This document shows positions 1-32,000 of a stretch of 32,000 bases of DNA, one piece after another. Below the pieces are notes generated by a model, which was not told the DNA's origin, made no database searches, and saw nothing but the letters and a program-made list of their open reading frames with translations. Source of the DNA: Candidatus Saccharimonadota bacterium (GTDB lineage: Bacteria > Patescibacteriota > Gracilibacteria > BD1-5 > UBA2023); NCBI GenBank assembly GCA_042852035.1, contig BAAFHK010000001.1, positions 600,001 through 632,000 on the forward strand. Direction: 5' to 3'. Each line of letters begins with the position of its first letter. Within the stretch, counting starts at the first letter, position 1. A program made the position numbers and the translations under genes.

Positions 1-1081
1 CAACTTCTCGACCTCATTCTTTGAGATAAAAGCCAATTGGAGAAAGTGCAGATCACCTAAGATCGCCAAATATACCTCATGATTTAATGAATTCATCTGG
101 ATCTTTTCCATTTGGAATTTCCATAATTCTTACCTCAATATCTTCATTTGCAAGAGACTCAATGGAAAGAAAAGTAGCCTTCACTCAGGCGTCATCACTA
201 TCAAGACACAGGTAAATGGTTTTAGCAAATCGTTTTAGGATATGAATATGTTCTTTTGTTAAGGCTGTTCAGCTTATTCATACAGCATTTTCAATTCATG
301 CCTGATGAAGAGAGATGGTGTCCATTTGCCCTTCAACAACATAGGCCTCACCTGTTTTTGATATAGCTTGCTTAGCAAGATGGAGGCCATAGAGTGTAGA
401 GCTCTTATCAAATATTTTTGATGCTGGAGAATTGAGGTATTTGGGGAGCGCACTATCAAGAACACGACCAGTAAATGCTACTACATGACCCATACTGTTA
501 GCAATAGGGTAGGTAATACGCCCAAAGAATTTATCCCGTCATTCAGAAATAAAGATGCCTGAATCAATAAGGAATTGTGGACTAAATCATTTTTCCTTAA
601 GATAATACCATAAATCCCTCGGGGAAGTGGAACAACCGAGTTGAAACTTTTTTATCGTTGCATCGCTGATTTTTCTCTCTTGCAAATATTGGAGATAACG
701 CTTATTTTCTTCTTTGTAGAGCGATTCATGGTACCATTGTGCAGTTATTCGATAGAGGGCATAGATATCGCCTCCAGCCTCAGCTTTCTCTTTTTGAAAA
801 TCTACCTTGAGCTCTACTCATGCCTCCTTTGCAAGAACTTGAATAGCTTCACGAAATTCAATCTTCTCCATTTCCATCAAAAACTTAATAGGTCCACCCC
901 CTTTCCCACAAGAGAAACAGTGTGCAATATTTTTTTGTGGAGAAATAATAAATGATGGAGATTTTTCATTATGAAACGGACAGAGCGCCTTATAATTCAC
1001 TCCCGCTTTCTTTACATCCACATATCGACCAACGATATCAAGAATGTTGACCCTAGATTCTATATCTTGAGAGAGAGACAC
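1..1081 (-). CDS. dnaG: DNA primase DnaG (C-terminal part runs off the window start)
   Basis: The N-terminus MSLSQDIESRVNILDIVGRYVDVKKAGVNYKALCPFHNEKSPSFIISPQKNIAHCFSCGKGGG is a CHC2 zinc finger. The Toprim region reads ...EAYVVEGQMDTISLHQA[TGA=G]IENAV[G]IS[G]TALT. The frame stays open to position 1 once TGA is read as Gly. Confidence 0.9.
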
Positions 1082-1120
1082 GATTTTTAGTTAAAAATTT
1101 AAGAAGATTAAAAAAGCACT

Positions 1121-2764
1121 CTATCTTCGGATTACAAATTCGATATTATCCAGATTTGAGGAAACCCGTGTGAGCCAAAATGGAGAGAATTTAATTTCCA
1201 CCTCATGAACACGACCCTCTGCTATGAGTCGATTAATAGCCTCCTTTTTGGGAAGTCAAGCAATCATGACTTGCATACGACGAGTAAGTTCATTGCTCGA
1301 GTTTTCGAGATCATAAGTAATAGTCGTATTCATCTCCATTGTGGCCTTAATATTCATGTCATTTTCATCACGAGTTATTATATTAGTAAGACGAAGACTT
1401 TCTTCGTGAATAGCAAGCTCTTTATCGGTTCCAAGAAGAAGTTTTTCTCGAAAAATTCCTGCAAGATAGTTTATTACAGCTTTTCGATCATAGATAAGTG
1501 CGTAAGCATTGATTGATCCTTTCAGTTCTACCTCATCTGCAGGATCTCCAATCTTTTCTCATGACGCAATCACTATCGTTTCACCCGTGAGAACAAGGGC
1601 CTCTCACATCAGAAGAGCATAATCCTCACTATTATTCTCATTCTCATTTTTTAGCCACTCATCTAGATTTGTTCGAGCAGTCCGCTTAAGTTGTTCACGA
1701 AGTATTGCCTTTCATTTTTCAATCTCTGGCTTAGTAATAATTCTAACTGCTGAATCAGCCCCTCAGAGAAAATTTTCTTTTGTCTTTGCATAAACCTTCT
1801 CACGATTGAACTTGAGTCCCGGTATAGAAAGATATGTACCTGTAGGAATATTTCCACGTGATCCAACAATTCTTCAACCTTCATCAAGTTGCTCAGCCTT
1901 GACGTAAACTTCAACCGCACCAATCTCAGTCACTCCATTAACCTGACGAGCTGCAGGAACATTAATCCACTCATCTGTTTTAAATACAATGCCTTCTTCA
2001 GAGACGAATCTCGTATTTGGCTTCATTGCTTGAGGTATTGTAAGCTCATTATAAACGGTAATATGACCTCATGCAGAAGTTGCAGAGTTTTGATCAATAG
2101 TTTCAATTGCAAATCTCATAGAGTACTCTACCGGAATTGAGACTTTTTTAAGCCTTACTTCGTTTTTTTGTGACATAAGAGCTCCGCTCTGTCCTGGGGT
2201 TTGAGTAAATATAATATTCGCACTAATAGGTCTAACTGTTGTCTGTGGAACGACGTAAACATAGGTTTTTGAGACAGCGAAATGGAATATAAACATTAGC
2301 AATGAGAGTGACATGACAAGACCCGCAACAATAAGAAATGTATTCGGAGATCTCTTCTTTATGGTGTGTATTGGTGTTTTTGATCGCTTTCTCGTAAAAA
2401 GAAACTTTAGGTACTCCATTCCTCTTCGGAGTTCGTAAAGAAAATATTCCCACATTGATAGATTATGTGCAAGAATATTTTTTTTAGAGAATTCTCGATC
2501 AAATTCTGCCCTAACTCATGATTTTTCTGCCCCGATTCATAAAGAGTGAGCCATTTCCACTTCATAATCATAACTCAATAAGAGCGAAAATTGATCAACT
2601 CGAAACCTCTTCTTCATTACAAGCAAAACATCGCGCGTAAGAGGAAAGCTTACCTCACTCATATCCACGAGTACTGGAGTTTGGCTATTTTTTATTCGTT
2701 CATCGATGAGTCGGAGTGCCTGAATAAGGGAGAGCTCCTTTCGAAGAATGAGTTTATTATTCAT
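1121..2764 (-). CDS. Conserved hypothetical protein, 547 aa: N-terminal cytoplasmic domain, single TM, large extracytoplasmic domain
   Basis: ORF-track pieces 2537..2764 and 2069..2455 and the sequence down to TAG at 1121-1123 form one frame, interrupted only by TGA. The TM segment is FLIVAGLVMSLSLLMFIFHF. From memory the downstream part (...GSRGNIPTGTYLSIPGLKF...) resembles CPR proteins often annotated baseplate-J-like; this was not verified. Confidence 0.6.
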
Positions 2765-3965
2765 AGTGATAGAGAGTATATCGAAGAATTCGAATTATGG
2801 GATCTTTTTTTATGTGAAGAAGTTCCTGCCCAAGAAAAGAAAGTCAGTGCGTTATAATAAAGTCCTTAGGGATTACTTTCTCTCATACGAGCCCTGAAAG
2901 TTCTTGTATTTTTGTGTGAATTCATACAGATCATTCAATTTGGTTCAAAAAAAGCCTATTTATCCATTCAGAAGAAAATATTCATCACGATACATAAAGA
3001 ACCGTATCCTTAAGGCTATCTTTTTCTTTTTGTATAATACTCAGCAGTGCATCAATAACATACGAAAAGTATTCGGATGCACACTCTTTCCTTATCTCGT
3101 TATCAACCTCATTTGGCTTCATACGCATAAGAAGGCTCTCAATTTCAGTAAATGAATACTCTGGAAAGCTTGCCTGTAGAATATCAATAAGCATCTTTGC
3201 TCATGCAGAAAAAGTTTCAAAGTACGATATTTCTCCATCTATCATTGATACAACGGTCATATGTGTGTATCAGATATCAATAAATAGAGCCTTACGATTC
3301 TCATGCGCACTTTTTTCAACAATCTTCGGAAGTATAACTGGCGTTGGAACTATAGAAATAACATTTTTTCAGAGACTTGAAATAATAGAACGTAGTATAT
3401 TATATTCACTTGCAAGAGTATAGATGTTAAGAACTGAAATACGAACATGCTGTCCCGTCATTCATATAGGGTGAGTAACAGAATTTCCATCTATTGTTAT
3501 AGAGGTAATAGTGCTAGAAATGAGCCGAATATCATCTCGAATAATGGCAAATTCTGACTTTGCCCTATCTTTTACGCGCAGTAGTGAAGTTTTTTCAATT
3601 TTCTCTATCATCAGATCAAGCTCATCCATGCTGAGTGGCTCATCTGAATCATGCCGAATATATTGACTCGAGATACTATCTCCAATACATACCGCTGGAG
3701 AGAAGGCTATAATTATATCATTTGGTATGGATTCTATTCATTTGCATGATTCATGGATTGATTTTTCAATGGTTGCTGCTACTCATTGCATATCCATAAT
3801 TGCTCAATCTTGAAAGTTTCTTTTATTTTGCCTTACATTAGCACATCCATCTAATTTTAATATTCCATCACTCATTGAATATAAAGCGCTCCGAACCCTA
3901 TATGATCAGAGATCTATCGCAATAAAGCGATCATAGGCATGAATGTTCGAAATACGAAATCCCAT
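2757..3965 (-). CDS. FtsA/PilM-family actin-like ATPase (402 aa)
   Basis: Phosphate-1 motif: FIAIDL[TGA=G]SYRVRS. Phosphate-2 motif: ALFIDIGYTHMTVV. Adenosine motif: VLYVS[G][G]IFSS, with both Gly encoded by TGA. The TAA stop at 2757-2759 overlaps the downstream ATG (2762-2764) in ATGAATAA. Confidence 0.65.
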
Positions 3966-3976
3966 AAAGTGGCTCC

Positions 3977-4004
3977 AGTATAGGAATAATATACTTCTTT
4001 GCAA
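3977..4004 (-). promoter_or_regulatory. Sigma70-like promoter for the ftsA-like operon (TTGCAA-N16-TATACT)
   Basis: On the minus strand TTGCAA lies at 3999-4004 and TATACT at 3977-3982, with a 16-nt spacer. The -10 box ends about 12 nt upstream of the ATG at 3965. Confidence 0.45.
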
Positions 4005-4191
4005 GAAGAATTCCTGAAATATCTTGAGAAGAATTCCTTCATTTTTTGCATAGAAAGAAATAATAGTGTAGTATACTAAAAATAGGTTTATGCTCATAAA
4101 AACTCGACTTTCAAATCTTTGGTATCTCTTGTGGTGGTCCATATCACTTTCTTTTGTAGTTATATTTTATCATATAGTGCTATGATCGAAT

Positions 4192-4956
4192 ATGTTTTCT
4201 TTTAATCCAGAGATTCGAACCATTATTGATAATATTTATAAAACCGTCTTTTGACTCATTGTAACATCCATGGTTGCGTCAGTTACAAATATTGTTTTTA
4301 GAGAAATAAAATACTCATTTTGAGCTGATCATCTTATTATCAGGAAGTTCCTTCCAACTCTAAGATTTATTACACTCCTTCTTATATGGATTATTGGATG
4401 ATTTATTATCCTTGAAAGTCTTCATATAAATACTGATGGACTCATTGCATGAGCCGGAATATGAGGAGCAATCTTTGCGATTGCAAGTAGAGATATTATT
4501 GCAAATCTTCTCTGAAGTCTTTCTATCATACTCTCAAAGATGCTTGAGATAGGTGATACCATTCGTGTCAAATGACATGAATGAGTCGTGGAAGAAATCA
4601 CAATGAGTTACACAAAGATTATGAATATTGAAGGAAAAGTAGTCTACATACCAAATAAAATCCTCAGTACTGAATCACTTGAAAATCTTACCCGAAGAAG
4701 ATTTTATCTCTACATTTTTCGTGTTCCATTCAAAAAAACGATCTGACATCCAGATACCGTGAAAGATATGCTTATGCTTATTGAAGGAAAGATTGCTGAA
4801 TACGATCCAATCGATATATCTATTTCAAATGAGATCCCAAACGCTAATGACTTTGTATATGTTTTTGAAGTGCAAATGCCGGAAGAAAACAAAGACTTTG
4901 AAAAAGAAATTCGAGAATACCTTGTTCCATTTATTTTTCCAAAAGAAAATAAATAG
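4192..4956 (+). CDS. mscS: Small-conductance mechanosensitive channel, MscS family (254 aa)
   Basis: Translation with TGA=Gly gives ...DGLIA[G]AGI[G]GAIFAIASRDIIANLL[G]SLSIILSKMLEIGDTIRVK[G]HE[G]VVEEITMSYTKIMNIEGKVVYIPNKIL..., the classic MscS TM3 and beta-domain signature. It ends in TAG. Confidence 0.85.
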
Positions 4957-5044
4957 TACAAATTTTTGCAATAGATATTTTTTCCTTTCCTATAAAAGAA
5001 AATTAAGACAATCACAGTTCAACTCATTATGAACACTACTCGGG

Positions 5045-5072
5045 TTGCAAAAATAGAAAAGTCTCCTATACT
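5045..5072 (+). promoter_or_regulatory. Sigma70-like promoter upstream of mraY (TTGCAA-N16-TATACT)
   Basis: TTGCAA lies at 5045-5050 and TATACT at 5067-5072, with a 16-nt spacer, 16 nt before the mraY ATG. Confidence 0.45.
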
Positions 5073-5087
5073 CACGGGGAATTTTTT

Positions 5088-6131
5088 ATGACTCATCTTT
5101 CCACTCTTCTCTCATATTTACTGATTTGAACAGTAGCTACATTTATTTTTATTCCGCCTTATATCGAATTTCTCTATCGTTATAATCTTTGAAAAAAAAT
5201 TCGAGAGGAATGACTCATAGGGAAGGCAACTGAATTTGCAAAACTTCATGCTCAAAAGATTTGAACCCCAACAATGTGATGAGGGATAATTCTTTTTGTT
5301 ATTTTGATTTTAGTCTTGGGTTCAATTTTTATTCAAAAATTCTCTTCCGAACTTGGACTAACAATACGCTATTCTCTGTGGAATCGAAATGAAACATATC
5401 TCGCCCTATTTACGCTCTTTACTGTTTGAGGCATCTGAATGGTAGATGACTATCTCAATGTTCGCGAAATAGGACGAACCAAGGGTCTTTCTGCTAGAGT
5501 CAAGCTCACCTTATTGTTTCTTTTCGCAGGAATTGGAGCATGGTGGTTTTATGGCAAGCTCCAATTCGATAGTATTAGCTTACCATGGCTTGGTGAGATT
5601 TACCTCTGAATATTTTATATTCCACTTTTTATACTTATAGTAGCAACAACAGCGAATAGCGTGAATTTTACCGATGGCCTTGATGGCCTTGCTGGTGGCA
5701 TTCTCCTGATGAACTTCTGACTTTATGCCTTCATTTGTTACGATAAATGACTCACCATTCTTTCCGCTCTTTGTCTCATTATAGCATGATCTCTCATTTC
5801 TTTCTTGTGGTTTAATATAAAACCTGCATCCTTTTATATGTGAGATACCGGCTCCCTCTCTCTTTGAGCAACATTAGCAGTAATCGCCATGATGACCGAT
5901 ACTCTATCTGTTCTATTTGTAAGTTCTGCGATTTTCTGGCTTGAACTCCTCTCTGTTATCATACAGCTCCTATCAAAAAAACTCAGAAACTGAAAAAAGG
6001 TATTCCGCATTGCACCATTTCATCATCATCTTGAAGCCATTGGCTGGACTGAGGAAACAATTGTTATGAAATTTTGGCTTATAAGCATTGTTTTAGTGGC
6101 ACTTTGAGGGGTAATTAATCAGATAATATAG
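5088..6131 (+). CDS. mraY: Phospho-N-acetylmuramoyl-pentapeptide transferase MraY (347 aa)
   Basis: Motifs present: LYRYNL[G]KKIREE, KI[G]TPTM[G][G]GIIL (TGA TGA at 5277-5282), NSVNFTDGLDGLAGG, YM[G]DTGSLSL[G]A, APFHHHLEAIGWTEETIVMKFW. It ends in TAG at 6129-6131. Confidence 0.95.
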
Positions 6132-6263
6132 TATTATTAATTAAAATTAATTAAAGTAAATATAAATTTCAATTTGTTGGATTTTTACTTTAGAATAGAG
6201 GAAATTTTAGATGCTTCGGCGCTTTTTTCTCTTCAGAAATAGGGTTTCAGGTAATGAAAATGT

Positions 6264-6291
6264 TTGCAATCTATGAGAACGCGTCTATAAT
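6264..6291 (+). promoter_or_regulatory. Sigma70-like promoter upstream of hup (TTGCAA-N16-TATAAT)
   Basis: TTGCAA lies at 6264-6269 and TATAAT at 6286-6291, about 35 nt before the hup ATG. Confidence 0.5.
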
Positions 6292-6325
6292 GCGTCTGTC
6301 CTTTATTTCTTAACTTTTTCTTATT

Positions 6326-6598
6326 ATGAAAAAGCAGGACTTCATCAAGTCAGTAGCAGCTAAAGCTGGTCTTTCTCAGGATGCTGTTGCAAAAGCTCTC
6401 GGTGCTATGATCGAGACTGTTACTAAGTCACTCAAGAAGGGTGAGGAAGTAAACGTTACAGGTTTTGGTGCTTGGAAGGTTTCAAACCGTGCAGCTCGCA
6501 ATGGTGTAAACCCTAAGACAGGTGCTAAAATTAAAATCCCAGCAATGAAGACTCCAGTCTTCCGTGCAGGTAAGACCCTCAAAGAAGCTGTTAGATAA
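6326..6598 (+). CDS. hup: HU-family DNA-binding protein (90 aa)
   Basis: An intact ORF without TGA: MKKQDFIKSVAAKAGLSQDAVAKALGAMIETVTKSLKKGEEVNVTGFGAWKVSNRAARNGVNPKTGAKIKIPAMKTPVFRAGKTLKEAV. This is the canonical HU/IHF fold signature (GFG...R.GRNP.TGE.I.I). Confidence 0.95.
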   Translation: MKKQDFIKSVAAKAGLSQDAVAKALGAMIETVTKSLKKGEEVNVTGFGAWKVSNRAARNGVNPKTGAKIKIPAMKTPVFRAGKTLKEAVR

Positions 6599-6612
6599 TA
6601 AGATGCCTCAAG

Positions 6613-6649
6613 AAATGCCTAGGAAACTGGGCATTTTTTTGTTTTTTTT
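6613..6649 (+). terminator. Rho-independent terminator after hup
   Basis: AAATGCC (6613-6619) pairs with GGCATTT (6630-6636), and a long T run (TTTTTTGTTTTTTTT) follows. Confidence 0.6.
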
Positions 6650-6695
6650 CTTTAATTATGCTAGAATCAATTTTAATGATGATAAAAAATTCTAC

Positions 6696-7235
6696 ATGCA
6701 ACATGTAAACATATCACATTTAGAGTACGAACAAGCACTTAAAGCTCTTCAAATTGCAACGTCCCATCTCTCAAATATTGCAATTACTATTGATTTTGGT
6801 GCTGATTATGCTCAATCAAAAATTATACGTGACTTTGTAAGTCAGATTTTTGAGTACCATAAAATAGAAACCCCTTGGGGATGAAGATTCACTCTTATAA
6901 CTGATGAGCTTATAAATAATGCAATTGAACACTGAAGCAGTGAATGAGATATTGATTCATGCGTAATTGAAGCATGAAGAGAGAAAAATGGATGATTTTA
7001 CATAATTCTCGAAGTACATGATACTGGAAACGGAAAAGATGCAAAGACCGCACATGAAATGTCAATTGTACGAAGCAATAAGAAAGAAAAGATAGAAGGA
7101 GGGATTTATATGGAAAAACGGGGCCGATGACTCTTCCACATTACCGAAAAACTTGTAGACCGTCTTGAGTTTCATGAAAGTCCGAAGTGAGGTCTCGCTG
7201 TCCGTATCGAAAAAGCAATACCAAAAAAAATATAA
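6696..7235 (+). CDS. HATPase_c protein, anti-sigma-factor-type Ser/Thr kinase (RsbW/SpoIIAB-like), 179 aa
   Basis: With TGA=Gly the sequence reads ...RFTLITDELINNAIEH[G]SSE[G]DIDSCVIEA...FYIILEVHDTGNGKD...GRGLFHITEKLVDRLEFHESPK[G]GLAVRIEK, giving N-box, G1 and G2-like motifs. No STAS partner gene is adjacent. Confidence 0.6.
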
Positions 7236-7244
7236 ACTCACTGG

Positions 7245-7281
7245 AAATTACTGACTACCTTAGGTATTCAGTAATTTTTTT
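7245..7281. terminator. Bidirectional hairpin terminator between convergent genes
   Basis: The perfect 10-bp arms AAATTACTGA (7245-7254) and TCAGTAATTT (7268-7277) are preceded by an A run and followed by a T run. Confidence 0.6.
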
Positions 7282-7336
7282 ATGATTTGATTCTATAATC
7301 TCATAACACATACCCTGAGTTTTCCTGCAAATAATT

Positions 7337-8530
7337 TTATATTGCCCATTTTCCGTCACGAAAAACCTCAGTATCACCTATAATAACTGATTCAAGATCT
7401 ACAAAAACATCAATGTGAAATCTTTGAGTCTCAGATTTTGGAAGTTTCTTCCCATATATTCCATGCTTCTTTCACAAGGAAAGATGAACTCAAACTTTTC
7501 TTTCATAAAAGTTAATATCGGAAAGGGGATTTTCCTTATTCATTGCAGGATTGAGTCAATATCACAATTCGCGAACCATAACCTCTCACTCAAACTGAAC
7601 AACAAGATTATAAAGCTTCTGAAATGCCGGAGGAAAATCGGAGGAGGGAAGTACTCTTCACTTTTCGATAGTTAATTCAAATGGATCGCAAATATTAATC
7701 GAGAAATCTTCATTAGGGTAAGTATCAATAAGACACTTTCCATTAACCTCTTCGAGATGAATTGCTTCGGTAAAAGTTTCACCTATAGGAAATGTACCTC
7801 ATTTATTTTCAATTCCAGTATAGTCTCCTGTATTACCGCGAATATTCTCAAGAGCTCAAAAAGTAAGAATACTTCAATTACTCGATACTATTTTTGTTTG
7901 ATTGGCATTTTTCGAGAGTTTTGAAAATTCTTGTTCAAGCCGAATGTACTCATCGCTACGATATATGAGTGATTGAGCGAAAGTATGAATTTCAGATTCT
8001 TTTATGTAGGCAAGGTGATTATGTTCAATAACATGCACTCCTCTATGGAACAATTCAAGTCGAATTCGGAACGTTGAAAGACGGAAGTTTGTTGACTGAA
8101 CAAGGATTACAATACTATTTTTAGGCAGGGAAGTAAGTTCATTTTTTATAGCCTCTACCTGAGGATCCACTTCTACAACCGCTTCAGCCTTTACCTCAAT
8201 TGTCTTATGATGATCGAGTCATGTTGATATATTTTCAGTAATATTATGGGACGTGATAACCCGATTTTGCTCTTTAGAATGAGGATTTTCTGGATTTATA
8301 AGACCCCCCCGATACAGTGGTTGTGGAGGATTTTTAAATTGTCGGATATGGATTTTTGCATTCGTAAACTCCTTATTGACTCAGTTTAAAACATCAATAT
8401 ACGCCCCAGAAAGAAGCCTTGCAAGTGGGGAATCCTCATCATAGAGAAGATAAAGATTTTGATCGAGGCAAAACTTCATGTTCTGAAAAAGAATATCATG
8501 ACAAGATTGCGTAAGTGTATTTTCTTTCAT
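7337..8530 (-). CDS. M29-family (AmpS/PepS/aminopeptidase T-like) aminopeptidase (397 aa)
   Basis: A single frame runs from ATG at 8528-8530 to TAA at 7337-7339 with in-frame TGAs. Recalled family motifs: ...RGNTGDYTGIENK[G]GTFPIGETFTEA..., ...V[G]VHLSL[G]KKHGIYG..., ...RFHIDVFVD.... The family call is from memory. Confidence 0.5.
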
Positions 8531-8558
8531 TGGAGTATGTACGGTTAAAATATTTTGC

Positions 8559-10133
8559 CTATTCTATTGATTTCTTAAAAAACGGAAGTGGATTTTGAGA
8601 TTCAAATATTGCTCCAGCCACGAAGCAAATTCTACTAAATTGTTCTAATGTAATAGATGAGAAGATTTGCTGAACATAATACTCTCCAAGTCATTTTATT
8701 GCATGCATACTAAAAGAAAGGTAGACCTTAGTATCCTTAGTTGATACGAGAAATAATGAGCTCAGTTTCTCATAGGAATAAAATTTATTTATTATATGAT
8801 CTGGAAATGCTCCGGAATTTCTCATAGAAGCATGTATTTCTCAAATAATTGCTTGTATTACTTTTTCTTTCTTTTGTTCAAAGTCACTTAAATCAACCTG
8901 AATGGCTGCCAAAGAAAAAATATGGTCCTCATTTCTTACTGGATTTACCCCGAATTTCAAAGATTCTCATGAGACATACATCGTTCGTGGCTTACTTTTT
9001 ACGGACTCTTTTTTCTTAAGTTTTCCATCTCTCCATTCAAGTCAAAAAGTATGGAATACCGTTCCTACCGTAAGATGATTGCCCTGCTGATAATACTGCT
9101 CCCATGATGAAATATTACTCTCTGAGGGCGGACGAAGCACCGTCGGAACAGTATATCCATGGATTTCTGCGCGAGAAAGGTTTTGTTCATCCTTTTCTGT
9201 ATTCCAAAGCATACATACCTCACGAAATGCATCTCTCATGTTTTTCTTTCTAGCCATAACAGAAGGGAATCGTTGACGCAAAAAACGAGAAAATGGTCAT
9301 GAATGAAGCTGAGACACAGAAGCAAATGGAATGCCTCTATTCAACATTCTCATTCCAGATTTTCTTGGCTTATAATCTCTTTCATAAATTCCAAAAAGTC
9401 CAAGCTCAACGGCTTCTAAGAAGGTTCTAAGCTTTGCATCTGGTAACAAGAGAAATTCACACATGCTTCGATAGTCTTCAAAAAGCAGGACTCACTTATT
9501 TTTTGCATTCTTTTTATTCCATCTTATAGCAAAACGTTTCCAGTTTTGTGGAATAGATCTATTCTGAACTGCCATACATGAAAGTAGACCTTCTTTATCA
9601 GCCGCTAAATATTCGAGCAGCTTATCTTTACTCTCAATCATAGAGTACCTTCAAGAAACACCAGCTAAAGCATATGACTTTGGCTCTCGGATATCATATA
9701 CAGAATCCTCTGGAATAAGTCACATCTCTTCTAAATGAATTAAGAGGGAATGCACACTCGCACGAGATTTGAGGACTACATATCCCACAGCTTGACTGTA
9801 AATAGCATTATACACCTGAACTAGAACAGCAAGCGTCCTCAATCGAGCTTGATAAATAGGGAAGAGAAGTTTATAAAGATTTTCACCATGCTGGTTCCAA
9901 AATTCCCGTATCTTCCTCATTCTTTCTTCGTTATCTGGTGGCTGATTCTCAGATATTCTTGGAAAATCTCTTCTCACGACTTGTGTCACAGATGCCTGAA
10001 CCGATAAAACAAGCTGAGTAATTTCTTCATGAGAAAGATTGGGAATGCCAACTTTCTTTGCCTTATTATATTGAATAAGTATGTCTTGAGCGATTTTCTC
10101 AGGTGTTTGGCTTCGATTTTGATCTTTCAACAT
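8559..10133 (-). CDS. Hypothetical protein (524 aa), no family recognised
   Basis: ORF-track pieces 9720..10133 and 9042..9281 share one frame, which stays open from ATG 10131-10133 to TAG 8559-8561 when TGA=Gly. No TM segment or catalytic motif was recognised. Confidence 0.55.
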
Positions 10134-10173
10134 AAATTATGCTTTAATCAAATTTAAATTTAAGTCAAATATA

Positions 10174-10492
10174 ATTTCATTTAATGAGAATTAATCTCAT
10201 TAAATGAAATAAGAAATTTTGCGATTTAAGCAATTATTTTTATTGGAGAATACCTTTCATCGTCCCGAAGAAAAATTCGGGGATACTGTAAGTGATAACT
10301 TTTTCTTTAAAAAAATATATTTTTTTAAAGAAAATTACACTTATTCGTCCCAAATATAAAAGTAACGAGTTTTATCAAGTGAGTAATTTTCATGAATCTA
10401 TTCCTCTTCTTATCCTATTAATCACTTCACATAAGTTACATTATGTGAAGTGATGTATTTCGAAAAATACAGTTCCGTATTGAATCACGGAA
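10174..10492. repeat. Cluster of six inverted repeats/palindromes in a 396-nt divergent intergenic region
   Basis: The six elements are: (1) a 16-bp perfect hairpin, 10174-10189/10195-10210; (2) a 6-bp stem, CCCGAA/TTCGGG, 10264-10269/10276-10281; (3) a 30-bp perfect palindrome, 10303-10332 (TTCTTTAAAAAAATATATTTTTTTAAAGAA); (4) a 14-bp perfect hairpin, 10421-10434/10441-10454; (5) a 6-bp stem, GTATTT/AAATAC, 10455-10470; (6) a 6-bp stem, TTCCGT/ACGGAA, 10473-10478/10487-10492. Confidence 0.8.
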
Positions 10493-10507
10493 TGAATTTA
10501 CTATACT
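10480..10507 (+). promoter_or_regulatory. Sigma70-like promoter for the DUF360 gene (TTGAAT-N16-TATACT)
   Basis: TTGAAT lies at 10480-10485 and TATACT at 10502-10507, 22 nt before the ATG at 10530. Confidence 0.4.
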
Positions 10508-10529
10508 AAGGCTAACTTTTGATTCTCCT

Positions 10530-10868
10530 ATGTCTTATATTCTCCAATTTCTCGCCACTGCAGCAGCACTCTACTTCAGCACCCAGTATATACCACTTGA
10601 TATCCTTCATGCGAGCTGAGGATCGAGCTCCTTACTTGTATTTGTTATTGTTCTCACCATACTCAATACAATACTTTGAACAATTCTTAGACTTATAACC
10701 TTCCCTATCAACTTCATAACCCTTGGGCTATCATCATTTTTGATTTCTGTACTCATGGTTTATATTACCTGACGTATCGTAACTGGAATAGAAATTACCC
10801 TTATTGGATTGCCAATAGTTGCCTTCATTACTTCAATTATCGCGATTATATTTCGAGCCTTCCGATAA
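10530..10868 (+). CDS. DUF360 / phage-holin-superfamily-IV-like 4-TM membrane protein (112 aa)
   Basis: MSYILQFLATAAALYF...LVFVIVLTILNTIL[G]TILRLITFPINFITLGLSSFLISVLMVYIT[G]RIV... matches the remembered PF04020 pattern (..P....TLGL....I...). It ends in TAA at 10866-10868. Confidence 0.6.
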
Positions 10869-10869
10869 T

Positions 10870-11646
10870 TTAACTCCATAATATACTCCGCATCGAAAGC
10901 GATCACATTGTGATTTCTTCGGTTGAAAAAATAGGAGCATCGTCTTCTCGAATCGCTCAAAGGAGAGGAAAAAGTGGTAAAAAATGATCTATCGTTGGAT
11001 GAGCAAGCAAAGAAGATTGTCCCCATTTTTTAAAATGGAGAATATCTTGGTGATCTCTTCCCTCAATAGCTGTCTTTACGCGCCTATCAAATTCTATTGC
11101 CCAATCATGCTGTTTTTGATTGGACCAATCAATTGCTCTTAAATTATGAACAATATTACCACTCCCAATTATTAGTATTCCCTGCTCTCGAAGGATTTGA
11201 AGCTTTTTTCAGAACTCATAATGCCATTCTGGTGATTGAGAGTAGTCAAGACTCATTTGAATCACTGGTATATTTGCATCAGGAAATACGTGTATGAGAG
11301 TAGACCAAGCTCCATGATCTAAACCATGTTCTTCATCTTTTACAAGAGAATACTCAGAAGAAATACTATCGACTATTTCATTTACAATCTCCTTTGATCC
11401 GGGACACTCATACTTTACCCTATAGAGCTCTGGCGGGAAACCATACATATCATATATCATTGCAGGATGATCTGCTGTATTAATGCGTGTTTCCCCTTCA
11501 GTAATCCAATGAGCCGAAAGCATAAGGATAGCCCTCGGAACTACCTTTACGCTATTCCCTATATCTCTCCATGAATCACTGTAGGAATTTTTTTCTATAG
11601 CATTCATAGGGTTTCCATGCCCAATAAAAATAAGTGGTTGTTTCAT
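10870..11646 (-). CDS. Class III extradiol ring-cleavage dioxygenase, 4,5-DOPA dioxygenase (YgiD) family (258 aa)
   Basis: MKQPLIFIGHGNPMNA...LSAHW...MIYDMYGFPPELY...HGLDHGAWS...[TGA=G]KKLQILREQGILIIGSGNIVHNL...AHPTIDHFLPLFPLL[G]A. It ends in TAA at 10870-10872, one nt from the convergent DUF360 stop. Confidence 0.8.
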
Positions 11647-11727
11647 ATAATAACTTTATAATTTAAAGTAAATATATGAATAATATTAAAATATCAAAAC
11701 TCATTCATCAAAAAGTCTTTAGTTTTC

Positions 11728-11755
11728 TTGAAACTCATTCTAAAAAAAATATAAT
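11728..11755 (+). promoter_or_regulatory. Sigma70-like promoter for the radical SAM pair (TTGAAA-N16-TATAAT)
   Basis: TTGAAA lies at 11728-11733 and TATAAT at 11750-11755, about 88 nt upstream of the ATG at 11844. Confidence 0.45.
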
Positions 11756-11843
11756 ACCTCTAGTAAACATTACATAAGAACAAAGAGCCTATACAACTAG
11801 CAATCGTATATCCTCTCCATTATTTATTTCACCAATAAGGAAT

Positions 11844-13337
11844 ATGATAAATTTGGATACGATACGGCAATTGCGAAGTGATAAGATAGGATTTTTTCGT
11901 TTTAGGAGACTTGATAAAGATACCTATCTCATAACTAATGATGGTGGGCAGTATGCACTCCTTACGCTTGAAGAATTTCAATATTTTATAGGAGCTCATA
12001 TAAACTCATCACATCCAAGATATAAAGAACTCCTTACAAAAGGATTTATAAAAGATAGTGAATATAGCAATACTCTTTCCACTGCCATCCAAAAGCGTAA
12101 TCATTTTTTATCGTATGGTCCAGGCCTACATATTATTATTGTAACTCTTCGTTGTAACCACAAATGTCAGTATTGTCATGCGGCGGCGGCACCATCTTCT
12201 GCAAAACAGTTTGACATGACCGAAGATATTGCACGGTCAACTGTGGACACGCTATTTTATAGCCCATTAAATGATATTACTATTGAGTTTCAATGATGAG
12301 AACCACTACTAAATTGGAAAATCGTGCAATTCATTATTGAATATGCAATTACTAAAGCACAGAAGCTAAACAAGAAAGTTCGGTTCGCACTCGTATCGAA
12401 TATGAGCCTCATGGATGAAGAGAAGCTCAGCTATCTCATGAAATACAAGGTATGACTATCAACTTCACTTGATGGAACGGAAGAAATACATAATTATAAT
12501 CGCACCTTCCTTGAATGAAACAGCTTTGAAAGAGTAACTCACTGGATAAAAAGGATTAATGCCCTCTATAATGAGAAGCATCAAAGTGCGTGAATATGAG
12601 CGCTTTTGACGGTAACCAAAAAAACTCTTTCTCAATCAAGAGAAGTGATAGATACCTACCGATCTCTTTGACTTAATTCTATATTTCTTCGAGTCCTCAA
12701 TCCATATGGTTTTGCTGCTTGAGATCTTGAAAAGATAGGATATTCACATGATGAGTTTTTCGAATTTTTCAGAGAATCCCTCAATTACATTATCGAGCTT
12801 AATAAAGCCTGAATCCCCTTTCAGGAATCACATTCGAAAATCTATCTTTCAAAAATTCTTACACCATTTGACCCAAATTTTCTAGATACTAGAAGTCCTT
12901 GCGGAGCATGCATAGGTCAAGTAGCTTACAATTATAATGGAAAAATTTACTCTTGTGATGAATGAAGAATGCTTTCAAGAATGGGTGATGAAATTTTTTA
13001 TATGACTGAAGTTTCTTCTGATGCACGAGAAACTTTCACAAAAATGTGAGAATGTCCAACCACAAAAGCCATGGTACAAATGAGTACTCTCGATGGAATT
13101 CCAGGTTATAATGAAAGCGTATATAAGCCCTATTTATGAGTCTGCCCTATAAATTCTTATAAAACGACATGAAATTGTATTCCAACCTATTCCAAAGATA
13201 GTAAGAGAAAACTTGATGAAAAAATTCTCGATTTCCTCTTTGTTCTCCTCAAAGAAAAAGAAAATGAAAGAATATTTCAAAGTTGGCTAGAGTGAAGCCC
13301 AAAAATGGACGCCAGCTCACAATGTGAAGCATTTTAA
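11844..13337 (+). CDS. Radical SAM / SPASM-domain maturase, HxsB-like (497 aa)
   Basis: The N-terminal ~100 aa include GFFRFRRLDKDTYLITNDGGQY. The CX3CX2C motif reads LRCNHKCQYCH. TIEFQ[G][G]EPLLNW has both Gly encoded by TGA TGA at 12294-12299. Further matches: STSLDGTEEIHNYNR, IFLRVLNPYGFAA, SPASM cysteines SPCGACIGQVAYNYNGKIYSCDE[G]RML and L[G]VCPINSY. The HxsB assignment is from memory of TIGR03978-type sequences. Confidence 0.8.
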
Positions 13338-13346
13338 AATAAAAAT

Positions 13347-14243
13347 ATGAAACGAGTTGACCTAAAAGTAGGCTTTGCCTGCAATAATCATTGTAGCTTT
13401 TGCGTTCAGGGCGATAAAAGATTTCATTATAAACCGAGAAAAATTGAAGAATTAAAAAAAATCATCGATGATGAATATTGATGTGGAGCTCGAGCAATTG
13501 TATTTACTGGCTGAGAGCCAACTCTTCATCCAAATCTTCTAGAGGCAGTAAAATACGCAAAAGACCATTGATACGTTCAAATTCAAATTCAATCAAATGG
13601 AAGAAGCTTCAAAGATAAATCTTATGTATTAGCCCTTATAGAAGCTTGAGTTACAGAATTTGGTCCATCAATTCATGGGTTTCATAAAGAAACCCATGAC
13701 ACTCTCGTATGATCTCCTTGAGCATGGGAGGAGGTAATGCAGTGACTTCTTGTTCTTCAATCGCTCCATCAAATAATTATCATTAACTCTGTTATTACCC
13801 AGTCAAACTACAAAGAAATCCCCCTTCTTGCAAAATTACTTATTAAAATAGGAATTATTTATTTTCAATTTGCATACGTCCACATTCTCTGAAGTGCTGC
13901 AAAAAATAAAAATAGTGTTCCTCCTCGAAAATCAGAAATTATGCCCTATATTTACAAGGCACTTGATATAGCAAAAACATACAAAGCAAGAATGCTTACC
14001 GAAGCAATCCCCTATTGTTTCATGCAAGGATATGAATATGCTATTTCTGAGAATACAACACCGAATACTACTGTTGTAGATGCAGAAATACGAACCAATG
14101 ACTATGAGGAATATCGTATTAATGAAGGAAAGGCAAAGCATGAAAAATGCAAAAAATGCATACGAAACAATATCTGTGAATGACCTTGGCGCGAGTATCC
14201 AGAAATCTACTGATGGGATGAATTTATCCCTATCATTTCCTAA
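13347..14243 (+). CDS. Second radical SAM enzyme of the pair (298 aa), Cys-rich C-terminus
   Basis: The sequence contains KVGFACNNHCSFCVQG (CX3CX2C), IVFTG[G]EPTLHP, IQIQSNGR and PSIHGFHKETHD. The C-terminus reads HEKCKKCIRNNICE[G]PWREYPEIY[G]WDEFIPI. It starts 10 nt after the first enzyme's stop. Confidence 0.8.
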
Positions 14244-14269
14244 GTATACAATCTCAATCTTAATAGATT

Positions 14270-14313
14270 AAATAGGCCCAAAAGAGATATTCTCTTTTGG
14301 GCCTATTTTTTGA
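14270..14313. terminator. Strong bidirectional terminator between the radical SAM pair and ileS
   Basis: Perfect 18-bp arms AAATAGGCCCAAAAGAGA (14270-14287) and TCTCTTTTGGGCCTATTT (14291-14308) are followed by TTTT. An A-rich run on the other side serves the opposite strand. Confidence 0.75.
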
Positions 14314-14335
14314 GAGTTTATGAAGAATTCTGATT

Positions 14336-17300
14336 TTATCGTTTGATAGCTATCTGGATTACGTTATCTTCATCGATTGCCTCTTCCCTCATAGCATCAG
14401 GCAGATCAATCTGTGAGACCAATTTTGAAAGCGTTTCACTCTCGATGAGTGACCCGAAATTTTGAAGAATCGTTTCACTTTCTTCTCATATGATTGAAAG
14501 ACTTATGCGATCAGTAACATTATAATTTGCTTCCTTTCTCATATCTTGTATGAGTCGGATAATATCACGAGCATATCCTTCGATTTTGAGTGCTTCTGTA
14601 ATCTCAGTATTCATGGCAAGCACCATTCCGTATCCACCAATAACATCTCCGACTCACTCAAGAGGAAGATATTCAAGGACGTACTCCCCTACTTCGAGAA
14701 CAAAGTTTCCTACTTGAAGTCTGCCACCATCCAGTTCTTCGAATTCCCCATTCTTTGCTCTAACAATTATTGACTGAACATCTTTTCCATATTTCGGACC
14801 AATTTTCTTTGCATCAGGCTTTGCAATTTTCTTTGCAAGTTTCTCTGGATTTTCAAGTTTTATACTCTTAACATTTAACTCATCTCGAATTATAGATTGA
14901 TAATACTCACTTAATTCAGCCGTAATAGTAACAGATTCGAGTGGTTGGCGTACTCGGATATTTTTCGATGACCTAAGAGCAAGACCGAGGGAAACAATAT
15001 GTTCACATCTCTCCATATCCCGATTAAGCTCACTATCGATAAGGTGACGATTCGGAAAGGTGACATACTCGAGATGGACCGACTCACGATTTGTAAGGCC
15101 CTTATAAACACTTTCCGAGAGAAATGGCATATATGGTGCCATAAGTTTCGAGAGTTCAATGAGAACGGTATGTAACGTTGAATATGCTGACCCCTTATCG
15201 TCACTCATTCCAGATTCCCAAAAACGCCGGCGAGAAAGTCGTACATACCAATTCGTGAGGTGATCCATATAATCTACGATAGAACGACATGCCCGGGAAA
15301 CATCATATGAATCCATAGCATCATGTACTTGCCCGAGAAGCACTTGAAGCTTCGAGAGAATCCAGCGATCGAGTGGATTAACTAGCTTTGTCGTCATAAG
15401 CCTATACGGATCAGCATTTCCTATTATTGTACGAAAGTGAGCTTGCTCTTCTCATTGCCCAAAGTACTGGTTTAGTACTGGTCGCGATGTGCCAGCATGA
15501 GCAACGATAAGAACTCGTTTTCATTTATATTTCTCAAGAAGTTCCGTATATGCACCGATAATTCTCGATTCAAATTGCTCCACATTCTCAAGGGAATTAT
15601 TTTTATAAATTTTCCGAAGCTCAAAGTGACTTGAGTCAGGAGGGAGTCAGGCAAGCTCTAAGATTTCTTTATGAGTCTTTCCAGCGTACTCTCCTGCTTG
15701 GTGTTCGGCGAACTTATCGTCTTCAGAATATTCTCAATGAAATCAAATTTCATCACCAATAAGATGGGCCGTATCACGTGCACGAATCTTTGAAGTATGT
15801 ACAATTACGTCAAAGCTTTTTCCCATTTCTCTGAATTTTTGTCAGGCACTTCTTGCTTGTTCTTTACCTTTCTCAGTTAACTCAGGATCATCCGTTCCAT
15901 CACTCATACGACCAGCAGCATTTGAGGTACTCTCTCCGTGACGAGTAAACCAAACTTCGGTATCATCAGGGGTCCATCCATCGATATTCGCATAGGTCGT
16001 AAAAAAACTATACGTGTTCCAGAGTGGCAGCATTACTCCTTTCACGGTGTCGATTATCTGTTCCTCTTTAAAATCCATATCTCCACCTGAAAGCAGTGGA
16101 CTATTGAGCATATAGAATCGAATTGGATCTGCGCCATATTTTTCAATTGTCGCACGTGGATCAGGATAGTTTCCATAAGATTTCGACATTTTTCGACCAT
16201 CATTTCCATTAATCACCCCAGTAGTGATAACATTGGTAAATGATGGGGTAGGATTTGGCTCATTATTTGGGTTTACGAGCACCCCAAGAACATGCATCAC
16301 ATAGAACCATGCACGCACCTGCCCAACATATTCAGCGATGAAATCTGCTGGAAAACTTGCCTCCATATCCTTTTTATTCTCGAATGGATAGTGCATTTGT
16401 GCATATGGCATAGACCCAGAATCCATCCAAACATCAAGAACCTCAGGTATACGAGTAAGTGGCTCTCCATGAAGTATAAGTCACTCGATGAGCTTACTTT
16501 CATTGATGTTAAAATGTCCATATCCATTAACCTTTATCGCAAATCATCCAGTCGTTTCGATGAGATTTTTTGATGCCTCAACTCTACCCTCTTTATCATC
16601 GAGAGAATATAGAATAATTACCTCTTCAACATATTTCTTTAAAAAACTCATGTCCGCTTGGAGGTGTGAAAAAAATTCTTGTAATCGCTCATGCTTTCCT
16701 TCTGGTGGAGCAACTAAGACAAGCCTCTTTAAGGAAATTTTATTTTTAATGAGCATATCAATCGAGAACCTACAACCAAGTGAGTGAGCAAATAGAGTAT
16801 CAACTCAATCAATATTCTCAGTAAATACTTTTTCCCAGGTCTCATAATTTACATTTTCTCCCATCTCGAAAGTAGGACAAGAAATCTCGATTCATTGTTC
16901 CTGAAGATTCTTGAGTGTTTGATTAAAGAAATCCACTACACTCTCAGTTCTTCGGAATCAGTGTATGCCGAGTACTTTCTTTGGTTTTCTGGCATTTTTT
17001 GGTGCAAGAAGAATAGAATCAATATAGGGTTTATGAAGATTAAATTCTATTCCATCAAATTCTCCTCACTTAAAAAAGTATTTTTTATCTCCTTCTATTT
17101 CGCGTCTTTCAAGTTGTCCATAAGCCTCATTCAGCTCAAAAATTTGATCTCGTGAAGATACAACCACTCTCTCTGAGGCATCCTTATTTTGCCACACTGG
17201 CATCGGAGCCCCCCAGTATCTGGTACGAGAAATACACCAATCTGGCGCAGACTCGATTCATTTTGCAAATCTTCCGAACTTAAGATGCTCTGGGAACCAA

Positions 17301-18601
17301 TTAATCTGTTCATTTGCGTTAAGAAGCTTCTCTTTCTGTGATTGGATATCAATAAACCAAGATTTCTGTGCCTTCTGGACGAGTGGAGTTGCTGATCTCG
17401 GACAAAATGGAACACGGTGAGTAATTCCCTCATTTTTAAAGAGAGTTCCATTCTCCTTCATTCGTTCGATATTTACCCTATTGGCTTCTTGGTAGTGAAG
17501 TCCTTCATAGTCGAAAATCTGAGATGTGTACTTCCCTGCTTCATCCATCGCTTCGGAGATAAAAATCCCCTCCTTTTTCGCAAGCTGAAAGTCAACATCA
17601 CCGAATTCTGGTGCCTCATGTCAGATACCAGTACCATCCGTATCTGTGATAAAATCTGCATGATAGATCTTGTGGTTCTTCTCGCCATTTTTCTGATAAT
17701 AATACTCTGGAAATGGTGGGATATATCCGAGTCAAACGAGCTCACTCCCCTGAAATTCTCGCTCAACACTATATTCCCCTTTTCACTTGAATACACTTTC
17801 TGCTCGATTTTTCGCGACTATCATATACTCCCCATTGTATGTTATGAGGACATAATCAATATCATTTCTCACTGCAAGGGCCATATTCGCAGGTATAGTC
17901 CAGGGAGTTGTCGTCCAGGCAAGTGCCTTCGTTCCTTCTGGGAATCGATCATTTGGTTCGAGTTCGAATTTCACGGTAATCGCTGGATCATTGACCTCCT
18001 GATACGTATCATCCATCGCAACTTCAAAGTTCGAAATCGGTGTCCCGAGTTTCCAACTATAGAGTGATACTCGTTTTCCTTCATAAATAAGACCCTTATC
18101 CCAAAGTTGCTGAAATACCCACATTACCGATTCCATATATTCTTGGTCCATCGTACGATAGGCTCGGTCCATATCGACCCAACGTCCAATTTTATCAATA
18201 TACCAGTCCCACTCAGCTGAAGTTGATTGTGTGTATTCATAACATCCATCAATAAATTCTTTCACGCCACGCTCTTCGATTTCTTTATTTGATGCAAGTC
18301 AGAGTTTCTTCTGAACTTTCTCTTCGATCGGGAGACCATGACAATCCCATCCCCAAACACGATCAACACGCTTCCCACGCATTGTCCAATATCGTCCCAC
18401 TACATCTTTAACTATAGACGAGAGGAGTGAACCATAGTGTGGCGTCCCCGTAATAAATGGAGGACCATCATAGAATCGATATGGATTATCCTCAGGACGT
18501 GAATCAATAGATTTCTTAAAAGTATTATTTGCTTTCCAGTAAGCAAGAACTTCACTTTCAAGTGCTGGGAATGATTGTTTTGGAGAAATAGAAGGAAACA
18601 T
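14336..18601 (-). CDS. ileS: Isoleucine--tRNA ligase (type 2 / eukaryote-like) of 1421 aa carrying two inserted enzyme domains
   Basis: ORF-track pieces 18299..18601, 17783..18265, 17258..17548, 16544..16756, 15842..16426 and 14654..15397 are all in one frame and are joined only through TGA. IleS motifs present: FYDGPPFITGTPHYGS, WGWDCHGLPIE, WCISRTRYWGAPMPVW, NLHKPYID, DVWMDSGSMPYAQ, GRKMSKSYGN, PLWNTYSFF, NPLDRWILS, LTNWYVRLSRRRFW. The stop is TAA at 14336-14338. Confidence 0.9.
15398..15961 (-). other. In-frame insertion 2 inside IleS: complete histidine phosphatase (phosphoglycerate-mutase/CobC-like) domain, about 188 aa
   Basis: It lies between IleS ...FFTTYANIDGWTPDD and ...VNPLDRWILS. 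The sequence is EVWFTRHGESTSNAAGR (RHGES at 15929-15943)...LTEKGKEQARSA[G]...FDVIVHTSKIRARDTAHLI...AEHQAGEYAGKT...ESRII...RVLIVAHAGTSRPVL (second catalytic His at 15497-15499). Confidence 0.7.
16478..17005 (-). other. In-frame insertion 1 inside IleS: complete small alpha/beta serine hydrolase domain (YdeN/RBBP9-like), about 175 aa
   Basis: It lies between the IleS motifs HKPYIDSI and GEPLTRIPEVLDVWMDSG. The sequence is ...KKVLGIH[G]FRRTES...VDTLFAHSLGC (nucleophile elbow, 16772-16789)...LVLVAPP...VIILYSLDDKEGRV...VNGYGHF, i.e. a Ser/Asp/His triad in the canonical order. Confidence 0.7.
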
Positions 18602-18743
18602 AAGACAATAAAAGTATGAATTATAAATTATTATTTTTTATAAACTGTTCTACTAGGGTTCACTTAGCATTAAAACAATTTCCCCCCGATGGCATTGTAC
18701 AAACTAACATTTCTGAGTCAGAAAATTTTTGGAGGTATGCTTT

Positions 18744-19079
18744 TTTATCACTGAATTTTTCAGTAATATTATCTTCCATAACTTCAAAGTCAGGAAGACT
18801 CGTTCAAGAAGATATATAGAAACTTGTGACTCAACCTATTGAACCTGTTGAATCTCATAATCCACCATAAAGATCGCGAACTGAAATCTCAGAAAAAACA
18901 AATTCTTTTCTTTCATCTTTCTTTATGTTCGCATCTTGGGAAGGGTTGAGAAGTTCAGGCTTTTTTGTCTCTGATTCTCGATTAGATGAAGAGTCTTGTG
19001 GTAATTTTGTACAAGCTGAGATAAGCAGAATGAGACTGAGGGACAGGGCGAAATAGATGAGAGTAAAGGAATGTTTCAT
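18744..19079 (-). CDS. Small lipoprotein (111 aa)
   Basis: MKHSFTLIYFALSLSLILLISAC-TKLPQDSSSN... has a signal peptide plus lipobox (LISAC). The frame continues through TGAs to TAA at 18744-18746. Confidence 0.55.
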
Positions 19080-19111
19080 AGGTATGTAGAGTAAATAAAG
19101 GAATATAAGAT

Positions 19112-19345
19112 CTATAATATCCAGTAATTTATAACCCCGAAAAGGACTATAACAGCGATAAAAATTGTTGTGATAAATATTCACCATTGCTTTGCTTCTT
19201 TTGCAGCTTTCCAAGAACTATATATCCAAAATATCTGTGCTACTAGGTTAAAAATCAATCAGTATTCTGGCATTTTAAGGCTCATAAAGAGAAATCCTGA
19301 AATCGTAAATCATGTAAGTCATACCTGCATTATAGCATTCAACAT
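19112..19345 (-). CDS. Small hydrophobic protein, about 3 TM (up to 77 aa; the start may instead be the ATG at 19328-19330)
   Basis: The sequence is MLNAIMQV[G]LT[G]FTISGFLFMSLKMPEY[G]LIFNLVAQIFWIYSSWKAAKEAKQW[G]IFITTIFIAVIVLFGVINYWIL, ending in TAG at 19112-19114. It begins immediately after the T-box terminator. No family was recognised. Confidence 0.4.
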
Positions 19346-19527
19346 AAAAAGCACACATTAATAAATTGTGTGCTTTTGGCTCTCTTTCGAGAGAGGTACC
19401 ACCGAAAGCTGATGCTTAATGTAGATTTTTTGACGAAGCATTTCAGCTTCGGACAGGTCTAATCTGCACATAGGCATTTCTTCTGTCAGCTCGCGGGTGA
19501 TAGCCGCGTGGGACGCTTTTGATTAGG
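19346..19527 (-). promoter_or_regulatory. T-box riboswitch leader, Ile-specific (AUC specifier), with antiterminator/terminator switch
   Basis: On the minus-strand RNA the T-box core ...GCUUUCGGUGGUACCUCUCUCGAAAGAGAGCCAAAAGC... has GGUGGUACC at plus 19395-19403. It folds as helix A1 (CUUUCGG/CCAAAAG), a 7-nt bulge UGGUACC and helix A2 (CUCUC-GAAA-GAGAG). The A1 3' strand overlaps the 5' arm of the terminator AAAAGCACACA-AUUUAUUAA-UGUGUGCUUUU+U (19346-19376). The upstream hairpin CGCGG-CUAUCAC-CCGCG (19492-19508) displays AUC followed by A in its loop (codon = plus 19499-19501). Local GC content is clearly above background. ileS lies downstream in the same orientation. Confidence 0.7.
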
Positions 19528-19530
19528 GTT

Positions 19531-19557
19531 AGTATAATGAAAATAAAGGAAATGCAA
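19531..19557 (-). promoter_or_regulatory. Candidate promoter driving the T-box leader (TTGCAT-N15-TATACT)
   Basis: On the minus strand TTGCAT lies at 19552-19557 and TATACT at 19531-19536. It overlaps only the end of the upstream gene. Confidence 0.4.
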
Positions 19558-19559
19558 GA

Positions 19560-20468
19560 CTAGCTTCAGCGAGCATGTTTCCTCAGGGAGTAATAAAGCA
19601 TTCCAACAAGGAAAGTATATGAAAAAATCATATCTATCCTCCCCGAAAAAAGACTCACCAAGAGAGCAAAGCCTCAGAAACTTATATAAGCGCCGAGGGC
19701 AAATCTCGCTCGTTCAAAAATCGAAAGAAAGAGAAGTTTCTTAAGAAAGAAAGAGATACCAATTATTGATAGAAAAATATAGAATGCTATATGTATTTTT
19801 CCTACGGCGATAAACTGGAACAAGTAGATTGCAATAAGAAAAATACCCCATTTCATTCAAGTAGAAGTGGAGAGAATAAATTTTTTCTGGAGAAAAGAAA
19901 ATCGAGAAAATCAAAGTAAAAGAAAAATACCCCCAAAGAAGCAGATATAAAGAATCAACGAAATACTTCCCTGCCATGATAGTGCTAGCATTGGCATGAA
20001 CACAAAAGTATTGAGAACTCCGATTGCAAACCACTTCCTGGAAACTAATGATATATCTCAATTTTTTGCAAAAAAATACTCAGCAAGAATGATTGGAAAA
20101 AGTACTGAAAAAAAAGCATGCCAAGGAAGAATCATTATCAACCATGACCAATTAATTCAAAAAAAGTTGCTCAATGTTTGGAATCATCAGAAAGGAACAG
20201 GGCTCGTAGCAAGAAGTGTTTTAGCAATGAGTCACTCATTAAATATTCCATAAGCAATACCAAGAAAATAGACTCAAAGGGATGAAATTTTGTACCTTAT
20301 TTTAAATTCCCATATAAGAATTATTGGTACGCCATAAGCAAGAACTAAGAAAAAGAAATCAACAGGGTTTGCAAACTTCATAATCGGAGTATTTCCAGAA
20401 AGAAGTTCGGCAAAGAGTCATGGTACAACGAGGAGAAAAAATAGGAGATAGCGTTTATTCTCGGGCAT
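19560..20468 (-). CDS. Polytopic membrane protein (302 aa), family not recognised
   Basis: The frame is open from ATG 20466-20468 to TAG 19560-19562 with TGA=Gly. The sequence is MPENKRYLLFFLLVVP[G]LFAELLSGNTP...VLAYGVPIILIWEF...GIAYGIFNE[G]LIAK..., with at least 7 hydrophobic segments. Confidence 0.6.
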
Positions 20469-20479
20469 AGAAAAAAAGA

Positions 20480-21211
20480 TTATCCATTTGACTTCTCATA
20501 GATGAGTGGCAGATCCCAAGCGGTAATTATTCCATCTATTGAATCCTTCGGTGTGCCAGATTTTGTCAAAAATATTGCTCAGAGTTTCTTTCTATTTTTA
20601 CTATACTCCCTGAAGTATTTATCTATATCACTCACTTTAGTATCGTTTGGAATAAAAAGATACTCTGCATTTTTTGTATCTATCTGGATATCACGTATCG
20701 GCGTATCTCGACCGAGTGGTCACTCTCATTTTGTGAGCCAAAGCACAAGTGACTTCATCGAAAAAACTCATCGAAACTCACCCAAGTCAGTATATATAGG
20801 TACATGGGAAAAACTTCGTATTCCCATTGCTTCAATAAGAATCTCTACCGTATCACTCTCTTTTCCAACGAATATTTTTTTTCCAAAAATATCTATCGCG
20901 CGAGTATGGAAGTTTTGCTCCATTTGAGTAATTCCGATAACAATAAGTCCAAGTCTTTCTATAGTCTCGATTGGAACCTCTATCCAATCATTTTTATGGA
21001 TAAGAATATTTCGGATAGCGTTAATAGTTTTGAGATCACTCCCATAGGTATCATTAAGTTTATCGAAAAAAATCGAATGTTCAGATCGCTCTCGAATTTC
21101 CGCAAGACAAAGAGAAAAATCTGTCTTGTCACCAACATCAAGGAGTTTAATAAGGAGAGCATGAAGCTCATTAAAGGCTGTATTAAAAGTAAGTATGTGA
21201 TTCTTAGACAT
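20480..21211 (-). CDS. HEPN-like N-terminal domain fused to a tandem CBS pair (243 aa)
   Basis: The N-terminal ~95 aa are helical and end in LKTINAIRNILIHKNDW, an Rx4H motif in the RN..H context typical of Swt1/Abi-type HEPN domains. Two CBS motifs follow: (1) AIDIFGKKIFVGKESDTVEILIEAMGIRSFSHVPIYTDLGEFR[G]VFS; (2) TPIRDIQID...YLFIPNDTKVSDI...L[G]AIFLTKSGTPKDSIDGIITAWDL. The ATG is 4 nt after the upstream stop. Confidence 0.55.
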
Positions 21212-21215
21212 GCTA

Positions 21216-23165
21216 TTATTTTTTATTTTTGACGAGTGCAAGACCATAAATTCAACCTGCGTAGGTAGTATTTTCCTTATCTGTAGATGATGATTCAATG
21301 TATCGAGGATTTTTTACTGAAAAAGACTGCAGAAGGAGCTTAATTTCAACTGTATCATCTCAAACATCGAAAGTAATATCATCTTGAGAAACATTTGGAA
21401 GGGTTGAAGAATCGAGAAGTTTTTCAGGGATTTTTAGTGCAAATGTACGTGCAATTCAACTAGCGGTAAAATATGAAACCTCTCTTGTATCAATATTCAC
21501 CGATACATATGGGTAAACTATCTCTGATGTTTGCCATTTAGCGTCCACCATATTCATCACTTGAACAACACGGTTATAACCCGTTACAGTAATGGGAAAT
21601 TGATGGGTTTGAGAGTCAACATTATAGGAGAGGTATTCTTGCTCAGGAAAATATTTTTTTTCATCGTCATAAGCATATTGATTGACTTTTATTTCGGTTA
21701 TAATACCGCTCTGGATTTCCCAGTAGTAAGGACCTGGGTAAGTAGCTCCTGTATTATTCCTGTTCCATCTTTCCCAGTCACTTTTTGATTTTTCTTCTAT
21801 TTTCTTTATTTGGTCAGGGAAAATCTCTCTCACGCGCATACAATTATCAAATTGACAGAGGTAATCTATTCCAGAAGCAATATCTGTAGAGAGCTCTTTG
21901 GAGATGTCTCGCTCACTCGAAAGTGGTACAATCTTACCATTTTGAAGGATTTTTGCTTCCTGGAGATTTCATATTAATCGCATCTCTTGACGATAAAATG
22001 GATATGAAAATACGCTCCAAGGACCGAGAGAAATCACGAAAGAAATTAGAGCGAGCGATGCAGGAATGAATGCAAGAAGTGCTGAACGGCGAAGAGTAAA
22101 ATAAAGTGAAGTCACAAAAAGCCAGACACCGAAGGTAACTACAAAATATCGATTCATGGTGAGATCGTACTGATATATGCGAAGTCCTATCGCATAAAAA
22201 AGCATGGCAAGCTGAGGAATAACAACAAATGGAAACCATTTTCTGAAAAAATGTATTAAAGGGCTCATATCTTCGTATGCCTTCGAAAATATATACGTTC
22301 AGTATCCAAAACTCGAGAACCCAATAACAAGCCATGAAACTATACCGCGAGGCCAATCCGAGAAATTGAGTAGAACCTTTATGCTATAGGCATAAAGGAT
22401 AATAAAGTAGATATATACCGCTGGCGTAGCGACGTAGCGAATAAGAAAGGAGAAGAAACGATTCATTTCGTATTGATTCTTCTCAATGCTTTCAAGGCGA
22501 GGAAATTCTCTGAGTCCATACATAGGAGCAATGAATGCAAGAGAAAATGTTATCCATATTCCATAATATTTTTCTTCATCAATAATTGAACTAAGTTCAA
22601 AGAGTGAAACTACCGAACCAATAGCAATAGATCCAAGAAGAACCAATGAAACTCATACGATACTGGACATAAGAAATGTCCAAGCTACTCGAGAGTAATA
22701 ATTAGAGTACTCTCGGTTTTGGATATTTCTCTCTTTTTCTCAGAGAGAAAATATTTTTGTAAGGTAGGGTAGGAAAAAAGCAAAAGAAATAAAGCCAACA
22801 AGATGAAGAATAAAATAAGTAAATCACTGAAGGGAGTAATTTTGACCAAACTTTACCGTAAAATAAAATATTACTCAGTATACTATAGGGAGTAATGGAA
22901 ATCTTCTATCAAGGATTCTTTTATGTGAATTTGATTCAAAAAAAAGAGCAACCCCAAGTGAGAGAAAAAAGGTTAAAACCAATGAGGTAACTGTTCGAGC
23001 TATAGTATCCTCTTCGATTGATTGTCCTGGGGCATCTTCAATAATTTTATATGAAATATATATCGTCAATGCAAGGCTTATAAAAGCCGCCTGCAGAAAC
23101 CGCGAAAGAATATCTCGTACACTCATTAGAAGTTGCTCACGAGAAAAAAATTGAGAGAGTTTCAT
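21216..23165 (-). CDS. Large polytopic membrane protein (649 aa) with a ~270-aa C-terminal soluble domain
   Basis: ORF-track pieces 22875..23171, 22299..22646, 21969..22268 and 21456..21839 are all in one frame and are joined through TGA. The N-terminal ~380 aa are highly hydrophobic, with about 10 TM segments. The C-terminal part (MRVREIFPDQIKK...YYWEIQSG...) has no family I recognise. Confidence 0.65.
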
Positions 23166-23192
23166 AACCAAAGATATTAAAAAACAAAATCA

Positions 23193-23897
23193 TTAAGATG
23201 CAAGCTTGAGGATCTCTTCAAAAAGCTCTACAAAATGTGACTGACCGATAAAGTGCCCCCTATCATGAAATGTGTGTAGCACCGAACCAATTGTAGAAAT
23301 ATGATATCGCACTGAATGGTCATAAGGAACAATAGTATCATCTGTCGATCCCCATATGTGTATATGAGGTATTGCCTTGTGAAGATGTGGGAGTCCGGCA
23401 TGAGAGAAGGCAAAAGAGCCAACTGATTCACCATCATTAAGTCAATTATTATCGAGTACTGGAGCTATAAGATGAAGTGCGTCGACTCAACGTGGAAATC
23501 CACTTTCAGAGAGATATTTCATAAGAAAAATCGCACCAAGAGAATGCCCAACAAGAACAAGCTTCTTGAGATCTTTCTCATGTTCCTTCTTCTCAGCTAT
23601 TCTTTCCATCGTAGTCTTGGTTGAAGAAAGTTTTTCGATTCCCTGAATATGAGGAAAATATTTTTCGAACCAAACCTTCCATTCACCATATTTTGCATTC
23701 ATAGTATTTGGCATATCAACTCTGATAGTCTCAAAATTATCAGAGAGCCCTTCCGAAAGCCATTTTTTCCAACTTGGTTTTTTTTCTGTGACATCCCAGT
23801 TACAATCTATAAGCCATTTGAGTGCTTCAAGATCATTATTAAATGAATTCCCTCCATCGATTAAAATAATTTGATGTTTTTGAATGTTCGCTTGCAT
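23193..23897 (-). CDS. Free-standing alpha/beta-fold serine hydrolase (YdeN/RBBP9-like), 234 aa
   Basis: The sequence is QIILIDGGNSF...KKLVLVGHSLGAIFLMKYL...[TGA=G]VDALHLIAPV...IHIWGSTDDTIVPY...FHDRGHF, a Ser/Asp/His triad in canonical order. It ends in TAA at 23193-23195. Confidence 0.7.
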
Positions 23898-23933
23898 ACC
23901 GTAAAATGATAATTTTTATAAGTATATCCAATT

Positions 23934-24053
23934 CTATGCAAATGCAAATGACAGAATCGCAAGAATCATACAAAGAAATACAAATATCTTCCGTTGTGTT
24001 ACTTTTTCTTTGAGCACAAGAACCCCATAGATTGCAGTAATAATAGCATGCAT
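23934..24053 (-). pseudogene. Possible relic of an EamA/DMT transporter C-terminus (39-aa ORF)
   Basis: MHAIITAIYGVLVLKEKVTQRKIFVFLCMILAILSFAFA* looks like the last two helices of an EamA repeat (..G.L.L.E.ht....iG..li..g). An in-frame TAG about 15 codons upstream of the Met leaves no room for the rest of such a protein. Confidence 0.25.
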
Positions 24054-24210
24054 TCTTATGGTAAGGTCTGCATTTGAGATATTTCTTAAATCTATATCCT
24101 TATTCTATGTAAAAGATTTCCATCCTGAAAAAAGAAATACTTTTTCGAGTGAAAATTGCATTTTTTATGGAAAATGTGCTACTATAGAATCCATAACATC
24201 TATCTATTCT

Positions 24211-24483
24211 ATGAGTGCTGAATCTTCATCATATACTATTGAAAAAAATACATCAATGGATTATAGAGATCTTATGAAGGATTTCGATGCTATTCCTTGA
24301 TTCCCAAAATTAAGTAGTGAATCCATCTCAAAACTCAATAGCCTTCTTCCCGAAAATCAAAATGGCTTAAAGATAGCACTCTCAGATCAGGCAAGGAACT
24401 TCAATGACTGATTGGGAAGTATAAAAAATAGAGTACGTAGTAGTGAGGCATGAGTTTTTATCGACGGAATTAACGTTGCCTAA
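24211..24483 (+). CDS. Hypothetical small protein (90 aa)
   Basis: The frame runs from ATG 24211 through two TGAs to TAA 24481-24483: MSAESSSYTIEKNTSMDYRDLMKDFDAIP[G]FPKLSSESISKLNSLLPENQNGLKIALSDQARNFND[G]LGSIKNRVRSSEA[G]VFIDGINVA. Confidence 0.4.
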
Positions 24484-24485
24484 AT

Positions 24486-24896
24486 GTGGATAATTTTAAA
24501 TTTCTTTCACTTCTTGAGTCCACACCAATAAGCACTGAGGATAAGCATAATCTCTCGACCATTTTTCATGCACTTTCTGATTCAAGAAAACAAGACATTA
24601 TGGACCACTGGGATCTCTATCTCGGAAAAATCCTAGAAATTCATCAAAAGGGGGAAGAAGAAAAACAATTGCTTATAGCTTCAACATTCCAAAATATCAA
24701 TAAGCTGATTGACGAGGCATATATCCGTGATCAAGAAATGAGAAAAATTAAGGCACTTGAAGCAAAACAAAGAGAGAATGAAATGCTTGCAATGATGCAA
24801 TATAACCAAGAGAAACGACTCAGAATGATAAAAAATCTCAGTGAAAAAGAGTCAGAAGCCAGAAGCATTCTCGAAGATCCACTTACTTATCTCTAA
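24486..24896 (+). CDS. Hypothetical coiled-coil protein (136 aa), GTG start
   Basis: An intact ORF ending in TAA, starting 2 nt after the previous stop. The C-terminal half is rich in E/K/R/Q heptad-like sequence (IRDQEMRKIKALEAKQRENEMLAMMQYNQEKRLRMIKNLSEKESEARS). Confidence 0.5.
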   Translation: MDNFKFLSLLESTPISTEDKHNLSTIFHALSDSRKQDIMDHWDLYLGKILEIHQKGEEEKQLLIASTFQNINKLIDEAYIRDQEMRKIKALEAKQRENEMLAMMQYNQEKRLRMIKNLSEKESEARSILEDPLTYL

Positions 24897-24897
24897 T

Positions 24898-25143
24898 ATG
24901 AACAAATTCCTCTTAGAACATATCCCGAATTGGAAAAGATTCTGTGAAATACATCATCCAAAAAAGAATTTTATTCAATCATTTACCGAAAGACTAGAAC
25001 TCATAGAAGATGAGGAGTTACGAATTCTTGTCTCAAAAAAAATCAATGTTGAACTTGGAATCCTATTGTTAGGTCATAAAGAAATAGATGAATGAGTAGT
25101 GAGTGAGATGCTGAATTCAATTCAAGAAAAGAATGAATCATAA
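24898..25143 (+). CDS. Hypothetical small protein (81 aa)
   Basis: The ATG at 24898 is 1 nt after the previous stop. The sequence is MNKFLLEHIPNWKRFCEIHHPKKNF...GHKEIDE[G]VVSEMLNSIQEKNES, ending in TAA at 25141-25143. Confidence 0.45.
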
Positions 25144-25202
25144 AGGTTTAAGTCGTTATATCATATTTTGACAAAACAAAATGGTTCTATAGACTTTGCT
25201 AT

Positions 25203-25769
25203 ATGTTTAAAAAAATACGAAACACTGCACTGAGTTTGTGGATAGGAATTGTTATAGGTTTAGCATATTACGTAGCTATGCATCGCGATCTTTTAGATCC
25301 CGAGAATCTTCTTCTTTTCTTTCAAAGCTTTTGATCGTGAGCCATAGTAATTCTTATTATAGCTTCTTTTATTCGTGGACTCGTACTTCTCCCGAGTACA
25401 CCACTCGTGCTAGTGGGTGTTCTTTTTTTTCCAGATAACCCCATTTTAGTATTTTTTATTTCTATGTTAGGGATTGTTTTTTCTGGGATTCTTATTTATA
25501 AATTCTCAGATGTAATGGGATTTGATGAATTTTTTGCAAAATACCTCGAAAATCAAAATATCGATAAAATCATCAATACGTACGGATTTTGGGCCATACT
25601 TATTTGGTCGTTTGCACCGGTCGTTATGACAGACCTTATATGTTATGTAGCAGGGATGGTGCGTTATAATTTCATGAAATTTGTCCTCGCACTCGTAATA
25701 GGCGAAAGCGCTATGGTAGCCATCCTTATATGGTGAGGAAGGGAGCTTGTTGCGAAGATTGGCGGCTAA
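25203..25769 (+). CDS. DedA / VTT-domain (TVP38/TMEM64 family) membrane protein (188 aa)
   Basis: The sequence is ...FQSF[G]S[G]AIVILIIASFIRGLVLLPSTPLVLVGVLFF...YGFWAILIWSFAPVVMTDLICYVAGMVRYNFMKFVLALVIGES..., the VTT-domain pattern (P..P......G.lfg ... P..P.d...y.aG......f). Confidence 0.75.
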
Positions 25770-26269
25770 TAATGGGGATTCTGATGAGGAATATGCCCTC
25801 TCTTCCAATATTCAATAACGAATTCCTCTCTTTTATCTTGGGAGACTTTTGTGAATTCTTCCTCAAAATATGGAAATGCCGTATCACCTTCTGGAATCAT
25901 ATCAACTATTGAAAGTATAACCTCGTCTGTTTTCCCAAGTTTAAAAAATTCTTCGTATATCTGAGATCCGCCACAGATAAATGCTCTTTCTACTTGATGA
26001 TCTCATAAATACAGCTCGAGCTCATTAATTGAGTGCATTACTGTTAAGCCTGGAAATGTAAAATCTCCTCGCGTAAGAACAATATTCTCACGACCCGGAA
26101 GAATCCGACTAATAGAATCAAAAGTTTTTCGACCCATTATAATTGGATATCATTGGGTTGTTTGCTTAAAATGTTGAAAATCCTCAGGGATATACCATGG
26201 GATTTTTCCATTATTTCCTATTATACGATTTCGAGCCATAGCGGCGATGGCAATAAACTTTGTAGACAT
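25766..26269 (-). CDS. folA: Dihydrofolate reductase (167 aa)
   Basis: The sequence is MSTKFIAIAAMARNRIIGNNGKIPWYIPEDFQHFKQTTQ[G]YPIIMGRKTFDSI...ENIVLTR...AFICGGSQIYEEF. Its TAG stop at 25766-25768 overlaps the convergent DedA stop by 4 nt. Confidence 0.9.
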
Positions 26270-26302
26270 AGAAATGAGTATATTTTTTTATAAAAAGAAA
26301 TC

Positions 26303-26329
26303 AAAAAAGTCCCGTGTAAACCCAGGACT
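26303..26329 (-). terminator. Rho-independent terminator after the riboflavin kinase gene
   Basis: The minus-strand RNA GUCCUG-GGUUUACA-CGGGAC is followed by UUUUUU. Confidence 0.5.
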
Positions 26330-26343
26330 ATTCTTATATATCA

Positions 26344-26727
26344 TTACTCTCCTTCATTATTCTTACTGATCCAATTCTGCATCACTTCCCTATCTTTCTC
26401 AATTTGAGATTTTAATGCTTCAATTCCAGAAAATTTTTGGTTTTCACGAATAAGAAACAAGGGAGTAACGGTGATAATTTCTCCATAAATATCTTGAGAA
26501 AAGTCAAAAAGATGCGCCTCAAAAAGCTCTTGACTCCTTAAGTAGACTCCAATTCCATAATAGCTCTTACCATCGACGAAAACCTTGAGTCCATATGTGC
26601 CGTCAGAAAGAACTGTACAACTAGAGTCGAGTTTTACATTTGCCGTTGGAAAGCCTATGGTTCTTCCAAGATGTTTCCCATGGATTACAAGGGAAGAAAA
26701 AGATGGGAAAATCATTTTTTGACTCAT
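26344..26727 (-). CDS. Monofunctional riboflavin kinase (RibF C-terminal-domain type), 127 aa
   Basis: An intact ORF: ...LVIHGKHLGRTIGFPTANVKLD...DGTYGLKVFVDGKSYYGIGVY...LFEAHLFDFSQDIYGEIITVTPLFLIRENQKFSGIEALKSQIEKD. Confidence 0.8.
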   Translation of the reverse strand: MSQKMIFPSFSSLVIHGKHLGRTIGFPTANVKLDSSCTVLSDGTYGLKVFVDGKSYYGIGVYLRSQELFEAHLFDFSQDIYGEIITVTPLFLIRENQKFSGIEALKSQIEKDREVMQNWISKNNEGE

Positions 26728-26770
26728 AAATTAAAAACTGAAGAACTCGCCCAATAAACTTGAATCAAAA

Positions 26771-27691
26771 TTAATCATGGGGGAAATTCCCCTCAATAGT
26801 TTTTTGGTGAGCCAACTTTGTTACCATGTACATGGAACCAATAAGTACTCCCATAGCAATATATTGGGAAGGAGCAAAGACTGTATGGTAGACAAAATAG
26901 TCAACAAAAACAGCAACAATAGGCCATGTGAGCTCAAGAATAGCAGAGACATGAACTGGTACTATTTTTAATCATCTATAGTAGATATACATAGCAACAA
27001 GTCCTGTGGATAGGGCTATAAAGAAAAGATATAACCACTCTGAATTTGTTGGCATCCTAAATCAAGAATTCCAATCTGGAATAAAAAGAAGTCAAATTGA
27101 AATAAGAATTGTCGTGATAGTAAATCGCATAAACGTTACCACTTCAGGAGAATGGTTCTTGAGAAGGTACTTTGAGAAATTCGTCGATATTCCCCATGAT
27201 GCAGCAGCTCAAAGAGCATAAAGAGCAGCAAGCAATTGTTTTTGACCATCTGGAGAATTTGATACTCCATCTGGAAAGGTTACAAAGTATCCAGAAATAA
27301 GAGCAAGGAGAATAAAGGCAAGTGAAAGTTTTGGGATTCTCTCTCTTCCCATAATAACAGCGACACTAATAGCAAAGATTGGTTGGAGTTTTTGTATTAG
27401 AATAGCAACGCTCATGGGTATAAATCCAACCGCTGCAAGCGCCATCGTAAAAAGCAGGGTTCCAATAACTCAAGAAAGAAGAGATACTGAAAAAAGTGAT
27501 ACTTTTTCACTCCTTGAAAGACGAATTTTTCGGAATTCCTTCCAAGCAAATGGTGCTATAAGAACAAATCCTATAAGATGCTCAAAGAAGATAAGTGTCG
27601 AGGAAGGAAGCCCATAAAGTGAACGTCGTAAAAGTCCATCGAGCGCCCAAAGGGTTGCAGCAACAATGATAAGGAGCGGTCAGTATTTCAT
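26771..27691 (-). CDS. EamA/DMT-superfamily transporter (306 aa)
   Basis: The frame runs from ATG 27689-27691 through TGAs to TAA 26771-26773. There are ten hydrophobic segments in two EamA-like halves (...AATLWALDGLL... and ...YIYYR[G]LKIVPVHVSAILELTWPIVAVFVDY...). Confidence 0.8.
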
Positions 27692-27695
27692 AGTA

Positions 27696-28145
27696 TTAGA
27701 GTTTTACAAGTTCCGAAACTAGGTTTAATCCAGAAAGAGCAAAGCCATGACCTATTCTTTCGAGAACTTGTTCCTCCGTATTACAAGTAAGCACTCAAAA
27801 AATAATAGGAGTATCGTATGTAAGAGTAAGATCCATAACTCCACGCGATGTTTCGTTACAGACGTAATCAAAATGAGGAGTATCTCCTCGTATAACTACT
27901 CAAAGAGTAATAATAAGATCGTATTTTTCTGTATCGAGAAGCTTAGAAGCAAAGCCTGGTATCTCAAAAGCTCATGGAACCCAGAAAGTATCAATATTCT
28001 TAAATCCTTGTTCCAGAAGAAATTCTCGATTGGCTTTTTCAAGAGCACTCGTATGTTCAAGATTAAACTCTCCAACAACGAAAGCGATAGAAATTTTTTT
28101 TGATACTTTTTTTAAGTCTTTGAGGGTGGACTTATAGTGAGACAT
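27696..28145 (-). CDS. ribH: 6,7-dimethyl-8-ribityllumazine synthase (149 aa)
   Basis: The sequence is ...[15 protein letters not shown]...TFWVP[TGA=G][12 protein letters not shown]...YDLIITL[G][24 protein letters not shown]...PIIF[G]VLTC.... Confidence 0.9.
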
Positions 28146-28182
28146 AAGAAAATGTTTATTTTTTAAAGCAAAAGTACTATAT

Positions 28183-28779
28183 CTATTTCGTTTCCTTCTG
28201 CAAATAATTTCATGCTTGCTTTGCAACAAGTTTCGCAATCATATCAAATTCAAGATTTACGCTTCAATTTATTTGGACATCAGAAAGGTTTGTCCAATCC
28301 TGCGTAAGAGGAATAAGAGAAACGCTAAATTGCATATCAGTTACTTGAACAACGGTGAGACTTACGCCATTAACACAAATGCTTCATTTTTTAACAATAT
28401 AGGGAAAAAACTCATTTGGATACGATATACTCAGAAGACAGGAACCATCTTCTTTGTACTCTTTTCATACAACTATACCGACTCCGTCAACATGGCCCGT
28501 AACCAGATGTCCATCGATACGATCTGAGAGTTTAAGGGAACGCTCAACGTTAAAAAAGTCTCATTTTTTCTTATCGCAAAGATTCGTAACAGAAAGGCTT
28601 TCTTGCATTACGAAGAACTCATAGTATTCATTCTCAATTTTTGTGAGTGTCATACACGCTCCATCATGAGCAATACTTTGACCAAGAACAAGAGGGTCTT
28701 TAAAGGTATTTTCAACTTGAAAAATCCCGTCTTCCTTCTTAAGAATTTTCGCTTTATGCTCAATAATTCCAGAAAACAT
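28183..28779 (-). CDS. ribE: Riboflavin synthase alpha chain (198 aa)
   Basis: The sequence is MFSGIIEHKAKI...LGQSIAHDGACMTLT...[G]DFFNVERSLKLSDRIDGHLVTGHVDGVGIVV...SICVNGVSLTVV...FSVSLIPLT...NLEFDMIAK. Confidence 0.9.
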
Positions 28780-28790
28780 ATAGAGTATAG

Positions 28791-29969
28791 CTATTCTTTA
28801 CTTTGATAAAAAGAGAAATAAAAGAGGCATGCGAAAAAAAGAAAACCAAATAGTCATGCCGACACCCAATATGGAAGCTCGATATGAATAGCATATAGGA
28901 CTCCAACAATTATTGGTCAAAGAATTCATCAAATTCAGGATACTGAGGTATTCATTCACATCACCCTTCCAGCATGTTTTCAGGCGTCTTTCGAGAGAAG
29001 AGCGGCAACTGATGGACCAAAAGATCCCATTCCGAGAGGAAAAAGTATACCTATAAAATAAACAAGTATCGCATACGGATTAATAGCATAAAGAACAAAT
29101 CATACCGTAAGTATGAAAAATCCTATTTGAATCATTTGCTTTTCATCAAATATTCTTCTTACAAATCTTACGAGAAATCATTGGTAAATAATAGAGGTAA
29201 TTCCAACGACAGCCATCGAGTATCCAATCATCTGTGAATCAAATCAAAACTTATCAGTCGTAAATTGTGATGATCATCATTGCATAGCCGAAAAGCCTAT
29301 TGTCGCAAGAAGAGAAAGGGCAAGCAAAAAATATATTTCACCCGTCATTCTCCATTCAAGAATATCAACATCACTCATTTCAGAAATATGTTCCCTCGGC
29401 TCAGGAAGGCCGTAAATAATCCAGAGGAGATTCGCGATTATTATAACTGTAGAAACCAATAATAGCCCCTCTATTCCAATATATTTCGCAAGAATTCATC
29501 CAATTGCTGGACCAATAAGAAAAGCCATACCAAAAGCAGCACCCATCATTCCCATATTCTTCGTTTTCTCCGCACCCATAGAGATATCAGATATATAGGC
29601 TTGGACGACTCCAAATCAGGCTCCTCCGATACCAGCAACAAAACGAGCCCCAAGATAAAGAAGAAATCCCGTAAACCCTACCGTGCTTCAAAGCTTAAGA
29701 GCAAAGTAGGTTGCGAGATAACCGATGATGTTAATAGATGAGGTTACAATAAGCATATTCTTTCGACCATACTTATCCGAAAGGTTTCCAACAATAGAAC
29801 CTGCAAGAAACATTCCAAAAGAGTAAATGGCCTGAGTCCACATTGACCATGATTCAGCTTGACCAAAATGGGCTGTAATCGCTGGAAAGGAAGGTATAAG
29901 AAGACTCATCCCAAGAATATCGAGAAATGCGGTCGTAAGAATAAGTGGGAGTTGAGATTGAAGTTTCAT
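28791..29969 (-). CDS. MFS transporter (392 aa)
   Basis: The sequence is ...AFLDILGMSLLIPSFP...GSIVGNLSDKYGRKNMLI... (MFS motif A-like G..SD..GRK). It has about 12 hydrophobic segments and a single frame through TGAs. It ends in TAG at 28791-28793, 11 nt before ribE. Confidence 0.8.
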
Positions 29970-29971
29970 AT

Positions 29972-32000
29972 TTATGAGATTTTACGTTTTCGAGAAGTTA
30001 TATTTCGTATTTTTTTCCAGAGCTTTTTAAGAATACCATCTTCTGGATTCATATAAAGCTCATAGTATATTCCTTTTACAACAAAAAGGGTTAACATTGA
30101 GGCTGCCATGATACCGAAAATTATCGTGAATCCCATACCACTCCAAAATCGGTCTCGAAGAGCAATTGGGACGATACCAAGGACTGTTGTTACTGTAGTA
30201 AGAAGCATTGGCTCAAGACGTGAAGATCAAGCTTCCACAAGTGCAGTAATTCCTTCAATTCATTTTTCAAGGTTTTCATTTATCGCAGCAATAAGGATTA
30301 TCCCATGATTTACCGCGATTCCAGTAAAGGCAATAAATCAAATACCAAAAGGCATAGAGAATTGATTATCCGTGAGCAAAAGTCATATCATCACAAATGG
30401 TAAAGAAGTGATAACTGAATAGAGGATAACCAAAGGCTGAGAAAAACTATTAAATTGAAGGGTAAGTATACCAAATATAAGAAGTAAGGCCATAAAGAAT
30501 GCTGCCACCGTTGCAACAATAAGTTCACTATTTTCTTGGGCTTCGCCTCATGCCACATACGATATTCAGTGAGGATATTGGTAGCTCTTAGCAAATTCAA
30601 GAAATTTTGCCTGAAGAGCTGTATTATTTTTTACATCTTCTGCATCAGCATCTATAGTTATCTGAATTTTTCCATCTTGTCGAGAGATATTCGCTGTGGC
30701 ACTTGATAGGGTGCTCTCTATAAAGTCACCAACCCGGTAGGTAGTTGTTCAAAGAACAATAGGGAGAGAAAATATATTGTTCATATCAACACTTCCATCA
30801 AACTGGGAAGACTTTACAAGTATATCAATATCATTTCCTCCGTCTTCAACGCTCGCAATCTTTACCCCATTCATGTTTTGAAGTATTTGAGCATAGAGAA
30901 GCGCTGGTGATATTCCCGCGTTCGCAAGGGTATCCTTTTTGAGACTAAAAATAAATTGTCATGGAGTATCAGAACTCGATCGTCCGGCATTTTTTGTTCC
31001 AGGAAGGGACTTAAGATGTTTCTCGAAATCTCGAGAGACCCGTATAAGACTATCGAGATCACTCGCGTCATCAGCCTGGAGCTTAAGTCAAATTGCTTTT
31101 GATCCTGGAGGTCAACCCTTCAGAACTTCAGAAACTACTTTATATCACTTTGCCTCATAGGCTTGGAGTTTTGGGAGAAGAAGTTTTTCGATTTCAAAAA
31201 CGCTTCTTTCTCAATTTTTCTTTCTTTCCTCCTTCTTTGTGAGCTGAAGAGTAATATTTGCTACGTTAGCGTTTATATTAATAGTTGTATAATCGATTTC
31301 TGGATAACCGAGAAATATTTTATCAATTCAATCAAGATCACGAACAGTGACATCTGTTTTCTGACCAACCGGACCCGTGATAACTACAGTAGATATCCCA
31401 TTATCATCACTTGGAAAAAGTTCAAAACCAACCCGAGGAGCCAGCACAACAAAACCAAATATGAGAAACACAACTGGAAGAAATATTGAAAGCCTCCTGA
31501 GTTTTTTATGTTCAAGAAAATTTCTTAGAATTCTTTTATACCAAAGCGTAACGCCATGAATCACACGTATACGAAGAGGAGCACCAGCCTCTTCAATAGG
31601 AGTTTTTCAAACTCTTTCAAGCTCAAGAAGTTCTTTCTCCTCATCAGTGGCATACTCGATGGCATGATTATCTCTTACATAAGAGTTCAACTTTCTAACA
31701 AAAAGTAGGTAAAGTGCGCTATTTACAGTGATTACAAGAATTAAGCCTGTTGCAAGAACTCAGAAAATAGTAATCGGAATAAATGCAAGAAACTTCCCCA
31801 TAATTCCTGGAAGGAGCATCATCGGTATGAATACAACGATTGTTGTCATCACTCAGGAAATCACTGGTAAGGCATATTCTCGAAGGGCAAGCATAATAGC
31901 ACTTCTCGGATCATATCCGACTCTAATCTTCGCACTAGCAGCCTGAACTATAACGATAATCGTATCGACCGCTATACCGAATGAAAGTATGAGAGAAAAA
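29972..32000 (-). CDS. RND-superfamily efflux permease (AcrB-like), N-terminus outside the window
   Basis: A single frame through TGAs: ...FSLILSFGIAVDTIIVIVQAA...PVIS[G]VMTTIVVFIPMM...(periplasmic loop)...LIFGILTLQFNSFSQPLVILYSVITSLPF...FIAFTGIAVNHGIILI...LEPMLLTTVTTVLGIVPIAL.... It ends in TAA at 29972-29974, 2 nt before the MFS ATG. Confidence 0.85.

Follow-up and report, generated by a model that had tools for sequence, protein, structure and literature searches.

The ileS gene and its reading frame

The window analysed here, a stretch of 32,000 nucleotides from a genome of the Gracilibacteria, contains at positions 14336-18601 a single minus-strand frame that opens with ATG and encodes 1421 aa before a terminal TAA (1422 codons including the stop). 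Judged from its sequence, the product appears to be a working, single-chain type-2 isoleucyl-tRNA synthetase (IleRS) of a member of the Gracilibacteria that reads UGA as Gly, and two further catalytic domains lie within it. The parts of the gene, and a neighbouring gene related to the first insert, are as follows.

14336..18601, minus strand: whole ileS, 1421 aa and TAA with UGA read as Gly (table 25); TIGR00392
17012..18601, minus strand: first half of the catalytic (Rossmann/HUP) domain, CP1 editing domain and CP2, aa 1-530; tRNA-synt_1
16466..17011, minus strand: insert C, RBBP9/YdeN-type alpha/beta serine hydrolase, aa 531-712; PF06821
16781-16783 (S607, the nucleophile), 16595-16597 (D669) and 16514-16516 (H696), minus strand: catalytic sites of insert C, an invariant triad, with H547-G548 as the oxyanion site
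15971..16465, minus strand: second half of the catalytic domain and start of the anticodon-recognition domain ARD1, aa 713-877; alignment with 8C8V
15386..15970, minus strand: insert E, PhoE-like histidine phosphatase (His_Phos_1), aa 878-1072; PF00300
15938-15940 (H888), minus strand: key residues of insert E, with R887, N894, R940, E966 and H1035, all in conserved columns
14339..15385, minus strand: rest of the anticodon-binding domain and type-2 C-terminal domains (DUF5915), aa 1073-1421; Pfam
23193..23897, minus strand: orf19, free-standing PF06821 (RBBP9/YdeN-type) hydrolase; Pfam E=1.2e-9

The initial annotation had not settled the strand: ileS is encoded on the minus strand, and no coding was found on the plus strand of 14336-18601.

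The ileS frame contains 19 internal TGA codons and no internal TAA or TAG, and the coverage of the window by open reading frames of at least 200 aa rises from 6.5% with TGA as a stop to 114% with TGA as a sense codon. Homologues show G (or W, where the pipeline used table 4) at most of the 19 positions, for instance in 90 of 118 sequences at position 290 and in 21 of 24 at position 548, which supports the reading of UGA as Gly already adopted by the initial annotation and, with it, the single 1421-aa frame. We assign a negligible probability to the view that the frame is misassembled or that UGA stops translation, so that the locus would really hold several separate genes. Table 11 does break the frame 19 times, and fragments called under that table exist in databases; at the level of sequence, however, this view is already refuted, given that TGA codons occur throughout the gene and the window at positions with Gly in homologues, that the host motifs run on in frame at both sides of each insert, and that identical junctions recur in many independent assemblies (NCBI, ENA, JGI, Logan). 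Misassembly is therefore not the explanation of the architecture with both inserts, which is also found in independent assemblies such as P0001, P0007, P0010 and P0012.

The whole protein reaches 798.2 bits against the NCBIfam equivalog TIGR00392 (cut-off 621.4), in a match that the inserts split into three stretches. In Pfam, tRNA-synt_1 is matched in two stretches (E=6e-117), the one within aa 1-530 covering aa 18-489, and is followed by Anticodon_1 at aa 1078-1223 and DUF5915 at aa 1236-1419. The first host segment includes HYGS, TTTPWT and GTGIGHEAP and extends up to the motif HKPYIDSI; its CP1 editing motifs WTTTPWTIPA and DGTGIGHEAP are conserved, and HYGS (aa 55-58) stands at its HIGH position, as it does in most Gracilibacteria IleRS, decorated with inserts or not, a minority having HYGH. 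The second segment includes EVLDVWMDSGS, KMSKS (804-808), N862 and F866, with KMSKS and LWNTYSFF conserved among homologues, and the third begins with NPLDRWILS and includes T1116 and R1124. The host core is 83-95% identical to that of close relatives, and no MAG is represented twice among 19 related loci, which weakly favours one ileS per genome.

The closest solved structure is that of P. megaterium IleRS2 (PmIleRS2; PDB 8C8U/8C8V), which with the MupA/MupB group represents the bacterial type-2 IleRS; the cut-offs of the MupA and MupB models themselves were not reached by our sequence. PmIleRS2 has the same core architecture and domain order and aligns at 667 bits in three blocks spanning the whole host part (8C8V residues 5-470, 506-666 and 673-1001 with the stretches aa 1-530, 713-877 and 1073-1421, respectively). 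It differs in that its HIGH motif is HYGS in our protein, and in that about 35 and 6 of its residues correspond to 229 (aa 484-712) and 194 (aa 882-1075) of ours. N862, F866 and R1124 are equivalent to N647, F651 and R721 of PmIleRS2, and T1116 occupies the position of S713; N647 and F651 read anticodon bases in PmIleRS2 (bioRxiv 10.64898/2026.02.03.703510).

The two inserted domains

The initial annotation had described two complete catalytic domains within one IleRS frame, and this description, of domains that fold independently, is borne out by Pfam, by the motifs, by proxy structural models and by the intact catalytic residues: PF06821 and PF00300 were found, as it predicted, along with tRNA-synt_1 and Anticodon_1, and all the motifs that it quoted for the two modules were located in the translation. 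Comparison with insert-free relatives reproduced its estimates of insert size, the net gain being about 175 aa following HKPYIDSI and about 188 aa following YANIDGWT. AlphaFold models of proxies are confident too, with pLDDT 89.6 (insert C) and 95.3 (insert E).

Insert C, whose boundaries were set by comparison with L015, L011 and P0004, occupies the loop that follows HKPYID, with CP2 before it and the second half of the catalytic domain after it. PF06821 (Ser_hydrolase) is matched at aa 602-701 with 31.7 bits (cut-off 22), or 35.5 bits when the insert is scored on its own, and the motifs GIHGF (545-549), AHSLGC (605-610), SLDD (666-669) and GYGHF (693-697) are present. Ser607, Asp669 and His696 are invariant in 24 IleRS inserts and in the free-standing orf19, and H547 is nearly so. 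In the AF2 model of the proxy, which is 79% identical, the host residues on either side of the insert pair up in a short beta ribbon, and the top Foldseek matches are RBBP9 and YdeN (TM 0.67-0.75). Insert C has in common with these proteins (PF06821; PDB 2QS9, 7OEX, 1UXO) the minimal alpha/beta fold and the Ser-Asp-His triad, whereas identity is 15-21% and insert C forms part of IleRS; among free-standing relatives, the nearest one found (P0144) is only 31% identical. The identity of insert C tracks that of the core poorly (Spearman 0.27). The only characterised member of PF06821, human RBBP9, splits off an alpha-aminoacyl group, whose alpha-amine has to be free (PMC8866121), a chemistry that, by analogy, would be of the same type as aminoacyl-ester deacylation. 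The gene orf19, which is alignable with the inserts and 22% identical to insert C, is a paralogue of the latter in the same neighbourhood, outside ileS; it is located about 4.6 kb from ileS, and synteny upstream of ileS is seen in L004, L006 and L009.

Insert E lies in a loop of ARD1 and matches PF00300 (His_Phos_1) at aa 883-1064 (E=8.5e-32; 110.8 bits against a cut-off of 21.7), with the motifs RHGES (887-891) and VAHAGT (1033-1038). The catalytic set RH..N..R..E..H, in which the RHG His is the nucleophile of the superfamily and the Glu its proton donor, is invariant or at least 95% conserved across 32-59 phosphatase inserts. The proxy model (56% identical) has the PhoE/phosphoglycerate-mutase fold, with PhoE giving the best mutual coverage in Foldseek (TM 0.79/0.77), and the best PDB sequence match of insert E is PhoE as well (1EBB/1H2E, E=1.5e-12). 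The RHG, Arg, Glu and His set is common to insert E, to the broad-specificity phosphatase PhoE (YhfR) of Geobacillus stearothermophilus and to other short phosphatases of branch 1 (PspA, CobC), although identity to these is about 20-30% and insert E sits within another protein. Among NCBIfam equivalogs, insert E falls below every cut-off. Cofactor-dependent phosphoglycerate mutase was considered and rejected: dPGM_arch, the best such model, gives 79 bits against a cut-off of 225, and models of the GpmA type remain far below theirs. The dPGM motif is E-R-H-Y-G, where insert E reads AEHQAG; because of this motif and the missed dPGM cut-offs, insert E is filed as phosphatase-type rather than mutase. 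Insert E is only 33-42% identical between backbones that are 85-95% identical, and its dN/dS is 0.07-0.17 compared with 0.10-0.12 for the rest of the gene (rough values, dS being saturated at >1); it evolves more quickly than the core, yet under purifying selection.

That the two domains serve solely as structural or regulatory elements, such as a tRNA-binding surface or ligand sensors that tune charging without turnover, is very unlikely in our estimate. Insert E is located between the positions that read the anticodon in PmIleRS2 and could therefore touch tRNA, and IleRS2 already has an optional tRNA-binding insertion, INS. However, all catalytic residues of both folds vary little or not at all in dozens of sequences that elsewhere share only 25-60% identity, which is hard to explain without catalysis.

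Insertion slots in Gracilibacteria and phosphatase capture by synthetases

The initial annotation proposed a comparison with other Gracilibacteria IleS. This comparison revealed the same inserts in relatives. The gene is not unique: it belongs to a Gracilibacteria-wide family in which 73 of 116 IleRS homologues carry inserts, in 16 combinations, at five recurrent loop sites.

Site A: NUDIX
Site B: histidine phosphatase
Site C: serine hydrolase
Site D: GNAT acetyltransferase or, in one relative, a transposase-like domain
Site E: histidine phosphatase

Inserts C and E are each joined to the host chain at a single point, where the chain exits and returns, and relatives combine up to five add-on enzymes. 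At least one histidine phosphatase (site B or E) is present in 68 of the 73 decorated proteins. The remaining 43 homologues have no insert, and the insert complement differs between close relatives; accordingly, no insert is essential for IleRS function. The presence and type of inserts are at odds with the relatedness of the cores, which points to loss and recombination.

The modules had also been called foreign, a term that does not hold in the sense of recent arrival. In the inserts, 33-36% of Gly codons are TGA, as they are elsewhere in the window (36%), compared with 11% in the IleRS core, and the phosphatases of sites B and E form one clade each in neighbour-joining trees without support values, so that each of the two slots probably represents a single old clade. 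Overall, the slot contents appear to be of long standing and subject to purifying selection; their catalytic residues are maintained, and yet the inserts are lost or swapped between lineages.

Phosphatase capture extends beyond IleRS. The 150 best hits of an exhaustive profile search for site E included 16 long proteins with another Pfam domain that were examined, and all 16 are class Ia synthetases. True ValRS from a standard-code organism are among these hosts and carry phosphatases at two additional sites, in up to four copies. In a neighbour-joining tree without support values, the phosphatases fall into separate groups (IleRS site B, IleRS site E and two of ValRS), which would imply at least four independent captures. 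Independent capture by standard-code ValRS argues for joint action of phosphatase and synthetase. Free-standing genes of the site E type, nested within the E clade, are also present in UGA-recoded genomes, and the phosphatase therefore need not sit inside IleRS.

Functional readings and comparison with known systems

The best explanation, which we consider somewhat probable, is a nested-enzyme IleRS whose two add-ons act on something that the synthetase binds or makes. Under this explanation, the IleRS core would charge and proofread tRNA-Ile in the usual way, and both add-ons would be active hydrolases kept beside it. The phosphatase would most likely act on a phosphate ester carried by the tRNA, by a nucleotide (product or analogue) or by IleRS itself, and the serine hydrolase most likely on an aminoacyl or acyl ester, such that the two may be built-in clean-up, repair or detoxification modules. 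The functional ideas of the initial annotation remain, as it stated itself, speculative.

A possible, though rather unlikely, alternative is that the add-ons are a housekeeping hydrolase and phosphatase unrelated to IleRS, parked in loops that tolerate insertion, where they would persist because an in-frame position in an essential, always-expressed gene guarantees expression and removal needs a precise deletion. The free-standing site E-type phosphatases, orf19, the gain and loss of inserts between close relatives and tandem insert copies (P0020, P0148) all fit this alternative, as do the four unrelated folds found in five loops; the transposase-like domain in slot D of one relative suggests that the loops simply tolerate whatever arrives. 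Conserved catalytic residues would be expected here too. Against parking stand the restriction of the examined long hosts to class Ia synthetases, with no other essential host, the repeated captures by IleRS and ValRS and the retention of a phosphatase in nearly all decorated IleRS. Furthermore, a free-standing PF06821 gene is already in the genome, and insert C is therefore not merely a sole copy stored in ileS.

A specific sub-case of the preferred functional coupling, improbable as it stands, is that the modules undo covalent damage to IleRS or its tRNA, or break down inhibitors directed at them. The attack could come from an ester-containing IleRS inhibitor of the mupirocin type, from aminoacyl-nucleotide antibiotics, or from kinase or pyrophosphokinase toxins that modify the synthetase or the 3' end of its tRNA; N-acetyl-aminoacyl-tRNA, the product of acetyltransferase toxins, is a further possible target. 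Hydrolase, phosphatase, NUDIX and GNAT folds elsewhere inactivate aminoacyl-nucleotide antibiotics or reverse toxin modifications (MccE/MccF, small alarmone hydrolases, Pth), a use that favours such a role. The patchy distribution, the divergence of insert E between similar backbones, the weak correlation of insert C with the core, and catalytic residues that stay fixed while copy number varies form a pattern typical of conflict-driven modules. Selection is, however, purifying rather than diversifying, no toxin or antibiotic gene was seen within the window, and PADLOC defence models gave no match to inserts C and E at E up to 0.01 (the NUDIX insert of one relative matches the PADLOC candidate model PDC-S07). 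Moreover, type-2 IleRS are naturally tolerant of mupirocin (bioRxiv 10.64898/2026.02.03.703510).

What distinguishes this protein is that an essential isoleucine-charging enzyme carries a complete esterase-type hydrolase and a complete phosphatase in two surface loops. The initial annotation knew of no described aminoacyl-tRNA synthetase with such modules, and our literature search likewise found no description of such nested enzymes in any tRNA synthetase; the fusions are recorded only in automated annotations. A survey of 96,219 IleRS makes no mention of such inserts (bioRxiv 10.64898/2026.02.03.703510). A curated precedent for an IleRS with an unrelated enzyme domain is NCBIfam NF040702 (isoleucine--tRNA ligase, N-acetyltransferase domain-containing). 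As a candidate for this family (ileS_w_GNAT), our protein was rejected, since it lacks a GNAT domain and scores 249 bits against a cut-off of 1999; a GNAT-bearing Gracilibacteria IleRS (P0085) scores 248 bits against the same cut-off. Both lie far below it, and NF040702 therefore differs in lineage as well as in architecture.

Inteins and other in-frame inserts likewise occupy fixed points in an essential gene, with a patchy distribution among close relatives and signs of recombination. An intein or homing element was nonetheless rejected: no Hint or endonuclease domain (Pfam, E up to 0.1) and no splice-junction residues were found, the junctions reading ...YIDSI|LLAPK... and ...ILHG|EPLTR..., and no flanking direct repeats were found at them. 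Unlike inteins, inserts C and E are enzymes under purifying selection that are retained in the mature protein. Closer to hand, the CP1 editing domain and the INS subdomain of ARD2, the latter gained and lost among prokaryotes (bioRxiv 10.64898/2026.02.03.703510), are also domains inserted in synthetase loops. CP1 and INS, however, are synthetase-specific and act on tRNA, whereas inserts C and E are complete enzymes of general superfamilies with free-standing relatives.

Domain architecture and reading frame of the isoleucyl-tRNA synthetase

The ileS gene on the minus strand of the window encodes a type-2 isoleucyl-tRNA synthetase (IleRS) of 1421 aa. In the Pfam search of this protein, the tRNA-synt_1 domain is split in two and is accompanied by Anticodon_1, DUF5915 and two families not proper to the synthetase core, Ser_hydrolase (PF06821; aa 602-701; 31.7 bits, cut-off 22) and His_Phos_1 (PF00300; aa 883-1064; E=8.5e-32). 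The initial annotation had anticipated exactly this arrangement, with a PF06821- or abhydrolase-type domain and PF00300 flanked by tRNA-synt_1 and Anticodon_1, and all the hydrolase and phosphatase motifs that it quoted are present in the translation. The whole protein passes the NCBI ileS equivalog model (798 bits vs 621), and its nearest solved relative, the type-2 IleRS of Priestia megaterium (PmIleRS2; 8C8V), aligns in three blocks (residues 6-483, 713-881 and 1076-1391 with 5-470, 506-666 and 673-1001, respectively). The borders of the two inserts, denoted C and E after the host loop sites that they occupy, were set by comparison with close relatives that are missing one or the other.

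14336-18601, minus strand: ileS, 1421 codons
16466-17011, minus strand: insert C, serine hydrolase (aa 531-712), replacing about 7 residues after HKPYIDSI and ending before EPLTRIPEVLDVW
15386-15970, minus strand: insert E, histidine phosphatase (aa 878-1072), replacing about 10 residues between YANIDGWT and LVNPLDRW
18428-18439, minus strand: class I HIGH signature (aa 55-58), reading HYGS

The four junction sequences are HKPYIDSILLAPK, ILHGEPLTR, YANIDGWTPDDTEVWFTR and LMTTKLVNPLDR, and the net gains relative to insert-free relatives are about 175 residues for insert C and about 188 for insert E, the same sizes as estimated initially. In the host, insert C separates CP2 from the second half of the catalytic fold. 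Insert E, placed by the alignment to 8C8V, falls inside the first anticodon-recognition domain, flanked by N862/F866 and T1116/R1124, the counterparts of PmIleRS2 residues N647, F651, S713 and R721, for which recognition of anticodon bases A35 and U36 has been reported (bioRxiv 10.64898/2026.02.03.703510). The HYGS signature, in which the fourth position is Ser instead of His, is found in most Gracilibacteria IleRS, both those with at least one insert (decorated) and those without inserts (plain), and HYGH is kept by a minority.

No reading frame exists on the plus strand of 14336-18601, and a plus-strand reading was accordingly dropped. The minus strand holds a single frame that runs from ATG to TAA through 1421 sense codons, with 19 internal TGA and no internal TAA or TAG. 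Once TGA is taken as sense, coverage of the window by ORFs of at least 200 aa rises from 6.5% to 114%, and for most of the 19 internal TGA codons the homologues have Gly, or Trp where the annotation pipeline used table 4 (Gly in 90 of 118 sequences at position 290 and in 21 of 24 at position 548); many database homologues carry W in place of TGA. The genome therefore uses UGA as a Gly codon (code 25), and the frame is one polypeptide. Separate genes or a misassembly were rejected on the same grounds and because the same insert junctions recur across independent assemblies, so that the probability of an artefact is negligible. Of the Gly codons, TGA accounts for 36% in insert C, 33% in insert E and 36% in the remaining window genes, against only 11% in the IleRS core. 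Because the inserts match the genome in this respect, a recent foreign origin was discarded, and by codon usage they look native to the recoded genome. Gene calls under table 11 or table 4 break or mistranslate such ileS genes, and surveys of IleRS that apply size or domain filters can miss the decorated ones. When the isolated inserts served as queries in word-indexed homologue searches, most of the matches were table-11 fragments of IleRS.

Fold and conservation of the nested domains

Structure prediction, which the initial annotation had called for, yielded confident models of separate domains when homologue segments were used as proxies (79% identical to insert C and 56% identical to insert E, each modelled as an isolated domain). 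The insert C proxy (pLDDT 89.6, pTM 0.88) is predicted to adopt an alpha/beta fold, with the flanking host residues paired as a small ribbon, and its best fold neighbours in the PDB are human RBBP9 and Bacillus subtilis YdeN (TM 0.67-0.75); these matches came from the fold search alone, as the sequence search of the PDB with insert C gave none. For the insert E proxy (pLDDT 95.3), the matches are phosphoglycerate-mutase-like folds, and mutual coverage is best with the phosphatase PhoE (1H2E; TM 0.79/0.77), which is also the best sequence match of insert E (E=1.5e-12). Insert E scores under every NCBIfam equivalog cut-off, all mutase models included, and by these comparisons classifies as a phosphatase-type member whose specificity is not assignable from NCBIfam; a glycolytic mutase role was rejected given the scores under all dPGM cut-offs. 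An intein or a mobile cassette with target-site duplication was likewise rejected: there is no Hint or endonuclease match and no repeat at the junctions, the only direct repeats within 15300-17100 being short, at chance level and away from the junctions.

In the alignment of 24 IleRS inserts at site C with a free-standing paralogue, Y586, W589, S607, D669 and H696 are invariant, a set that includes the catalytic triad, and the HG oxyanion motif is nearly so, at an overall identity of only 22-79%. Among the site E inserts (n=32-59), conservation is complete or at least 95% at R887, H888, N894, R940, E966 and H1035. The dN/dS of insert E is 0.07-0.17 vs 0.10-0.12 for the rest of the gene in four locus pairs, values that are qualitative only because dS is saturated. 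On this evidence, both inserts are complete hydrolase folds in which the catalytic machinery is intact and which are maintained under purifying selection. A purely structural role is very unlikely because the catalytic residues are conserved. The inserts nevertheless evolve faster than the core: in the comparison with the closest relative in the GTDB genome collection (locus L006), identity falls from 90-94% in the catalytic core to 85% in the C-terminal part and 61% in insert E.

Probable exchange and capture of nested domains in class Ia synthetases

The homologue search delineates a large Gracilibacteria family with members starting at 1027 aa; the matches in the genome collection are mostly named Candidatus Gracilibacteria and include human oral GN02-873. 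Alignment of 120 homologues to an insert-free member revealed five recurrent insertion sites.

Recurrent insertion sites in Gracilibacteria IleRS: site, position in the host, nested domain
A, just ahead of the TTTPWT editing motif, NUDIX
B, ahead of LHKP, histidine phosphatase
C, after HKPYID, serine hydrolase
D, after MHYPF, GNAT (one protein has a Y1 transposase-like domain instead)
E, after YANIDG, histidine phosphatase

The inserts had been presented initially as a novelty of this IleS; they are indeed present, but rather than a one-off they belong to a family-wide system, in which 73 of the 116 homologues covering all five sites are decorated, in 16 combinations, and 43 are plain. At least one histidine phosphatase is found in 68 of the 73. 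Among the decorated proteins, the largest from the protein search has 2143 aa, and one genome locus encodes about 2165 aa; up to five nested enzymes are combined within a whole lineage to which human oral Gracilibacteria (GN02) belong. In a neighbour-joining tree (without support values), the site E phosphatases form one clade and those of site B another, a topology which suggests that each of these two slots was probably filled once.

Among close relatives whose cores are 83-91% identical to the query, the combinations seen are C and E, B and E, A and E, or E only. Insert and backbone identities disagree at sites E and C: the site E domains can be only 33-42% identical on backbones that are 85-95% identical (as in the homologous proteins P0016 and P0086, 37% vs 95%), and the site C domains are 70-73% identical on backbones that are 58% identical. 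Plain vertical descent with loss only was rejected for this reason, and the simplest reading is that inserts were lost and that alleles were also exchanged through recombination in the highly conserved flanks.

Several individual proteins extend this picture. P0080 (1677 aa, on a 1.49 Mb contig) has a Y1 (IS200-like) transposase domain (PF01797, E=1.9e-8) in frame after MHYPF, that is, at site D, the GNAT slot of other relatives. P0020 (2143 aa) contains two tandem histidine phosphatase domains split by a duplicated host junction, NLHKPYID..LLAPKK (sites B and C), which looks like the product of unequal recombination between alleles, and additionally bears inserts C, D (GNAT) and E. Still heavier decoration is seen in some relatives from the genome collection, with ORFs of about 2165 aa at locus L014 and about 1971 aa at L004; the L014 ORF contains an additional insert of about 200 aa close to reference position 584, inserts of double length at site C and small inserts near positions 779 (shared with L012) and 907.

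Histidine phosphatases are nested in other class Ia synthetases as well. The site E domain was used in an exhaustive profile search, and 18 of the long proteins (>600 aa) among the best 150 matches were scanned; 16 contain another Pfam domain, and all 16 are class Ia synthetases. Several are genuine valyl-tRNA synthetases (ValRS), such as P0221 (973 bits vs a cut-off of 704), the contig of which uses the standard code at 47% GC and therefore does not come from Gracilibacteria. Nested phosphatases occur in P0221, P0215, P0244, P0148, P0280 and the ValRS at positions 3001-6204 of locus L020, at two further sites in the CP region, one within a CxxC...CxxC knuckle, and in up to four tandem copies. 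In a joint neighbour-joining tree (again without support values), the ValRS domains cluster with free-standing relatives in two groups, both distinct from the B and E clades of IleRS, a topology that suggests at least four separate captures of histidine phosphatases by IleRS and ValRS.

Genomic context, possible functions and comparison with known synthetases

The window is an ordinary chromosomal stretch that encodes DnaG, an MraY-like transferase, radical SAM proteins, a LigB-type dioxygenase, DHFR, riboflavin genes and an RND pump; no mobile element adjoins ileS among the window genes.

23193-23897, minus strand: orf19, free-standing RBBP9/YdeN-type serine hydrolase (PF06821, E=1.2e-9), about 4.6 kb upstream of ileS
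11844-13337 and 13347-14243, plus strand: adjoining radical SAM genes just downstream of ileS
10870-11646, minus strand: LigB-type extradiol dioxygenase, just downstream of ileS and syntenic with it in seven related loci
7337-10133: neighbouring ORFs with no Pfam match
1121-2764, minus strand: 547-aa ORF with a weak Baseplate_J-like match under the cut-off (E=4.7e-4, 20.0 vs 21.1 bits)

At two insert-free Gracilibacteria loci, a conserved gene of about 200 aa lies 3-8 bp downstream of ileS (L024 11092-11691; L025 11111-11716). Its product, which contains a CDLDDTLF (DxDxT-like) motif similar to HAD motif I, gave no sequence match in Pfam or the PDB. The gene is confined to one clade and has no copy in the window or in loci L001-L019; it could be a phosphatase partner or merely a case of clade-specific synteny.

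The IleRS core would charge tRNA-Ile as usual, with both nested domains acting as active hydrolases tethered to it. On the comparative evidence, functional coupling of the inserts with the synthetase is somewhat favoured, because class Ia synthetases took up the phosphatase repeatedly and independently, because nearly all decorated IleRS retain it at site B or E, and because orf19 already supplies a free-standing PF06821 protein. The latter is 22% identical to insert C, with the triad in common, and homologues of it (56-62% identical) occur upstream of ileS in L004, L006 and L009 irrespective of whether the IleRS there contains insert C, so that insert C is not simply the sole copy. The only characterised PF06821 member, RBBP9, removes alpha-aminoacyl groups and requires a free alpha-amine (PMC8866121), which by analogy makes an aminoacyl-ester substrate chemically plausible for insert C.

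The main rival, which we consider rather unlikely, is that the inserts are housekeeping enzymes with no relation to IleRS that are carried along in insertion-tolerant loops of an essential gene. It is consistent with the many plain IleRS, with the transposase-like domain in slot D and with the existence of free-standing E-type phosphatase genes of about 200 aa (L022 454-1059; L023 146-748), which lie on UGA-recoded contigs of 20-30% GC, have TAA or TAG stops on either side and nest within the IleRS E clade. A conflict-driven role in repair or detoxification would fit the patchy, exchangeable pattern of the inserts but is quite improbable: neither insert C nor insert E matches any PADLOC model, on which ground membership in a defence system was rejected, and there are no toxin genes nearby.

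A more far-reaching reading, offered as a speculation with a small chance of being correct, is that class Ia synthetases, IleRS in Gracilibacteria and ValRS elsewhere, are scaffolds for active modules (histidine phosphatase, NUDIX, RBBP9-like serine hydrolase and GNAT) that are shuffled between lineages by recombination and act in cis on the bound tRNA or the synthetase as a built-in repair or anti-toxin system. Such modules might take phosphate or pyrophosphate off tRNA ends or the enzyme, strip blocked or wrong aminoacyl esters and destroy aminoacyl-nucleotide inhibitors; if so, they would represent a new layer of translation quality control or counter-defence. The apparently independent phosphatase captures by IleRS and ValRS point to an unrecognised connection between phosphatases and class Ia aminoacylation, and the five slots are natural permissive sites for a folded domain of about 200 residues that could be useful in synthetase engineering.

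In a 2026 survey that covered 96,219 IleRS, the domains listed are the canonical ones and the INS subdomain only (bioRxiv 10.64898/2026.02.03.703510). Full-text literature searches found no account of enzyme inserts in IleRS or ValRS or of Gracilibacteria synthetases, in line with the initial annotation, which knew of no described aminoacyl-tRNA synthetase with hydrolase and phosphatase modules at these positions; the fusions have been noticed only by automated annotation, e.g., the JGI label 'isoleucyl-tRNA synthetase/broad specificity phosphatase PhoE'. NCBIfam also has a model for GNAT-bearing IleRS, which is unrelated and which neither the query nor its relatives pass. Nested domains in synthetases are already known, and the known accessory domains of synthetases are tRNA-binding, editing or signalling pieces. 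What is new here is that the nested domains are complete general-purpose enzymes that occur combinatorially within the catalytic and anticodon-binding domains; with their intact catalytic residues inside an essential synthetase, they would represent a new kind of accessory domain.

Follow-up and report, generated by a model that had tools for sequence, protein, structure and literature searches.

A stripped-down leader upstream of ileS in UGA-recoded Gracilibacteria, probably a tRNA-Ile-sensing T-box riboswitch

Can a T-box riboswitch attenuate transcription with an ultrashort Stem I and without a Stem III helix? According to reviews, transcriptional T-boxes need the elbow platform of a long Stem I for fast tRNA capture (PMC7583486, PMC11297988). 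An ultrashort Stem I is held to be tolerated only with translational regulation, and Stem III is held to be indispensable for the reading of the tRNA 3′ end (PMC7583486, PMC11297988). The question is raised by positions 19557 to 19346, read on the minus strand, of the window, by which we mean the whole 32-kb stretch of DNA that was analyzed. This segment holds a promoter-like pair, a leader of about 165-175 nt and an intrinsic terminator directly adjoining the first start codon; the stop of the upstream ORF lies at 19560. From its 5′ end, the leader comprises a K-turn-like base, a short Stem I, a Stem II with S-turn motifs, Stem IIA with an F-box and a purine string. Its 3′ part consists, in order, of A1, the bulge UGGUACC, A2 and an 11-bp terminator. 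The features of the leader and of the genes behind it are as follows.

19531-19557, minus strand: promoter-like pair, TTGCAT (19557-19552) and TATACT (19536-19531), with a 15-nt spacer
19488-19517, minus strand: Stem I and its K-turn-like base; closing AGC (19517-19515)/GCU (19490-19488), helix CGCGG (19508-19504)/CCGCG (19496-19492)
19497-19503, minus strand: specifier loop CUAUCAC, with the Ile codon AUC at 19501-19499 and then A at 19498
19452-19487, minus strand: Stem II, with lower helix GACAG/CUGUC and upper helix UGC/GCA
19477-19482 and 19457-19464, minus strand: S-turn-like internal loop of Stem II, AAGAAA (19482-19477) opposite GAUUAGAC (19464-19457)
19431-19451, minus strand: Stem IIA hairpin CGAAG-CUGAAAUG-CUUCG, then UCA; its 3′ part is F-box-like (YCGUCA)
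19410-19430, minus strand: A-rich linker ending in the purine motif UUAAGCA (consensus UCAAGUA)
19372-19409, minus strand: antiterminator; A1 5′ strand GCUUUCGG (19409-19402), A1 3′ strand CCAAAAGC (19379-19372)
19395-19401, minus strand: T-box bulge UGGUACC (19401-19395), plus an extra U at 19394
19380-19393, minus strand: A2, CUCUC-GAAA-GAGAG (19393-19380)
19346-19377, minus strand: intrinsic terminator of 11 bp, AAAAGCACACA, 9-nt loop, UGUGUGCUUUU; tract of five U at 19350-19346
19112-19345, minus strand: first ORF that would be regulated, a 77-aa three-helix membrane protein (code 25 translation); its ATG (19345-19343) abuts the U tract
18621-19079, minus strand: 152-aa lipoprotein ORF; its translation has a signal peptide and the lipobox LISAC
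14336-18601, minus strand: ileS, 1421 aa, with inserted Ser_hydrolase and His_Phos_1 domains

An earlier note on this DNA had listed the main sequence features on the minus strand, and all of them were present. Its gene order, with a membrane-protein gene and a lipoprotein gene between the leader and ileS, was also correct. The same holds for its assignment of the genome to code 25: the total ORF length increased from 5,780 to 21,830 aa under code 25/4, UGA being a sense codon in the source genome. The antiterminator that it described was confirmed in its three parts, A1, bulge and A2, but not in all details. The bulge, given as 7 nt, is effectively 8 nt, and A1 contains a C·A mismatch.

We collected 44 related leaders, including 41 of Gracilibacteria ileS, one of a Saccharibacteria ileS and one of a valS gene. 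The same leader was found at 31 of the 38 CPR ileS loci in the genome collection and on 16 metagenome contigs. Four Gracilibacteria ileS loci did not have it. Conservation and covariation among relatives, which the earlier note had named as a check on its reading, were both observed. Compensatory changes occurred in 26 of the 36 modelled pairs, and 96.8% of the cells were paired, compared with 81.5% in shuffles and 32-53% in slid controls. None of the 500 shuffles reached the observed values, and all the slid controls were exceeded too. In a mutual-information analysis, all top-ranked column pairs belonged to the proposed helices. RNAalifold, run on an unfitted MAFFT alignment, recovered Stem II, Stem IIA, A2 and the terminator.

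The Rfam model RF00230 gave no match in the window at the gathering score, and a 700-nt slice yielded none even at E ≤ 10; 10 CPR loci were likewise without a match. By the earlier note's own standard, the lack of such a match counts against a T-box. However, an Enterococcus T-box used as a control was detected (97.3 bits against a threshold of 93), and a custom covariance model built from the 44 leaders scored the window copy at 187 bits, its scores ranging overall from 58 to 192 bits. For these two reasons, we read the missing match as a limit of the Rfam model, namely of its composition.

The 3′ part of the leader contains two alternative structures. As had been claimed, the 11-bp terminator with its U tract shares a strand with the antiterminator: AAAAGC belongs both to the 3′ strand of A1 and to the 5′ strand of the terminator, and A1 and the terminator are mutually exclusive. 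The computed energies were −12.9 kcal/mol for the terminator versus −4.1 kcal/mol for the antiterminator. All five pairs of A2 covaried. The strands of A1 were complementary and nearly invariant, with a C·A mismatch in 38 of 43 leaders and no covariation. As A1 is invariant, covariation speaks neither for nor against it. The bulge UGGUACC was invariant except in three oral GN02 genomes, which have UGGUAAC. An invariant unpaired U precedes the base of A2, where the pair was C-G in 29 leaders, U-A in 13 and G-C in one. A G·U wobble at this place, the steric sensor of the aminoacyl group, was seen in none of the leaders scored. In the terminator, 93.7% of the cells were paired, with double changes in five pairs. 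A simple terminator scan misses the window terminator because its loop is 9 nt long and the scan accepts up to 8.

We infer that the leader binds tRNA, senses its charging and terminates transcription; it is probably a T-box riboswitch for tRNA-Ile, and its most likely mode of action is the attenuation of transcription. Transcription would start a few nucleotides upstream of AAAAGC. The nascent RNA would fold into a compact decoding module, with a short Stem I, a K-turn-like bend at its base and AUC-A in the terminal loop. Stem I would be docked on the S-turn of Stem II, aided by Stem IIA and the F-box. A comparable arrangement of the decoding module has been solved for actinobacterial ileS T-boxes (PMC7583486, PMC10651847). 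The anticodon of tRNA-Ile(GAU) would then pair with AUC. If the tRNA is uncharged, its ACCA-3′ end, by pairing with the UGGU of the bulge, would stabilise the weak A1-bulge-A2 antiterminator and keep AAAAGC from the terminator. Read-through by RNA polymerase would then take in the ORFs of the membrane protein and the lipoprotein and also ileS. With charged tRNA, or with none at all, the 11-bp hairpin and its U tract, being the more stable structure, would form, and the transcript would end at about 19346. A73 is the discriminator of bacterial tRNA-Ile and tRNA-Val and would fit the U of UGGU. The window contains no tRNA gene, and the 38 loci gave only tRNA-Lys and tRNA-Ser, with no tRNA-Ile.

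The same sensor might instead make its decision mainly, or additionally, at the level of translation. In that case, the hairpin 5′ of the AUG would occlude an A/U-rich ribosome landing site, while formation of the antiterminator would leave the 3′ half of the hairpin single-stranded and the start codon accessible. Such a mode would be consistent with the position of the first start codon, which in most leaders lies 0-23 nt past the U tract (0 nt for the window copy), and with a genome almost devoid of Shine-Dalgarno (SD) motifs. An SD-like motif was found for one of the 21 long ORFs of the window, and there was none between the hairpin and the AUG of the window copy. In addition, the hairpin of the Saccharibacteria leader (L022) is weak and the GTG start there is preceded by an SD-like GGGAG, and regulation is translational in all earlier-described T-boxes whose Stem I is ultrashort (PMC7583486, PMC11297988, PMC1262725). 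However, an 11-bp, G+C-containing stem followed by 4-8 U is a canonical intrinsic termination signal and was present in every Gracilibacteria copy, whereas occlusion alone needs no U tract. The two modes are compatible, but we consider a translational decision unlikely. The preference of the earlier note for a transcription attenuator over an SD sequestrator agrees with the nearly SD-free genome and with the hairpin followed by at least four U in all 40 distinct Gracilibacteria leaders.

Stem I is a hairpin of 4-6 bp closed by a 7-nt specifier loop. A long Stem I with a distal AG bulge and a distal loop (the IDTM, or tRNA-elbow platform) was absent. A TTGCNN-15/16-TATACT/TATAAT pair was kept in 33 of 37 related leaders, and the −10-like element ends 15-19 nt before the AGC at the Stem I base (33 of 37 leaders). 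There is therefore no room for a long Stem I. The resemblance to ultrashort-Stem-I T-boxes, first suggested from the specifier hairpin, was thus extended by the nearby promoter-like pair and by the Stem II, S-turn motifs, Stem IIA and F-box that follow. The closing stem at the base of Stem I covaried (AU in 33, GC in 6 and GU in 4 leaders). In Stem I itself, the pair of columns 19/75 was CG in 31 leaders and UA in 10, with all cells paired. The base has a K-turn-like consensus, AGC-NNNN-GA-stem...stem-GA-GCU, with tandem GA and a 4-nt bulge; in the window copy and in two others (L004 and L051), CA...A replaces the tandem GA.

The specifier codon tracks the regulated gene. The loop reads YYAUCAN in the leaders linked to ileS or ilvA; AUC is found in all of them, and the next base is A except in L046 and L056. 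The loop of the Saccharibacteria ileS leader is UUAUCAG. One leader (L016) lies directly 5′ of ilvA (568 bits). Another (L042) has the loop CUAGUCC, in which GUC (Val) takes the same loop positions as AUC, and its downstream gene matched valS at 1e-51 versus ileS at 1e-18. The isoleucine specificity that had been read from the window copy was therefore upheld by every ileS-linked leader, by the one leader before ilvA and by the change of codon in the valS leader.

Stem II showed compensatory changes in all eight pairs, with up to six pair types per position. Its motifs AAGAAA and NUAGAM were conserved. The S-turn was assigned by motif, and these motifs correspond to the GAA/AGUA positions of the RF00230 consensus. 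In Stem IIA, 99% of the cells were paired and three of the five pairs had double changes. An F-box-like CCGUCA or CCGUUA was conserved across the leaders, the F-box being defined as CCGUCA (PMC7583486). The S-turn and F-box motifs are positioned as in the RF00230 consensus and in the description of the N. farcinica structure (PMC7583486, PMC10651847). The pairing of a IIB pseudoknot (GUUC/GAAC) was limited to a compact subset; the other leaders, including the window copy, have a 5-bp hairpin. A mutual-information scan for a pseudoknot returned only the 268-277 pair, by which leaders of the compact pseudoknot type can be told from those with the hairpin. AAGUAU was tried as a pseudoknot partner of the 8-nt Stem IIA loop and was rejected, as it fits only about 60% of the sequences and clashes with the stem.

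In the purine motif, A293, A294, G295 and A297 were nearly invariant, and AAGUA was conserved. The Stem III helix was missing in 41 of the 44 leaders, with only 3-4 nt between the purine motif and A1. Hairpins at the Stem III site were found only in L003, L020, L037 and the Saccharibacteria leader L022. At most, a mini Stem III of 3-4 bp (AAGY/GCUU) is possible; its partners are invariant and it overlaps A1. The earlier note did not remark on the absence of Stem III.

Another explanation is that the leader is of T-box ancestry but does not bind tRNA, being a relic or constitutive attenuator that acts as a leaky terminator or a stabilising 5′ structure. It is true that essentials of model T-boxes, the Stem I platform, Stem III and the G·U sensor, are missing (PMC7583486). 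However, the leader is under strong purifying selection, with compensatory changes in all the decoding helices. AUC, UGGUACC, the S-turn and the F-box were invariant across leader-bearing relatives whose IleS proteins are only 41-94% identical. The switch of the codon to GUC before valS also speaks against a relic, which would not retain a specifier that matches its gene. We regard the loss of tRNA binding as very improbable.

Last, a GC-rich intergenic hairpin region might contain GGUGGUACC by accident, and the bare 9-mer (19403-19395, minus strand; the sole exact copy in 32 kb) is indeed not significant, as 30 of 100 shuffles had at least two matches with one mismatch allowed, and there is no Rfam match; however, a chance resemblance is refuted, practically beyond doubt, by the 44 homologous leaders, which covary and carry the whole multi-helix architecture.

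Among known systems, the closest are the ileS T-boxes of Actinobacteria with an ultrashort Stem I, reportedly described by Sherwood et al. in 2015. They are represented by M. smegmatis, M. tuberculosis and N. farcinica, with structures such as 6UFM (PMC7583486, PMC10651847). In this class, Stem II and IIA/B compensate for the missing elbow contact (PMC7583486, PMC11297988). By published descriptions, both groups regulate ileS (likely so in the Gracilibacteria), display AUC in the loop that caps a short Stem I, lack a distal tRNA-elbow platform and have a Stem II with S-turn motifs followed by IIA/B and the F-box. The base of Stem I is a K-turn in the Actinobacteria and K-turn-like in the Gracilibacteria consensus. 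They also share a decoding module of about 90-100 nt, a UGGN bulge between A1 and A2 and frequent inserts atop A2. They differ in output, which is an intrinsic terminator with a U tract in Gracilibacteria and a Shine-Dalgarno sequestrator in Actinobacteria, and the Gracilibacteria host genome is essentially without SD sequences. Unlike the actinobacterial T-boxes, the Gracilibacteria leaders are mostly without a Stem III helix and have, in most cases, a 5-bp hairpin in place of the IIB pseudoknot. The host lineage here is CPR/Gracilibacteria, in which UGA is read as Gly.

With the transcriptional T-boxes of Firmicutes (RF00230; B. subtilis tyrS and glyQS), the leaders share a tRNA-stabilised antiterminator (A1, UGGNACC, A2) opposed to a stabler terminator with a U tract, a specifier matched to the gene, the S-turn and F-box, and an aminoacyl-tRNA synthetase gene downstream. 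In contrast to them, the Gracilibacteria leader has no specifier internal loop, AG bulge, distal loop (IDTM) or Stem III helix. Its bulge has an extra U, the base of A2 is C-G or U-A rather than G·U, and the terminator shares sequence with the 3′ strand of A1 alone and not with that of A2. It also falls below any reportable RF00230 threshold. The minimal T-boxes of the glyQS type are likewise naturally reduced and show that parts of the canonical architecture are dispensable. However, the reduction runs in opposite directions: in glyQS, the long Stem I and Stem III are retained and Stem II and IIA/B are naturally absent, whereas the Gracilibacteria leader has Stem II and IIA but neither the distal Stem I nor Stem III. 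In glyQS, Stem III was described as indispensable for tRNA binding (PMC7583486).

The stripped-down, probable T-box of the UGA-recoded Gracilibacteria joins features that have been assigned to separate classes. An ultrashort Stem I together with a canonical intrinsic terminator and no Stem III helix would be a natural counter-example to the rule given in the reviews, and an RNA of about 165-175 nt offers a compact system for testing the kinetic and structural arguments directly. T-boxes would also be extended to CPR/Patescibacteria, namely to Gracilibacteria and at least one Saccharibacteria genome; our literature search found no paper linking T-boxes to CPR bacteria. A sensor of Ile charging before ileS (before ilvA in one genome) would give a rare regulatory foothold in organisms thought to depend on hosts for amino acids. 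As annotation based on RF00230 does not detect such leaders, the amino-acid regulons of CPR bacteria are currently invisible.

How could such a T-box decide during transcription without the platform or Stem III? The two putative tRNA-binding sites are complementary to each other: GG-UAUCA-CCG-GA-GC, which combines the 5′ GG and the 3′ strand of Stem I with the specifier loop between them, matches GCUU-CGG-UGGUA-CC, formed by the 5′ strand of A1 together with the T-box bulge, over 14 bp. When the free leader was folded with nearest-neighbour energies, this long-range helix, which joins the specifier region to the T-box sequence, was favoured (−57.6 versus −29 kcal/mol). As a structure of the leader, the helix was rejected: it showed no covariation and breaks where Stem I covaries. 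We kept it only as a speculative OFF state. Speculatively, the Gracilibacteria T-box might have three states, with the helix as an anti-antiterminator that locks the leader OFF when there is no tRNA; we think this rather doubtful. An anticodon on Stem I would then block strand invasion and license A1. If true, this coupling could replace the kinetic help of the elbow platform and Stem III and would explain a co-transcriptional decision by a T-box that has neither. The near invariance of Stem I and A1, in contrast to the free covariation of Stem II and A2, would be explained as well.

Co-regulation of ileS is likely, and only likely because the genes between the leader and ileS vary among relatives and candidate internal promoters are present. 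In L031 and L033, too, the leader is followed by a homologue of the 77-aa membrane protein. The family of this protein is unannotated and CPR-wide (55 matches), with no Pfam or NCBIfam match even at E ≤ 10. Other CPR homologues showed no link to a T-box. Its AF2 model had a pLDDT of 96 and no significant PDB match; SemiSWEET was considered and rejected (E of about 4). The lipoprotein ORF had no Pfam match. IleS matched tRNA-synt_1 (6e-117), Anticodon_1, His_Phos_1 (8.5e-32) and Ser_hydrolase (1.8e-7) in Pfam.

On the minus strand of the window, every feature that the earlier note had listed was present between 19557 and 19346, and the downstream genes had the order it gave (membrane ORF, lipoprotein ORF and IleS, all on the same strand):

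19557-19531 (-), promoter-like pair TTGCAT-15 nt-TATACT
19508-19492 (-), Stem I (specifier) hairpin CGCGG-CUAUCAC-CCGCG, with AUC at 19501-19499
19403-19395 (-), T-box sequence GGUGGUACC
(-), antiterminator helix A1, GCUUUCGG/CCAAAAGC, with one C.A mismatch
(-), antiterminator helix A2, CUCUC-GAAA-GAGAG
(-), terminator hairpin AAAAGCACACA/UGUGUGCUUUU, 11 bp, then UUUUU (U tract 19350-19346)
19112-19345 (-), 77-aa three-helix membrane ORF, downstream of the leader
(-), lipoprotein ORF, downstream of the leader
14336-18601 (-), IleS, 1,421 aa, downstream of the leader

Reading the window required UGA as a sense codon: the total ORF length of the window was 5,780 aa under code 11 and 21,830 aa under code 25/4. 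The leader is very probably a T-box recognizing tRNA-Ile, judging from sequence comparison. By itself, the 9-mer GGUGGUACC was statistically unremarkable. The earlier note had also named a match to RF00230, the Rfam T-box model, as a check, and here it was not upheld: the window gave no match at the gathering score, and a 700-nt slice gave none at E<=10. RF00230 detected the Enterococcus control at 97 bits and, in 10 CPR loci, none of the leaders. Therefore, the case rests on comparative evidence.

Using the N-terminal part of IleS as the query, we found 38 CPR loci, nearly all in Gracilibacteria MAGs, and an Enterococcus locus. A pattern scan of metagenome DNA added 16 genuine loci, besides four chance matches within coding sequence. 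A covariance model made from 15 compact leaders found a single copy in the window (19345-19524, minus strand, 187 bits) and 44 leaders in total. Leaders were present at 31 of the 38 CPR ileS loci. Among the 44, L022 (64 bits) precedes a Saccharibacteria ileS, and L042 (58 bits) lies upstream of a gene that best matches valS (1e-51, versus 1e-18 for ileS). No leader was found in the 2-3.4 kb upstream of ileS at four Gracilibacteria loci (L005, L006, L029 and L034), even with filters off. Either the T-box is not universal in Gracilibacteria or it lies further upstream at these loci.

In the 44-sequence alignment, fitted to the covariance model, standard pairs filled 96.8% of cells, compared with 81.5% in shuffles and 32-53% in slid controls. 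Both-sided changes were seen at 26 of the 36 pairs, and none of 500 shuffles reached the observed values. The top ranks of a mutual-information scan were held by proposed pairs only. RNAalifold, run on an unfitted MAFFT alignment, independently recovered Stem II, Stem IIA, A2 and the terminator. Conservation of the antiterminator in relatives, another check named earlier, was confirmed.

Folding programs favored a long-range helix between the specifier region and the T-box sequence (GG-UAUCA-CCG-GA-GC with GCUU-CGG-UGGUA-CC), a 14-bp complementarity of 19395-19410 with 19489-19506 on the minus strand. This helix was 95.9% paired over the 44 leaders, but it showed no covariation and was disrupted where Stem I covaries. 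Therefore, Stem I is the fold supported by evolution. We speculate that the long-range helix might be a tRNA-free OFF-state; if so, it would explain why Stem I and A1 hardly vary.

Loop positions 3-5 of Stem I were AUC in all ileS-linked leaders, followed by A in all except two identical contigs. In the valS leader, whose loop is CUAGUCC, these positions are GUC. Such agreement between codon and regulated gene classically marks a T-box specifier, and the Ile specifier proposed from the window alone agrees with both observations. The fourth bulge base, U, would fit A73, the discriminator base of tRNA-Ile and tRNA-Val in bacteria; neither the window nor the 38 loci yielded a tRNA-Ile gene. At L016 3124-4359 (OZ245922.1, a complete Patescibacteria chromosome), an Ile T-box lies directly upstream of ilvA. 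The first regulated gene there encodes threonine ammonia-lyase IlvA (568 bits), the first enzyme of isoleucine synthesis, and ileS is 2.9 kb further downstream, past a tRNA-Ser gene. The valS leader (L042 171-430; metagenome contig WNFM01029289.1) is a sister T-box that shares this architecture and has a near-identical T-box core. Its A1 is followed only by a 5-bp hairpin that lacks a U tract; a long inverted repeat then precedes the start codon.

The family consensus, 5' to 3', was as follows:

Part 1, AAA-AGC-NNNN-GA-GCGG-YYAUCAN-CCGC-GA-GCU, with a K-turn-like base
Part 2, Stem II, with a freely covarying lower helix and the flanks AAGAAA and NUAGAM
Part 3, Stem IIA hairpin, then CCGUCA
Part 4, A-rich linker with UCAAGUA at its end
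Part 5, GCUUUCGG-UGGUACC-U-[A2]-CCAAAAGC
Part 6, terminator

The closing stem of the K-turn-like base covaries (AGC/GCU to GGC/GCC); in the window copy, the family's tandem G.A pairs are missing. AAGAAA and NUAGAM coincide with the S-turn positions (GAA/AGUA) in the RF00230 consensus, and CCGUCA is the F-box of the IIA/B element (PMC7583486). Three oral Gracilibacteria GN02 genomes (L009, L010 and L012) have UGGUAAC instead of UGGUACC, a rare change in a bulge whose ACC is otherwise invariant, and their A1 5' strand is GCUUUGGG. Short palindromic inserts, e.g. CGTCATTGCGAGGNACGAAGCAATCCAG and CCGTCATCCTGAACTTGNTTCAGGATC, were found in L003, L017, L018, L020, L024, L026, L027 and L047, located, depending on the leader, in the apical loop of Stem II or A2 or where Stem III would be. 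They resemble small mobile hairpins that are tolerated where helix tips are exposed.

Several features set these leaders apart from known T-boxes. Reviews describe a distal Stem I platform as generally needed for fast tRNA capture in transcriptional T-boxes, and assign an ultrashort Stem I to translational T-boxes, most of them actinobacterial (PMC7583486, PMC11297988, PMC1262725). These leaders have no distal platform. The promoter-like pair, kept in 33 of 37 leaders, ends 15-19 nt upstream of AGC, so Stem I is no longer than the observed hairpin, and the ultrashort Stem I of the earlier note stands. The Stem III helix, called indispensable for tRNA 3'-end binding (PMC7583486), is missing in 41 of the 44 leaders. 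These keep the purine motif AAGUA, but a mere 3-4 nt lie between it and A1; no more than a 3-4-bp mini-hairpin, which would overlap A1, could form. The large inserts of L003, L020 and L037 and the Saccharibacteria Stem III all lie exactly at this purine-motif/A1 site. At the base of A2, a C-G or U-A pair replaces the G.U steric sensor of known T-boxes, and an invariant extra U makes a bulge of 8 nt. The IIB pseudoknot pairing GUUC/GAAC is possible in a subset only; in the other leaders, the window copy among them, a 5-bp hairpin takes its place. This is reminiscent of published work in which a hairpin could largely substitute for the pseudoknot (PMC7583486). Full-text searches found no T-box paper for CPR, Patescibacteria, Gracilibacteria or Saccharibacteria (mentions elsewhere are possible), and the TBDB translational model was applied to Actinobacteria only. 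The predicted mechanism belongs to a known kind. The novelty lies in finding an ultrashort Stem I together with an intrinsic terminator, and without Stem III, in a CPR host that is recoded and SD-less.

A hairpin with 4-8 U ends all 40 distinct Gracilibacteria leaders, in line with the transcription attenuator of the earlier note, and AAAAGC is common to this hairpin and the A1 3' strand. There was no Shine-Dalgarno to sequester: only one of 21 long window ORFs had an SD-like motif, and the genome appears almost free of such motifs. Transcription attenuation is therefore the best-supported predicted output, and the full statement, a T-box that recognizes tRNA-Ile and acts by transcription attenuation, is probable. 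Since the hairpin abuts the AUG, it may plausibly occlude a ribosome landing site as well. The ATG of the first ORF after the leader (19345-19343) directly abuts the U tract (19350-19346), and in most relatives 0-23 nt separate the U tract from the first start codon. The Saccharibacteria leader L022 (L022 5781-5990, from a MAG) is likewise an ileS T-box with a short Stem I, whose loop is UUAUCAG. It retains a Stem III hairpin (AAGAG-CCAU-CUCUU), its A1 is GCUGGA/UCCAGC, and it has a weak hairpin plus UUUU and an SD-like GGGAG ahead of a GTG start. This suggests that the family is wider in CPR, with differing outputs.

The first regulated gene varies among relatives. In L008 and L015 it is ileS itself; the window, L031 and L033 have the small membrane protein in this place, and L021, L058 and L037 have HAD-like proteins. 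The remaining leaders precede other genes. In every case, ileS comes 0-2.9 kb further on. Control of ileS itself is only likely, because candidate internal promoters are present in the window.

The 77-aa membrane protein is a member of a CPR-wide family that lacks annotation (~82 aa, 55 hits, no Pfam match) and has invariant P26, G29, W40, Y42, N73, Y74 and W75. AF2 modeled it confidently as a three-helix bundle (pLDDT 96), and no PDB entry matched significantly. Homologues in Saccharibacteria and other Patescibacteria do not adjoin ileS or a T-box. In this lineage, whole enzyme domains are inserted into IleS (window; L025, 6001-11871; L023; L020), and the lengths in relatives lie between 1,113 and 1,956 aa. 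The window IleS contains Ser_hydrolase and His_Phos_1 domains, and that of L025 has an extra NUDIX domain together with two His_Phos_1 and two Ser_hydrolase matches.
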